Assembly: GCF_003334385.1 (NCBI RefSeq)
Contig: NZ_QOWN01000010.1
DNA: 64,000 nucleotides
From: Escherichia coli
GTDB lineage: Bacteria > Pseudomonadota > Gammaproteobacteria > Enterobacterales > Enterobacteriaceae
Direction: 5' to 3' (one strand)
Of the stretch, positions 1 through 64,000 are shown piece after piece. The position numbers and the translations under genes were made by a program. The notes under the pieces were generated by a model. That model saw only the letters and a list, made by a program, of their open reading frames with translations, did no database searches and was not told where the DNA came from. How positions within the stretch are numbered: the first letter of the stretch is position 1; every line of letters starts with the position of its first letter.

Positions 1-3000
1 CCATTACTGATTACCACTCGCTGATGTTCGATCTGGGCATCATCGCGCGTCGTCTGCGCTCCGCATCTGACCGTAGCAAATTCTATCGTCTGATCGAAGC
101 TTCGCTGTATGGCGGGATCTCCAGTGCCATTACCCGTTCTCTGCGCGACTACCTGTTGCCAGAAAACAGCGGCGTGCGTAAAGCGTTCCAGGACATGGAA
201 GCGGCGCTGCGTGAAAACCGTATGACGCTGGAAGCGATTCGTGTCACCCAGTCGGACCGCGACCTGTTTAAGCATCTGATCAGCGAAGCCACCAACTACG
301 TGGCGGCGGACTACATGCGTCACGCCAACGAGCGCCGTGTCCATCTCGACAAAGCCCTGGAGTTTCGTCGCGAGCTACATACTTCGCGTCAGCAACTGGC
401 GGCTGAGCAGTACAAACACGTCGATATGGCGCGTGAGCTGGCAGAGCACAACGGTGCCGAAGGCGATCTGGAAGCGGATTATCAGGCGGCCAGTGATCAC
501 CTGAACCTGGTGCAAACCGCACTGCGTCAGCAGGAGAAGATCGAACGCTACGAAGCGGATCTCGATGAGCTGCAGATCCGTCTGGAAGAGCAAAATGAAG
601 TGGTGGCAGAAGCCATCGAACGCCAGGAAGAGAATGAGGCTCGTGCGGAAGCTGCCGAACTGGAAGTGGACGAGCTGAAAAGCCAGCTTGCTGACTACCA
701 GCAGGCGCTGGACGTCCAGCAAACGCGCGCGATCCAGTATAACCAGGCGATTGCTGCGCTTAATCGTGCCAAAGAACTGTGCCATCTGCCGGACTTAACC
801 GCCGACTGCGCCGCCGAATGGCTGGAAACCTTCCAGGCGAAAGAGCTGGAAGCGACTGAAAAAATGCTCTCTCTTGAGCAGAAAATGAGCATGGCGCAAA
901 CCGCGCACAGCCAGTTTGAGCAGGCTTATCAGCTGGTGGTGGCAATCAACGGCCCACTGGCGCGTAACGAGGCGTGGGATGTCGCTCGCGAACTATTGCG
1001 CGAAGGGGTCGATCAGCGTCACCTGGCAGAGCAGGTTCAGCCGCTGCGGATGCGATTAAGCGAACTGGAACAGCGTCTACGCGAGCAGCAAGAAGCTGAG
1101 CGTCTGCTGGCAGATTTCTGCAAACGTCAGGGCAAGAATTTTGATATCGACGAACTGGAAGCCCTGCATCAGGAACTGGAAGCACGCATTGCCTCTCTTT
1201 CCGATAGCGTGTCTAACGCCCGTGAAGAGCGCATGGCACTGCGCCAGGAGCAGGAACAGCTGCAGTCTCGCATTCAGAGTTTGATGCAGCGTGCGCCGGT
1301 TTGGCTGGCAGCGCAAAACAGTCTCAACCAGTTGAGCGAACAGTGCGGCGAAGAGTTTACCTCCAGCCAGGACGTCACCGAATATCTGCAACAGTTGCTG
1401 GAGCGTGAGCGAGAGGCGATTGTTGAACGCGATGAAGTGGGCGCGCGCAAAAACGCCGTCGATGAAGAGATCGAACGTTTAAGCCAGCCTGGCGGCTCTG
1501 AAGATCAGCGTCTGAACGCGCTGGCGGAGCGTTTTGGTGGTGTGCTGCTGTCAGAAATTTATGACGACGTTAGCCTGGAAGATGCGCCGTACTTCTCAGC
1601 GCTGTATGGCCCGTCACGCCACGCCATCGTGGTGCCAGATCTGTCACAGGTAACTGAACACCTGGAAGGCTTGACCGATTGCCCGGAAGATCTCTATCTG
1701 ATCGAAGGAGATCCGCAGTCATTCGATGACAGCGTGTTCAGCGTTGATGAGCTGGAAAAAGCGGTAGTGGTGAAAATCGCCGATCGTCAGTGGCGTTATT
1801 CACGTTTCCCGGAAGTGCCGCTGTTTGGTCGTGCTGCGCGTGAAAGCCGTATTGAAAGCCTCCATGCCGAGCGTGAAGTGCTTTCCGAACGCTTCGCCAC
1901 GCTCTCCTTTGATGTACAGAAAACTCAGCGTCTGCATCAGGCGTTCAGCCGCTTTATCGGCAGTCATCTGGCGGTTGCGTTTGAGTCTGACCCGGAAGCA
2001 GAAATCCGTCAACTGAACAGCCGTCGCGTCGAACTGGAGCGGGCGTTAAGTAATCATGAAAATGATAACCAGCAGCAGCGTATTCAGTTTGAGCAGGCGA
2101 AAGAGGGCGTTACGGCGCTGAACCGCATTCTGCCGCGTCTCAACCTGTTGGCTGATGACAGCCTGGCGGATCGCGTCGATGAAATCCGCGAACGTCTGGA
2201 TGAAGCCCAGGAAGCCGCGCGTTTTGTTCAGCAGTTTGGCAATCAACTGGCGAAACTGGAACCGATTGTTTCGGTATTGCAGAGCGACCCGGAACAGTTC
2301 GAACAGTTAAAAGAAGATTACGCGTACTCTCAGCAGATGCAGCGCGATGCCCGTCAGCAGGCGTTTGCCCTGACGGAAGTGGTGCAGCGTCGTGCGCACT
2401 TTAGCTATTCTGACTCGGCAGAAATGCTTAGCGGTAACAGCGATCTCAACGAAAAACTGCGTGAACGTCTGGAACAGGCGGAAGCGGAGCGTACCCGTGC
2501 TCGCGAAGCGTTGCGCGGTCACGCAGCGCAGTTGAGTCAGTACAACCAGGTGCTGGCTTCGCTGAAAAGTTCTTACGACACCAAAAAAGAGCTACTCAAC
2601 GATCTGCAACGTGAATTGCAGGATATCGGCGTGCGTGCTGATAGCGGGGCAGAAGAGCGGGCGCGTATTCGCCGTGACGAGCTGCATGCGCAACTGAGCA
2701 ATAACCGTTCACGCCGCAATCAACTGGAAAAAGCGCTTACCTTCTGCGAAGCGGAGATGGACAACCTGACCCGCAAACTGCGCAAGCTGGAGCGGGATTA
2801 CTTTGAGATGCGCGAGCAGGTAGTGACCGCCAAAGCGGGCTGGTGTGCGGTGATGCGCATGGTGAAAGATAACGGCGTTGAGCGCCGCTTACACCGTCGT
2901 GAGCTGGCTTATCTCTCCGCTGATGATTTGCGTTCCATGTCGGATAAGGCGTTAGGTGCGCTGCGTCTGGCGGTGGCGGATAACGAACATCTGCGCGACG

Positions 3001-3953
3001 TGCTGCGCATGTCGGAAGATCCGAAACGTCCGGAGCGTAAAATTCAGTTCTTCGTGGCGGTTTATCAGCATCTGCGTGAACGTATTCGTCAGGATATTAT
3101 TCGTACCGATGATCCGGTGGAAGCTATCGAACAGATGGAGATTGAACTTAGCCGTCTGACCGAAGAATTAACCTCCCGTGAACAGAAACTGGCGATCAGT
3201 TCCCGCAGCGTGGCGAACATCATTCGCAAAACCATTCAGCGCGAGCAGAACCGTATCCGTATGCTCAACCAGGGGTTGCAGAACGTATCGTTTGGTCAGG
3301 TGAACAGCGTGCGTCTCAACGTGAACGTGCGTGAAACGCACGCCATGCTACTGGATGTGCTCTCTGAACAGCACGAGCAGCATCAGGATCTGTTTAACAG
3401 CAACCGTTTGACCTTCTCGGAAGCGCTGGCGAAACTGTATCAACGTCTTAACCCGCAGATTGATATGGGGCAGCGCACGCCGCAGACCATCGGTGAAGAA
3501 CTGCTGGATTACCGCAACTATCTGGAAATGGAAGTTGAGGTTAACCGTGGTTCCGATGGCTGGCTGCGCGCAGAGTCTGGTGCATTGTCGACCGGTGAGG
3601 CGATTGGTACCGGTATGTCGATTCTGGTGATGGTGGTACAAAGCTGGGAAGATGAATCTCGCCGCCTGCGCGGTAAAGATATCTCTCCTTGCCGCCTGCT
3701 GTTCCTCGATGAAGCAGCGCGACTGGATGCTCGTTCTATCGCCACGCTGTTTGAATTGTGTGAGCGTTTGCAAATGCAACTCATCATCGCAGCGCCGGAA
3801 AATATCAGCCCGGAGAAAGGCACCACCTATAAACTGGTGCGTAAAGTCTTCCAGAATACCGAACACGTTCATGTCGTCGGCCTGCGAGGATTTGCGCCGC
3901 AACTCCCTGAAACGCTTCCAGGAACTGACGAAGCGCCTTCTCAGGCGAGTTAA
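1..3953 (+). CDS. mukB: Chromosome partition protein MukB (SMC-like condensin), C-terminal ~1309 codons; 5' end outside window
   Basis: ORF 24..3953 is in an open frame back to the window edge; long coiled-coil sequence ending in a head-domain segment; stop TAA at 3951-3953. Confidence 0.93.
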
Positions 3954-3957
3954 AATT

Positions 3958-3988
3958 AAGGCGGCAGCAATGCCGCCTTTTCTTTTTC
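3958..3988 (+). terminator. Rho-independent terminator after mukB
   Basis: GC stem GGCGGCA/TGCCGCC (3960-3977) followed by a T-rich run TTTTCTTTTTC. Confidence 0.6.
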
Positions 3989-4213
3989 CGAAAACTCCGT
4001 TTCTGCACTAAAAAAGTGGCACATTACGGCGCGCTTTTCTTTAAACTTCTTTACATTAGGTTATGTAAAAACGTATCGGCGTTTATATACTGAAGATAAG
4101 CCTGATGAGTAACAGGCTTGCTCGTCATACTTTCGTGAGTATTGGCGTTGTACAGGCAAGTCGTAAAATAACAGCCTGGCTATTCAGAGTATGATAAAAA
4201 CAGGGGGCAAGGG

Positions 4214-6061
4214 ATGTTGCTTAATATGATGTGTGGTCGTCGGCTGTCGGCAATCAGTTTGTGCCTGGCCGTAACATTCGCTCCACTGTTCAATGCGCAG
4301 GCCGATGAGCCTGAAGTAATCCCTGGCGACAGCCCGGTGGCTGTCAGTGAACAGGGCGAGGCACTGCCGCAGGCGCAAGCCACGGCAATAATGGCGGGGA
4401 TCCAGCCATTGCCTGAAGGTGCGGCAGAAAAAGCCCGCACGCAAATCGAATCTCAATTACCCGCAGGTTACAAGCCGGTTTATCTTAACCAGCTTCAACT
4501 GTTGTATGCCGCACGCGATATGCAACCCATGTGGGAAAACCGTGATGCTGTTAAAGCCTTCCAGCAACAGCTGGCAGAGGTGGCGATTGCCGGTTTCCAG
4601 CCGCAGTTTAATAAATGGGTAGAGTTACTGACCGATCCTGGTGTTAACGGGATGGCACGCGACGTGGTGCTCTCTGATGCGATGATGGGCTATCTCCATT
4701 TCATTGCAAATATTCCGGTCAAAGGCACTCGCTGGCTATATAGCAGTAAACCTTATGCACTTGCAACGCCGCCGCTCTCGGTGATTAACCAATGGCAGCT
4801 GGCGCTGGATAAAGGTCAATTGCCTACGTTTGTTGCAGGACTGGCACCGCAGCATCCGCAATATGCGGCGATGCATGAATCGTTACTGGCCTTACTCTGT
4901 GACACCAAACCGTGGCCCCAACTGACCGGCAAAGCAACGTTGCGCCCAGGGCAGTGGAGTAACGACGTACCGGCGTTGCGCGAAATATTGCAACGCACAG
5001 GCATGTTGGACGGGGGGCCGAAAATTACTCTACCTGGCGATGACACGCCAACTGACGCGGTAGTCAGCCCATCCGCTGTTACTGTTGAAACAGCAGAAAC
5101 TAAGCCGATGGATAAGCAAACGACGTCTCGTAGTAAACCTGCGCCTGCCGTTCGCGCCGCCTACGATAATGAACTGGTGGAAGCCGTTAAACGTTTTCAG
5201 GCATGGCAAGGATTGGGGGCAGATGGTGCTATTGGCCCGGCAACACGTGACTGGTTAAACGTAACGCCCGCCCAGCGTGCTGGCGTGTTGGCTCTCAACA
5301 TCCAGCGATTGCGCTTGCTGCCAACAGAGCTTTCTACCGGGATCATGGTTAACATTCCGGCCTATTCGCTGGTCTACTATCAGAACGGCAATCAGGTGCT
5401 GGATTCGCGAGTCATTGTCGGTCGCCCCGATCGCAAAACGCCGATGATGAGCAGTGCCCTTAACAACGTAGTGGTAAACCCGCCGTGGAACGTACCTCCA
5501 ACTCTGGCACGCAAAGATATTCTGCCAAAAGTGCGCAACGATCCGGGATATCTCGAAAGCCATGGCTATACGGTGATGCGCGGCTGGAACAGCAGAGAAG
5601 CGATTGACCCATGGCAGGTTGACTGGTCTACAATCACGGCCTCGAATTTACCGTTCCGCTTCCAGCAGGCTCCAGGCCCACGGAACTCGCTGGGGCGCTA
5701 TAAATTCAATATGCCGAGTTCAGAGGCCATTTATTTGCATGACACGCCGAACCACAATCTGTTCAAGCGTGATACACGCGCATTGAGCTCAGGCTGTGTA
5801 CGAGTGAATAAAGCTTCCGATCTGGCGAATATGCTGTTGCAGGATGCAGGCTGGAATGACAAACGTATTTCTGATGCGCTGAAGCAGGGTGATACACGTT
5901 ACGTCAATATTCGGCAGTCGATTCCGGTGAATCTCTACTACCTGACGGCCTTTGTTGGTGCAGATGGTCGTACCCAGTATCGTACAGATATTTACAATTA
6001 TGATCTGCCTGCGCGATCCAGCTCGCAAATCGTATCGAAAGCGGAACAATTAATCAGGTAA
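4214..6061 (+). CDS. ldtD: L,D-transpeptidase LdtD (YcbB), 615 aa
   Basis: ORF 615 aa matches the recalled length; N-terminal signal peptide; YkuD-type catalytic region near the C-terminus (HDTPNHNLF...SSGCVRV). Confidence 0.93.
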
Positions 6062-6241
6062 ATGAAGTAGTTCGGGGAAATCAGTTGTCGTAATAATTAG
6101 CATGATTGGGGGCGATTCTCTGCAGCCCCCGTCACTGCTGGGGTTGAGTCATCTTGACGTCTGCTTTACGGGCGGTTAAGGTGCCTCTTGTGCGCCAGAA
6201 GTGCATATAAACGATAACATTGACCTGTAGACTTGATTATC

Positions 6242-6790
6242 ATGGACAAATTCGACGCTAATCGCCGCAAATTGCTGGCGCTTGGTGGCGTTGCACTCGG
6301 TGCCGCCATCCTGCCGACCCCTGCGTTTGCAACACTCTCTACCCCACGCCCGCGCATTTTGACACTCAATAATCTTCATACCGGAGAGTCAATCAAAGCG
6401 GAGTTTTTCGATGGCAGAGGCTATATTCAGGAAGAATTGGCAAAACTTAACCATTTTTTCCGCGATTACCGCGCGAACAAAATAAAGTCCATCGACCCAG
6501 GATTATTCGACCAGTTGTATCGCCTGCAAGGGTTGTTAGGCACGCGCAAACCGGTGCAACTCATTTCCGGTTATCGTTCTATTGATACCAACAATGAACT
6601 ACGCGCCCGCAGCCGTGGAGTAGCGAAGAAAAGCTATCACACTAAAGGCCAGGCGATGGATTTCCATATTGAAGGTATCGCGTTAAGCAATATTCGCAAA
6701 GCCGCGTTATCTATGCGCGCAGGTGGTGTAGGATATTATCCACGTAGTAACTTTGTGCATATTGATACCGGGCCAGCACGGCACTGGTAG
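6242..6790 (+). CDS. ycbK: Tat-exported peptidoglycan endopeptidase MepK (YcbK), 182 aa
   Basis: ORF 6233..6790; start chosen at MDKFDANRRKLLALGG, which gives a twin-arginine signal; length matches recalled YcbK. Confidence 0.88.
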   Translation: MDKFDANRRKLLALGGVALGAAILPTPAFATLSTPRPRILTLNNLHTGESIKAEFFDGRGYIQEELAKLNHFFRDYRANKIKSIDPGLFDQLYRLQGLLGTRKPVQLISGYRSIDTNNELRARSRGVAKKSYHTKGQAMDFHIEGIALSNIRKAALSMRAGGVGYYPRSNFVHIDTGPARHW

Positions 6791-6816
6791 TAATTGCTTA
6801 ACGAAACAGGGGCAGT

Positions 6817-7464
6817 ATGAACTATCGTATTATTCCGGTCACCGCATTCTCCCAGAACTGTTCATTAATCTGGTGTGAACAAACCCGTCTGGCCGCACTG
6901 GTCGATCCTGGCGGCGATGCGGAAAAAATCAAACAGGAAGTTGATGACAGCGGCCTGACACTGATGCAGATCCTGCTGACGCATGGTCATCTGGACCACG
7001 TTGGCGCAGCGGCGGAACTGGCGCAACATTACGGCGTGCCGGTTTTCGGCCCGGAAAAAGAAGATGAGTTCTGGCTGCAAGGCTTGCCTGCGCAAAGTCG
7101 TATGTTTGGTCTGGAAGAGTGCCAGCCGCTGACGCCAGATCGTTGGCTGAACGAAGGCGATACCATCAGCATAGGGAATGTGACTTTACAGGTGTTACAT
7201 TGCCCTGGGCATACGCCGGGTCATGTCGTGTTTTTTGATGATCGGGCAAAGCTGCTGATTTCTGGCGATGTTATTTTCAAAGGCGGAGTAGGGCGCAGTG
7301 ACTTCCCGCGTGGCGATCATAATCAACTGATTTCTTCAATCAAAGATAAATTGCTGCCACTGGGGGATGACGTGATATTTATTCCGGGTCACGGACCATT
7401 ATCCACACTTGGTTATGAACGCCTGCATAATCCCTTCCTGCAAGACGAAATGCCCGTCTGGTAA
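6817..7464 (+). CDS. ycbL: Metallo-beta-lactamase fold hydrolase YcbL (GloC, glyoxalase II-like), 215 aa
   Basis: ORF 215 aa with the THGHLDH zinc-binding motif. Confidence 0.92.
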
Positions 7465-7471
7465 GGCACAT

Positions 7472-7496
7472 AAAAAAGCCCGCTTTTAATGCGGGC
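7472..7496 (-). terminator. Hairpin GCCCGC-N7-GCGGGC with a U6 tract on the minus strand; likely 3' end of the aspC transcript
   Basis: Plus strand reads AAAAAA GCCCGC TTTTAAT GCGGGC; a U-tract follows the stem only when read on the minus strand. Confidence 0.45.
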
Positions 7497-7526
7497 CTGG
7501 ATTTCTGGCAAAGTGCGCTTTGTTTA

Positions 7527-7627
7527 TGCCGGATGCGGCACGAGCGCCTTATCCGGCCTACAAAATCGTGCAAATTCAAAATATTGCAGGGGACGCGTAG
7601 GCCTGATAAGCGTAGCGCATCAGGCAA
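7527..7627. repeat. REP/BIME cluster (two inverted REP-like palindromic units)
   Basis: GCCGGATGCGG...CTTATCCGGCCTAC and GTAGGCCTGATAAGCGTAGCGCATCAGGC, in opposite orientation, in the ycbL-aspC intergenic region. Confidence 0.75.
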
Positions 7628-7649
7628 TGTTGCGTTTGTCATCAGTCTC

Positions 7650-7680
7650 AGCCCGCTTTTCAGCGGGCTTCATTGTTTTT
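7650..7680 (+). terminator. Hairpin AGCCCGC-N6-GCGGGCT followed by a T-rich run on the plus strand; likely 3' end of the ycbL transcript
   Basis: Stem 7650-7656/7663-7669 followed by TCATTGTTTTT; no U-tract in the minus orientation. Confidence 0.45.
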
Positions 7681-7685
7681 AATGC

Positions 7686-8876
7686 TTACAGCACTGCCAC
7701 AATCGCTTCGCACAGCGGAGCCATGTTATCTGGTGTCATCCCGGCCACATTTACGCGACCAGAAGCAACCGCATATACGCCAAACTCTTCGCGCAGACGC
7801 AGCACTTGTTCTTTTGTCAGGCCACTGAAGGAGAACATGCCGTTCTGTTTGATGATAAAGCTGAAGTCGCGGTTTGCGCCTTTTTCCTGCAGCGTATTGA
7901 CGAACAACTGACGCATACGCTGAATACGCTGGCGCATATCAGTCAGCTCTTGTTCCCAAATCGCACGTAACGCATCGTTGCTCAGGATGGTGGCAACAAC
8001 AGAAGCGCCGTGTGCTGGTGGGTTAGAGTAGTTAGCGCGAATCGCCGCTTTCATTTGGCTGAATGCGCGATCAACGGTTTCACTGTCGGCAGCAACCAGA
8101 GTACAAGCGCCAACACGCTCGTTGTACAGGCCAAAGTTTTTAGAGTAGGAACTGGCAACAATCAGCTCTTTATGCATAGCCGCGAAAGCGCGCAGTCCTT
8201 CAGCATCTTCTTCCAGACCACGGGCAAAACCCTGGTAAGCGAAGTCAAACAGCGGTAACCAGCCTTTCTCAACGGAGAGTTGTGCCAGTGTTTGCCATTG
8301 TTCCAGCGTAGGGTCGATACCGGTTGGGTTATGGCAGCAGCCATGGAACAGCACTACGTCGCCAGCCTGAGCTTCATTCAGGCTGTTAATCAGTGCATCG
8401 AAGTCAAGAGTGTGATTTTCCGCATCATAATAAGCGTATTCACGAACTTCCAGACCTGCAGAGTTAAAGACGCTCTTATGGTTCGGCCAGCTTGGGTTGC
8501 TCACCCACACACGCTTAACGCTGGTATTTTTTGCCAGGAAATCGGCAGCCACGCGTAGTGCGCCAGTGCCCCCCGGAGTCTGTGCCGTGCGAGCACGTTT
8601 GTCATTGATCAGGGCGCTACCTTTACCAAACAGCAGTTCCTGAGTGCAGCGACCAAATTCAGGGATGCCGTCAATGCCGAGGTAATTTTTGGTGGTTTCA
8701 TTTTCGAGCAGATACTGTTCAGCCTTTTTCACGCTGGTCAGTACCGGGGTTTTGCCCGTCTCATCTTTATAGACACCAATCCCGAGGTTAATTTTGCCGG
8801 GACGTTCATCGGCACGAAACAGATCGGCCAGGCCCAGAATCGGGTCGGCAGGAGCGGCGGTAATGTTCTCAAACAT
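7686..8876 (-). CDS. aspC: Aspartate aminotransferase AspC, 396 aa
   Basis: ORF 396 aa beginning [16 protein letters not shown]; PLP-lysine region SYSKNFGLY. Confidence 0.97.
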
Positions 8877-9005
8877 GACGAGGTTCCATTATGGTTACAG
8901 AAGGGAAGTCCGCTATCAGGGTAACGGGAGATTTACAAAATTCCAACTATTACTGATGAAAACGCAGGCTGTTTTTGCAAGACGTGAGATTGCTCTGGAA
9001 GGTAT

Positions 9006-9036
9006 AAAAAAAACAGGACCAAAGTCCTGTTTTTTC
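9006..9036. terminator. Bidirectional rho-independent terminator (3' end of ompF)
   Basis: A8 - CAGGAC CAAA GTCCTG - T6; the stem is flanked by A-run and T-run, so it is functional in both orientations. Confidence 0.7.
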
Positions 9037-9060
9037 GGCATTTAACAAAGAGGTGTGCTA

Positions 9061-10149
9061 TTAGAACTGGTAAACGATACCCACAGCAACGGTGTCGTCT
9101 GAACCTACGCCCAGTTTGTTGTCAGAATCGATCTGGTTGATGATGTAGTCAACATAGGTGGACATGTTTTTGTTGAAGTAGTAGGTTGCGCCCACTTCAA
9201 AGTAGTTCACCAGATCAACATCACCGATACCTTCTACGTCTTTCGCTTTAGATTTGGTGTAAGCGATGGACGGACGCAGACCGAAATCGAACTGGTATTG
9301 CGCAACTAACAGAACGTCTTGCGTTTTGTTGGCGAAGCCGCTGGTGTTTGTAAATTTATTAGTGATCGGCGTAGCGTTACGGGTTTCACCGTAGTTCGCT
9401 GCCAGGTAGATGTTGTTCGCGTCGTACTTCAGACCAGTAGCCCACTGTTCAGCTTTTTTACCGTTGCCAAGAGGTTGAGCTTCTTGCAGGTTGGTACGGT
9501 CAGCTGCACCATAAGCACCAACGATACCAAAGCCTTCGTATTCGTAGCTGATAGAACCGCCAACACCGTCGCCGTTAGAACGGCGTGCAGTGTCACGCTC
9601 GTTTTTACCCAGGTACTGAACAGCGAAGTTCAGGCCATCAACCAGACCAAAGAAGTTGGAGTTACGATAGGTAGCAACGCCGCCAACACGACCAACGAAG
9701 AAGTCATCGCTGTATGCAGTATCACCACCAAATTCTGGCAGCATATCGGTGTAACCCAGTGCATCATAAACCACACCGTAGTTACGGCCGTAATCGAAAG
9801 AACCAACGTCAGCGTATTTAAGACCCGCGAATGCCAGACGCGTTTTGTTACCAGTTTGAGCGTCAGCGCCTTCAGAGTTGTTACCCTGGAAGTTATATTC
9901 CCACTGACCATAACCGGTCAGATCGGAATTGATTTGAGTTTCCCCTTTAAAACCAAGACGGGCATAGGTCATGTCGCCATTGCCACCGTAACTGTTTTCA
10001 CCGTTACCCTTGGAAAAATAATGCAGACCAACAGCTTTACCGTACAGATCTACTTTGTTGCCATCTTTGTTATAGATTTCTGCAGCGTTTGCAGTACCTG
10101 CTACTAACAGAGCAGGGACGATCACTGCCAGAATATTGCGCTTCATCAT
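9061..10149 (-). CDS. ompF: Outer membrane porin F (OmpF), 362 aa
   Basis: ORF 362 aa beginning [22 protein letters not shown] and ending in the C-terminal aromatic ...VGIVYQF. Confidence 0.97.
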
Positions 10150-10254
10150 TATTTATTACCCTCATGGTTTTTTTTATGACACCTGCCACTGCCGTCAATA
10201 AGTTCTGTCAATAAAAATTTACGGAACTATTGATGAGAGTTTGGTGTCTTTATG

Positions 10255-10360
10255 TGTCTGCAGGCATCTTTCCATTCAAACTAACGTTTCGCTACCGTGA
10301 AAGTGCTACAAAGATAAAGATTTGGTTTCAAAAAGAAAAAATATGTAACCAAAAGTAAAA
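10255..10360 (-). promoter_or_regulatory. ompF promoter with tandem OmpR-binding sites F1-F3
   Basis: Minus strand reads TTTACTTTTGGTTACATATT ... TTTCTTTTTGAAACCAAATC ... TTTATCTTTGTAGCACTTTCAC, the recalled OmpR F1-F3 array, about 110-210 bp upstream of the ompF ATG. Confidence 0.75.
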
Positions 10361-10709
10361 TTTAAGGAACTTTGTGAACACCGTCATATTTCCATAGAGA
10401 CGTGATGATATTTACAGCAATTTTAATCTATTTATATGATTTCCTTATATTTAAATTAACTAAACGGAAATTTTGTTTCTGATGGAAACTTTATCGACCT
10501 GGCACAAAATCTTCTTTCAGACATCCAGAATGCCAAAAAATAGTATGAAAATTGTGCTATTAGCTAAGAAAAAACTAATCCGCAATAAGAATGCGGATTA
10601 GTTTTTGCGCGTAAATGTTGCAATGTAATATTCCGTAACAGGATGATCGTTATGGCGGGGTTGCAAATAGATTGCTTGACTTAACAAACAGATAACTTGA
10701 CAGAAAAGA

Positions 10710-10739
10710 TAAAAAAAGAGCCAGCGGGCGCTGGCTCTT
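10710..10739 (-). terminator. Rho-independent terminator after asnS
   Basis: Stem AGAGCCAGCG/CGCTGGCTCT followed by a T7 run on the minus strand, immediately after the asnS stop. Confidence 0.7.
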
Positions 10740-10751
10740 GAAGACGCTAAA

Positions 10752-12152
10752 TTAGAAGCTGGCGTTACGCGGAGTACGTGGGAACGGAATCACATCACGT
10801 ACGTTTTGCACGCCAGTTACGTAAGCAATCAGACGTTCAAAACCAAGACCGAAACCTGAATGCGGAACAGTACCGTAGCGACGCAGATCGCGATACCACC
10901 AGTAATCTTCTTTATTCAGGCCCATTTCCAGCATACGCTCGTCCAGCACGTCCAGACGTTCTTCACGCTGGGAGCCACCAATGATCTCACCGATGCCCGG
11001 AGCCAGAACGTCCATAGCCGCAACGGTTTTACCGTCTTCGTTAAGGCGCATATAGAACGCTTTAATATCTTTCGGATAGTTTTTAACCACTACCGGTGCT
11101 TTAAAGTGTTCTTCCGCCAGATAACGCTCATGCTCAGAAGAGAGATCGACTCCCCAGTAAACCGGGTTTTCAAACTTCCTGCCGCAGTTTTCGAGAATGG
11201 TCACTGCGTCGGTATAATCCACCTGCGCAAAATCGGCTTCAATGAAGCGTTCCAGACGTGAAACGGCATCTTTATCTACGCGTTCAGCGAAGAATTTCAT
11301 GTCGTCAGCGCGTTCTTCGAGAACCGCTTTGAAGACATATTTCAGCATGGCTTCAGCCAGACCCGCAATATCGTTCAGGTTAGCAAACGCCACTTCCGGC
11401 TCCAGCATCCAGAATTCCGCCAGGTGACGGCTGGTGTTGGAGTTTTCAGCACGGAAAGTCGGGCCGAAGGTATAAATTTTGGACAATGCGCAAGCGTAGG
11501 TTTCGCCGTTCAACTGGCCAGATACGGTCAGGAAAGACTCTTTACCAAAGAAGTCTTTGTCGAAATCCACTTTGCCCTGATCGTTACGCGGCAGGTTTTC
11601 CAGATCCAGCGTAGAAACGCGGAACATTTCGCCTGCACCTTCGGTATCAGATGCGGTAATCAGTGGCGTTGAAACCCAGAAGAATCCCTGCTCGTTAAAG
11701 AAGCGATGCAGCGCCTGCGCCAGCGTATGGCGAACGCGCGCGACGGCACCAATCAGGTTTGTGCGCGGACGCAGGTGAGCGACTTCACGCAGATACTCAA
11801 TGCTGTGGCGTTTTGCCGCCATCGGGTAAGTGTCTGGATCTTCAACCCAACCAGCAACTTCAACCTTGCTGGCCTGAATTTCAAATTGTTGCCCCTGGCC
11901 CGGCGACGCCACGACTTTACCCGTCACAATGACCGAGCAGCCGGTGGTCAGACGCAGGACGTCTTCATTGTAATTGGGCAGAGAATTATTGATGACAGCC
12001 TGTACAGGATCAAAGCAGGAACCGTCATAAACGGCGAGGAAGGAGATGCCAGCTTTTGAATCTCGGCGGGTACGTACCCATCCGCGCACGGTGACTTCGC
12101 TGTCAACGGCTACACGGCCCTGGAGTACGTCGGCTACAGGCACAACGCTCAT
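10752..12152 (-). CDS. asnS: Asparagine--tRNA ligase AsnS, 466 aa
   Basis: ORF 10752..12197; start chosen at [13 protein letters not shown] (CAT at 12150-12152), giving the recalled 466 aa; class II aaRS motifs. Confidence 0.95.
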
Positions 12153-12286
12153 AATATTCTCTCTGTTAATAGTCGGAAAAAATAAACACTTGTCCACCCG
12201 TAAATGGGGGGATACCTATGTTACCTGGCATCTGCAATCAGACAAGCAGAATTCGCAAATGCAGCGAAAGATTTCGGAATTAAAGG

Positions 12287-12312
12287 TAAAAAAAGGGAGC
12301 CGATTAGCTCCC
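12287..12312 (-). terminator. Rho-independent terminator after pncB
   Basis: Stem GGGAGC/GCTCCC followed by a T-run on the minus strand, just past the pncB stop. Confidence 0.6.
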
Positions 12313-12320
12313 TGATGATA

Positions 12321-13523
12321 TTAACTGGCTTTTTTAATATGCGGAAGGTCGAACGCTTTGCGCAGCGCCCGAACAAACGCTTTATCATGGCAGATAGTTT
12401 TGCCAGGGCTGTCAGAAAGTTTCGCCACCGGTTTACCGTTACACTCTACCAACTTAATGACAATATTCAGGGGTTTTACCTGGGGGATATCGCAGGTCAG
12501 GCGAGTCCCAATACCAAAACTTAATTGCACGCGGGAAGAGAAGTGGCGGTATAGCTCAACCGCTTTGCGTAAATCCAGATTGTCAGAGAAAACCAGCGTT
12601 TTACTCTGTGGATCAATTCCCAGCTTTTCATAATGTGCAATGGCTTTTTCACCCCATTCAACCGGGTCGCCAGAGTCATGACGCAGGCCCTGATACCGAC
12701 TAGCGAACTCGACACCGAAATCACGCAGGAAAGCATCCATAGTGATGCAGTCGGTTAATGCAATGCCAAGTTGGTCGGGATACTCTTCCAGCCAGGCAGC
12801 AAGTGCAGCTCGCTGGCTGTTGGCTAGATCCGGGCTGATTTGCTGATGTGCCTGGAACCATTCGTGTGCCTGTGTTCCCATCGGCGTGAGGGAAAGCCGA
12901 CGCGCCAGATCGTAGTTGCTGGTGCCCACAAACCAGGATTCCTGTTGCAGACGCTTAACGATGGTTTCTTGTACTTCGCGAGAAAAACGGCGACGGGTGC
13001 CAAAATCCATCAGATGGAAGCGCGACATATCAAGACCGGCGGTTAACGCCGAGAAGTCGACTAATTTGCTTTCCAGCGTGTCGAGGGCTTGCGCAACGTC
13101 GGCCTGCGGTGAGCGATAGCGATGTACCATTTCACTGATAACCGCCAGCAAAGGAACTTCCCAGAGGATGACTTCACGCCACGGGCCGCTTAAACGAATA
13201 TCCAGCTTGCCATTATCGTTGGACACGGTGACTTGTTCCGGGTTAAAGCGGAACTCGCGTAACCAGTTAAGATAGTCGGCCTTAAAGAAAGGCAGGGCAG
13301 AAAGCCACTGATATTCATCATCCTGCAGGCGCAGGTGCTGCATCGCCTGAACCTGTTCACGAATAGCATCGGCATAAATACCCAGCAGATCGTCACCTCG
13401 GCAACGAAACTCCGCCGCGACATGCACATCGTAATAGTGATGAAACACGGCTTGCTGCATATGCAACTTATAAGCATCTGTATCCAGCAACGAGTGCAGA
13501 ACAGGAGAAGCGAATTGTGTCAT
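12321..13523 (-). CDS. pncB: Nicotinate phosphoribosyltransferase PncB, 400 aa
   Basis: ORF 12321..13571; start chosen at [24 protein letters not shown] (CAT at 13521-13523). Confidence 0.94.
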
Positions 13524-13552
13524 AGGTGCGCAGTAGCGTCCTCGTACAGGAG

Positions 13553-13570
13553 CGTTTAGTACAATAAACA
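13553..13570 (-). promoter_or_regulatory. Putative NadR operator in the pncB leader (TGTTTA-N6-TAAACG)
   Basis: Minus strand reads TGTTTATTGTACTAAACG, 30-47 nt upstream of the pncB ATG; resembles the NAD-box inverted repeat. Confidence 0.35.
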
Positions 13571-13788
13571 TCTTCAGGAACTGCTGGAGTATACCTTGTT
13601 TCGCAATTTATTGAACCCCGATCACACCATATGCCACCTTTCTGGTCGATGGCATTACGCGGTGTATGTTATAAAAATGTAGCAATAAAGGCGTTTGTAC
13701 CTGAAAAGATGAAGATTCTGCATAGCGCGATTTACGCAACAGGAATAGACTGAACACCAGACTCTATAAAAGATGCTAAAGGTTATTT

Positions 13789-16401
13789 ATGACTCAACAG
13801 CCACAAGCCAAATACCGTCACGATTATCGTGCGCCGGATTACCAGATTACTGATATTGACTTGACCTTTGACCTCGACGCGCAAAAGACGGTCGTTACCG
13901 CGGTCAGCCAGGCTGTCCGTCATGGTGCATCAGATGCTCCCCTTCGTCTCAACGGCGAAGACCTCAAACTGGTTTCTGTTCATATTAATGATGAGCCGTG
14001 GACCGCCTGGAAAGAAGAAGAGGGCGCACTGGTTATCAGTAATTTGCCGGAGCGTTTTACGCTTAAGATCATTAATGAAATAAGCCCGGCGGCGAATACC
14101 GCGCTGGAAGGGCTTTATCAGTCAGGCGATGCGCTTTGCACCCAGTGTGAAGCCGAAGGTTTCCGCCATATTACGTATTATCTCGACCGCCCGGACGTGC
14201 TGGCGCGTTTTACCACCAAAATTATTGCCGATAAAATCAAATATCCCTTCCTGCTTTCCAATGGTAACCGCGTTGCGCAAGGCGAACTGGAAAACGGACG
14301 CCATTGGGTACAGTGGCAGGACCCGTTCCCGAAACCGTGCTACCTGTTTGCGCTGGTGGCAGGCGACTTTGATGTACTGCGCGATACCTTTACCACGCGT
14401 TCTGGTCGCGAAGTAGCACTGGAGCTGTACGTCGATCGCGGCAACCTTGATCGCGCGCCGTGGGCGATGACCTCGCTGAAAAACTCCATGAAATGGGATG
14501 AAGAACGCTTTGGCCTGGAGTATGACCTCGACATCTATATGATCGTCGCGGTGGATTTCTTCAATATGGGCGCAATGGAGAATAAGGGGCTGAATATCTT
14601 TAACTCCAAATATGTGCTGGCCCGCACCGACACCGCCACCGACAAAGATTACCTCGATATTGAACGCGTTATCGGCCATGAATATTTCCATAACTGGACC
14701 GGTAACCGAGTGACCTGTCGCGACTGGTTCCAGCTCAGCCTGAAAGAAGGTTTAACCGTCTTCCGCGATCAGGAGTTCAGCTCTGACCTTGGTTCCCGCG
14801 CAGTTAACCGCATCAATAATGTACGCACCATGCGCGGATTGCAGTTTGCAGAAGACGCCAGCCCGATGGCGCACCCGATCCGCCCGGATATGGTCATTGA
14901 GATGAACAACTTCTACACCCTGACCGTTTACGAGAAGGGCGCGGAAGTGATTCGCATGATCCACACCCTGCTTGGCGAAGAAAACTTCCAGAAAGGGATG
15001 CAGCTTTATTTCGAGCGTCATGATGGTAGTGCAGCGACCTGTGACGACTTTGTGCAGGCGATGGAAGATGCGTCGAATGTCGATCTCTCCCATTTCCGCC
15101 GTTGGTACAGCCAGTCCGGTACACCGATTGTGACCGTCAAAGACGACTACAATCCGGAAACCGAGCAGTACACCCTGACCATCAGCCAGCGCACGCCAGC
15201 CACGCCGGATCAGGCAGAAAAACAGCCGCTGCATATTCCGTTTGCCATCGAACTGTATGATAACGAAGGCAAAGTGATCCCGTTGCAGAAAGGCGGTCAT
15301 CCGGTGAATTCCGTGCTGAACGTCACTCAGGCGGAACAGACCTTTGTCTTTGATAATGTCTACTTCCAGCCGGTGCCTGCGCTGCTGTGCGAATTCTCTG
15401 CGCCAGTGAAACTGGAATATAAGTGGAGCGATCAGCAACTGACCTTCCTGATGCGTCATGCGCGTAATGATTTCTCCCGCTGGGATGCGGCGCAAAGTTT
15501 GCTGGCAACCTACATCAAGCTGAACGTCGCGCGTCATCAGCAAGGTCAGCCGCTGTCTCTGCCGGTGCATGTGGCTGATGCTTTCCGCGCGGTACTGCTT
15601 GATGAGAAGATTGATCCAGCGCTGGCGGCAGAAATCCTGACGCTGCCTTCTGTCAATGAAATGGCTGAATTGTTCGATATCATCGACCCGATTGCTATTG
15701 CCGAAGTACGCGAAGCACTCACTCGTACTCTGGCGACTGAACTGGCGGATGAGCTACTGGCTATTTACAACGCGAATTACCAGAGCGAGTACCGTGTTGA
15801 GCATGAAGATATTGCAAAACGCACTCTGCGTAATGCCTGCCTGCGTTTCCTCGCTTTTGGTGAAACGCATCTGGCTGATGTGCTGGTGAGCAAGCAGTTC
15901 CACGAAGCAAACAATATGACTGATGCGCTGGCGGCGCTTTCTGCGGCGGTTGCCGCACAGCTGCCTTGCCGTGACGCGCTGATGCAGGAGTACGACGACA
16001 AGTGGCATCAGAACGGTCTGGTGATGGATAAATGGTTTATCCTGCAAGCCACCAGCCCGGCGGCGAATGTGCTGGAGACGGTGCGCGGCCTGTTGCAGCA
16101 TCGCTCATTTACCATGAGCAACCCGAACCGTATTCGTTCGTTGATTGGCGCGTTTGCGGGCAGCAATCCGGCAGCGTTCCATGCCGAAGATGGCAGCGGT
16201 TACCTGTTCCTGGTGGAAATGCTTACCGACCTCAACAGCCGTAACCCGCAGGTGGCTTCACGTCTGATTGAACCGCTGATTCGCCTGAAACGTTACGATG
16301 CCAAACGTCAGGAGAAAATGCGCGCGGCGCTGGAACAGTTGAAAGGGCTGGAAAATCTCTCTGGCGATCTGTACGAGAAGATAACTAAAGCACTGGCTTG
16401 A
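13789..16401 (+). CDS. pepN: Aminopeptidase N (PepN), 870 aa
   Basis: ORF 870 aa; HEYFHNWTGN zinc motif and GAMEN motif. Confidence 0.97.
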   Translation: MTQQPQAKYRHDYRAPDYQITDIDLTFDLDAQKTVVTAVSQAVRHGASDAPLRLNGEDLKLVSVHINDEPWTAWKEEEGALVISNLPERFTLKIINEISPAANTALEGLYQSGDALCTQCEAEGFRHITYYLDRPDVLARFTTKIIADKIKYPFLLSNGNRVAQGELENGRHWVQWQDPFPKPCYLFALVAGDFDVLRDTFTTRSGREVALELYVDRGNLDRAPWAMTSLKNSMKWDEERFGLEYDLDIYMIVAVDFFNMGAMENKGLNIFNSKYVLARTDTATDKDYLDIERVIGHEYFHNWTGNRVTCRDWFQLSLKEGLTVFRDQEFSSDLGSRAVNRINNVRTMRGLQFAEDASPMAHPIRPDMVIEMNNFYTLTVYEKGAEVIRMIHTLLGEENFQKGMQLYFERHDGSAATCDDFVQAMEDASNVDLSHFRRWYSQSGTPIVTVKDDYNPETEQYTLTISQRTPATPDQAEKQPLHIPFAIELYDNEGKVIPLQKGGHPVNSVLNVTQAEQTFVFDNVYFQPVPALLCEFSAPVKLEYKWSDQQLTFLMRHARNDFSRWDAAQSLLATYIKLNVARHQQGQPLSLPVHVADAFRAVLLDEKIDPALAAEILTLPSVNEMAELFDIIDPIAIAEVREALTRTLATELADELLAIYNANYQSEYRVEHEDIAKRTLRNACLRFLAFGETHLADVLVSKQFHEANNMTDALAALSAAVAAQLPCRDALMQEYDDKWHQNGLVMDKWFILQATSPAANVLETVRGLLQHRSFTMSNPNRIRSLIGAFAGSNPAAFHAEDGSGYLFLVEMLTDLNSRNPQVASRLIEPLIRLKRYDAKRQEKMRAALEQLKGLENLSGDLYEKITKALA

Positions 16402-16408
16402 TAAATAA

Positions 16409-16438
16409 CCGAATGGCGGCAATAGCGCCGCCATTCGG
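16409..16438. terminator. Hairpin between convergent pepN and ssuB
   Basis: Stem CCGAATGGCGGC/GCCGCCATTCGG; no clear U-tract on either side. Confidence 0.4.
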
Positions 16439-16443
16439 GGAAT

Positions 16444-17211
16444 TTACCCCTGTTTTCTCAGGCGAGTTTCAGATTCACCACGTTGCATCACCCGTTGCAA
16501 CACCTCCGCTTCCAGCTCCGCTAATCGCACCGACCCTAATCGACGCGGACGGGGGATATCCACTGTCAAATCCAGACCAATTTTTCCCTCTTCAATTAAC
16601 AGCACCCGGTCAGCCATCGCTACCGCTTCGCTCACATCATGCGTCACCAACAGTACGGTAAAGCCGTGCTCCTGCCAAAGTGACACAATCAAATCCTGCA
16701 TCTCGAGTCGCGTTAAGGCGTCCAGCGCCCCGAGCGGTTCATCAAGCAACAATAATCCCGGTCGATGAATCAACGCTCTTGCCAGCGCCACTCGCTGTTT
16801 CTGCCCGCCAGAAAGTGCGGCAGGCCATTCCCCTGCGCGATTCTCCAGTCCTACCGCAGCCAACGCTCGACGTGCGGCATCGCGCCACTGGCCTTTAAGG
16901 CCTAACCCAACGTTATCAATCACCGATTTCCACGGTAGCAGACGCGCATCCTGAAACATCATTCGCGTGTCTTCCTGAATTTCAGCCAGCGGTGTGGTGC
17001 CCGCTAACACATCGCCTGCGGTTGGCGTTTCCAGACCTGCCAGCAGGCGCAGCAGGGTACTTTTGCCACCACCGCTGCGGCCCACCACCGCCACAAACTG
17101 ACCTGCCGGAATATGTAAATCCAGTTGGTTCAGGACGATATTTTCCGCGTAATGTTTGCTTACTGCATTGAGCAACAATGGCGTGCCCTGGTTCAGACGA
17201 GCAGTATTCAT
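16444..17211 (-). CDS. ssuB: Aliphatic sulfonate ABC transporter ATP-binding protein SsuB, 255 aa
   Basis: ORF 255 aa; Walker [13 protein letters not shown] signature LSGGQKQRV, Walker B LLLDEP. Confidence 0.95.
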
Positions 17212-17999
17212 ACCGTGGCCTCCTTCAAATGATAAGCCGGGTTCCAGCGCAACCAGAGGCGCTCTAACAGCTGCGCGCTGACGTCAGCCAGTTTGCCGAG
17301 CAGGGCGTAAAGAATAATAGCGACTACCACCACGTCCGTTTGCAAAAACTCCCGCGCATTCATCGCCAGATAACCAATGCCTGAATTGGCAGAAATGGTT
17401 TCGGCAACAATCAGCGTCAGCCACATCAGGCCCAACGCAAAACGCACGCCGACCATAATTGAGGGCAGGGCACCAGGCAGGATCACATGGATAAACAGCG
17501 GTATGCCGGATAATCCATAGCTACGCGCCATCTCCACCAACCCGCGATCGATATTACGGATGCCATGCCAGGTGTTGATATAAATGGGGAATAGCGTACC
17601 GAGCGCCACCAGAAAGATTTTTGCGGATTCATCAATGCCAAACCACAAAATCACCAGCGGGATCAGCGCCAGATGCGGCACGTTGCGCAACATCTGAATT
17701 GAGGTATCCAGCAGCCGTTCTCCCCAGCGAGATAGCCCGCTAATCAGTCCCAAAATCAACCCCAGCGATCCGCCAATTGAAAAGCCAATCAGCGCCCGCC
17801 AGGAGCTGATCGCCAGATGCTGCCACAGTTCGCCGCTGGCGGAGAGCGTCCAGAACGCCGTCACCACTCCTTCCGGTGAAGGCAAAATACGCGTCGACAG
17901 CCAGCCAACCGAGGAGGCCAGTTGCCACACCGCCACGATGCCCACCGGTAAAAACCAGGGGGCAACGCGCAATAACCACTTCTTCACTGGCGTTGCCAT
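17208..17999 (-). CDS. ssuC: Aliphatic sulfonate ABC transporter permease SsuC, 263 aa
   Basis: ORF 17208..18044; start chosen at [10 protein letters not shown] (CAT at 17997-17999); 4-nt overlap with ssuB. Confidence 0.92.
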
Positions 18000-18009
18000 T
18001 ATTTCTTCC

Positions 18010-19155
18010 TTAGCTTTGCGCGACTTTACGGGGGATAAAATCATTCGCCACCGCTTCGCCTTGCGGATTCAGCGGCTGCGGCTGGGGAATTTCCGGGATG
18101 GCGACATCCAGAAGCGGGAACAGCAACTCGCCAACCCGATACGCTTCTTCCAGATGCGGATAGCCCGAAAGCACAAAACTGTCGATGCCAAGCGCGGCAT
18201 ATTCGTTGATTCGCGCAGCGACCGTAGGACCATCGCCCACCAGCGCCGTCCCGGCACCGCCGCGCACTAAGCCAACGCCCGCCCATAAATTGGGGCTGAT
18301 CTCCAGATTGTCGCGCTTGCCGTTATGTAACGCCGCCATTCGCTGTTGCCCTACGGAATCCGTCCGGGCGAATGCGGCCTGTGCTTTGGCGATAGTTTCA
18401 TCATCAAGATGCGAGATTAACCGCTCGGCGGCCTGCCACGCTTCGTCGTTAGTTTCACGAACAATCACATGCAGACGAATACCGAAACGAATTTTGCGTC
18501 CATGCGCGGCAGCTTTCGCCCGCACTTGTTCGATTTTCTCTTTAACCAGTTCCGGCGGTTCGCCCCAGGTGAGGTAGAGATCAACCTGTTCTGCCGCCAG
18601 CTCCTGGGCGACATCTGACGATCCGCCAAAGTAAAGTGGCGGATACGGCTGTTGAATCGCCGGGAAGAGCAGTTTTGCTCCGCGCACATGAATATGTTTA
18701 CCGTTGAAATCGACGGTTTCTCTCTGCAATAAACGCCGCCAGACCTGGGTAAATTCCGCCGAGGCTTCGTAGCGCTCGCTATGATCAAGGAACACTCCGT
18801 CGCCTGCCAGCTCTTGTGGATCGCTGCCTGTGACCAGGTTAAACAACGCACGTCCATTTGAGAGACGGTCAAGCGTGGCGGCCTGGCGGGCGGCAACGGT
18901 AGGTGAGGTTACGCTGGGACGCAGGGCGACAAGAAACTTCAGCCGCTGCGTCACCGGGATCATCGATGCGGCAACCAGCCACGCATCTTCGCAGGAGCGC
19001 CCCGTTGGAATTAGCACACCGGTATAGCCAAGACGATCCGCCGCTTGCGCAATTTGTTGCAGATAACCGTGATCAACCGGGCGTGAACCTTCTTCCGTTC
19101 CCAGATAATGCCCGTCACCGTGGGTCGGTAAAAACCAGAACATATTCAGACTCAT
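18010..19155 (-). CDS. ssuD: FMNH2-dependent alkanesulfonate monooxygenase SsuD, 381 aa
   Basis: ORF 381 aa beginning [19 protein letters not shown]. Confidence 0.96.
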
Positions 19156-20111
19156 AATTGTTTTCCTTCCAGTTGAGTGGGCTGCCAGATGCGCTGGCGA
19201 ATATCGACTTTTTTCGGCACCAGACGATTTTCATAAAACAGATCTGCCGTTTGCTGCTGTAAGGCGGCAACCTCGGCGTTAACCGGTTTGATGGTGGTAG
19301 GAGGGCGATGATCTAAGTAAGAGGCAATCACCGGTGCCGGTAAGCCCATCGTTTTTGCCAGTAAAGCGATGCTTTGCTCGCGCTGGCTGCGGGTTAACGC
19401 ATCGGCCTCACTAAAGGTTGCCAGTACGCCCTGAATAAAAGCGCCGTTTTTTTCTGCATAGGGACGAGCTGCCAGATAAAACGATCCAGTTTGATTGAGA
19501 TCGGTGCCGTCTTTCAGCACCCGCACGCCGCCCTGTAATAATGCAGCAGAGTAGTAGGGATCCCAGATAGCCTAGGCGTCAACGTTACCTTGCTGGAACG
19601 CGGCGCGGGCATCAGCGGGCGTCAGGTAAGTGGGTTGGATATCGGTAAACTTAAGTCCGGCCTGACGCAGTGCACGCAGTAAAAGGTTGTGTGAACTGGA
19701 ACCTTTCTGAAAGGCAACTTTGTGACCTTTAAGATCGGCTACGGTTTTGATCGGGCTGTTTTCTGCCACCAGAATCACTTCGGCTTTGGGCTTCGGTGGC
19801 TCGACGCCCACGTACACCAAATCAGCCCCGGCAGCCTGGGCAAAGATTGGCGGAATATCCCCGGTACTGCCGAGATCAATACTGCCAACGTTTAACGCTT
19901 CCAACATTTGCGGACCCGCGGGGAACTCCACCCAGGAGATTTTTGATTCCGGATAGCGTTTTTCCAGTAACTGGTGGCTTTTTGCCAGCACCATACCAAT
20001 ACTGCCTTTCTGATAGCCTATACGTAACGCTTCAGGCGAGGATTCTGCAGCAACCGCAAAAGTAGAGACGCTAAGCAATCCCGCCAGCGCCAGTTTAATG
20101 ATGTTACGCAT
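19152..20111 (-). pseudogene. ssuA: ssuA (sulfonate-binding periplasmic protein) interrupted by an in-frame TAG at 19572-19574
   Basis: ORFs 19572..20153 and 19152..19526 share one frame; reading reads ...QQGNVDA * AIWDPYYSAALLQGGVRVLKDG..., where I recall Trp in the intact protein; the span is 320 codons, as expected for 319 aa. Confidence 0.8.
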
Positions 20112-20679
20112 GGGCATTACCTCGCAGAGACAGAAGGTCAGGAACCTGAACATCGCGGCGGTGCAATGCCTGCCAGAAAGTTTCTAGCGCGGTATCAAGA
20201 CGGGTTTGCAGATTTGGCGTGAACTGGGGTCTGTGATGGTAATCAATTACTTGTGAGTCATCGGCAAACACGCCGTGCAGGATCTCCTGAGCTTTCAGTG
20301 CGCTTAAAACTGGTTTAAGGGCATAATCGACCGCCAGCAGATGGGCCACGGTACCGCCCGTCGCCAGCGGTAGCACCACTTTGCCTTGCAAAGCGCGTTC
20401 TGGCAGCAGGTCGAGCAGGGTTTTCAACGCACCGGAATAGGCGGCTTTATACACAGGCGTGGCGACAATCAGCCCATCGGCCTGTTGCAGCTGTTCGGTG
20501 AAGGTCTTGAGTGCCGGACTATCGAAACGAGCATAAAGTAGATCTTCCGGGGCGAAGTTTTGCAGATTCCAGTGATAAACCTCTACATCCAGGCCATTTA
20601 GTTTTTCCCGCGCATATTCCAGCAAGGAGCTGGAGCGAGAAGGAAAGCGAGGACTACCCGCCAGGGTGATGACACGCAT
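20104..20679 (-). CDS. ssuE: NADPH-dependent FMN reductase SsuE, 191 aa
   Basis: ORF 191 aa beginning MRVITLAGSPRFPSRS; 8-nt overlap with the ssuA start. Confidence 0.95.
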   Translation of the reverse strand: MRVITLAGSPRFPSRSSSLLEYAREKLNGLDVEVYHWNLQNFAPEDLLYARFDSPALKTFTEQLQQADGLIVATPVYKAAYSGALKTLLDLLPERALQGKVVLPLATGGTVAHLLAVDYALKPVLSALKAQEILHGVFADDSQVIDYHHRPQFTPNLQTRLDTALETFWQALHRRDVQVPDLLSLRGNAHA

Positions 20680-21035
20680 ACTCTCTCCTTATAACCAATT
20701 GTTCTTTTTTTTGTTAACATTGATAACAATTCGGTCAGTCTGTCGGAGAGACAAGAAAATTCCAAATATAAATTTTGTGTATCTTTTTCTGAAAATAAAC
20801 TAAAGAAAGGGCTTTATATATCACGCATATTTATTTATTGGATAGTCATTAGATGTTGAATCAATGAATTACTCGTTCAGTTAATATTTAAATATTCATG
20901 AAATCTATAAATTAAAGATTTGTCACTTATTGGATTTAGTATGCTTGATTTAAATGGCGGACAATTATTGTTATTATTAAGTCTAATGTCATTTAAAGGC
21001 ATTATCATATTTACGAAGAGATCAGGATGATAACG
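20680..21035. promoter_or_regulatory. AT-rich divergent control region between ssuE and elfA
   Basis: About 350 bp of strongly AT-rich DNA with A/T tracts, between the ssuE start and the elfA start. Confidence 0.5.
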
Positions 21036-21575
21036 ATGAAAAAAAGTGTATTGACGGCGTTTATAACTGTGGTATGTGCAACGTCCAGCGTTATGGCTGC
21101 TGATGATAATGCTATCACGGATGGCTCAGTAACATTTAATGGTAAAGTTATTGCTCCAGCTTGTACCCTGGTAGCTGCGACGAAAGATTCCGTGGTGACT
21201 TTGCCAGATGTTAGTGCCACGAAGTTGCAAACCAATGGTCAGGTTTCTGGCGTGCAAATTGATGTGCCAATTGAATTAAAAGATTGTGATACTACCGTAA
21301 CAAAAAATGCAACGTTCACCTTTAATGGCACTGCGGATACTACTCAGATTACAGCGTTTGCTAACCAGGCCTCATCTGATGCTGCTACAAACGTGGCCCT
21401 GCAAATGTATATGAATGATGGTACAACGGCCATCACGCCAGACACAGAAACCGGGAACATTTTGTTGCAGGATGGAGATCAGACGTTGACTTTTAAAGTT
21501 GATTATATCGCTACGGGGAAAGCGACTTCAGGTAATGTGAATGCGGTAACAAATTTCCATATTAACTATTATTAA
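21036..21575 (+). CDS. elfA: Fimbrial major subunit ElfA (YcbQ), 179 aa
   Basis: ORF 21027..21575; start chosen at MKKSVLTAFITVV with AGGA 8 nt upstream; signal peptide and the fimbrial-subunit Cys pair. Confidence 0.9.
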   Translation: MKKSVLTAFITVVCATSSVMAADDNAITDGSVTFNGKVIAPACTLVAATKDSVVTLPDVSATKLQTNGQVSGVQIDVPIELKDCDTTVTKNATFTFNGTADTTQITAFANQASSDAATNVALQMYMNDGTTAITPDTETGNILLQDGDQTLTFKVDYIATGKATSGNVNAVTNFHINYY

Positions 21576-21606
21576 TAGAACTCATTAATTGTTTTATTAA
21601 TTAGTA

Positions 21607-21643
21607 CCCCTCCAGTGTTCTGGAGGGGATATTCATATTTTTT
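21607..21643 (+). terminator. Intra-operon hairpin (partial terminator/attenuator) between elfA and elfD
   Basis: Stem CCCCTCCAG/CTGGAGGGG with loop TGTT, followed by ATATTCATATTTTTT. Confidence 0.5.
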
Positions 21644-21657
21644 AAGAGTGACTATTT

Positions 21658-22359
21658 ATGAAAACTTGCATAACAAAGGGAATTGTGACCGTAAGTTTAA
21701 CGGCAATATTACTCAGCTGCTCATCCGCATGGGCGGCAGGTAAAGGCGGGATTGGACTTGCAGCAACACGTCTTGTTTATTCAGAAGGTGAAGAGCAAAT
21801 TTCACTGGGTGTACGTAACACCAGTCTGGATGTTCCTTATCTTATTCAGTCATGGGTGATGACCCCAGATAATAAAAAATCAGCAGACTTTATTATTACA
21901 CCACCGCTATTTGTGCTGAATCCGGCAAATGAGAATCTGTTACGCATTATGTACATTGGAGCGCCGTTGGCGAAAGACAGAGAAACCCTTTTCTTCACTA
22001 GCGTACGGGCAGTCCCTTCAACAACGAAGCGGAAAGAGGGAAATACCCTGAAGATTGCCACACAAAGCGTCATCAAACTTTTCTGGCGACCAAAAGGTTT
22101 AGCGTATCCCTTAGGCGAGGCTCCGGCGAAACTGCGTTGCACTTCGTCAGCTGACATGGTTACGGTCAGTAACCCAACACCTTATTTCATTACCCTGACA
22201 GACCTGAAAATAGGTGGAAAAGTAGTTAAAAATCAAATGATTTCCCCCTTTGATAAATACCAATTTTCTCTGCCAAAGGGGGCCAAAAATAGCAGCGTAA
22301 CGTATCGAACCATCAATGACTACGGGGCGGAAACGCCGCAACTCAACTGTAAATCGTAA
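21658..22359 (+). CDS. elfD: Periplasmic fimbrial chaperone ElfD (YcbR), 233 aa
   Basis: ORF 233 aa; PapD-like chaperone sequence. Confidence 0.93.
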   Translation: MKTCITKGIVTVSLTAILLSCSSAWAAGKGGIGLAATRLVYSEGEEQISLGVRNTSLDVPYLIQSWVMTPDNKKSADFIITPPLFVLNPANENLLRIMYIGAPLAKDRETLFFTSVRAVPSTTKRKEGNTLKIATQSVIKLFWRPKGLAYPLGEAPAKLRCTSSADMVTVSNPTPYFITLTDLKIGGKVVKNQMISPFDKYQFSLPKGAKNSSVTYRTINDYGAETPQLNCKS

Positions 22360-22383
22360 GCCGTCTTCAGTTAAGAGAGCGAG

Positions 22384-26045
<3,662 letters not shown>

Positions 26046-26056
26046 CGCGTGAACGT

Positions 26057-26599
26057 ATGAAGAAAAAAACGATATTTCAGTGCGTTATCTTGTTCTTTAG
26101 CATTCTTAACATCCATGTCGGGATGGCTGGGCCTGAACAAGTTAGTATGCATATTTATGGGAATGTGGTCGATCAGGGCTGTGATGTCGCCACCAAAAGT
26201 GCATTACAAAATATTCATATTGGTGATTTTAATATCAGTGATTTTCAGGCCGCGAATACCGTAAGCACTGCTGCTGATTTGAATATCGATATCACCGGTT
26301 GTGCCGCTGGTATTACTGGCGCGGACGTCCTTTTTAGCGGCGAGGCTGACACCCTTGCGCCGACACTGCTCAAACTAACTGACACAGGCGGAAGCGGTGG
26401 TATGGCAACGGGGATTGCCGTGCAAATTCTTGATGCGCAAAGTCAGCAAGAAATCCCGCTCAATCAGGTCCAGCCTCTTACGCCCTTAAAAGCCGGGGAT
26501 AACACACTCAAATATCAACTTCGTTATAAGTCCACAAAGGCGGGAGCAACGGGCGGTAATGCGACGGCGGTTCTCTATTTTGATCTGGTTTACCAGTGA
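26057..26599 (+). CDS. ycbU: Fimbrial-like protein YcbU, 180 aa
   Basis: ORF 180 aa; signal peptide and pilin-type C-terminus. Confidence 0.9.
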   Translation: MKKKTIFQCVILFFSILNIHVGMAGPEQVSMHIYGNVVDQGCDVATKSALQNIHIGDFNISDFQAANTVSTAADLNIDITGCAAGITGADVLFSGEADTLAPTLLKLTDTGGSGGMATGIAVQILDAQSQQEIPLNQVQPLTPLKAGDNTLKYQLRYKSTKAGATGGNATAVLYFDLVYQ

Positions 26600-26606
26600 A
26601 GGAGTG

Positions 26607-27122
26607 ATGTTGAAACGGATAATCTGGATTCTGTTCTTATTGGGATTAACGTGGGGCTGTGAGCTATTTGCCCATGATGGCACGGTCAACATTAGCGGAT
26701 CGTTTCGCCGTAATACATGCGTGCTGGCACAGGATAGCAAGCAAATCAATGTGCAGTTAGGCGATGTCTCGCTGACACGTTTTTCTCATGGGAATTATGG
26801 CCCGGAGAAATCTTTCATCATTAATTTGCAGGATTGCGGAACAGATGTCAGCACGGTTGACGTCACCTTTTCAGGAACCCCCGACGGAGTGCAGAGCGAA
26901 ATGTTGTCCATTGAAAGTGGTACGGATGCAGCCAGCGGGCTGGCAATTGCGATTCTGGATGATGCGAAGATATTGATTCCGCTTAACCAGGCGAGTAAAG
27001 ACTACAGCCTACATAGCGGTAAGGTGCCATTAACTTTTTATGCGCAATTGCGACCTGTCAATAGCGATGTGCAGTCGGGTAAAGTGAATGCCAGCGCGAC
27101 ATTTGTACTTCATTATGACTAA
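26607..27122 (+). CDS. ycbV: Fimbrial-like protein YcbV, 171 aa
   Basis: ORF 26559..27122; start chosen at MLKRIIWILFLLGL (signal peptide). Confidence 0.85.
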   Translation: MLKRIIWILFLLGLTWGCELFAHDGTVNISGSFRRNTCVLAQDSKQINVQLGDVSLTRFSHGNYGPEKSFIINLQDCGTDVSTVDVTFSGTPDGVQSEMLSIESGTDAASGLAIAILDDAKILIPLNQASKDYSLHSGKVPLTFYAQLRPVNSDVQSGKVNASATFVLHYD

Positions 27123-27825
27123 TACGTGGAACAGATTGGCGCTCTTGATTTTCGCCGTTTTATCGCTGCTGGTGGCGGGTGAATTGCAGGCAGGAGTGGT
27201 GGTCGGCGGAACGCGATTTATCTTTCCGGCAGACAGAGAATCGATATCTATTTTACTGACTAATACCAGTCAGGAATCCTGGCTTATTAACAGTAAAATC
27301 AACCGCCCAACGCGTTGGGCCGGGGGGGAAGCGTCGACAGTGCCAGCACCATTACTGGCCGCTCCGCCACTTATTCTCCTGAAGCCCGGTACGACAGGCA
27401 CGTTGCGCTTGCTGAGAACGGAAAGCGACATCTTGCCTGTGGATCGCGAAACGCTATTTGAGTTAAGCATTGCCAGCGTGCCATCCGGCAAAGTTGAAAA
27501 TCAGAGCGTAAAAGTGGCGATGCGCTCGGTATTTAAACTGTTCTGGCGACCCGAAGGTTTGCCGGGCGACCCGCTGGAAGCTTATCAACAATTACGCTGG
27601 ACACGGAATTCGCAGGGTGTACAACTCACTAACCCAACGCCTTATTACATTAACCTGATTCAGGTGAGTGTAAATGGTAAAGCGTTAAGTAATGTGGGAG
27701 TTGTGCCGCCTAAAAGCCAGCGTCAGACAAGCTGGTGTCAGGCAATCGCACCGTGTCATGTCGCCTGGCGGGCGATAAATAATTACGGCGGGTTGAGTGC
27801 AAAGAAGGAGCAAAATCTGCCCTGA
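27115..27825 (+). CDS. ycbF: Fimbrial chaperone-like protein YcbF, 236 aa
   Basis: ORF 27088..27825; start chosen at MTNTWNRLALLIF; PapD-like chaperone sequence. Confidence 0.85.
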   Translation: MTNTWNRLALLIFAVLSLLVAGELQAGVVVGGTRFIFPADRESISILLTNTSQESWLINSKINRPTRWAGGEASTVPAPLLAAPPLILLKPGTTGTLRLLRTESDILPVDRETLFELSIASVPSGKVENQSVKVAMRSVFKLFWRPEGLPGDPLEAYQQLRWTRNSQGVQLTNPTPYYINLIQVSVNGKALSNVGVVPPKSQRQTSWCQAIAPCHVAWRAINNYGGLSAKKEQNLP

Positions 27826-27834
27826 AACAGGTTC

Positions 27835-27849
27835 GGAAAACGTTTGCGT
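27835..27849 (+). promoter_or_regulatory. PurR-like operator (pur box) upstream of pyrD
   Basis: GGAAAACGTTTGCGT matches 13 of 16 positions of the palindromic pur box ACGCAAACGTTTGCGT; about 90 bp upstream of the pyrD ATG. Confidence 0.5.
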
Positions 27850-27935
27850 TTTTTTTGCCGCAGGTCAATTCCCTTTTGGTCCGAACTCGCACATAATACG
27901 CCCCCGGTTTGCACACCGGGAATCCAGGAGAGTTC

Positions 27936-28946
27936 ATGTACTACCCCTTCGTTCGTAAAGCCCTTTTCCAGCTCGATCCAGAGCGCGCTCATGAGTTTAC
28001 TTTTCAGCAATTACGCCGTATTACAGGAACGCCGTTTGAAGCACTGGTGCGGCAGAAAGTGCCTGCGAAACCTGTTAACTGCATGGGCCTGACGTTTAAA
28101 AATCCGCTTGGTCTGGCAGCCGGTCTTGATAAAGACGGGGAGTGCATTGACGCGTTAGGCGCGATGGGATTTGGATCGATCGAGATCGGTACCGTCACGC
28201 CACGTCCACAGCCAGGTAATGACAAGCCGCGTCTCTTTCGTCTGGTAGATGCCGAAGGTTTGATCAACCGTATGGGCTTTAATAATCTTGGCGTTGATAA
28301 CCTCGTAGAGAACGTAAAAAAGGCCCATTATGACGGCGTCCTGGGTATTAACATCGGCAAAAATAAAGATACGCCAGTGGAGCAGGGCAAAGATGACTAT
28401 CTGATTTGTATGGAAAAAATCTATGCCTATGCGGGATATATCGCCATCAATATTTCATCGCCGAATACCCCAGGATTACGCACGCTGCAATATGGTGAAG
28501 CGCTGGATGATCTCTTAACCGCGATTAAAAATAAGCAAAATGATTTGCAAGCGATGCACCATAAATATGTGCCGATCGCAGTGAAGATCGCGCCGGATCT
28601 TTCTGAAGAAGAATTGATCCAGGTTGCCGATAGTTTAGTTCGCCATAATATTGATGGCGTTATTGCAACCAATACCACACTCGATCGTTCTCTTGTTCAG
28701 GGAATGAAAAATTGCGATCAAACCGGTGGCTTAAGTGGTCGTCCGCTTCAGTTAAAAAGCACCGAAATTATTCGCCGCTTGTCACTGGAATTAAACGGTC
28801 GCTTACCGATCATCGGTGTTGGCGGCATCGACTCGGTTATCGCTGCGCGTGAAAAGATTGCTGCGGGTGCCTCACTGGTGCAAATTTATTCTGGTTTTAT
28901 TTTTAAAGGTCCGCCGCTGATTAAAGAAATCGTTACCCATATCTAA
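27936..28946 (+). CDS. pyrD: Dihydroorotate dehydrogenase (quinone) PyrD, 336 aa
   Basis: ORF 27909..28946; start chosen at [16 protein letters not shown] (ATG at 27936). Confidence 0.96.
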
Positions 28947-28978
28947 TTATTTCTTCGAATTCCTCTTTATAAGATAAT

Positions 28979-29012
28979 CAGGGCTTTATTTTCAGCCCTG
29001 GTTGTTTTATAT
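28979..29012 (+). terminator. Rho-independent terminator after pyrD
   Basis: Stem CAGGGCT/AGCCCTG followed by GTTGTTTTATATT. Confidence 0.55.
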
Positions 29013-29119
29013 TCATCGCTGTTGCTTATTTAGACATTTTGTACTTTTATTGTTGAGGTTATTAAGCGAAGCGACAATGGATTGTGTTGCTGCGGTTTTA
29101 TAGGGTAGGGGAGAGGCAG

Positions 29120-29662
29120 ATGCGAATTAAACCAGACGATAACTGGCGTTGGTATTACGATGAAGAGCACGATCGAATGATGCTCGATTTAGCCAATGGT
29201 ATGCTATTTCGCTCACGTTTTGCGCGCAAGATGTTGACTCCAGATGCCTTTTCTCCCGCAGGCTTTTGCGTTGACGACGCCGCGCTCTATTTCTCTTTTG
29301 AAGAAAAGTGCCGCGATTTTAATTTATCTAAAGAACAAAAAGCCGAACTGGTGCTGAATGCACTGGTAGCAATTCGCTATCTCAAACCGCAAATGCCGAA
29401 AAGCTGGCATTTTGTTTCCCATGGTGAAATGTGGGTGCCCATGCCGGGCGATGCGGCCTGCGTTTGGTTGAGCGATACTCACGAGCAGGTCAATTTGCTG
29501 GTCGTTGAATCTGGCGAAAATGCCGCACTATGCCTGCTGGCACAACCCTGCGTTGTTATTGCGGGTCGCGCGATGCAGTTGGGCGACGCCATTAAAATCA
29601 TGAACGACAGGCTGAAACCGCAGGTTAATGTTGACAGCTTCAGCCTCGAACAGGCAGTCTAA
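29120..29662 (+). CDS. zapC: Cell division protein ZapC (YcbW), 180 aa
   Basis: ORF 29084..29662; start chosen at [24 protein letters not shown]. Confidence 0.92.
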
Positions 29663-30768
29663 CGCGCCAACTTAAGTGCAGTCTTCGGTACACAGCTACA
29701 GCAAAGAATGGTGCCATCATCGCCCATTGCTGATTTTTTCAGCGGCGTGACTTCGCCTTCTAAAAGCTGAACACGGCAACTTCCACAAATGCCCGCGCGG
29801 CAAGAATAAGGGATACGAATTCCCTGATTTTCTAATTGCTCCAGCAACACCTGTTGGTTATTTCCACGAAATGCCTGTCCCTGCCAGTCAATATCTACAT
29901 TTGCGTCCGGTTGTTGCGTGATGTTGGCGGTATCATCAGCGGCAGCTGCGCCGTAAATTTTTGCCGGAGCCGTTGCCAGAATTTCCACCTCATCGCCAAC
30001 GCGAATCACGCCGCTATTACGGGCAATTAAATTCTGACCAAAATCGACATCGCCGTTATCCTGGGCAGTGCGGAAAGATTGCAATGTTTTTAATGGTTCG
30101 CCTGCCGGATGTTTTTGCCCTTTTTCTGGGCTGACGGTGGTGAAAATACAGCGGCTACAAGGTTTAACCACATCAAACACCACATCACCAATGCGAATCA
30201 CTTTCCAGCGATCTTCTTCCCAGGCTGACGCGCCGGAAACCACCAGATTGGGGCGGAATTGCTCCATTTTTACACTGGCCGGACAACGTTGTTGGAGATC
30301 ACGTAACGAGGCTTCGTTAGCAAGAAGGTAAGGATAGCCATCAGCAAATGACAGAGGTACAGTGTTGTGGCGTTTCACGCGCCGGGTCATTTGTGGCCCC
30401 ACCCAGCGTAATTGCACTTCGCGGGAGAAAAATCCACTTAGCCATTTGTTGATCGCGTCTGGCGCAATTCGCGCGGTAAAATGTGTGCCCCAAACTTCGG
30501 TTGGTGCGTCTTGTGTGGCGAAATCAGCAAAACGAACATATGCGCTACTGCCATCTGGTGCGGTGAGATGCAAGCCATCATGCACAGGTGAAGGAGTAAA
30601 CCGTACCATCTGGGGAAACTGGCGAGCGGTAATAAACGTACCGTCAGGTTCCGTGATCATAAAGATGCGATCGAAGGCCAGACCACTGACATCTGCCAGA
30701 GCATGTGTAAGACCAATGCCGCGCATCGATTTAACAGGATGAATAAAAAGCCGGATTAATGTCGCCAC
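29659..30768 (-). CDS. ycbX: MOSC-domain protein with C-terminal 2Fe-2S ferredoxin domain, YcbX, 369 aa
   Basis: ORF 369 aa; C-terminal cysteine cluster CRAGICGSC. Confidence 0.93.
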
Positions 30769-31011
30769 GGTGCGGTCCTCAAATGAAAATAAGCCCTCAA
30801 CTTTATGACATGACGCGCTTATTAGCTATAATGCGCAACAATTTTCTTAGCGCCTGTCCCATTAGGCTATTTTATTTGTCAGTTTGGCCCTGGGTTATGC
30901 TCGAAATCCTCACGTACTTGTGTACGCTCCGGTTTCTCCGCGCTGTCCATGTCCAGACTGACTGCAACAATTACGCCTACTGCGGTAGGCTCTTAGAGTA
31001 AAAGTGACGAT

Positions 31012-33120
31012 ATGAATTCTCTGTTTGCCAGTACGGCCCGTGGGCTGGAAGAGCTGTTAAAAACTGAACTGGAAAACCTGGGGGCCGTTGAATGCCAGGT
31101 GGTTCAGGGTGGGGTCCATTTCAAGGGCGACACACGGCTTGTTTACCAGAGCCTGATGTGGAGCCGCCTGGCCTCGCGTATTATGTTGCCGCTGGGCGAG
31201 TGTAAGGTTTACAGCGATTTAGACCTCTATCTCGGTGTTCAGGCGATCAACTGGACAGAGATGTTTAATCCTGGCGCGACCTTCGCTGTCCACTTCAGTG
31301 GTTTGAATGACACCATCCGCAACAGTCAGTACGGCGCGATGAAAGTGAAAGACGCGATCGTCGATGCTTTCACGCGGAAAAATCTGCCGCGTCCAAATGT
31401 TGATCGCGATGCGCCGGATATCCGCGTTAACGTCTGGCTGCATAAAGAAACCGCCAGTATCGCTCTTGATCTGAGTGGTGATGGTTTACATCTGCGTGGC
31501 TATCGCGATCGTGCTGGTATTGCGCCGATCAAAGAAACCCTGGCAGCCGCTATTGTGATGCGATCCGGCTGGCAGCCAGGAACACCGCTGCTCGATCCGA
31601 TGTGTGGTTCCGGTACGTTGCTGATTGAAGCAGCGATGCTGGCGACCGAGCGCGCACCAGGCTTGCACCGTGGGCGTTGGGGCTTTAGCGGCTGGGCGCA
31701 GCATGATGAAGCTATCTGGCAGGAAGTGAAAGCGGAAGCGCAAACTCGCGCCCGTAAAGGCCTGGCTGAGTATAGCTCTCATTTTTACGGTTCGGACAGC
31801 GACGCACGGGTGATTCAACGTGCACGCACTAACGCCCGTCTTGCGGGGATTGGTGAACTGATCACCTTTGAGGTGAAAGATGTCGCGCAACTGACCAATC
31901 CGCTGCCGAAAGGGCCGTACGGCACAGTGTTGAGCAACCCGCCATACGGGGAACGTCTGGACAGCGAACCGGCGCTGATTGCGCTGCATAGCCTGCTGGG
32001 TCGGATCATGAAAAACCAGTTTGGTGGCTGGAATCTCTCTTTGTTTAGTGCCTCGCCGGATCTGCTAAGCTGCTTGCAGCTGCGTGCAGACAAACAGTAC
32101 AAGGCGAAAAACGGCCCGCTGGACTGCGTACAGAAAAATTACCACGTTGCCGAAAGCACTCCAGACAGCAAACCGGCGATGGTAGCGGAAGACTACACCA
32201 ACCGCCTGCGTAAGAACCTCAAAAAATTCGAGAAGTGGGCTCGCCAGGAAGGGATTGAATGTTACCGCCTGTATGACGCCGATCTGCCAGAATATAACGT
32301 TGCCGTTGACCGTTATGCCGACTGGGTGGTGGTGCAGGAGTATGCGCCGCCAAAAACTATTGATGCTCACAAAGCGCGTCAGCGTCTGTTCGATATTATC
32401 GCTGCAACCATTTCGGTACTGGGGATTGCGCCAAACAAACTGGTGCTGAAAACCCGTGAACGCCAGAAGGGCAAAAACCAATACCAGAAACTGGGCGAGA
32501 AGGGCGAGTTTCTTGAAGTTACCGAATATAACGCTCACTTGTGGGTGAACCTGACGGATTATCTCGATACTGGTCTGTTCCTCGATCACCGCATCGCCCG
32601 TCGTATGCTCGGTCAGATGAGCAAAGGCAAAGATTTCCTCAACCTGTTCTCTTATACCGGCAGCGCCACCGTGCATGCGGGATTAGGCGGTGCACGCAGC
32701 ACCACCACCGTGGATATGTCGCGTACTTATCTGGAATGGGCAGAACGCAACCTGCGTCTGAATGGCCTGACCGGGCGTGCGCATCGCCTGATTCAGGCCG
32801 ATTGCCTGGCGTGGCTGCGTGAGGCAAATGAACAGTTCGATCTGATCTTTATCGATCCGCCAACCTTCTCTAACTCAAAACGAATGGAAGATGCGTTTGA
32901 TGTTCAGCGCGATCATCTGGCGCTGATGAAAGATTTGAAACGTCTGCTGCGTGCAGGTGGGACGATCATGTTCTCGAACAACAAACGTGGCTTCCGTATG
33001 GATCTCGACGGCCTGGCAAAACTGGGACTGAAAGCACAAGAAATTACGCAAAAAACGCTCTCCCAGGATTTCGCCCGTAACCGCCAGATCCACAACTGCT
33101 GGCTGATTACCGCAGCCTGA
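31012..33120 (+). CDS. rlmL: Bifunctional 23S rRNA methyltransferase RlmKL (YcbY), 702 aa
   Basis: ORF 702 aa beginning [20 protein letters not shown]; two methyltransferase modules. Confidence 0.95.
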
Positions 33121-33131
33121 AAGGAATAGTA

Positions 33132-35039
33132 ATGTCATTAATCAGTATGCATGGCGCATGGCTGTCGTTCAGCGACGCGCCGCTTCTCGATAACGCAGAA
33201 CTGCATATCGAAGATAACGAACGTGTTTGTCTGGTGGGCCGCAACGGCGCAGGCAAATCGACGTTAATGAAAATCCTCAACCGTGAACAAGGGCTGGATG
33301 ACGGTCGCATTATTTACGAGCAAGATTTGATTGTAGCGCGTCTGCAACAGGATCCGCCGCGTAACGTTGAGGGTAGCGTTTATGATTTCGTTGCCGAAGG
33401 CATTGAAGAACAAGCGGAATATCTGAAACGCTATCACGATATTTCGCGCCTGGTGATGAACGACCCGAGCGAGAAAAATCTCAACGAACTGGCGAAGGTT
33501 CAGGAACAGCTGGATCACCACAACCTGTGGCAGCTGGAAAACCGCATCAACGAAGTGCTGGCGCAACTGGGGTTAGATCCTAACGTTGCGCTGTCGTCGC
33601 TTTCCGGCGGCTGGTTGCGTAAAGCGGCATTAGGACGCGCGCTGGTGAGTAATCCGCGCGTGCTGTTGCTTGATGAACCGACAAACCACCTGGATATTGA
33701 AACCATCGACTGGCTGGAAGGGTTTTTGAAAACTTTCAACGGGACGATTATTTTCATCTCCCACGACCGTTCGTTTATCCGCAATATGGCGACGCGCATT
33801 GTTGATCTCGATCGCGGCAAGCTGGTGACCTATCCAGGGAATTACGACCAGTACCTGCTGGAAAAAGAAGAAGCCCTGCGCGTGGAAGAATTACAAAATG
33901 CCGAGTTCGATCGCAAACTGGCGCAGGAAGAGGTGTGGATCCGCCAGGGGATCAAAGCACGCCGTACCCGTAATGAAGGCCGCGTACGCACCCTGAAAGC
34001 GATGCGTCGCGAACGTGGTGAACGTCGCGAAGTGATGGGTACCGCAAAGATGCAGGTGGAAGAGGCCAGCCGCTCCGGTAAAATCGTTTTCGAAATGGAA
34101 GACGTTTGCTACCAGGTTAACGGTAAGCAACTGGTGAAAGATTTTTCTGCCCAGGTTCTACGTGGCGACAAAATTGCCCTGATTGGTCCGAATGGGTGCG
34201 GCAAAACCACGCTGCTAAAACTGATGCTCGGTCAGCTTCAAGCGGACAGCGGGCGTATTCACGTTGGCACCAAACTGGAAGTGGCTTATTTCGATCAGCA
34301 CCGCGCGGAACTGGATCCCGATAAAACGGTGATGGATAACCTTGCCGAAGGTAAGCAAGAGGTGATGGTTAACGGCAAGCCACGCCACGTATTGGGCTAT
34401 TTGCAGGACTTTCTGTTCCATCCGAAACGGGCGATGACGCCGGTACGTGCGCTTTCTGGCGGTGAGCGGAACCGCTTGCTGCTGGCGCGTTTGTTCCTCA
34501 AACCAAGCAACTTATTGATTCTTGACGAACCGACCAACGATCTTGATGTCGAAACGCTGGAACTGCTGGAAGAACTGATCGACAGCTATCAGGGCACGGT
34601 ATTGCTGGTTAGCCACGATCGTCAGTTTGTCGATAACACCGTTACAGAATGTTGGATCTTCGAAGGCGGCGGTAAAATTGGTCGTTATGTCGGCGGTTAT
34701 CATGATGCCCGTGGTCAGCAAGAGCAGTATGTGGCGCTCAAACAGCCTGCGGTGAAAAAAACCGAAGAAGCCGCCGCGGCAAAAGCAGAAACTGTAAAAC
34801 GCAGCAGTAGCAAACTAAGCTATAAATTGCAGCGCGAACTGGAGCAGCTACCGCAATTGCTCGAAGATCTGGAGGCGAAGCTGGAAGCCCTACAGACGCA
34901 AGTGGCGGATGCTTCCTTCTTCAGTCAGCCGCATGAGCAGACGCAAAAAGTGCTTGCTGATATGGCTGCTGCAGAGCAGGAGCTGGAGCAAGCCTTTGAA
35001 CGCTGGGAGTATCTTGAAGCGTTAAAAAATGGTGGCTGA
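33132..35039 (+). CDS. uup: ABC-F family ATPase Uup, 635 aa
   Basis: ORF 635 aa; two ABC cassettes (GRNGAGKST and GPNGCGKTT Walker A) and a C-terminal coiled coil. Confidence 0.96.
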   Translation: MSLISMHGAWLSFSDAPLLDNAELHIEDNERVCLVGRNGAGKSTLMKILNREQGLDDGRIIYEQDLIVARLQQDPPRNVEGSVYDFVAEGIEEQAEYLKRYHDISRLVMNDPSEKNLNELAKVQEQLDHHNLWQLENRINEVLAQLGLDPNVALSSLSGGWLRKAALGRALVSNPRVLLLDEPTNHLDIETIDWLEGFLKTFNGTIIFISHDRSFIRNMATRIVDLDRGKLVTYPGNYDQYLLEKEEALRVEELQNAEFDRKLAQEEVWIRQGIKARRTRNEGRVRTLKAMRRERGERREVMGTAKMQVEEASRSGKIVFEMEDVCYQVNGKQLVKDFSAQVLRGDKIALIGPNGCGKTTLLKLMLGQLQADSGRIHVGTKLEVAYFDQHRAELDPDKTVMDNLAEGKQEVMVNGKPRHVLGYLQDFLFHPKRAMTPVRALSGGERNRLLLARLFLKPSNLLILDEPTNDLDVETLELLEELIDSYQGTVLLVSHDRQFVDNTVTECWIFEGGGKIGRYVGGYHDARGQQEQYVALKQPAVKKTEEAAAAKAETVKRSSSKLSYKLQRELEQLPQLLEDLEAKLEALQTQVADASFFSQPHEQTQKVLADMAAAEQELEQAFERWEYLEALKNGG

Positions 35040-35168
35040 TCGCAAAATAGTCGATTTAAACAGAGACAGCTGACAACGGTAAAATTGCCTGATGAACTGG
35101 GTTTATCAGGCATGAAAACCAACACTTTGTTAGTCATCTGTAAAATAGCGCATCATTAAGGAGTACCA

Positions 35169-36422
35169 ATGTGCGAACATCATCATGCCGCGAAGCACAT
35201 CCTGTGCTCGCAGTGTGACATGCTGGTGGCGTTACCGCGCCTTGAGCATGGTCAGAAAGCGGCATGTCCCCGGTGTGGCACAACGTTAACCGTGGCGTGG
35301 GATGCCCCTCGGCAGCGTCCCACCGCCTATGCGTTGGCTGCACTGTTCATGCTGTTGCTGTCCAACTTGTTTCCTTTTGTGAATATGAACGTTGCAGGAG
35401 TTACCAGTGAAATTACATTACTGGAAATTCCCGGCGTGCTTTTTTCTGAGGACTACGCCAGCCTCGGCACCTTTTTCCTGTTGTTTGTGCAACTGGTTCC
35501 CGCGTTTTGTCTGATAACCATTCTGTTACTGGTGAATCGCGCGGAATTACCGGTCCGTTTAAAAGAGCAACTGGCACGGGTGCTTTTTCAACTCAAAACC
35601 TGGGGAATGGCGGAGATTTTCCTCGCGGGTGTGCTGGTCAGTTTCGTTAAACTGATGGCTTACGGCAGCATTGGGGTAGGCAGCAGCTTTCTCCCCTGGT
35701 GTTTATTTTGTGTCCTGCAACTGCGCGCTTTTCAGTGCGTTGATCGTCGCTGGTTATGGGACGACATCGCCCCGATGCCAGAACTGCGCCAGCCGCTAAA
35801 ACCAGGCGTCACGGGGATACGTCAGGGGCTGCGTTCGTGCTCCTGTTGTACGGCAATCCTTCCTGCTGATGAACCCGTGTGCCCGCGTTGTAGTACCAAA
35901 GGGTACGTTCGGCGTAGAAACAGCCTGCAGTGGACACTCGCGCTGCTTGTAACGTCCATCATGCTGTATCTTCCGGCTAATATTTTGCCCATCATGGTGA
36001 CGGATTTATTAGGCTCGAAGATGCCGTCGACGATTCTCGCTGGGGTCATTCTGTTATGGAGCGAAGGCTCTTATCCCGTCGCTGCGGTGATCTTTCTGGC
36101 CAGTATTATGGTGCCAACGTTAAAGATGATCGCCATCGCGTGGCTGTGTTGGGATGCCAAAGGGCATGGCAAGCGCGACAGTGAAAGAATGCATTTGATT
36201 TATGAAGTTGTTGAGTTTGTAGGCCGCTGGTCGATGATTGACGTTTTCGTTATCGCGGTGCTCTCGGCGCTGGTGCGTATGGGAGGTTTAATGAGTATTT
36301 ATCCGGCAATGGGTGCATTAATGTTTGCTTTAGTCGTCATAATGACAATGTTTTCTGCTATGACGTTTGACCCGCGTTTGTCGTGGGATCGTCAACCTGA
36401 ATCAGAGCATGAGGAGTCCTGA
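35169..36422 (+). CDS. pqiA: Intermembrane transport protein PqiA, 417 aa
   Basis: ORF 417 aa; two CxxC pairs and multiple transmembrane segments. Confidence 0.94.
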   Translation: MCEHHHAAKHILCSQCDMLVALPRLEHGQKAACPRCGTTLTVAWDAPRQRPTAYALAALFMLLLSNLFPFVNMNVAGVTSEITLLEIPGVLFSEDYASLGTFFLLFVQLVPAFCLITILLLVNRAELPVRLKEQLARVLFQLKTWGMAEIFLAGVLVSFVKLMAYGSIGVGSSFLPWCLFCVLQLRAFQCVDRRWLWDDIAPMPELRQPLKPGVTGIRQGLRSCSCCTAILPADEPVCPRCSTKGYVRRRNSLQWTLALLVTSIMLYLPANILPIMVTDLLGSKMPSTILAGVILLWSEGSYPVAAVIFLASIMVPTLKMIAIAWLCWDAKGHGKRDSERMHLIYEVVEFVGRWSMIDVFVIAVLSALVRMGGLMSIYPAMGALMFALVVIMTMFSAMTFDPRLSWDRQPESEHEES

Positions 36423-36426
36423 CAGT

Positions 36427-38067
36427 ATGGAATCTAATAATGGGGAAGCCAAAATCCAAAAAGTGAAGAACTGGTCTCCCGTGTGGATATTTCCTATCGT
36501 CACGGCGCTCATTGGGGCCTGGGTTCTTTTTTATCATTACAGCCATCAGGGACCGGAAGTGACCCTGATCACCGCGAATGCGGAAGGAATTGAAGGTGGC
36601 AAAACCACCATTAAAAGCCGTAGCGTTGACGTCGGCGTGGTTGAAAGCGCCACACTGGCTGATGATTTGACGCACGTTGAAATCAAAGCGCGGCTGAATT
36701 CCGGTATGGAAAAATTGCTGCATAAAGACACCGTCTTTTGGGTGGTGAAACCGCAGATTGGTCGCGAAGGGATTAGCGGCCTGGGAACGCTGCTGTCTGG
36801 AGTTTATATCGAACTGCAGCCAGGCGCGAAAGGCAGCAAAATGGATAAATACGATTTGCTGGACTCGCCACCGTTGGCCCCGCCTGATGCGAAAGGTATC
36901 CGTGTGATTCTCGATAGCAAAAAAGCCGGGCAGCTCTCGCCAGGAGATCCGGTGCTGTTCCGTGGCTATCGGGTAGGTTCGGTTGAAACCAGCACCTTCG
37001 ATACACAAAAACGCAATATCAGCTATCAACTGTTCATCAATGCACCTTATGACCGACTGGTGACCAACAATGTTCGCTTCTGGAAAGATAGTGGCATTGC
37101 GGTTGATCTGACGTCAGCAGGGATGCGTGTGGAGATGGGCTCATTGACAACGCTGCTGAGTGGCGGTGTCAGCTTTGATGTGCCGGAAGGTCTGGATTTA
37201 GGGCAGCCAGTGGCACCGAAAACAGCTTTCGTTTTGTATGATGATCAGAAGAGCATTCAGGATTCGTTGTACACCGATCACATTGATTATCTGATGTTCT
37301 TTAAAGATTCGGTACGCGGTCTGCAACCGGGAGCTCCGGTAGAGTTCCGGGGTATTCGCCTGGGTACCGTAAGCAAAGTGCCATTCTTTGCGCCGAATAT
37401 GCGTCAGACATTTAACGATGATTACCGTATTCCGGTACTGATTCGTATCGAGCCAGAGCGGCTGAAAATGCAGCTTGGCGAAAATGCGGATGTTGTTGAG
37501 CACCTTGGCGAATTGTTGAAACGTGGTTTACGCGGATCGCTGAAAACCGGAAACCTGGTCACTGGTGCACTGTATGTTGATCTCGATTTCTATCCAAATA
37601 CGCCTGCAATAACCGGTATTCGTGAATTTAATGGTTATCAGATTATCCCGACCGTTAGCGGCGGCCTGGCGCAAATCCAGCAACGACTGATGGAAGCGTT
37701 GGATAAGATCAACAAACTGCCATTGAATCCGATGATTGAACAGGCAACCAGTACGCTTTCTGAAAGTCAGCGCACAATGAAAAACCTGCAAACGACGCTG
37801 GATAGCATGAACAAGATCCTCGCTAGCCAGTCGATGCAGCAGTTGCCGACGGATATGCAGTCAACGTTGCGTGAATTGAATCGCAGCATGCAGGGCTTCC
37901 AGCCTGGCTCCGCAGCCTACAACAAGATGGTGGCGGATATGCAGCGCCTTGATCAGGTGTTGCGAGAACTGCAACCGGTGCTGAAAACGCTCAATGAGAA
38001 GAGTAACGCGCTGGTATTTGAAGCGAAGGACAAAAAAGATCCAGAGCCGAAGAGGGCGAAACAATGA
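36427..38067 (+). CDS. pqiB: MCE-domain intermembrane transport protein PqiB, 546 aa
   Basis: ORF 36367..38067; start chosen at MESNNGEAKIQKVKNWSPVW (ATG at 36427), just after the pqiA stop. Confidence 0.92.
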   Translation: MESNNGEAKIQKVKNWSPVWIFPIVTALIGAWVLFYHYSHQGPEVTLITANAEGIEGGKTTIKSRSVDVGVVESATLADDLTHVEIKARLNSGMEKLLHKDTVFWVVKPQIGREGISGLGTLLSGVYIELQPGAKGSKMDKYDLLDSPPLAPPDAKGIRVILDSKKAGQLSPGDPVLFRGYRVGSVETSTFDTQKRNISYQLFINAPYDRLVTNNVRFWKDSGIAVDLTSAGMRVEMGSLTTLLSGGVSFDVPEGLDLGQPVAPKTAFVLYDDQKSIQDSLYTDHIDYLMFFKDSVRGLQPGAPVEFRGIRLGTVSKVPFFAPNMRQTFNDDYRIPVLIRIEPERLKMQLGENADVVEHLGELLKRGLRGSLKTGNLVTGALYVDLDFYPNTPAITGIREFNGYQIIPTVSGGLAQIQQRLMEALDKINKLPLNPMIEQATSTLSESQRTMKNLQTTLDSMNKILASQSMQQLPTDMQSTLRELNRSMQGFQPGSAAYNKMVADMQRLDQVLRELQPVLKTLNEKSNALVFEAKDKKDPEPKRAKQ

Positions 38068-47638: not shown

Positions 47639-49693
47639 ATGGAACTGAAAGCGACAACGCTTGGAAAACGTCTGGCACAGCACCCTTACGATCGGGCGGT
47701 GATCCTCAATGCCGGGATTAAAGTCTCCGGCGATCGCCACGAATACCTTATTCCTTTCAATCAATTACTGGCGATTCACTGTAAGCGCGGTCTGGTATGG
47801 GGCGAGCTGGAATTTGTACTGCCGGACGAAAAAGTGGTGCGTCTGCACGGCACCGAATGGGGCGAGACGCAGCGTTTTTACCATCATCTTGATGCTCACT
47901 GGCGGCGGTGGAGTGGCGAGATGAGCGAAATTGCGTCTGGTGTTTTACGCCAGCAACTGGATTTGATTGCCACGCGCACTGGGGAAAATAAATGGCTGAC
48001 GCGTGAGCAAACCTCTGGCGTGCAGCAACAAATCCGCCAGGCTTTGTCGGCGTTGCCGTTGCCGGTTAACCGACTGGAAGAATTCGATAACTGCCGTGAG
48101 GCGTGGCGTAAATGTCAGGCCTGGTTGAAAGATATTGAAAGCGCTCGGTTGCAGCATAACCAGGCGTATACCGAAGCCATGCTTACCGAGTATGCGGATT
48201 TTTTCCGCCAGGTCGAGTCTTCACCGCTGAATCCGGCGCAGGCCCGGGCAGTCGTTAATGGCGAGCATTCTCTGTTAGTGCTGGCAGGTGCAGGAAGCGG
48301 AAAAACGTCGGTGCTGGTGGCCCGTGCAGGCTGGTTGCTGGCGCGTGGTGAAGCGTCCCCTGAGCAAATTTTATTGCTGGCGTTTGGTCGCAAAGCCGCT
48401 GAAGAGATGGACGAGCGGATTCGCGAACGGCTACATACCGAAGACATTACCGCACGCACGTTTCATGCGCTGGCGCTGCATATTATTCAGCAGGGCAGCA
48501 AAAAAGTTCCGATAGTCAGCAAACTGGAAAATGATACCGCTGCCCGTCATGAACTCGTTATTGCTGAGTGGCGCAAGCAATGCAGCGAAAAGAAAGCGCA
48601 GGCGAAGGGCTGGCGGCAATGGCTGACGGAAGAAATGCAGTGGTCAGTGCCAGAAGGTAACTTCTGGGATGATGAAAAATTACAGCGTCGCCTTGCCTCT
48701 CGCCTCGATCGCTGGGTAAGTCTGATGCGGATGCACGGTGGTGCACAGGCAGAAATGATTGCCAGTGCACCCGAAGAGATTCGCGATCTGTTCAGTAAAC
48801 GTATCAAGTTGATGGCCCCGTTATTAAAAGCCTGGAAAGGTGCGCTGAAGGCAGAAAACGCTGTCGATTTTTCGGGCCTTATTCATCAGGCGATTGTGAT
48901 TCTGGAGAAAGGTCGCTTTATCAGCCCGTGGAAGCATATTCTGGTTGATGAATTTCAGGATATCTCGCCGCAGCGGGCAGCGTTGTTAGCGGCATTACGC
49001 AAGCAAAACAGTCAGACGACGTTGTTCGCTGTTGGTGATGACTGGCAGGCGATTTACCGATTCAGCGGTGCGCAAATGTCGCTCACCACCGCTTTCCATG
49101 AAAACTTTGGTGAAGGCGAACGCTGTGATTTAGACACGACTTACCGTTTTAACAGTCGTATCGGTGAGGTGGCAAACCGGTTTATTCAGCAGAACCCAGG
49201 CCAGCTGAAAAAGCCGCTAAACAGCTTAACCAATGGAGACAAAAAAGCCGTCACGTTATTGGATGAGAGTCAACTTGACGCTTTGCTGGATAAGCTCTCT
49301 GGTTATGCCAAACCGGAAGAGCGCATTCTGATCCTGGCGCGTTACCATCACATGAGGCCTGCCAGCCTGGAAAAAGCGGCAACACGCTGGCCGAAGTTGC
49401 AAATCGACTTTATGACCATTCATGCCAGCAAAGGGCAACAGGCGGATTACGTCATCATCGTTGGCTTGCAGGAGGGAAGTGATGGTTTTCCGGCTGCGGC
49501 GCGGGAGTCGATTATGGAAGAGGCGCTACTGCCACCGGTTGAGGATTTCCCGGACGCTGAAGAACGGCGGTTAATGTACGTGGCGCTGACCCGGGCACGC
49601 CATCGGGTATGGGCACTGTTTAACAAAGAGAATCCCTCTCCCTTTGTGGAAATACTGAAAAATCTGGATGTGCCGGTGGCGAGAAAACCGTAA
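47639..49693 (+). CDS. helD: DNA helicase IV (HelD), 684 aa
   Basis: ORF 47546..49693; start chosen at MELKATTLGKRLAQHPYD (ATG at 47639); UvrD-like motifs including AGAGSGKT. Confidence 0.94.
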   Translation: MELKATTLGKRLAQHPYDRAVILNAGIKVSGDRHEYLIPFNQLLAIHCKRGLVWGELEFVLPDEKVVRLHGTEWGETQRFYHHLDAHWRRWSGEMSEIASGVLRQQLDLIATRTGENKWLTREQTSGVQQQIRQALSALPLPVNRLEEFDNCREAWRKCQAWLKDIESARLQHNQAYTEAMLTEYADFFRQVESSPLNPAQARAVVNGEHSLLVLAGAGSGKTSVLVARAGWLLARGEASPEQILLLAFGRKAAEEMDERIRERLHTEDITARTFHALALHIIQQGSKKVPIVSKLENDTAARHELVIAEWRKQCSEKKAQAKGWRQWLTEEMQWSVPEGNFWDDEKLQRRLASRLDRWVSLMRMHGGAQAEMIASAPEEIRDLFSKRIKLMAPLLKAWKGALKAENAVDFSGLIHQAIVILEKGRFISPWKHILVDEFQDISPQRAALLAALRKQNSQTTLFAVGDDWQAIYRFSGAQMSLTTAFHENFGEGERCDLDTTYRFNSRIGEVANRFIQQNPGQLKKPLNSLTNGDKKAVTLLDESQLDALLDKLSGYAKPEERILILARYHHMRPASLEKAATRWPKLQIDFMTIHASKGQQADYVIIVGLQEGSDGFPAAARESIMEEALLPPVEDFPDAEERRLMYVALTRARHRVWALFNKENPSPFVEILKNLDVPVARKP

Positions 49694-49697
49694 GAAA

Positions 49698-49717
49698 CAG
49701 GTGGCGTTTGCCACCTG
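49698..49717. terminator. Hairpin between convergent helD and mgsA
   Basis: Stem CAGGTGGC/GCCACCTG with loop GTTT; weak U-tracts. Confidence 0.4.
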
Positions 49718-49724
49718 TGCAATA

Positions 49725-50183
49725 TTACTTCAGACGGTCCGCGAGATAACGCTGATAATCGGGGATCAGAATATCGACCGCGTCGTTGAAATGCGGCGAC
49801 TGGATTATGAAGTCTGCCGTTGCCACGTTGGTGGCGACCGGAATGTTCCATACCGTCGCCAGACGCAGCAAGGCTTTCACGTCAGGATCGTGCGGCACGG
49901 CATTTAGTGGATCCCAGAAGAAAATCAATACATCAATTTTCCCTTCTGAGATCAATGCGCCAACCTGCTGGTCACCCCCCATTGGGCCACTCAACATCGC
50001 GTTGACGTTCATGCCGGTCGCGCGGGAAATTAAGTTACCGGTAGTGCCTGTTGCATACAGTACGTGTTGTTCCAGTAACGGTTGATGCCGTTCCACCCAG
50101 CTCATCAGCATTTGTTTGCAGTGATCGTGTGCCACCAGCGCAATATGTTTCCGCGCAGGTAAAGTGCGAGTCGTCAGTTCCAT
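49725..50183 (-). CDS. mgsA: Methylglyoxal synthase MgsA, 152 aa
   Basis: ORF 49725..50192; start chosen at [20 protein letters not shown] (CAT at 50181-50183). Confidence 0.95.
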
Positions 50184-50278
50184 AATGTACATCCGTAGTT
50201 AACTTTCCTACAGATTACTGTAAGCACTTATCGCTGCAAGATAAAGACCGAAAAAGCCTGCGCACAGGCACAAAAATC

Positions 50279-50941
50279 TCAGGAAGATGGTTGTTTTTCC
50301 GCCCACTGCAGGAAAGTATTTCGCGTTTGTGGGTCAGCCAGTTTAAACCAATACTTCAGCCGTTGTTCTGTGAGCACCTGAGACTGCGGTGGAATAGCAT
50401 CCAGCTCGGAAACACCCGAAAGCAGCGTACTGTCATCTGCCATCATCGTGGCAAATTGCGGTAGTGAAGCGCGTTTCGCGGATTTGTTATAGCGTTCAAC
50501 CTCGACCTCATAATCAATCGTTTTTGCCGTTGAGGTAATGGCGAGAATATCCAGCTTTACCGGAATCGGCGTCGCATCGCCATCCAACAATTCAAGGCGC
50601 GGCGCGGCATCAAAATGGTTAGCTTCCCGCTCATTCTCCAGGCGAGGCAGGCGAAAATTGACCTGGTTGATGAGCTGGGTATTAAAACTGACCACCAGCG
50701 GTGGGGAGATATACAGCCGTTCTTCACTATTGGAAAGATGAATCGTCTTCTCAACGCGAAACACTAACTGATGCGGTCCATTATCCAGTTCAATGCTGTC
50801 CGCACCGCGCAGCAGAGAGCTGGAAACCTTCTTGCCGTCGAGTACCAGAAGATCGACATCGGTTGAAAGCCGCAGCGTGGTGGCAAAAACGGATACCGGC
50901 AAACATAATGCAATCAAGGTGGTCACGATGCCGGTTTTCAT
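50279..50941 (-). CDS. yccT: Periplasmic protein YccT (DUF2057), 220 aa
   Basis: ORF 220 aa with a signal peptide. Confidence 0.92.
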
Positions 50942-51113
50942 AGGTAGCTCCTGTCAAAAGACCGCCCGAATAATAATGTGTCAAAATTTTTCTTTAATCA
51001 TACTTACTAACATATAGACATATTTCCCGCTTTTGCTCTCATTCATTCGTATTAGCTGCATGGTTGGCATGTCGGCTTTGTCGTACACTTTGTTAAACAG
51101 TCTGGAGGAAATA

Positions 51114-51527
51114 ATGAAAGAAACCGATATTGCAGGCATTTTAACGTCCACTCACACCATTGCGCTGGTGGGGGCAAGCGACAAACCCGATCGTCCCAGC
51201 TATCGCGTGATGAAATATCTACTCGACCAGGGGTATCACGTCATTCCGGTTTCGCCAAAAGTTGCCGGCAAAACGCTGCTGGGCCAGAAGGGGTATGGCA
51301 CGCTGGCAGACGTTCCGGAAAAAGTCGATATGGTCGATGTTTTCCGTAATTCAGAAGCGGCGTGGGGCGTGGCACAGGAAGCTATTGCCATTGGCGCGAA
51401 AACCCTCTGGATGCAACTGGGGGTGATTAATGAGCAAGCGGCAGTACTGGCACGGGATGCCGGGTTAAATGTGGTGATGGATCGCTGCCCGGCTATTGAG
51501 ATCCCTCGCCTGGGCCTGGCCAAATAA
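51114..51527 (+). CDS. yccU: CoA-binding domain protein YccU, 137 aa
   Basis: ORF 51033..51527; start chosen at [22 protein letters not shown] (ATG at 51114, after GGAGGAA). Confidence 0.9.
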
Positions 51528-51566
51528 AAAATCCCCGGAAGGCAAAAACCTTCCGGGGATTTGTTC
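51526..51566. terminator. Bidirectional rho-independent terminator (yccU / hspQ)
   Basis: AAAAA - ATCCCCGGAAGG CAAAAA CCTTCCGGGGAT - TTGTTC. Confidence 0.7.
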
Positions 51567-51571
51567 AGGGA

Positions 51572-51946
<375 letters not shown>

Positions 51947-53137
51947 TTACATGACGCGACAGGCAAACCCTTTCAGATATAGCCCTTCCGGATAGGTAGC
52001 GATCACCGGATGATCGGCTGCCTGACGGAACTGCTCTATAAATTGTACATCACGACCGGCATCAATTGCGGCATCCGCGATGATTTTCTGAAATAAATCG
52101 CTGGTCATCAGACCGGAACAGGAGAAAGTCAGGAGAATACCGCCTTCATTCAGCAGCTGAATCGCCAGCATGTTGATGTCTTTATAACCACGACACGCGC
52201 CCATCAACTGGCTTTTATTCTCAACAAACTTCGGCGGGTCCATCACGATAACGTCAAATTTTTCACCGCGATCGCGATAAGTACGCAGCAATTTAAAGAC
52301 ATCATCACGGACAAACTCAGCCTTGCTCAGATCCAGTTTGTTCAGCTCAACGTTCTGCCGTGCAATATCCAGCGCTTCCTGGGAGGTATCAACGCTGACA
52401 ACCTGGCTGCAACCGCCCATCAGTGCCGATACGGCGAAACCACCGGTATAGGAGAAACAGTTCAGCACACGTTTATTTTCAACGTAGCGGCGGGTAGCCA
52501 GGCGGCTATCACGCTGGTCCAGGTAGTAGCCCGTTTTGTGTCCGTGCTGAATATCCACCAGCAGTTTCATTCCGTGTTCTTCAATCGGCAGCAGGGCAGG
52601 TGGCAACTCGCCGGTGACGGGGCCCTGGGTCAGCTCCATTCCTTCTTTTTTACGTACCGCGACGTCGCTGCGATCGTAAATCGAACATTCCGGGTACAGC
52701 GTTTGCAGGGCACTAATTAATGCCGCGCGCTGATATTCTGCCCCAGCACTCAGCAGTTGCAGCACCAGAAAATTACCGAAACGATCGATAGTAATACCCG
52801 GCAGGCCATCAGATTCTCCGGCGATTAAACGATAGCTGTCGAGGCCATCTTTTTGCGCCAGCCAGTCACGCCATTTTTGTGCTTGTTGCAAACGGCGGGA
52901 AAAAAAAGCAATGTCGATAGACTCAGACGGGTCAAACGTCCAGACGCGCGCCCGGATTTGCGAAGCTGGCGAATAAGCGCCGCGTGCTAACCATTTTCCC
53001 TGATGATCAACAATATCGATGGTTTCACCGAGGCTGGCTTTACCTTCCATGCGGGCAACGGCCCCGGAAAAGACCCACGGATGGCGACGAAGTAATGATT
53101 TTTCGCGCCCTTTGGCTAACACTAAACGTACACTCAT
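51947..53137 (-). CDS. rlmI: 23S rRNA m5C1962 methyltransferase RlmI (YccW), 396 aa
   Basis: ORF 396 aa beginning [23 protein letters not shown]. Confidence 0.95.
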
Positions 53138-53231
53138 AATTTACTTTTCTGTCGATGCAAAGAAATGGGCGTCATTGTCCGGAGTTTTCCATGGATTTGC
53201 AACGCGTCCATTAAGGATAAGGAGAGCAGCA

Positions 53232-53510
53232 ATGTCGAAAGTCTGCATAATTGCCTGGGTTTACGGGCGAGTTCAGGGCGTAGGATTTCGCTACACCACA
53301 CAGTACGAAGCGAAAAGACTGGGTTTAACCGGGTACGCCAAAAATCTTGACGATGGCAGCGTGGAAGTGGTTGCTTGCGGTGAAGAAGGGCAGGTGGAAA
53401 AATTAATGCAGTGGTTAAAGAGTGGCGGCCCGCGTTCTGCGCGTGTAGAACGGGTGCTCAGCGAGCCGCATCATCCCTCGGGGGAATTAACCGATTTTCG
53501 TATCCGTTAA
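53232..53510 (+). CDS. yccX: Acylphosphatase YccX (AcyP), 92 aa
   Basis: Start chosen at [21 protein letters not shown] inside ORF 53019..53510; acylphosphatase signature VQGVGFR. Confidence 0.92.
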
Positions 53511-53836
53511 ATACATTTTACCGGTTTTGGCAGGCCAGCAATTTTGGTGGCTTGCTTAGCCGGACCTTTCGGAAACAGTCGGTATAAATAGCGGCTGTTA
53601 CCTTTTTCTTCGCCAAATTTATTCGCCATCGCTTTTACCAGCATACGAATCGCCGGAGAAGTATTGAATTCCAGATAGAAATCACGCACAAAACGCACCA
53701 CTTCCCAGTGTTCCGGTGACAGCGAAATCCCTTCGTTCTCTGCAATCACCACAGCCAGCGGCTCACTCCACTGGCTGCTTTCTTTGAGATAGCCTTCGGT
53801 ATCCGTTTCTATCTCTTTACCTTCGAAGATCAGCAT
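53507..53836 (-). CDS. tusE: Sulfur-relay protein TusE (YccK), 109 aa
   Basis: ORF 53507..53893; start chosen at [17 protein letters not shown]; C-terminal ...PKPVKCI with a conserved Cys. Confidence 0.92.
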
Positions 53837-53926
53837 AATTATTACTACCTTAATCAGACTGGCGGCAGTGTAACAAAAAACAAAGCCCCGCATAAAGCGA
53901 GGCTATGAAAGTGTTAGCGGGTGAGA

Positions 53927-54586
53927 TTAATCGCGGCTAGCGAAGCCCAGAATGCTCAGCAGGCTGACGAAGATGTTGTACAGCGAAACATACAGGCTAA
54001 CCGTGGCACGAATATAGTTCGTCTCACCGCCATGAATGATGTTGCTGGTTTCAAACAAGATAGCGCCAGAGGAGATCAGAATGAAGACCGCGCTGATCGC
54101 CAGATGCAGAGCAGGCAGCTGCAGGAAGATATTCGCAACCATACCAATCAGCACCACCACAATACCCGCCATCAGCATACCGCCGAGGAACGACATATCT
54201 TTGCGGGTGGTCAGCACATATGCAGAGCAGCAGAAGAACACTAACGCCGTTCCGCCCAGTGCCATAGCGATTACGTCACCCATTCCGGCAGACAGATAGG
54301 TGTTCAGAATAGGTCCGAGGATATAACCCAGAAAACCGGTAAAGGCGAATGCGGAGATAATCCCGGTCGGCTTATTCGCCGTTTTATAGGTCAGGAACAT
54401 CAAACCATACATACCCACCAGCGTCAGAATCAGACCCGGAGATGGCAGCATCAGCACCGTACTGGCAGTTGCGGTAATCGCCGAAAAGGCCAGCGTCAGG
54501 CTCAGCAGAAAATAGGTATTACGCAGCACCTTATGGGTGCTAAGCAGTGATGTACGGTCATGTGAAGAACTAACAATACGATCCAT
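53927..54586 (-). CDS. yccA: BAX inhibitor-1 family membrane protein YccA, 219 aa
   Basis: ORF 219 aa; seven hydrophobic segments. Confidence 0.95.
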
Positions 54587-54749
54587 TGAGTCACTCTCTA
54601 TGACAGATGTAATTAATTAAGCAGCATAATGATAATGCGTAAGGGCACCCAGAAGTTTTACCCATCTTTACGCATTTGATCTGGAACAGGTTTAACAGCG
54701 GATTATCAGGTCATTAAGCAAATATAACGCCCTGAGAATTTCGACAGGC

Positions 54750-54782
54750 AAAAGAAAAAGGGGTTAGCATTTAGCTAACCCC
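54750..54782 (-). terminator. Rho-independent terminator after serT
   Basis: Stem GGGGTTAGC/GCTAACCCC followed by a U-run on the minus strand, immediately 3' of the tRNA. Confidence 0.7.
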
Positions 54783-54792
54783 TTATCTTATT

Positions 54793-54880
54793 TGGCGGAA
54801 GCGCAGAGATTCGAACTCTGGAACCCTTTCGGGTCGCCGGTTTTCAAGACCGGTGCCTTCAACCGCTCGGCCACACTTCC
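54793..54880 (-). tRNA. serT: tRNA-Ser (anticodon UGA), 88 nt with long variable arm
   Basis: Minus strand reads GGAAGTGTGGCCGAGCGGTTGAAGGCACCGGTCTTGAAAACCGGCGACCCGAAAGGGTTCCAGAGTTCGAATCTCTGCGCTTCCGCCA; anticodon loop CT-TGA-AA; encoded 3' CCA. Confidence 0.97.
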
Positions 54881-55306
54881 AGAATGACGCGCACTATAAA
54901 CATCCCGATGCGGCGTGTAAACCCCTAATTTGTTTGTTTGCCTGAAAAACAGCCAAAAGTGCATTGATAGCGTGAAATAACAGCAGATTGATCATTTCAT
55001 CACCATGAATTCCTTCTCTTTTACTCGTTTAGCAACCGGCTAAACATCCCCACCGCCCGGCCAAAAGAAAAATAGGTCCATTTTTATCGCTAAAAGATAA
55101 ATCCACACAGTTTGTATTGTTTTGTGCAAAAGTTTCACTACGCTTTATTAACAATACTTTCTGGCGACGTGCGCCAGTGCAGAAGGATGAGCTTTCGTTT
55201 TCAGCATCTCACGTGAAGCGATGGTTTGCCTTGCTACAGGGACGTCGCTTGCCGACCATAAGCGCCCGGTGTCCTGCCGGTGTCGCAAGGAGGAGAGACG
55301 TGCGAT
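54881..55306 (+). promoter_or_regulatory. hya operon control region
   Basis: 426-bp non-coding stretch between serT and hyaA; the specific regulator sites I recall from the literature are not mapped here. Confidence 0.4.
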
Positions 55307-56425
55307 ATGAATAACGAGGAAACATTTTACCAGGCCATGCGGCGTCAGGGCGTTACCCGGCGCAGCTTTCTCAAATATTGTAGTCTGGCTGCCACGTCGC
55401 TGGGATTAGGCGCGGGAATGGCACCAAAGATTGCCTGGGCGCTGGAGAACAAACCGCGCATTCCGGTGGTATGGATCCACGGTCTGGAATGCACCTGCTG
55501 TACCGAATCTTTTATCCGCTCCGCTCACCCACTGGCGAAGGACGTCATCCTTTCCCTGATTTCCCTCGATTACGACGATACTTTGATGGCTGCCGCCGGA
55601 ACCCAGGCGGAAGAAGTCTTTGAAGACATCATCACGCAATACAATGGCAAATATATCCTCGCAGTAGAAGGTAATCCGCCGCTGGGCGAGCAGGGGATGT
55701 TCTGTATCAGCAGCGGTCGACCGTTTATTGAGAAACTCAAACGTGCCGCTGCCGGAGCCAGCGCGATTATCGCCTGGGGAACCTGCGCGTCCTGGGGCTG
55801 CGTGCAGGCCGCGCGACCCAATCCGACGCAGGCAACGCCTATCGACAAAGTCATCACCGACAAACCCATTATCAAAGTACCTGGCTGCCCGCCGATCCCG
55901 GATGTGATGAGCGCCATCATTACTTACATGGTGACCTTTGATCGCTTGCCAGATGTCGACAGAATGGGCCGTCCGCTGATGTTCTATGGTCAGCGAATCC
56001 ACGATAAATGCTATCGCCGCGCCCACTTCGACGCCGGAGAGTTCGTCCAGAGTTGGGATGATGACGCTGCCCGCAAAGGTTACTGCCTGTACAAAATGGG
56101 CTGCAAAGGGCCTACCACCTATAACGCCTGTTCCTCCACACGCTGGAATGATGGCGTTTCTTTCCCAATCCAGTCTGGTCACGGCTGCCTGGGCTGTGCG
56201 GAAAATGGTTTCTGGGATCGCGGTTCGTTCTACAGCCGCGTGGTCGATATTCCGCAAATGGGTACTCATTCCACCGCCGATACCGTCGGTTTAACCGCGC
56301 TTGGCGTGGTGGCAGCGGCTGTTGGTGTGCACGCAGTCGCCAGCGCCGTTGACCAGCGCAGACGTCATAACCAGCAACCTACAGAAACCGAACATCAGCC
56401 AGGCAATGAGGATAAACAGGCATGA
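55307..56425 (+). CDS. hyaA: Hydrogenase-1 small subunit HyaA, 372 aa
   Basis: ORF 55280..56425; start chosen at [25 protein letters not shown] (Tat signal RRSFLK); FeS-cluster cysteines. Confidence 0.95.
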
Positions 56426-58215
56426 GCACTCAGTACGAAACTCAGGGATACACCATCAATAATGCCGGACGCCGCCTGGTGGTCGACCCGATTACGCGCA
56501 TCGAAGGCCACATGCGCTGCGAAGTGAATATTAACGATCAGAATGTGATCACCAATGCCGTCTCCTGCGGCACCATGTTTCGCGGGCTGGAGATCATCCT
56601 ACAAGGGCGCGACCCGCGCGATGCGTGGGCGTTCGTTGAACGTATCTGCGGCGTCTGTACTGGCGTACACGCCCTGGCTTCGGTTTACGCCATCGAAGAT
56701 GCTATCGGTATTAAAGTGCCGGACAACGCCAATATCATCCGCAACATTATGCTGGCAACGCTCTGGTGCCACGATCATCTGGTGCACTTCTATCAGCTTG
56801 CCGGGATGGACTGGATCGATGTGTTAGATGCGCTGAAAGCCGACCCGCGGAAAACCTCCGAACTGGCGCAAAGTCTCTCCTCTTGGCCGAAATCATCCCC
56901 TGGCTATTTCTTCGACGTACAAAACCGCCTGAAAAAATTTGTTGAAGGCGGGCAGTTGGGGATCTTCCGCAATGGCTACTGGGGGCACCCGCAGTACAAA
57001 CTGCCGCCAGAAGCTAACCTGATGGGCTTTGCCCACTATCTCGAAGCTCTCGATTTCCAGCGTGAAATTGTCAAAATCCACGCGGTCTTTGGCGGTAAAA
57101 ACCCGCATCCAAACTGGATTGTCGGCGGGATGCCTTGCGCCATCAACATTGACGAAAGCGGCGCGGTCGGGGCAGTCAATATGGAACGCCTGAACCTGGT
57201 GCAGTCAATTATCACCCGCACGGCGGACTTCATTAACAACGTGATGATCCCCGACGCCTTAGCCATCGGTCAGTTCAACAAACCGTGGAGCGAAATCGGC
57301 ACTGGTCTTTCTGATAAATGCGTTCTCAGCTACGGCGCATTCCCGGATATTGCCAACGACTTTGGCGAGAAAAGTCTGCTGATGCCTGGCGGCGCGGTGA
57401 TTAACGGCGACTTCAACAATGTGCTGCCAGTGGATTTGGTTGATCCGCAGCAGGTGCAGGAGTTTGTCGACCACGCCTGGTATCGATATCCCAACGATCA
57501 GGTCGGGCGTCATCCGTTCGATGGCATCACCGACCCGTGGTACAACCCCGGCGATGTCAAAGGCAGCGATACCAACATTCAGCAGCTGAATGAACAGGAA
57601 CGCTACTCGTGGATCAAAGCGCCACGCTGGCGCGGTAACGCGATGGAAGTGGGGCCGCTGGCGCGCACGTTAATCGCTTATCACAAAGGCGATGCTGCGA
57701 CCGTTGAGTCGGTCGATCGCATGATGTCGGCGTTGAACCTGCCGCTTTCCGGTATCCAGTCAACGTTAGGCCGCATTTTGTGCCGCGCGCACGAAGCGCA
57801 GTGGGCCGCAGGTAAGTTGCAGTATTTCTTCGACAAGCTGATGACCAACCTGAAAAACGGCAATCTCGCCACTGCTTCCACGGAAAAATGGGAACCTGCA
57901 ACCTGGCCGACAGAGTGCCGTGGTGTCGGTTTTACCGAAGCGCCGCGCGGGGCGTTAGGCCACTGGGCCGCCATTCGCGATGGCAAGATTGATCTCTACC
58001 AGTGCGTGGTGCCGACCACCTGGAACGCCAGCCCGCGCGATCCCAAAGGGCAGATTGGCGCTTATGAAGCGGCGCTGATGAACACCAAAATGGCGATCCC
58101 CGAGCAACCGCTGGAGATCCTGCGTACTCTGCACAGCTTTGACCCGTGCCTCGCCTGTTCAACACACGTGCTGGGCGACGACGGTAGCGAGCTGATCTCC
58201 GTGCAGGTGCGTTAA
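56422..58215 (+). CDS. hyaB: Hydrogenase-1 large subunit HyaB, 597 aa
   Basis: ORF 597 aa; NiFe ligand motifs RICGVC near the N-terminus and DPCLAC near the C-terminus. Confidence 0.96.
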
Positions 58216-58233
58216 CAGCGAAGGAGAATCATC

Positions 58234-58941
58234 ATGCAACAGAAAAGCGACAACGTTGTCAGCCACTATGTCTTTGAAGCGCCAGTGCGCATCTGGCACT
58301 GGTTGACGGTGTTATGCATGGCGGTGTTGATGGTCACCGGATACTTTATCGGCAAGCCGCTACCTTCCGTCAGCGGCGAGGCGACGTATCTGTTCTATAT
58401 GGGCTACATCAGGTTAATTCACTTCAGCGCCGGGATGGTTTTTACCGTGGTTTTGCTGATGCGGATCTACTGGGCTTTTGTTGGCAATCGATACTCCCGC
58501 GAGCTGTTTATCGTGCCGGTATGGCGTAAAAGCTGGTGGCAGGGCGTGTGGTATGAAATCCGCTGGTATCTGTTTCTGGCAAAACGTCCGAGTGCCGATA
58601 TAGGCCATAATCCCATCGCCCAGGCGGCGATGTTCGGCTATTTCCTGATGTCGGTCTTTATGATCATCACTGGTTTTGCGCTGTACAGCGAACACAGCCA
58701 GTACGCTATTTTTGCGCCGTTCCGTTATGTGGTGGAATTTTTCTACTGGACGGGTGGCAACTCAATGGACATTCACAGCTGGCATCGGCTGGGGATGTGG
58801 CTGATTGGCGCGTTTGTGATCGGTCATGTCTACATGGCGCTGCGTGAAGACATCATGTCCGACGACACGGTGATCTCCACCATGGTCAACGGCTACCGTA
58901 GCCACAAATTTGGCAAAATAAGTAACAAGGAGCGTTCATGA
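58234..58941 (+). CDS. hyaC: Hydrogenase-1 cytochrome b subunit HyaC, 235 aa
   Basis: ORF 235 aa; hydrophobic, with conserved His residues. Confidence 0.95.
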
Positions 58942-59525
58942 GCGAGCAACGCGTGGTGGTCATGGGGCTGGGCAACCTGCTGTGGGCCGATGAAGGCTTC
59001 GGCGTGCGGGTGGCGGAACGGCTGTATGCCCATTACCACTGGCCCGAGTATGTGGAGATTGTCGATGGCGGTACTCAGGGACTGAACTTGCTGGGGTATG
59101 TCGAAAGCGCCAGCCATCTGTTGATTCTCGATGCCATTGACTACGGGCTGGAACCTGGAACGCTGCGAACCTATGCCGGAGAACGCATTCCGGCTTATCT
59201 CAGCGCGAAGAAAATGAGCCTGCATCAGAACAGTTTCTCCGAAGTGTTGGCGCTGGCGGATATCCGCGGACATCTGCCAGCACATATTGCCCTCGTCGGT
59301 CTGCAACCCGCAATGCTCGACGACTACGGCGGTAGCCTGAGCGAACTGGCACGGGAGCAACTGCCCGCTGCGGAACAGGCGGCGCTGGCGCAGCTTGCTG
59401 CGTGGGGAATTGTGCCGCAACCGGCTAATGAATCGCGCTGTCTCAATTATGACTGTCTGTCGATGGAAAATTACGAAGGCGTTCGCTTGCGCCAGTACCG
59501 GATGACACAGGAGGAGCAGGGATGA
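58938..59525 (+). CDS. hyaD: Hydrogenase-1 maturation protease HyaD, 195 aa
   Basis: ORF 195 aa; ATGA overlap with hyaC. Confidence 0.94.
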
Positions 59526-59920
59526 GCAACGACACGCCATTTGATGCGTTGTGGCAACGAATGCTGGCGCGCGGCTGGACGCCAGTCAGTGAATCCCGTC
59601 TTGACGACTGGCTTACGCAAGCGCCAGACGGCGTGGTGTTATTAAGCAGTGACCCGAAACGCACGCCAGAGGTCAGCGATAATCCGGTAATGATTGGCGA
59701 ATTACTGCGCGAGTTTCCCGACTATACATGGCAGGTGGCGATTGCTGACCTTGAGCAGAGCGAAGCCATCGGCGATCGCTTTGGCGTCTTTCGCTTTCCT
59801 GCCACTTTAGTGTTTACCGGCGGAAACTATCGCGGCGTGCTGAATGGTATTCACCCGTGGGCGGAACTGATAAACCTGATGCGCGGGCTTGTCGAACCGC
59901 AGCAGGAGCGTGCCTCATGA
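59522..59920 (+). CDS. hyaE: Hydrogenase-1 operon protein HyaE, 132 aa
   Basis: ORF 132 aa; ATGA overlap with hyaD. Confidence 0.94.
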
Positions 59921-60774
59921 GCGAAACTTTTTTCCATCTGCTGGGGCCAGGAACGCAACCGAACGATGACAGTTTCAGCATGAATCCACTGCCGATCACC
60001 TGTCAGGTGAATGATGAACCGAGTATGGCGGCCCTGGAGCAATGTGCTCACAGCCCGCAGGTGATTGCGCTGTTAAACGAGTTACAACATCAACTAAGCG
60101 AACGCCAACCGCCGTTGGGCGAGGTGCTGGCAGTCGATCTGTTAAATCTCAACGCCGACGATCGTCACTTTATCAATACGCTTCTCGGGGAAGGGGAAGT
60201 GTCAGTGCGCATTCAGCAGGCTGACGACAGTGAAAGTGAAATACAGGAGGCGATCTTCTGCGGATTATGGCGGGTGCGCAGACGTCGCGGCGAAAAGTTG
60301 CTGGAGGACAAACTGGAGGCTGGCTGCGCGCCGCTGGCGTTGTGGCAGGCGGCAACGCAAAATCTCTTGCCGACAGATTCGCTGTTACCGCCGCCCATTG
60401 ATGGCCTGATGAATGGCCTACCGTTGGCGCATGAGTTACTGGCACATGTACGTAACCCCGACGCGCAGCCGCACAGCATTAATCTGACGCAATTACCCAT
60501 CAGCGAGGCTGATCGGCTTTTTCTCTCACGTCTCTGTGGGCCGGGAAATATTCAGATTCGTACCATTGGCTATGGCGAGAGCTATATCAACGCCACGGGG
60601 TTACGCCATGTCTGGCATTTACGCTGTACGGACACCTTAAAAGGCCCGTTACTGGAAAGTTATGAAATCTGCCCAATACCGGAAGTGGTGCTGGCAGCGC
60701 CAGAAGATTTGGTCGACTCTGCGCAGCGGCTTAGCGAGGTATGTCAGTGGCTGGCGGAAGCTGCACCGACGTAA
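59917..60774 (+). CDS. hyaF: Hydrogenase-1 operon protein HyaF, 285 aa
   Basis: ORF 59857..60774; start chosen at [18 protein letters not shown], which overlaps the hyaE stop (ATGA). Confidence 0.92.

Positions 60775-64000: not shown

Follow-up and report, generated by a model that had tools for sequence, protein, structure and literature searches.

A probable split of one bidirectional terminator between gloC and aspC of Escherichia coli, with a hairpin copy at each border of a BIME-1 element

The gap between the convergent genes gloC (ycbL) and aspC of Escherichia coli shares features with several described systems. The closest are the overlapping bidirectional terminators of Ju et al. (2019), in which convergent transcripts share a single hairpin placed between an A-tract and a U-tract. 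The short alleles of this gap and its likely ancestral form are a textbook case of that arrangement. In the long alleles, in contrast, each tract accompanies its own copy of the hairpin, with 173 bp from one copy to the next; judged by sequence, neither copy works in both directions, and release of the minus-strand transcript is Rho-dependent in K-12. Between the copies lies a BIME-1 (RIP, RIB), an element described as a Y and a Z1 REP joined by an L linker that contains an IHF site, about 140–150 bp long and located at the 3′ ends of transcription units, and present in some E. coli isolates but absent from others (Bachellier 1997, cited in PMC1187871 and PMC3333891). The element in this gap agrees with known BIME-1 in composition, size, linker, and presence/absence polymorphism.

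REP sequences have also been described as stabilizers of 3′ UTRs and as partly Rho-dependent attenuators (Espeli 2001, as cited, and, for REP325, the preprint of Harris et al. 2026). Here, too, a REP pair is situated in a 3′ UTR between convergent genes and Rho acts nearby, but the stable ends in K-12 fall at a copy of the terminator hairpin, which is not a REP, rather than at the REPs. The locus is built of known kinds of parts, and what is new is the split arrangement of the terminator and the duplication of a whole hairpin at the borders of BIME-1. No such duplication at BIME-1 is described in the papers that we compared, Ton-Hoang 2012, Nunvar 2010, Delihas 2011, Di Nocera 2013, and RepRanger 2025 among them. 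The nearest statement found is that of Di Nocera 2013, in which REP dimers of other phyla are "inserted within small palindromes." REP insertion in vivo is still described as incompletely established in a 2026 preprint.

We analyzed a stretch of 64,000 nucleotides of E. coli DNA, referred to here as the window. In it, gloC, encoding a hydroxyacylglutathione hydrolase, occupies 6817–7464 on the plus strand (stop codon, 7462–7464), and aspC, encoding aspartate aminotransferase, occupies 7686–8876 on the minus strand (stop codon, 7686–7688), according to both the open reading frame list and the RefSeq annotation. The two genes converge on a gap of 221 nt, stop to stop, at 7465–7685. Small open reading frames across the gap run through REP sequence and were disregarded. 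From left to right, the gap holds an A-tract, CATAAAAAA (7469–7477; UUUUUUAUG as read on the minus strand); hairpin copy 1 (7477–7497, with stem arms at 7478–7483 and 7491–7496); a complete BIME-1 of 152 bp (7498–7649); hairpin copy 2 (7650–7670, with stem arms at 7650–7657 and 7662–7669); and a T-tract, TCATTGTTTTT (7670–7680, on the plus strand, with a mapped K-12 3′ end at the equivalent of 7673). Both tracts recur beside the single hairpin of the short alleles. They are the putative ancestral flanks of the terminator, the left one kept by hairpin copy 1 alone and the right one by hairpin copy 2 alone.

The BIME-1 was recognized by alignment to other copies, with 7500–7655 being 84–88% identical to BIME-1 at gcd-cueO and fepA-entD, and its borders were confirmed on 103 copies. 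It consists of inverted Y and Z1 REPs with the L linker between them, has the size of known BIME-1, and is present once, with no further copy within the 64-kb window. Its ends resemble inverted repeats (TGGATTTCTGGCAAAG ... CGTTTGTCATCAGTCTC). The Y-type REP, or palindromic unit (7528–7561, with CTAC at its end), and the Z1-type REP (7597–7626, with GTAG at its start) were delimited by their inverted repeats and by alignment, the latter also by alleles that IS621 interrupts. The L linker (7562–7596) is unique within the window and carries a predicted IHF site, the consensus-like sequence AATTCAAAATATTG. It also matches Rfam RF02751 (the ES036/CssrF sRNA) at 7562–7604 on the plus strand, scoring 53 bits where the gathering score is 37.6. 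This family appears to model the repeated element rather than a locus-specific sRNA, and the Rfam search gave no other match above threshold. In some E. coli strains, including an O104:H4 outbreak strain, IS621 (IS110 family) lies inside the Z1 REP at window position ~7600, directly after GCGTAG, and in these interrupted alleles (L003, 1001–1107, and L004) hairpin 2 and aspC are cut off from the rest of the gap.

The original prediction held that two near-identical hairpins flank the REP cluster and that each has its U-tract on the strand transcribed from the far gene, and both points were confirmed. Hairpin 1 is GCCCGC-ttttaat-GCGGGC (7478–7496), with CATAAAAAA before it and CTGGATTTCTGG after it; hairpin 2 is AGCCCGCT-tttc-AGCGGGCT (7650–7669), with CATCAGTCTC before it and TCATTGTTTTT after it. 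They have in common the exact 11-nt direct repeat AGCCCGCTTTT (7477–7487 and 7650–7660, 173 bp apart), about 0.005 of which would be expected by chance in 221 nt by our own calculation, and they enclose the Y and Z1 REP pair. Both have the stem of an intrinsic terminator (6–8 bp, with 6 GC pairs), and a U-tract follows hairpin 1 on the minus strand only (UUUUUUAU, versus CUGGAUUU on the plus strand) and hairpin 2 on the plus strand only (UCAUUGUUUUU, versus GAGACUGA on the minus strand). Hairpin 1 is thus terminator-like solely for RNA of the aspC sense. A scan with a terminator consensus found 7 sites in 2.4 kb, compared with 2.6 ± 1.8 in shuffled sequences, and the two top sites were these hairpins in the same orientations (plus strand, 7650–7669; minus strand, 7498–7476). 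RNA folding, proposed with the prediction as a check, gave an energy of −13.6 kcal/mol for minus-strand hairpin 1, whereas hairpin 2 reached −14.0 kcal/mol as plus-strand RNA and −15.4 kcal/mol as minus-strand RNA. The Z-scores against shuffles were −2.0, −1.9, −4.9, and −5.9. GC-rich GCCCGC/GCGGGC stems are frequent among terminators, and two unrelated terminators might resemble each other by chance. The probability of such a coincidence is negligible in our estimation, given the 11-nt exact repeat within an alignment of ~20 nt, BIME-1 ends that fall within 1 nt of it, a single copy in the empty allele, and recurrence of the same pattern at six other loci.

Comparison of alleles and of related genera indicated which state came first. 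Among 5,426 complete genomes, the long allele was found in at least 3,177, comprising 2,806 that share the window's form of hairpin 1 and 371 of the K-12 type, and the short allele was found in at least 1,204, including O157:H7. Short E. coli alleles have a gap of 49–50 nt with one hairpin, an A-tract to its left, and a T-tract to its right; the long allele differs from them by an insertion of 173 bp with the 11-nt repeat at its bounds, and some complete genomes have a gap that is ~171–172 bp shorter. We also collected 80 Enterobacterales loci around gloC, of which 69 had a short gap (median, 54 nt). Tracts were counted on GC-trimmed stems and accepted if A filled no fewer than 5 of the 9 positions upstream and T no fewer than 5 of the 9 positions downstream. 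By this measure, 66 of these 69 gaps held one GC-rich hairpin with both tracts, and the 3 others had imperfect versions of it. The stem sequence varies by genus. Thus, the ancestral state was one bidirectional intrinsic terminator, an arrangement of two tracts on one hairpin that the short E. coli allele retains and that neither hairpin of the long allele has.

We consider it probable that both hairpins of the long allele are copies of this one ancestral terminator, duplicated by insertion of BIME-1, and that the insertion had functional consequences for both transcripts. The ancestor would have had one GC-rich hairpin between an A-tract and a T-tract. The 152-bp BIME-1 (7498–7649) would then have integrated at the hairpin, duplicating the whole palindrome of ~21 bp in the manner of a target site duplication, with the A-tract remaining beside the left copy and the T-tract beside the right one. 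With one tract left per copy, each hairpin qualifies as a canonical terminator for the far gene alone, and a split origin thereby accounts for two near-identical hairpins that face the "wrong" way. Alternatively, the long allele could be ancestral and the single-hairpin alleles could have arisen by deletion between direct repeats, with no insertion or target duplication. The presence of the 221-nt allele in E. albertii as well, and the fact that the O157:H7-type short allele is the exact product of recombination between the 11-nt repeats, fit such a course of events. We regard it as very unlikely, since a single hairpin is found in 66 of the 69 other Enterobacterales, the rarity of the filled yjbR-uvrA allele (88 of 5,426 genomes) shows that the change there went toward insertion, and the flanking hairpins are locus specific at all BIME-1 sites examined.

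Further alleles bear on the history of this gap. The O157:H7-type short allele (L001, 366–415) has a loop of the hairpin 2 type (TTTTCA) and matches what recombination between the 11-nt repeats of the long allele would yield, so that it may have arisen by later excision and not be an ancestral empty site. In Pseudocitrobacter, BIME-1 was inserted independently at gloC-aspC, at a different hairpin (GGCCGC). In Entomohabitans teleogrylli (L075, 2148–2377), the gap holds an insert of ~150 bp that has an IHF consensus site and no REPs; the insert has BIME-1-like ends (AGATTGATGGC... and ...CTTTGTCAGCAGT) and is flanked by a 25-bp duplication of the local terminator hairpin, which suggests that the mobile unit may be defined by its ends and not by its REPs. 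In Citrobacter sp. 18056 (L053, 2148–2238), two different terminator-like hairpins (GCCGCG... and GGCCGC...) stand in tandem with no element between them.

The window allele is not of the K-12 type. It is identical in many wild isolates, and K-12 differs from it at 7493. The G7493T change in the 3′ arm of hairpin 1, specific to the lineage of K-12 and its relatives (371 of the 5,426 genomes), breaks a stem pair and weakens the fold from −13.6 to −7.4 kcal/mol. The far terminator of aspC is thus crippled in the strain from which all transcript data come, which cautions against treating K-12 as typical for this terminator. In E. albertii, the shared long allele also has a stem mismatch in hairpin 1, suggesting that this hairpin may be under weak constraint. 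The divergent E69 lineage has kept the hairpin 1 stem, with changes in the loop alone, and the hairpin 2 stem was intact in all lineages seen.

Published K-12 data locate the transcript ends, with MG1655 coordinates being window coordinates plus 976,833 and with the G7493T form of hairpin 1 in every data set. The SEnd-seq data (Ju et al. 2019) list overlapping site #69 (984478–984506, or window 7645–7673), seen in both log and stationary phase for ycbK:ycbL:aspC, and two Term-seq data sheets give a strong primary aspC 3′ end at 984479 on the minus strand (window 7646). The mapped ends at hairpin 2 therefore lie at 984506 on the plus strand and at 984478/9 on the minus strand, the latter despite the lack of a U-tract. 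No 3′ end at the mutated hairpin 1 is reported in the K-12 SEnd-seq or Term-seq data, and the TERMITe supplements make no mention of gloC or aspC. The gloC transcript stops at its far hairpin in K-12, as had been predicted, with its end at window 7673 by SEnd-seq and not at ~7496. The aspC RNA has its dominant stable end at its near hairpin (7645–7646), so that the two stable RNAs overlap by 29 nt; the ~200 nt of complementary stable 3′ UTRs that the prediction implied was not borne out in K-12.

Inhibition of Rho with bicyclomycin affected the two strands differently in K-12. On the minus strand, the ratio of downstream to upstream coverage at 984273 rose from 21/102 to 105/114 (Rho score, 4.47; P = 7e-9), an increase in read-through from 21% to 92%, and this Rho region sits within gloC antisense. 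On the plus strand, coverage around 984537 went from 17/173 to 69/226 (Rho score, 3.1), corresponding to read-through at hairpin 2 of ~10% and ~30%, respectively. The coordinates of both Rho regions rest on 800-nt windows and low read counts. The asymmetry fits the positions of the U-tracts. In K-12, hairpin 2 stops gloC transcription largely without Rho, whereas aspC polymerases are not stopped there, cross the entire region, and depend on Rho. Transcription thus overlaps by ~200 bp while the stable RNAs overlap by only ~29 nt, at least in K-12, and the expectation that aspC is stopped at the far hairpin holds insofar as its polymerases pass the near one under bicyclomycin but fails for the dominant stable end.

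The stable aspC end lies 4–5 nt beyond hairpin 2, which has no U-tract on this strand, and is most simply explained as trimmed RNA protected by the hairpin. This resembles the Rho-terminated transcripts trimmed back to a stem-loop that were described by Dar and Sorek 2018 (PMC6061677), in keeping with the bicyclomycin sensitivity of the signal downstream of aspC; for aspC, we infer the trimming. REP-protected intermediates, which might be expected if Rho acts beyond BIME-1, are not listed in the K-12 data. A near-hairpin end of this kind recurs at other SEnd-seq sites, with one hairpin copy only represented at pbp4b-yfeX (#198) and mgtA-ridA (#346); the empty yjbR-uvrA locus has a single SEnd-seq site (#330). 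Calls of terminators from sequence would misplace the aspC 3′ end.

These data bear on two further readings. In the first, both mRNAs end at the far hairpin and carry stable 3′ UTRs of ~200 nt that are complementary across the REPs. The U-tract positions, the gloC end at its far hairpin, and the crossing of the region by aspC transcription under Rho inhibition are all consistent with this, as are p19-captured RNase III duplexes of sense and antisense RNA that map to window 7279–7322, within the 3′ part of gloC, and demonstrate the presence of antisense RNA at that place in K-12. However, the dominant aspC end maps to the near hairpin by two independent methods, hairpin 1 has no reported end and the overlap measures 29 nt in K-12, the near-copy pattern is repeated at pbp4b-yfeX and mgtA-ridA, and the gloC duplexes could stem from a minus-strand promoter-like site at 7343–7316, a possible source of antisense RNA alternative to aspC read-through. 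We judge this reading improbable, at least in the form of two stable overlapping UTRs.

In the second, which we consider somewhat less doubtful and still unlikely, hairpin 2 is the sole working terminator and serves both strands, with pausing at the hairpin and head-on collision with polymerases from gloC ending aspC transcription, while hairpin 1 is a decaying by-product without function. Ju et al. (2019) count hairpin 2 among their overlapping bidirectional sites, a collision model allows hairpins with poor U-tracts to define convergent ends (bioRxiv 10.1101/2022.10.23.513370), and the hairpin 1 stem has mismatches in K-12 and E. albertii while that of hairpin 2 is intact everywhere seen. 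Against this, minus-strand coverage past the region reaches ~92% of its upstream level under bicyclomycin, which indicates that Rho, and neither the hairpin nor collision, is responsible for release there. Furthermore, hairpin 1 is exactly conserved in ~2,800 genomes, and the E69 lineage retains its stem despite the altered loop.

Under the split-terminator model that we favor, gloC transcripts pass copy 1 and BIME-1 and undergo intrinsic termination at copy 2, as the K-12 data show. Since copy 2 lacks a U-tract on the minus strand, aspC polymerases continue into BIME-1, as read-through under bicyclomycin shows for K-12. In K-12 they are released by Rho, and their RNA would then be trimmed back to copy 2, which would place the stable aspC 3′ end there. 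In strains with an intact copy 1, where the hairpin is followed by U6, we predict that read-through polymerases that escape Rho would stop at ~7470, before entering gloC antisense. E. coli offers a natural series of three alleles: the unsplit terminator that serves both directions, the split one whose halves are both intact, and the K-12 version, in which one half is crippled. These alleles form an isogenic-style test bed in which the contributions of hairpins, U-tracts, Rho, REPs, and convergent polymerases to the setting of 3′ ends can be compared.

Border duplications were also found at other BIME-1 copies. Metagenome contigs scanned with a motif of the BIME-1 right end yielded 103 near-full-length copies at ~16 distinct loci, for which the 40 nt to the left were aligned with the 40 nt to the right (for mismatched locus pairs, scores averaged 6.0, with the 99th percentile at 12). 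Scores of 12–26 were obtained at 7 of the ~16 independent loci, and at these 7 a locus-specific hairpin of 18–30 bp is directly repeated, 0–2 nt from the BIME-1 ends. The Pseudocitrobacter insertion at gloC-aspC is among these 7. Elsewhere, a hairpin is present on one side only or is absent. At gcd-cueO and fepA-entD it is on one side at most, so duplication is not universal. Empty sites, each with a single hairpin, were found for gloC-aspC, pbp4b-yfeX, and yjbR-uvrA, and the latter two loci likewise lie between convergent genes. The pbp4b-yfeX locus (L120, 10883–11034, and L210) has filled and empty alleles with a 30-bp repeat and is filled in 1,401 genomes; the yjbR-uvrA locus (L147, 5660–5812, and L211) has a 21-bp repeat and is filled in only 88 of 5,426 genomes, K-12 and O157:H7 being empty, so that insertion was clearly the direction of change there. 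At pbp4b-yfeX in other E. coli (H95 and H106), copies of IS1B and IS200C lie at or beside BIME-1.

Whole-hairpin duplication can be read as a specific footprint of the BIME-1 insertion event. In its ends, direct repeats, filled and empty sites, and lack of coding capacity, BIME-1 resembles MITEs with target site duplications (PMC3184786). It differs from them in that the duplication has no fixed length but follows the length of the target palindrome (18–30 bp), which a standard transposase stagger does not explain, and REP-linked enzymes of the IS200/IS605 type make no duplications such as those at the BIME-1 borders. That the palindrome is copied in full, be it short or long, suggests a step guided by structure, possibly a cut at the foot of a cruciform or hairpin extruded from the DNA, which would leave a full copy on each side. 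BIME-1 may thus be a recently mobile, MITE-like element specific for terminator hairpins, mostly between convergent genes, that duplicates the entire palindrome on insertion, a generalization that we offer tentatively and hold with less confidence than the split origin of the gloC-aspC terminator. If correct, conversion of one bidirectional terminator into two one-way, far-side terminators with the element between them would be a systematic side effect of insertion, and the hairpin duplication would provide a testable handle on how REP and BIME elements insert.

A further terminator upstream of aspC was seen in the same region, that of ompF, at window ~9008 (K-12 985841, minus strand). It has a very strong "orphan" Term-seq 3′ end, and its hairpin, AAAAAACAGGACTTTGGTCCTGTTTTTTTT, is flanked by both an A-tract and a T-tract.

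Follow-up and report, generated by a model that had tools for sequence, protein, structure and literature searches.

The ssuEADCB operon and the interrupted ssuA gene

The window (the whole stretch of DNA that we analyzed, 64 kb of Escherichia coli sequence running from mukB to appA) carries the ssuEADCB operon on the minus strand. The first gene of the operon is ssuE (20104..20679), encoding an NADPH-dependent FMN reductase; it is followed by ssuA (19152..20111), encoding the periplasmic binding protein of the aliphatic sulfonate ABC transporter, ssuD (18010..19155), encoding the FMNH2-dependent alkanesulfonate monooxygenase, and ssuC (17208..17999) and ssuB (16444..17211), encoding the ABC permease and the ABC ATPase, respectively. 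The role of the operon has been described previously (PMC6906117; PMC3839906). The order of the cluster and its junctions, with ssuA sitting between ssuE and ssuD, are as in K-12: ssuE and ssuA overlap by 8 nt, ssuA and ssuD by 4 nt (ATGA), and ssuC and ssuB by 4 nt, and a gap of 10 nt lies between ssuD and ssuC. A preliminary description of this DNA, made from the sequence alone, had called ssuE, ssuD, ssuC, and ssuB intact, and all four indeed match the K-12 sequences exactly; for ssuD, ssuC, and ssuB, this follows from the comparison of the window with K-12, which shows no difference in the interval 7494-19572.

The ssuA frame is split by a premature amber codon (TAG, codon 180; 19572..19574, minus strand). 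Translation of 19152-20111 on the minus strand gives 320 codons: 179 sense codons, the TAG (19574..19572), another 139 sense codons, and a TGA. The N-terminal fragment (19575..20111, minus strand; 179 codons) holds the signal peptide and about half of the mature protein, and the remainder of the frame past the stop (19152..19571, minus strand) consists of 139 codons and the TGA, which overlaps the ssuD start (ATGA). The residues on the two sides of the stop are ...QQGNVDA and AIWDPYYSAALLQGG..., so that the split into 179 and 139 codons reported in the preliminary description agrees with the translation in both coordinates and flanking residues.

Comparison with ssuA of K-12 MG1655 revealed a single different base, at gene position 539, and no indel, in line with the 320-codon span noted earlier. 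The plus strand has a T at 19573 in the window and a C in K-12 MG1655, changing codon 180 from TGG (Trp) to TAG; all other bases of the gene are as in K-12, and the proposal of one G-to-A transition, as read on the coding strand, is therefore borne out. The tryptophan that had been expected at this position is present in K-12 SsuA and in the solved structure (PDB 2X26), and with W180 restored, SsuA residues 25-319 match PDB 2X26 with an E-value of 3e-195. We mapped 55 complete K-12 genes onto the window, and ssuA is the only one among them with an internal stop. With a premature in-frame stop in a frame that is otherwise conserved and free of indels, ssuA in the window is a nonsense pseudogene; we refer to the allele as W180*.

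The W180* allele in related genomes and metagenomes

Over its 64 kb, the window is about 99.97% identical to MG1655, from which it differs by 19 SNPs and one poly-T indel. Ten of the SNPs are non-synonymous (including the nonsense change), six are synonymous, and three are intergenic. Their even spread and near-neutral ratio had raised the suspicion of a mutagenised K-12 derivative; we rejected this idea, since 13 of the 19 also occur in one or both of two other genomes, H3 and SCU-104.

These two genomes were identified by searching for the allele itself. Among 5,426 complete genomes of E. coli, only two contain the exact 61-mer centered on the stop: H3 (from human faeces, Mexico) and SCU-104 (from a healthy student, California), the latter a phylogroup A strain of ST8125 (PMC11251922). 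In another 4,830 complete genomes, the 61-mer is matched with one to three mismatches (95-99% identity), and the top matches among them, with one mismatch, are annotated with an intact ssuA. H3 is also the only one of the 5,417 complete genomes bearing ssuA in which the gene is identical to that of the window. PGAP annotates ssuA as a pseudogene in both genomes: with an "internal stop" in H3 (NZ_CP028732.1, AOY60_RS08545), and as "frameshifted; internal stop" in SCU-104 (NZ_CP053284.1, HHJ22_RS08495). SCU-104 has an extra 1-bp deletion past the stop, at a position equivalent to 19447 in the window, and the same deletion is present in an independent, Illumina-based metagenome contig (L011).

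The window, H3, and SCU-104 have eight SNPs (the amber among them) and one indel in common relative to K-12 over the 64 kb. Five additional SNPs (at 2498, 27781, 36459, 42042, and 45696) are common to the window and SCU-104, and six (at 21827, 31650, 33990, 44124, 48557, and 54881) are private to the window with respect to H3 and SCU-104, each of which carries private SNPs as well. The SNPs are thus nested as ((window, SCU-104), H3), with K-12 outside, indicating that the three descend from an ancestor that already carried the amber codon, and ruling out a base-call error. A check for the stop in related genomes, which had been suggested with the preliminary description, therefore cuts both ways: the stop is real, but it did not arise newly in this isolate, since related genomes already carry it and are annotated by PGAP as having an ssuA pseudogene.

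The allele is also found well beyond complete genomes. The exact 179-residue product was found on 196 contigs and in 324 index blocks; the sources are isolates at NCBI, gut metagenomes of ENA and JGI, and Logan assemblies. We fetched nine of the contigs with this product (L010-L018): all of them have the TAG, none has the window's SNP at 21827, and the clade marker at 25041 is present in at least eight (L010-L017). W180* thus belongs to a widespread natural lineage, of which the window is one further member. Members of the W180* clade have diverged by about 2.5-3.3 x 10^-4 per site; assuming typical short-term substitution rates for E. coli and no recombination, the allele would, very roughly, have persisted for centuries. 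A literature search on ssuA pseudogenes found no description of the W180* allele.

Taken together, our preferred reading, to which we give a probability of roughly 0.85, is that W180* is a natural, vertically inherited allele that defines a K-12-like clade of phylogroup A, that it likely arose by deamination at a Dcm site, and that functional SsuA would have been lost with it.

A former Dcm site at codon 180

The mutated base lies in what is a Dcm site in K-12 (19572..19576; CCTGG on the coding strand and CCAGG on the plus strand, at ssuA gene positions 536-540), which reads CCTAG on the coding strand in the window. The plus-strand context is tagccCaggcg in K-12 and tagccTaggcg in the window, so that the change is a C>T at the inner (second) C of CCAGG, which is the base methylated by Dcm. 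CCWGG sites are known as hotspots of G:C>A:T changes at the methylated base (PMC13250602; PMC10710837), and PMC10333322 cites Cherry 2018 (J Bacteriol, doi 10.1128/JB.00371-18) on methylation-induced hypermutation in natural bacterial populations. In such a scenario, the inner C of the plus-strand (non-coding) CCAGG, methylated to 5-methylcytosine, would deaminate spontaneously to T, and this C>T change would appear on the coding strand as G>A, turning TGG into TAG. Both dcm and vsr, which lie outside of the window, are intact in H3, a member of the clade.

There are exactly three Dcm sites in ssuA, and a methyl-C>T change at each of them makes an amber codon (W60*, Q92*, and W180*). The other two sites are intact in the window: CCTGG over Trp60 (TGG; 19932..19936) and CCAGG over Gln92 (CAG; 19835..19839), each one deamination away from the amber. 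For 21 positions in ssuA at which a transition can create a nonsense codon, we counted the contigs with exactly the truncated product that a K-12-type gene would give. The products were found in 54 contigs for W60*, 47 for Q92*, and 196 for W180*, whereas the 18 other positions average 10.3 contigs (median, 7.5); these are counts of contigs, which mix independent origins with clonal expansion, and most of the W180* contigs come from one clade. The three Dcm-site products rank 1st, 3rd, and 4th among the 21 (permutation p = 4/1330 = 0.003; p = 0.021 when W180 is excluded). The control that ranks 2nd, Q193* (61 contigs), is represented mostly by contigs whose ends fall at gene positions 576-578 rather than by true stops; since this artefact inflates the control counts, the permutation test is conservative. 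The TAG at the predicted base was confirmed in long contigs from isolates and metagenomes, at five loci for W60* (L028-L032) and four loci for Q92* (L033-L036). Deamination of 5-methylcytosine at the Dcm site is most likely the origin of W180*, with the caveat that a G>A transition of ordinary origin would be indistinguishable from it.

Recurrence in other ssuA backgrounds and alternative explanations

A TAG at codon 180 is also seen in ssuA alleles outside of the K-12-like clade. It occurs in the ssuA type of Shigella boydii ATCC 9905, which differs from that of K-12 at 51 positions (the SNPs nearest to the stop are 8 bp away on the upstream side and 25 bp away on the downstream side), in two S. 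flexneri-type alleles, and in one divergent allele from a metagenome. We count at least two ssuA backgrounds with this TAG, and probably four to five. A swine isolate has the S. boydii-type 61-bp flank around codon 180, but with TGG. All four combinations of alleles at ssuA sites 531 and 539 are found, which must be due to recurrent mutation or else to a conversion tract of less than 33 bp.

Other lesions were found in and around codon 180. In S. flexneri L022, codon 180 is TGA instead of TAG. Apart from the two adjacent bases of this codon, ssuA of L022 is the same as in L023, which carries the TAG, and the two loci differ at four sites in 6.5 kb. The TGA in L022, for which the outer C has changed, is beyond the Dcm mechanism. 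Products ending at a W183* stop occur in both S. flexneri and K-12 backgrounds, and S. boydii has a second lesion in the operon, with ssuC out of frame. The TGA and W183* together leave some room for selection favouring the loss of ssuA in Shigella and gut E. coli, an effect that is not separable here from chance. An extended form of this idea would be that ssuA is primed for inactivation by its three Dcm sites, each one step from an amber, and that positive selection may have favoured its loss convergently in Shigella and in E. coli of the human gut. Hints in this direction come from the TAG in several backgrounds, the TGA at the same codon, the nearby W183*, and the K-12-type W180* clade, which has persisted and spread globally; we regard this idea as doubtful.

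The same observations bear on the alternative that survives best, although we still consider it unlikely: that W180* is a random G>A transition unrelated to Dcm, fixed by drift or by selection against SsuA, and that its recurrence reflects selection or the small number of codons, those for Trp among them, that are one step from a stop. The TGA at codon 180 of L022, in a sequence nearly identical to that of a TAG carrier, and the W183* product in two backgrounds would fit such a scenario, and so would the general tendency of Shigella to gather pseudogenes, of which the out-of-frame ssuC of S. boydii is another example. It is at odds, however, with the base that changed, which is exactly the methylated C, and with the finding that all three Dcm sites in ssuA give ambers, at ranks (1st, 3rd, and 4th of 21; p = 0.003) interrupted only by a product that is mostly an artefact.

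Much less probable is that the stop is read through or suppressed (by a tRNA encoded elsewhere, or because UAG-G is leaky), such that functional full-length SsuA is made. In its favour, the frame past the stop is intact in the window, as are the other ssu genes; but a sub-lineage of carriers has a further frameshift downstream, and constraint on this part of the frame is not upheld across carriers (SCU-104 and L011 both have the 1-bp deletion there). The tRNAs that we checked are normal: the sole tRNA in the window is a tRNA-Ser(UGA), and serU of H3 has the regular CGA anticodon (glnV, tyrT, and leuX lie outside of the window). Basal readthrough of UAG in E. coli is also low.

Of the possibilities listed in the preliminary description, the natural nonsense allele stands, whereas a base-call error and a deliberately placed amber fall, given that wild genomes carry the stop along with linked SNPs. 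A base-call or assembly error at 19573 has nothing specific in its favour beyond the fact that a single-base substitution is a possible type of error, and it has next to no probability when the base is shared, together with linked SNPs, by two independent complete genomes and many isolate and metagenome assemblies. An amber that was deliberately placed or selected in the laboratory (for instance to test suppressors, to expand the genetic code, or as part of a recoded chassis) would sit well with a background about 99.97% identical to K-12 and with the AvrII site (CCTAGG) that the change creates, but we dismiss it just as firmly, as the carriers are natural isolates (human faeces from Mexico; California) and gut metagenomes, the window has 19 SNPs relative to every K-12 record, many of them common to wild strains, natural TAG terminators are kept in ycbX and mepK (so the strain is not a TAG-free chassis), and there is no suppressor tRNA within the window.

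Predicted consequences for SsuA and the downstream genes

The product of the W180* allele ends at residue 179 of 319, corresponding to residue 155 of 295 in the mature protein, and roughly the C-terminal half is missing. With translation halting after residue 179, a functional periplasmic sulfonate-binding protein would not be made, delivery of substrate to SsuBC would be lost, and non-taurine aliphatic sulfonates are predicted not to support the strain as a source of sulfur. Two in-frame GTG codons past the stop (codons 196 and 198) are preceded by a weak Shine-Dalgarno-like sequence, and gene callers give a 124-residue ORF there; this fragment has no signal peptide and would not restore function. 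The 1-bp deletion past the stop in the SCU-104/L011 sub-lineage is consistent with a loss of function, and would be expected if the downstream part of the frame is dispensable.

The preliminary description had confined the loss to substrate binding, which is probably too narrow a view, because ribosomes would stop 417 nt before ssuD, so that coupling would be gone and polarity would become possible. The stretch between the stop and the overlapping ssuD start (417 nt) is untranslated, and this would abolish translational coupling between ssuA and ssuD. In addition, Rho-dependent polarity may lower the expression of ssuD, ssuC, and ssuB, and a lower expression of these three genes is plausible. 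The untranslated tail of the mRNA contains a candidate Rho loading region (19232..19371, minus strand), proposed from its C-rich and G-poor composition: in 80-nt windows over gene positions 741-880, the C content is 0.34-0.35 and the G content 0.19-0.21, with a C/G ratio of 1.65-1.87, compared to about 1.0 elsewhere. As a Rho loader, this C-rich stretch is only suggestive.

Implications for annotation

For annotation, import of non-taurine alkanesulfonates should be scored as absent from the lineage, and the two ORFs into which ssuA is split (179 and 124 residues) should be merged into one pseudogene instead of being counted as two genes. Splitting of this kind is one reason why ssuA, which is listed among the "extended-core" loci (PMC12595684), can leave the strict core genome in pan-genome analyses. 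W180* is a fresh example of a known phenomenon: the pseudogene had already been flagged by PGAP in two RefSeq genomes, and the mutation belongs to a textbook class of hotspots. The gene shows the Dcm hotspot compactly in nature, as all three of its CCWGG sites have given ambers that circulate in the wild. The ssuA ambers may be of use in teaching, or as a small test case for mutation-bias models; they raise no new question.

Comparison with known systems

The closest relatives of the allele are the ssuA pseudogenes of H3 and SCU-104, which have the same W180* TAG and have clade SNPs in common with the window. The gene is identical in H3, whereas SCU-104 differs from the window by its additional 1-bp deletion, and the window differs from both genomes by its six private SNPs. 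The nonsense alleles of ssuA in Shigella (S. boydii ATCC 9905, EFW56899.1, and the 179-residue products of S. flexneri) also have their stop at codon 180, several of them as a TAG at the same base; their backgrounds differ (by 8 to 51 differences), which points to an independent origin.

The codon-33 amber of rpoS, rpoS(Am), is a polymorphism in K-12 lineages. Like ssuA W180*, this amber is natural and segregates among E. coli strains that are close relatives; unlike W180*, it affects a different gene, with regulatory consequences.

As for the mutation itself, Coulondre, Miller, Farabaugh, and Gilbert reportedly located amber hotspots of lacI at CCAGG sites in 1978. In both lacI and ssuA W180*, the change is a C>T at the inner, Dcm-methylated C of CCWGG, and an amber codon is made. 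The lacI mutations are CAG>TAG changes on the coding strand, obtained under laboratory selection, whereas for ssuA W180* the methylated C belongs to the non-coding strand, and wild lineages carry the allele as a fixed polymorphism; it is Q92* in ssuA that is the exact CAG>TAG analogue of the lacI hotspots. Cherry is also said to have described, in 2018, an excess of C>T polymorphism at Dcm sites in natural E. coli. The recurrent ambers in ssuA fit this pattern, although it was drawn from genome-wide statistics, and here we deal with one gene and its three Dcm sites.

Substitutions private to the window

Compared with K-12, H3, and SCU-104 (the latter two being complete E. coli genomes that carry the same ssuA amber codon), the window has six SNPs of its own, at positions 21827, 31650, 33990, 44124, 48557, and 54881. 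There is no synonymous change among them: four are non-synonymous (elfD P57L, rlmKL D213E, uup A287T, and helD F307V), one falls in the intergenic region between sxy and sulA, and the last is at position -1 of the 5′ end of serT, which encodes tRNA-Ser(UGA). The change at 21827 was absent from all nine related contigs that we fetched.

Variation in the ssu operon and in related genomes

A poly-T run on the plus strand at 20705, in the ssuE leader/promoter region about 26 nt 5′ of the ssuE start codon (20679), is longer by one T in the window, H3, and SCU-104 than in the MG1655 record. At the neighbouring position 20712, several other contigs of the amber clade do not match the window; the length of this tract is therefore variable. 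The ssuC ORF called mechanically in the window (17208-18044) begins at an upstream ATG and has 278 residues; the start annotated in K-12 corresponds to 17999, which gives 263 residues and leaves a gap of 10 nt behind ssuD.

A second ssuA lesion, a 1-bp deletion equivalent to position 19447 of the window, is found in SCU-104 and in the metagenome contig L011. This deletion of the SCU-104/L011 sub-lineage is real, because it occurs alike in a long-read complete genome and in an Illumina metagenome assembly. The fimbrial gene elfG is frameshifted in SCU-104 (equivalent to 25372 of the window); in L011 it is called as two ORFs, with the difference a few bases from the SCU-104 frameshift position. 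In H3, torZ and dgcQ (outside the window) are further pseudogenes annotated by PGAP with an internal stop.

Many short contigs from Logan, ENA, and JGI (L038-L041) end at positions 576-578 of the ssuA gene, and therefore yield a spurious "192-residue" SsuA product that imitates Q193*, one of the control nonsense positions. These ends look like a recurrent break in the assembly graph, about 38 bp 3′ of the polymorphic codon 180.

Comparison with Shigella

Two S. flexneri loci that differ at only four sites across 6.5 kb have different stops at codon 180 of ssuA, TGA in L022 and TAG in L023; no single-step path connects TAG and TGA. The W183* product (P0004) is also present in an S. flexneri background. 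In the S. boydii ATCC 9905 type (L019/L020), ssuA carries the amber codon and, in addition, ssuC is not in frame when read from the K-12 start; the ORF called there has 242 residues rather than 263. The S. boydii operon thus has at least two lesions, against a single one in the lineage of the window.

What the first reader, a model, noticed from the sequence alone, without database searches (positions are those of the whole stretch)
21576..21657. Stable hairpin with a U-run between the major pilin gene elfA and the chaperone gene elfD
A 9-bp GC-rich stem (CCCCTCCAG/CTGGAGGGG) followed by a T-rich run sits 30 nt after the elfA stop and 15 nt before the elfD start. This is the classic arrangement for a partial terminator or mRNA stabiliser that makes the major subunit transcript more abundant than the downstream assembly genes.
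Basis: seen in the sequence. Interest (0 to 1): 0.25.

Follow-up and report, generated by a model that had tools for sequence, protein, structure and literature searches.

The report
Conserved RNA hairpin after pilin gene elfA
A stable, evolutionarily conserved RNA hairpin sits between the E. coli pilin gene elfA and its chaperone gene elfD, and it is an ordinary example of the hairpins that most fimbrial operons carry there, probably so that more pilin message than assembly-gene message is present.

Summary
The window is E. coli K-12, and a perfect 9-bp stem (21607-21615 / 21620-21628, loop TGTT, -17.9 kcal/mol) lies in the 82-nt elfA-elfD spacer. It folds better than all 200 shuffles, occurs once per genome, and is unannotated.

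One correction applies. The T6 run (21638-21643) starts 9 nt after the stem, so a consensus terminator scan does not call the site.

Comparative data show that the hairpin is the selected feature, not the U-run.
- Every orthologous or related pilin-chaperone spacer fetched carries a hairpin.
- Six of nine stem pairs show two-sided compensatory changes.
- All five wobble pairs work only in the sense RNA.
- Most relatives have no U-run.

At least seven of nine K-12 chaperone-usher operons have a comparable hairpin after their first pilin gene. In fim this spacer yields the known sRNA FimR2.

The most likely function is a 3' boundary and exonuclease barrier for an elfA-only message, possibly with leaky termination in Escherichia. 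This raises pilin mRNA over chaperone and usher mRNA.

No transcript data exist for this silent operon, so function is inferred. The finding is a new member of a well-known kind and of low interest.

The parts
21036..21575 (+). elfA (ycbQ, b0938), the major fimbrial subunit gene. Its stop codon TAA is at 21573-21575.
   Evidence: RefSeq annotation of identical K-12 sequence; ORF list.
21584..21605 (+). Weak A/U-only hairpin (AUUAAUUG / UAAUUAGU, 6-nt loop) just 5' of the GC hairpin. The whole 31-nt stretch 21576-21606 is 84% A+U.
   Evidence: Minimum-free-energy fold of the spacer. A comparable A/U hairpin is predicted in L017, and similar sequence is present in L005. Its function is unknown.
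21607..21628 (+). Core hairpin: 9-bp perfect stem CCCCUCCAG/CUGGAGGGG (7 G-C pairs) with loop UGUU, -17.9 kcal/mol. In MG1655 coordinates this is 998439-998460.
   Evidence: Conserved with compensatory and wobble changes in orthologues.
21629..21643 (+). A/U-rich tail AUAUUCAUAUUUUUU. The U6 run at 21638-21643 starts 9 nt after the stem. It could serve as a weak, displaced U-tract or as a single-stranded entry site for RNase E.
   Evidence: Sequence. Not called by the terminator scan. The tail is kept in Escherichia only and is absent in Pseudocitrobacter and in the Logan loci L017, L019 and L028.
21644..21648 (+). AAGAG, a Shine-Dalgarno-like site for elfD, 9 nt before the ATG. The hairpin does not cover it.
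   Evidence: Read from the sequence; left unpaired in the hairpin fold.
21658..22359 (+). elfD (ycbR, b0939), the periplasmic chaperone gene and the first of the downstream assembly genes elfD-elfC-elfG-ycbUVF.
   Evidence: Homologues carry PapD_N and PapD_C domains.

Best explanation
The element is a hairpin in the sense-strand elf mRNA. It defines and protects the 3' end of an elfA-only message.

Proposed steps:
1. Transcription from the elfA promoter runs through the spacer.
2. The polycistronic RNA is cut in the A/U-rich single-stranded stretch downstream of the hairpin, most likely by RNase E.
3. 3'-to-5' exonucleases remove the remainder but stall at the base of the GC stem.
4. elfA mRNA therefore outlives the elfDCG-ycbUVF part, and pilin is made in excess over chaperone and usher.

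In Escherichia the displaced U-run may add some leaky termination at the same place.

Shown here: the structure, its conservation, its strand, and the generality of the arrangement. Inferred: cleavage, exonuclease blockage, and the effect on mRNA ratios.
For: 1. The hairpin is stable and non-random.

2. It is single-copy and present in 3994 of 5426 complete E. coli genomes.

3. A hairpin is present in all 13 orthologous or related pilin-chaperone spacers examined. All 13 have z below 0 against shuffles, and 8 have z of -2.9 or lower. This holds although loops, flanks and spacer lengths are otherwise unalignable.

4. In the alignable CCCC...GGGG group (K-12, four E. coli variants, Escherichia sp. 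E1V33, Logan loci at 85% and 77% ElfD identity, Pseudocitrobacter faecalis, Citrobacter freundii), pairs 1, 5, 6, 7, 8 and 9 change on both sides and stay paired. This is my manual alignment of the sequences.

5. All 5 wobble pairs have U in the 5' arm and G in the 3' arm, so they pair only in the sense RNA. The sense fold is at least as stable as the antisense fold in 8 of 9 cases.

6. The most frequent E. coli variant, found in 1491 genomes, is a C-to-U change that keeps a U-G pair.

7. The U-run is not conserved outside Escherichia. The shared function therefore does not need a canonical terminator.

8. Both flanks are about 83-84% A+U, the composition RNase E prefers according to PMC4423207.

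9. The arrangement is general. Hairpins follow yraH, yadN, yfcV, ybgD, ygiL and sfmA in K-12.

10. Precedents: 3' protective hairpins (malE-malF) and an RNase-resistant 3' structure on papA mRNA are described in PMC5927463. Differential decay of the pap and CFA/I fimbrial operons is listed in PMC4423207.
Against: - There are no transcript data for this operon. No elfA or elfD 3' end appears in the supplementary tables held for Adams et al. 2021.
- Sequence conservation cannot separate an exonuclease barrier from weak termination or from other RNA roles.
- If a weak 4-bp A-U/G-U extension with one bulge is counted, the U-run begins 4 nt after the extended stem. A real termination component in Escherichia therefore cannot be excluded.
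- The O157:H7 lineage (310 genomes) has lost the loop-closing pair, although 8 bp and -15.6 kcal/mol remain.
- One K-12 operon (yehD-yehC) has no such hairpin, so the feature is not obligatory for fimbrial operons.
Confidence: 0.55

Rival explanations
1. The hairpin is mainly a leaky Rho-independent terminator. A fraction of RNA polymerases stop at the hairpin plus U-run, giving a short elfA transcript, and the rest read through into elfDCG-ycbUVF.
For: - The stem is GC-rich and a U6 run lies downstream.
- With the weak lower-stem extension, the U-run starts 4 nt after the structure.
- The tail AUAUUCA(U/C)AUUUUU is kept across E. coli and Escherichia sp. E1V33.
- The paralogous operons yraH, ybgD and yadN carry terminator-like hairpins with adjacent U-runs at the same position.
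- A PdhR target table lists elfDCG-ycbUVF as a unit separate from elfA.
Against: - Only 4 of the first 8 tail bases are U, the first base is A, and the consensus scan does not call the site.
- A d'Aubenton-Carafa-type score is negative. I recalled the formula from memory, so it is rough.
- Orthologues that keep the hairpin mostly lack any U-run: P. faecalis, Logan 85%, Logan 52%, K. aerogenes.
- From memory (Korea et al. 2010, not checked here), a constitutive promoter placed upstream of ycbQ gives functional fimbriae, so read-through must be substantial.
Confidence: 0.2
2. The hairpin serves the downstream genes. After cleavage upstream of it, it becomes a 5'-terminal stem-loop that protects elfDCG mRNA from 5'-end-dependent RNase E attack, or it positions processing relative to the elfD ribosome-binding site.
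For: - The 3' base of the hairpin lies 25-30 nt before the chaperone start codon in all alignable orthologues. Its distance from the pilin stop varies from 5 to 187 nt (the true start in L017 is).
- In L017 a roughly 150-nt insertion landed upstream of the hairpins and left the hairpin-to-elfD unit intact.
- 5' protective hairpins of the papA type are documented in PMC5927463.
Against: - A spacing of 25-30 nt is about the minimum that keeps a stable stem out of the ribosome-binding region. Simple compaction can therefore explain the constant spacing (inference).
- In the K-12 paralogues the hairpin-to-start distance, read from the folds, is not constant.
- The general logic of fimbrial operons is to boost the pilin, not the chaperone.
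Confidence: 0.08
3. The spacer is cut out as a small regulatory RNA stabilised by the hairpin, as FimR2 is cut from the fimA-fimI spacer.
For: - The MG1655 annotation places the sRNA gene fimR2 (b4838) in the fimA-fimI spacer.
- PMC9723502 shows that FimR2 is processed by RNase E from the fim transcript and needs its stem-loop for stability.
- The elf hairpin has A/U-rich flanks suited to RNase E.
Against: - I saw no sequence resemblance to FimR2 on comparing the sequences; no formal alignment was run.
- No Rfam family matches.
- Only the stem is conserved. The loop and the single-stranded flanks, which would carry a seed region, are not conserved between genera.
- The operon is normally silent, so an sRNA would rarely be made.
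Confidence: 0.05
4. The element is a DNA-level palindrome, such as a protein-binding or recombination site, or a chance inverted repeat with no function.
For: - It is a perfect 9-bp inverted repeat.
- IS1 has inserted next to it in some strains.
- elfA alleles are mosaic, with a breakpoint about 90 nt before the stop.
Against: - Loop length varies from 4 to 11 nt between orthologues, which does not fit a dimeric binding site.
- The arm sequences change while complementarity is kept.
- The wobble pairs fit RNA of the sense strand only.
- Chance is excluded by the shuffles.
- It is not a repeated element, with a median of 1 copy per genome.
Confidence: 0.03

Closest known systems
3' hairpin of papA mRNA and differential decay of the pap operon (Baga et al. 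1988; Nilsson and Uhlin 1991; as described in PMC5927463 and PMC4423207)
   Same: - A stem-loop lies directly after the major pilin gene of a chaperone-usher operon.
- The proposed outcome is the same: pilin mRNA more abundant and more stable than the mRNA of the neighbouring genes.
- RNase E processing is combined with an RNase-resistant 3' structure.
   Different: - There is no sequence homology.
- In pap the demonstrated cleavage lies upstream of papA (papB-papA) and the 3' structure is described as a terminator. Here nothing has been measured and the U-tract is displaced.
- elf has no papB-like upstream cistron.
Intercistronic protective hairpins of the malE-malF type and the protective 3' structures catalogued in E. 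coli operons (PMC5927463)
   Same: - A stable structure sits at the boundary between a gene needed in high amounts and lower-demand downstream genes.
- The model is endonuclease cleavage followed by a block to 3' exonucleases.
- The structures are evolutionarily conserved.
   Different: - The malE-malF element is a REP repeat present in many copies, whereas the elf hairpin is single-copy.
- Most structures in that survey lie inside the downstream coding sequence, whereas this one is intergenic.
- elfA and ycbQ do not occur in the main text of that paper; its supplementary tables were not searched.
Rho-independent (intrinsic) terminators, including attenuating ones inside operons
   Same: A GC-rich stem-loop of typical size and stability, with a run of U downstream.
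   Different: - The U-run starts 9 nt after the GC stem.
- The proximal tail is A-U-A-U-U-C-A-U.
- The consensus scan does not call it.
- The U-run is not conserved in orthologues.
FimR2, the sRNA derived from the fimA-fimI spacer (b4838; PMC9723502)
   Same: - It occupies the same kind of place, the spacer after the major pilin gene of a chaperone-usher operon.
- It contains a hairpin needed for RNA stability.
- It is released by RNase E.
   Different: - I saw no sequence similarity.
- The FimR2 hairpin is weaker (-7.7 to -9.2 kcal/mol) and has a GGA-containing loop that binds CsrA. The elf loop is UGUU.
- No small RNA from elf has been reported in what I could search.
Hairpins after the first pilin gene in other K-12 chaperone-usher operons (yraH, yadN, yfcV, ybgD, ygiL, sfmA)
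   Same: - Same position and the same general architecture.
- yfcV-yfcU (CCCCAUAGCG-ACAC-UGCUAUGGGG followed by UAUUUAAAU) is especially alike.
   Different: - These are independent sequences.
- Some are textbook terminators (yraH: 13-14 bp stem followed by UUUUCCUU), while others have no U-run (ygiL).
- yehD-yehC has none.

Membership tests
Rho-independent (intrinsic) terminator | GC-rich stem-loop of roughly 5-14 bp with a short loop | tested here: met
   9 bp, 7 G-C pairs, 4-nt loop, -17.9 kcal/mol.
Rho-independent (intrinsic) terminator | U-rich tract immediately (0-2 nt) after the stem | tested here: not met
   The tail is AUAUUCAUAUUUUUU, with 4 U in the first 8 bases and the U6 run starting 9 nt after the stem. 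The site is not listed by the consensus scan. It is met only if a weak bulged 4-bp A-U/G-U extension is counted.
Rho-independent (intrinsic) terminator | RNA 3' ends map to the U-tract in vivo or in vitro | not testable with these tools
   No elfA or elfD entry appears in the 3'-end tables of PMC7815308. The operon is silent under standard conditions.
Rho-independent (intrinsic) terminator | Hairpin plus U-tract kept together in orthologues | tested here: not met
   The hairpin is kept. The U-run is missing in P. faecalis and in loci L017, L019, L028 and L030, and is weak in L018 and L021.
Intercistronic mRNA-stabilising hairpin (selective RNA processing and stabilisation) | Stable stem-loop just 3' of the cistron that needs higher expression, inside a polycistronic unit | tested here: met
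   The hairpin lies between the major pilin gene and the chaperone gene. This is the only sizeable spacer in the elf operon, since the other junctions are 24 nt or less or overlap.
Intercistronic mRNA-stabilising hairpin (selective RNA processing and stabilisation) | Structure conserved at the RNA level on the sense strand, with covariation | tested here: met
   Six of 9 pairs show two-sided changes, and 5 sense-only wobble pairs are present. All 13 related spacers fold better than the mean of their shuffles. Caveat: the arm alignment was made by hand, because MAFFT and a narrow covariance model did not align the arms.
Intercistronic mRNA-stabilising hairpin (selective RNA processing and stabilisation) | Endonuclease cleavage near the hairpin and a longer half-life for the upstream segment | not testable with these tools
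   The only indication is composition: both flanks are 83-84% A+U.
REP / BIME repeated extragenic palindromes | Many copies per genome sharing a consensus | tested here: not met
   Median of 1 place per genome among 3994 genomes and one match in the window with up to 3 mismatches.
Known RNA families (Rfam 15) | Match at or above a family's gathering score | tested here: not met
   Only two chance-level matches on the opposite strand, with E-values of 2.9 and 8.7. There are no matches in six orthologous loci.
FimR2-like spacer-derived sRNA | Discrete small RNA released from the pilin-downstream spacer, with conserved single-stranded seed or protein-binding motifs | tested here: inconclusive
   The position is analogous. 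However, the loop and flanks are not conserved between genera, and the loop has no GGA. Accumulation of a small RNA cannot be tested here.

The most novel reading that the evidence does not exclude
The conserved hairpin may not only mark a passive 3' boundary. It may be the core of a processed RNA species with its own role. One possibility is a spacer-derived small RNA released by RNase E, as FimR2 is from the fimA-fimI spacer. Another is a 5'-terminal cap for the elfDCG message, as hinted by the constant 25-30 nt spacing to the chaperone start codon in all orthologues.
Probability: 0.07. Interest if true: 0.45.

Novelty: new member of a known kind. Interest (0 to 1): 0.15.

Why it matters
The finding adds one more conserved example to a rule known since the pap work of the 1980s. 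That rule says fimbrial operons set the pilin-to-assembly-protein ratio with an RNA structure placed right after the pilin gene.

The comparative result has modest practical use. The stem is selected and the U-run is not, which helps anyone who re-engineers or de-represses the cryptic elf (ycb) fimbriae or annotates operon structure. It argues against treating elfA and elfDCG-ycbUVF as independent transcription units on the basis of the hairpin alone. It does not open a new question.

Tried and rejected
- **Rfam searches.** The spacer and six orthologous loci gave nothing meaningful.
- **Consensus promoter and terminator scan.** It called no terminator at the site and no promoter in the spacer, so an internal elfD promoter is not supported.
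- **3'-end mapping literature.** The Adams et al. 2021 supplements have no entry for elfA, elfD, ycbQ or coordinates 99845x-99847x. The supplements of PMC9023263 are not held.
- **Expression papers.** Papers naming elfA, elfD and elfC gave no per-gene values usable for a polarity estimate.
- **MAFFT alignment of the hairpins.** It put gaps inside the 5' arm.
- **Covariance model.** A model built from five E. coli variants was too narrow to recover the distant hairpins cleanly, and its alignment was filled with chance hits. I therefore did not run the count of structure pairs and tabulated the pairs by hand.
- **Terminator discriminant.** I computed a d'Aubenton-Carafa-type score from a formula recalled from memory. 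Only yraH scored positive, so I treat it as rough.
- **Locus L020 (53% ElfD identity).** I tested whether it is the E. coli Auf operon. It has no match in E. coli genomes, so the Auf spacer remains unexamined.
- **Jordi et al. 1993 (CFA/I differential decay).** The paper is not held.
- **REP element, DNA-binding palindrome and antisense-strand terminator.** I considered all three and rejected them on copy number, variable loop length, the strand-specific wobble pairs, and the lack of a U-run or a convergent gene on the minus strand.

Full report
**What is there**

The window is E. coli K-12. The region is 100% identical to MG1655 derivatives, and RefSeq annotates elfA at window 21036-21575 and elfD at 21658-22359. 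Window position plus 976,832 gives the MG1655 coordinate.

The 82-nt spacer reads TAGAACTCATTAATTGTTTTATTAATTAGTA-CCCCTCCAG-TGTT-CTGGAGGGG-ATATTCATATTTTTTAAGAGTGACTATTT.
- The perfect 9-bp stem occupies 21607-21615 and 21620-21628.
- It starts 31 nt after the elfA stop codon and ends 29 nt before the elfD ATG.
- The T6 run is at 21638-21643 and ends 14 nt before the ATG.
- An AAGAG ribosome-binding site follows at 21644-21648.

One point matters, however. The T-run is separated from the stem by 9 nt (ATATTCATA), and only 4 of the first 8 tail bases are T.

**Is it more than chance**

- The core hairpin has -17.9 kcal/mol.
- The whole spacer folds at -25.3 kcal/mol with z = -4.1, and none of 200 dinucleotide shuffles is as stable.
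- The pattern, with up to three mismatches, occurs once in the 64-kb window and never in 100 shuffles.
- The 48-mer around it occurs once per genome (median 1, maximum 2) in 3994 of 5426 complete E. coli genomes. No annotated feature lies under it.

It is thus a real, single-copy, unannotated structure and not a REP-type repeat. Rfam has no family for it.

**Is it a terminator**

The consensus scan requires at least 5 T within 8 bases starting 0-2 nt after the stem. It lists 23 sites in 18000-30000 but not this one.

RNAfold can extend the stem by four weak A-U/G-U pairs with one bulge, giving -19.6 kcal/mol. This brings the U-run to 4 nt from the structure, so weak termination in Escherichia is conceivable. 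A discriminant score that I recalled from d'Aubenton Carafa et al. 1990 is negative for both versions of the stem and positive for the yraH hairpin. I treat this score as rough.

**Comparative evidence within E. coli**

I sampled five variants of the hairpin beyond the K-12 type:

| Variant | Change | Effect | Genomes |
|---|---|---|---|
| K-12 type | none | 9 bp intact | 1799 |
| 07-4299 type | C to T at pair 7 | U-G wobble | 1491 |
| MRY15-117 | C to T at pair 4 | U-G wobble | not counted |
| O157:H7 type | C to A at the loop-closing pair | 8 bp remain, -15.6 kcal/mol | 310 |
| AF34 type | changes in flanks only | stem unchanged | not counted |

**Comparative evidence outside E. coli**

I fetched orthologous and related loci through the ElfD protein. 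Every one has a hairpin in the pilin-chaperone spacer.

| Source (locus) | ElfD identity | Hairpin |
|---|---|---|
| Escherichia sp. E1V33 and a Logan contig (L005, L027) | 86% | CCCCAUC-11 nt-GAUGGGG |
| Logan contig (L017) | 85% | CCCCCUUU-loop-AAAGGGGG |
| Logan contig (L018) | 77% | CCCCUUCU-9 nt-GGAAGGGG |
| Pseudocitrobacter faecalis (L008, L009) | 66-67% | CCCCUUCA-9 nt-UGAAGGGG |
| Citrobacter freundii, syntenic next to ssuE (L021) | 52% | GCCCUUUUAU-9 nt-AUAGAAGGGC |
| L019, L020, L028, L029, L030, L007 | 47-68% | unrelated hairpins at the same place |

I counted pairs from the outermost C-G.
- Pairs 1, 5, 6, 7, 8 and 9 each show changes on both sides that keep the pair.
- There are five wobble pairs. 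All have U in the 5' arm and G in the 3' arm, so they would be A-C mismatches in an antisense RNA and carry no meaning in duplex DNA.
- The sense fold is at least as stable as the antisense fold in 8 of 9 sequences.
- Loop length ranges from 4 to 11 nt.
- All 13 spacers fold better than the mean of their dinucleotide shuffles, and 8 have z of -2.9 or lower.

The pair table is my own alignment of the arms. MAFFT misplaced gaps, and a covariance model built from the E. coli variants was too narrow.

**What is and is not conserved**

The stem is conserved. The U-run is not.
- It is present in E. coli and Escherichia sp. E1V33.
- It is absent after the hairpins of P. faecalis (GGAGAGCC...), L017 (GAGAUGGC...), L028 (CUGCCUGA...) and L030 (CAUUCCGG...).
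- It is weak in L018 and L021.

The 3' base of the hairpin lies 25-30 nt before the chaperone start codon in every alignable orthologue. For L017 the true start is the MKTCITKG methionine. The distance from the pilin stop varies from 5 to 187 nt.

**How general is the arrangement**

I read the spacer after the first pilin gene in nine K-12 chaperone-usher operons.

| Spacer | Hairpin | z against shuffles |
|---|---|---|
| yraH-yraI | textbook terminator, 13-14 bp then UUUUCCUU | -6.9 |
| yadN-yadV | hairpin plus UUUUAAUU | -3.1 |
| yfcV-yfcU | CCCCAUAGCG-ACAC-UGCUAUGGGG then UAUUUAAAU, much like elf | -2.9 |
| ybgD-ybgQ | GGCGGC-6 nt-GCCGCC then UUUCAU | -2.6 |
| ygiL-yqiG | GGCCGGG-UUCG-CCCGGCC, no U-run | -3.2 |
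| sfmA-sfmC | long hairpin | -2.7 |
| fimA-fimI | weak hairpin | -0.5 |
| yehD-yehC | none, spacer is 34 nt | not applicable |
| elfA-elfD | the hairpin studied here | -5.8 |

The fimA-fimI spacer is annotated in MG1655 as the sRNA gene fimR2. According to PMC9723502, FimR2 is cut out of the fim transcript by RNase E and needs its stem-loop for stability.

The literature I could read describes the same logic.
- PMC5927463 describes 3' protective hairpins (malE-malF), an RNase-resistant 3' structure on papA mRNA, and conservation of such structures among enterobacteria.
- PMC4423207 lists the pap and CFA/I fimbrial operons among cases of selective RNA processing and stabilisation. It also notes the preference of RNase E for A/U-rich single strands.

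**Best explanation**

The hairpin is an element of the sense elf mRNA that forms or protects the 3' end of an elfA-only message. Both flanks are 83-84% A+U.
1. The polycistronic RNA is cut in the A/U-rich stretch downstream of the hairpin.
2. 3' exonucleases are stopped at the GC stem.
3. Pilin mRNA therefore persists while the assembly-gene part decays.

In Escherichia the displaced U-run may add leaky termination. I put this at about 0.55.

The rivals are:
- a mainly terminating role, about 0.2;
- a role at the 5' end of the elfDCG message, suggested by the constant spacing, about 0.08;
- a FimR2-like small RNA, about 0.05;
- a DNA-level or chance palindrome, about 0.03.

Structure, conservation, strand and generality are shown. 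Cleavage, exonuclease blockage and the effect on mRNA ratios are inferred.

**No direct data exist**

The elf operon is cryptic. The 3'-end tables held for Adams et al. 2021 contain nothing for elfA, elfD or these coordinates. The papers that name the genes give no per-gene values. A PdhR target table lists 'elfDCG-ycbUVF' as a unit without elfA. This shows that databases split the operon at this spacer, but it is not experimental evidence.

**Comparison and novelty**

The element works like the pilin-downstream hairpins of pap, CFA/I and other fimbrial operons, and like the intercistronic protective hairpins of the malE-malF type.
- It fails one defining feature of a canonical intrinsic terminator, the adjacent U-tract.
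- It fails the copy-number test for REP elements.
- It matches no Rfam family.

It is a new, previously unannotated member of a well-known kind. Interest is low, at 0.15.

The only reading that would raise interest is a processed RNA with its own function, on the FimR2 precedent. The lack of conservation outside the stem argues against that.

Noticed in passing
L031 1175-1209 (NC_000913.3 4543674-4543708): The fimA-fimI spacer of K-12, which is the position analogous to the elf hairpin, is annotated as the small regulatory RNA gene fimR2 (b4838). PMC9723502 shows it is released by RNase E and binds CsrA.
   Followed up: partly
window 21584-21605: A second, A/U-only hairpin (AUUAAUUG/UAAUUAGU) lies directly 5' of the GC hairpin. 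A similar A/U hairpin is predicted in the 85% orthologue L017, and related sequence is present in Escherichia sp. E1V33. Its role is unknown.
   Followed up: partly
window 21607-21628 and orthologues (L005, L017, L018, L009, L021): The distance from the 3' base of the hairpin to the chaperone start codon is 25-30 nt in every alignable orthologue, while the distance from the pilin stop varies from 5 to 187 nt. In addition, the 5' arm is always pyrimidine-rich and the 3' arm purine-rich. In K-12 the arms contain CCUCC and GGAGG, which resemble the anti-Shine-Dalgarno and Shine-Dalgarno sequences, but no usable start codon lies nearby.
   Followed up: partly
L017 911-1090 (Logan SRR26188687 contig): A structured insertion of about 150 nt lies between the elfA stop and the two hairpins in an 85%-identity orthologue. 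It has partial matches of about 87% identity at one or two places in 704 E. coli genomes and, from memory, resembles an ERIC/IRU-type intergenic repeat. The gene caller also extended the chaperone by 9 codons, so that it starts 1 nt after the hairpin.
   Followed up: partly
L026 2546-3313 and L002 2626-3664: IS1 insertions disrupt the locus in some E. coli strains. In strain CT01, IS1 sits just 5' of the hairpin position and the elfD 5' end is lost. In O6:H16 strain 2011EL-1370-2, IS1 copies replace the elfA 3' end, the spacer and the elfD 5' end.
   Followed up: no
window about 21487 (query position 88): Many E. coli genomes carry a divergent elfA allele, annotated only as 'fimbrial protein' of 180 aa. 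Similarity to K-12 resumes about 90 nt before the elfA stop and continues through the spacer and elfD. This indicates mosaic or recombinant pilin alleles with a conserved 3' end.
   Followed up: no
E. coli genome collection: About 1430 of 5426 complete E. coli genomes have no match to the elfA-elfD region. Wurpel et al. 2013 (PMC3559732) report that Ycb (Elf) fimbriae occur in phylogroups A, B1, D and E, and the related, mutually exclusive Auf fimbriae in B2. The Auf pilin-chaperone spacer was not examined.
   Followed up: partly
L025 1525-1741: In O157:H7-type strain FORC_044 the usher gene elfC is annotated as a frameshifted pseudogene. The same lineage carries the hairpin variant that has lost its loop-closing pair.
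   Followed up: no
L006, L010, L011: Tiny contigs (241-766 bp) in assemblies labelled Colwellia sp. TT2012 and Amycolatopsis orientalis encode ElfD at 99% identity to E. coli. This is almost certainly E. coli contamination of those assemblies.
   Followed up: no
window 22520 approx. (MG1655 999352): A published genomic SELEX screen lists a 12/14 match to the PdhR box (AAaTGGTtacACCAtTT) inside elfC, close to the elfD-elfC junction, and names the target unit elfDCG-ycbUVF (PMC7660256).
   Followed up: no
window 3958, 9009, 10576, 10716, 16411, 39068, 41408, 42140, 49697, 51533, 54759: Eleven other perfect inverted repeats with a stem of at least 9 bp and a loop of 3-8 nt occur in the 64-kb window. 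By my arithmetic about 1.5 are expected by chance. They are probably terminators or REP-like elements of other genes.
   Followed up: no

Follow-up and report, generated by a model that had tools for sequence, protein, structure and literature searches.

The catalogued PurR operator of pyrD in Escherichia coli, its conservation in Enterobacteriaceae, and its position between the elf fimbrial island and a conserved upstream T-tract

The 16-mer CGGAAAACGTTTGCGT, which lies between ycbF and pyrD at 27834–27849 of the window (the whole 64-kb stretch of Escherichia coli DNA that was analysed), is the catalogued PurR operator of pyrD, and its assignment is established knowledge, not a new hypothesis. 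It very probably serves as an operator for modest repression of pyrD by PurR, a regulator of the LacI/GalR family. Published data show that PurR occupies the 16-mer in vivo when adenine is supplied, and that purR affects the expression of pyrD. Such control is a textbook case of purine-pyrimidine cross-regulation, and the exact site was already catalogued. The points added by the current study are that the T-run next to the box appears to be a conserved promoter element, that the spacing downstream of the box falls into two classes, and that the elf island abuts the operator. These points could guide the study of PurR repression from about -62, and they leave the overall picture unchanged.

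The binding data come from the ChIP-chip study of Cho et al. 2011 (PMC3159470), in which the PurR-bound region 1,003,618–1,004,017 was assigned to the transcription unit pyrD. The motif reported there for pyrD, at 1,003,889–1,003,904, is CGGAAAACGTTTGCGT and was bound only with adenine; the signal was among the weaker ones (log2 about 1.0) and was absent when adenine was not supplied. In the same study pyrD was counted among the ‘previously characterized’ PurR-binding promoters, and was described as directly repressed by PurR. In NC_000913.3 the 16-mer lies at 1,004,666–1,004,681, a constant offset of +777 from the older coordinates of Cho et al. The catalogued site and the box in the window are the same 16-mer at the same genomic position, with no difference in identity.

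With regard to expression, according to a review of carAB regulation PurR represses pyrC and pyrD about as strongly as purines repress carAB P1, which is three- to fourfold; the review credits the repression of pyrC and pyrD to Choi & Zalkin 1990 and Wilson & Turnbough 1990. The sources cited in RegulonDB for purR-dependent repression of pyrD include Wilson & Turnbough 1990 and Vial et al. 1993 (Salmonella). The original prediction, made from the letters of the window, had read the box as a PurR operator and had named PurR binding and a purR-dependent change of pyrD expression as the observations that would decide the matter. This reading was correct, the exact 16-mer lying under a published ChIP-chip peak and being backed by genetics, and published work had already given a positive answer for both observations.

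The sequence of CGGAAAACGTTTGCGT is that of a PurR operator, being a 16-bp imperfect palindrome with an AAACG.TTGC core and a central CG. A 13-of-16 match to the pur box had been predicted and was reproduced: compared with ACGCAAACGTTTGCGT, the 16-mer has three mismatches, all of them non-consensus bases at the outer positions 1, 2 and 4, and it is the sole match in the window at three mismatches or fewer. The predicted location, 10 nt past the ycbF stop, also held for the 15-mer GGAAAACGTTTGCGT (27835–27849), the first base of which is the 10th nucleotide after the stop. The box begins 102 nt upstream of the pyrD ATG, and thus lies in the control region of a nucleotide-metabolism gene.

A mismatch count is a weak guide to such a site, with 0.54 matches at three or fewer mismatches expected per 64 kb and at least one found in 40 of 100 shuffles. 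Since the count was not significant alone, a position weight matrix (PWM) and simulations were used instead. The matrix was built from the 27 other, ChIP-defined PurR motifs in Table 1 of Cho et al. 2011, with the pyrD site left out. On this matrix CGGAAAACGTTTGCGT scored 20.7 bits, compared to a median of 20.1 bits for the training sites, and the next independent site in the 64-kb window scored 11.1 bits. None of 200 simulated windows (first-order Markov; mean maximum 15.3 bits) reached 20.7 bits; the best single simulated window had 20.56 bits, which leaves little room above the extreme tail. The box is therefore more than a chance match by the PWM and by its conservation in 80 other species, and not by the mismatch count.

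For the analysis of conservation, the pyrD locus was taken from 80 other species of Enterobacteriaceae, which together with the window and one E. coli lacking the elf cluster (elf-less) gave 82 loci. In every one of these orthologous control regions, the best PurR-matrix site within 200 nt upstream of pyrD was located at -100 to -113 from the ATG and scored at least 12.7 bits (range 12.7 to 24.5 bits, median 20.1). The core G..A.CG.TTGC was invariant in an alignment of 32 sequences (A1), and the flank upstream of the box could not be aligned. Judged from these loci, the PurR box is shown to be under strong purifying selection. The upstream gene is ycbF, on the same strand, only in the window, in Escherichia sp. 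E1V33 and in three Pseudocitrobacter; most species have a divergent ssuE there, and five have pepN. As the upstream neighbour varies and the box stays constant, the box travels with pyrD and not with ycbF.

The spacing between the box and the block GGTCAATT was 11–13 bp in 32 loci and 21–24 bp in 50 loci, with no values between. One helical turn separates the two classes, and both are present within Citrobacter; this suggests repeated indels of about 10–11 bp, which would have left PurR facing the same side of the helix.

The gene order in the window, elfC-elfG-ycbU-ycbV-ycbF followed by pyrD, zapC and ycbX, is as in K-12. The features of the interval and of its two flanking genes are given in Table 1; the stop codon of ycbF is the TGA at 27823–27825, and the ATG of pyrD is at 27936. 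A 91-bp segment reaching from the end of ycbF into the first part of the intergenic region was 100% identical among the sampled elf-carrying E. coli genomes, and 3524 genomes matched it at 99% or more. A literature search on ycbF together with pyrD, or on the pyrD promoter, found nothing specific.

Table 1. Features of the ycbF–pyrD interval and its flanking genes (window coordinates; positions relative to the transcription start follow from +1 = 27904).
Feature	Position	Strand	Basis
ycbF, fimbrial chaperone, last gene of the elf/ycb chaperone-usher cluster	27088..27825	+	ORF list; RefSeq annotation of matching E. coli genomes and K-12 b0944
PurR operator (pur box) of pyrD, CGGAAAACGTTTGCGT	27834..27849	+	Consensus match, PWM, ChIP-chip table, conservation
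T-tract (T8 then G), about -55 to -47, directly upstream of the core promoter	27849..27857	+	A1 alignment
Conserved block GGTCAATTCCCTTTT, about -41 to -27, with weak -35 region TTCCCT 17 bp from the -10	27863..27877	+	A1; -35 inferred from spacing
PyrD leader, Rfam RF02373	27868..27941	+	cmscan, 97.9 bits against a gathering score of 47, E = 1.4e-17, full model 1–74
-10 hexamer CATAAT of the pyrD promoter	27892..27897	+	ATAAT invariant in A1
Alternative starts: C at 27903/27904, G at 27906; CTP/GTP-sensitive selection	27903..27906	+	Published rule (PMC6524683) applied to the sequence
Leader hairpin CCCGGU...ACCGGG, only in the longer C-started transcripts, lowers pyrD translation	27903..27920	+	Predicted fold; invariant in A1; PMC6524683
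Shine-Dalgarno AGGAG of pyrD	27926..27930	+	Sequence; invariant in A1
pyrD, quinone-dependent dihydroorotate dehydrogenase	27936..28946	+	ORF list; RefSeq annotation

A scan of 27300–28300 for sigma-70 consensus promoters gave no match. Because the pyrD promoter has a poor -35 region, its parts were placed from conservation and from the published start-site rule. With +1 placed at 27904 by this rule, and not by data for the window, the box extends from about -70 to -55 and is centred at about -62.5. According to a 2019 review (PMC6524683), pyrC and pyrD transcripts start at high CTP/GTP with a C located 6–7 nt past the Pribnow box, and the two extra Cs of these transcripts give rise to a 5' hairpin that reduces translation; at low CTP/GTP the start is at a G further downstream. 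In the window the leader hairpin is predicted to pair 27903–27908 with 27915–27920. The start sites, like the -10 hexamer, this hairpin and the Shine-Dalgarno sequence, were invariant across genera. What remains of the interval is taken up by the pyrD promoter and the PyrD leader, both known; the leader provides a second, pyrimidine-dependent layer of control. This layer, which depends on the start-site selection known for pyrC and pyrD and acts on translation (RF02373), is separate from PurR, and the PurR box lies outside the leader.

Weak Rfam matches over the interval to RmaA (19.7 bits against a threshold of 57) and SNORA57 (14.1 against 40) were taken as chance. The same applies to a terminator-like call on the minus strand (27922–27901), which is the reverse complement of the leader hairpin and has a poor T tail.

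A run of eight Ts had been predicted to follow the box immediately. The T8 run is present, at 27849–27856, but the box ends on the first of these Ts, so that seven lie past it; in the K-12 type the box and the T-run are thus joined through this T. In A1 (32 species) the columns T66–T68, T70, T71 and G72 were invariant. The motif TTT(T/A)TTG, mostly as T6–T8, was found in nearly all 82 loci, including those with a divergent ssuE, directly 5' of the invariant block CC.CAGGTCAATTCC. The occurrence of the T-tract in all genera, also where ssuE is divergent, marks it as an upstream promoter element of pyrD and, as far as conservation can tell, it belongs to the conserved promoter region upstream of pyrD and is no terminator tail.

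The tract is possibly UP-element-like. The UP element was reportedly described by Estrem et al. in 1998 as an A/T-rich tract at -40 to -60 with the consensus nnAAAWWTWTTTTnnAAAAnnn. The T-run at pyrD (about -55 to -48) fits only the T-rich part of the distal subsite, and there is no proximal A-tract.

Downstream of the T-tract, GGTCAATT was invariant in A1 and the subsequent CC.TTT nearly so. It was also observed that GGTCAATTCC(C)TTT (27863–27877) is invariant or nearly invariant across 32 genera/species, which is more conservation than a weak -35 region needs. This block could be the binding site of a factor, or an unusual promoter element.

Through this operator PurR, loaded with hypoxanthine or guanine, very probably represses pyrD modestly and in this way couples pyrimidine synthesis to purine supply. 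The operator is positioned upstream of the core promoter and abuts the conserved T-tract; as it lies outside the -35 and -10 elements, repression is expected to be weak. PurR may hinder upstream contacts between RNA polymerase and DNA (the alpha-CTD on the T-tract), or may bend the DNA, with no occlusion of the core promoter. That the box abuts the T-tract in the UP-element zone, and that the -35 region is poor, points to interference with upstream contacts or to unfavourable bending by PurR, and this part of the proposal is tentative and on balance rather doubtful. In 50 species the spacer is 10 bp longer and the box lies off the T-tract, so that simple occlusion of the tract would not be the whole story.

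The pyrD box shares with the pur operators of E. coli the 16-bp imperfect palindrome, the central CG, the published adenine-dependent occupancy and the modest degree of repression. Most pur operators overlap their promoters, according to the carAB review, whereas the pyrD box appears to lie upstream of the -35 region. In this respect it resembles the PurR site of carAB P1 (-128.5), which is likewise upstream and non-overlapping and gives few-fold repression of a promoter of the pyrimidine pathway. The carAB site differs in being much further upstream and in working as part of a complex with PepA, IHF and further factors, for which no counterpart is known or indicated at pyrD.

A chance pur-box-like sequence with no regulatory role has the mismatch count in its favour, and is refuted by the PWM and simulations, by the published ChIP-chip occupancy at the exact motif and by conservation in 82 of 82 loci beside unalignable flanks, which leave it a practically negligible probability. 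The original prediction had also suggested that one element could do two things, the box and T-run acting as a Rho-independent terminator in read-through RNA from elf/ycbF and thereby insulating pyrD. The palindrome AAACG/CGTTT, which was thought to fold as a short hairpin by itself, does not do so, as its two halves are contiguous (AAACGTTT) and leave no loop; the predicted hairpin needs the T-run, with (G)GAAAACG pairing with CGUUUU(UU) around a UUUG loop (GGAAAACG/UUUG/CGUUUUUU). This fold does reach -9 kcal/mol with the outer pairs (27826–27862, z = -1.26), and three further observations fit a terminator: an uninterrupted run of at least seven Ts follows the box in five of five ycbF-adjacent loci (the window, L005, L019, L023 and L034), the elf-less E. 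coli has TATTTATT in place of the uninterrupted T-run, and the ycbF–pyrD interval has no other terminator-like site. The hairpin resembles Rho-independent terminators in being a stem-loop with an overlapping T-run. It differs from them in that its inner stem has 2 G-C, 4 A-U and 2 G-U pairs, that in isolation it has only -4.3 kcal/mol (-2.3 for the 6-bp core), and that it uses up 4–6 U residues of the T8 run and leaves 2–4. A consensus terminator scan found no + strand terminator at the box or elsewhere between ycbF and pyrD, the box hairpin being passed over because of its stem with only 2 G-C pairs. When all 514 T-rich tracts in the window were ordered by the best hairpin abutting each, it ranked between 178 (strict) and 193 (generous), and the terminators of pyrD, pepN/ssuB and others in the window had G+C-rich stems and -15 to -27 kcal/mol (-23.9 for pyrD, z = -8.7). 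Moreover, a T7 run after the box was also found in five Kluyvera species and in the unclassified Enterobacteriaceae genome L075, all with a divergent ssuE upstream. The most stable of six box-plus-T hairpins folded was that of Kluyvera ascorbata (L053; -11.5 kcal/mol, z = -3.0), whereas in Escherichia sp. E1V33, the closest relative with ycbF, a T-to-C change weakens the hairpin to -5.0 kcal/mol (z = +0.87), indicating that hairpin strength does not track the need for termination. The box thus has neither a stable G+C-rich stem nor a terminator hairpin confined to where one is needed, and the T-tract, as a feature of the region upstream of pyrD, is kept in every genus. The insulator role was therefore not supported and is very unlikely, and weak incidental termination or pausing may occur at the box. 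No + strand 3' end at ycbF/pyrD was found in the possibly truncated Term-seq supplements of Adams et al. 2021; pyrD is likewise without any entry there, and hence this absence is uninformative.

Insulation would need no hairpin if PurR bound to the box stopped RNA polymerase arriving from ycbF, in a purine-dependent manner. PurR acts in this way from a downstream site at purB (He and Zalkin 1992, as cited in the carAB review), and the box, 9 nt past the stop codon, is in the path of any elf read-through. It is equally conserved, however, where no co-directional gene lies upstream, so that such a role is not needed to explain the box, and PurR is bound only weakly and only with adenine. In laboratory strains of E. 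coli the elf operon is a cryptic one, which would leave little read-through to block, and the roadblock reading is extremely unlikely. In elf-carrying E. coli lineages, where the end of the elf island and the left edge of the PurR box lie no more than 2 nt apart, the operator and T8 run might together form a purine-dependent barrier to fimbrial read-through, combining a PurR roadblock with a weak pause at the hairpin and U-tract; this has a slim chance of being correct. Modest repression of pyrD by PurR from this operator remains the preferred reading.

The elf/ycb fimbrial cluster behaves as a 7.09-kb island (window 20749–27835). It was absent in 1361 of 5426 complete E. coli genomes, in which ssuE adjoins pyrD and 69 bp of unrelated sequence stand in place of the island. 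The elf-less E. coli still has the box, as AAGAAAACGTTTGCTA, with a score of 14.6 bits. The 7-kb island thus abuts the pyrD operator without destroying it. In BLAST comparisons of elf-carrying with elf-less E. coli, homology picks up again at 27836, so that the first two bases of the PurR box fall outside it. Over the 12 bp that follow the box core there are three substitutions and one indel, and the 290 bp after these are about 99% identical. Such a divergent stretch followed by near-identity suggests that the true recombination junction may be near 27857, in which case the island may have come with its own allele of the box and T-run.

Several minor observations were made on the surrounding sequence. 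The pyrD gene has a strong intrinsic terminator with an 18-bp stem at 28968–29008. In the gap between pepN (+ strand) and the ssu operon (- strand), at about 16380–16495, there is a G+C-rich hairpin of -24 kcal/mol with the core CCGAATGGCGGCGC...GCCGCCATTCGG; it has T-rich tracts on both strands and the look of a bidirectional terminator. The supplement of Adams et al. 2021 also lists minus-strand sites antisense to ycbF (K-12 position 1,004,029; window about 27197) and to zapC (1,006,040; about 29208), the window positions being derived via the K-12 offset.

In a test stretch of 3 kb the window differed from MG1655, and it showed 99.9% identity to several other E. coli strains. In a comparison of 24975–27825 with K-12, the longest ORF for ycbF in the window begins at 27088 and encodes 245 aa, and the K-12 annotation has 711 nt (236 aa) with less overlap with ycbV. 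Two E. coli genomes (NZ_AP045777.1 and NZ_CM177011.1) carry an IS1A insertion in the stretch matching window 27400–28400; the chaperone is annotated in two parts in both, and the insertion is therefore apparently in ycbF.
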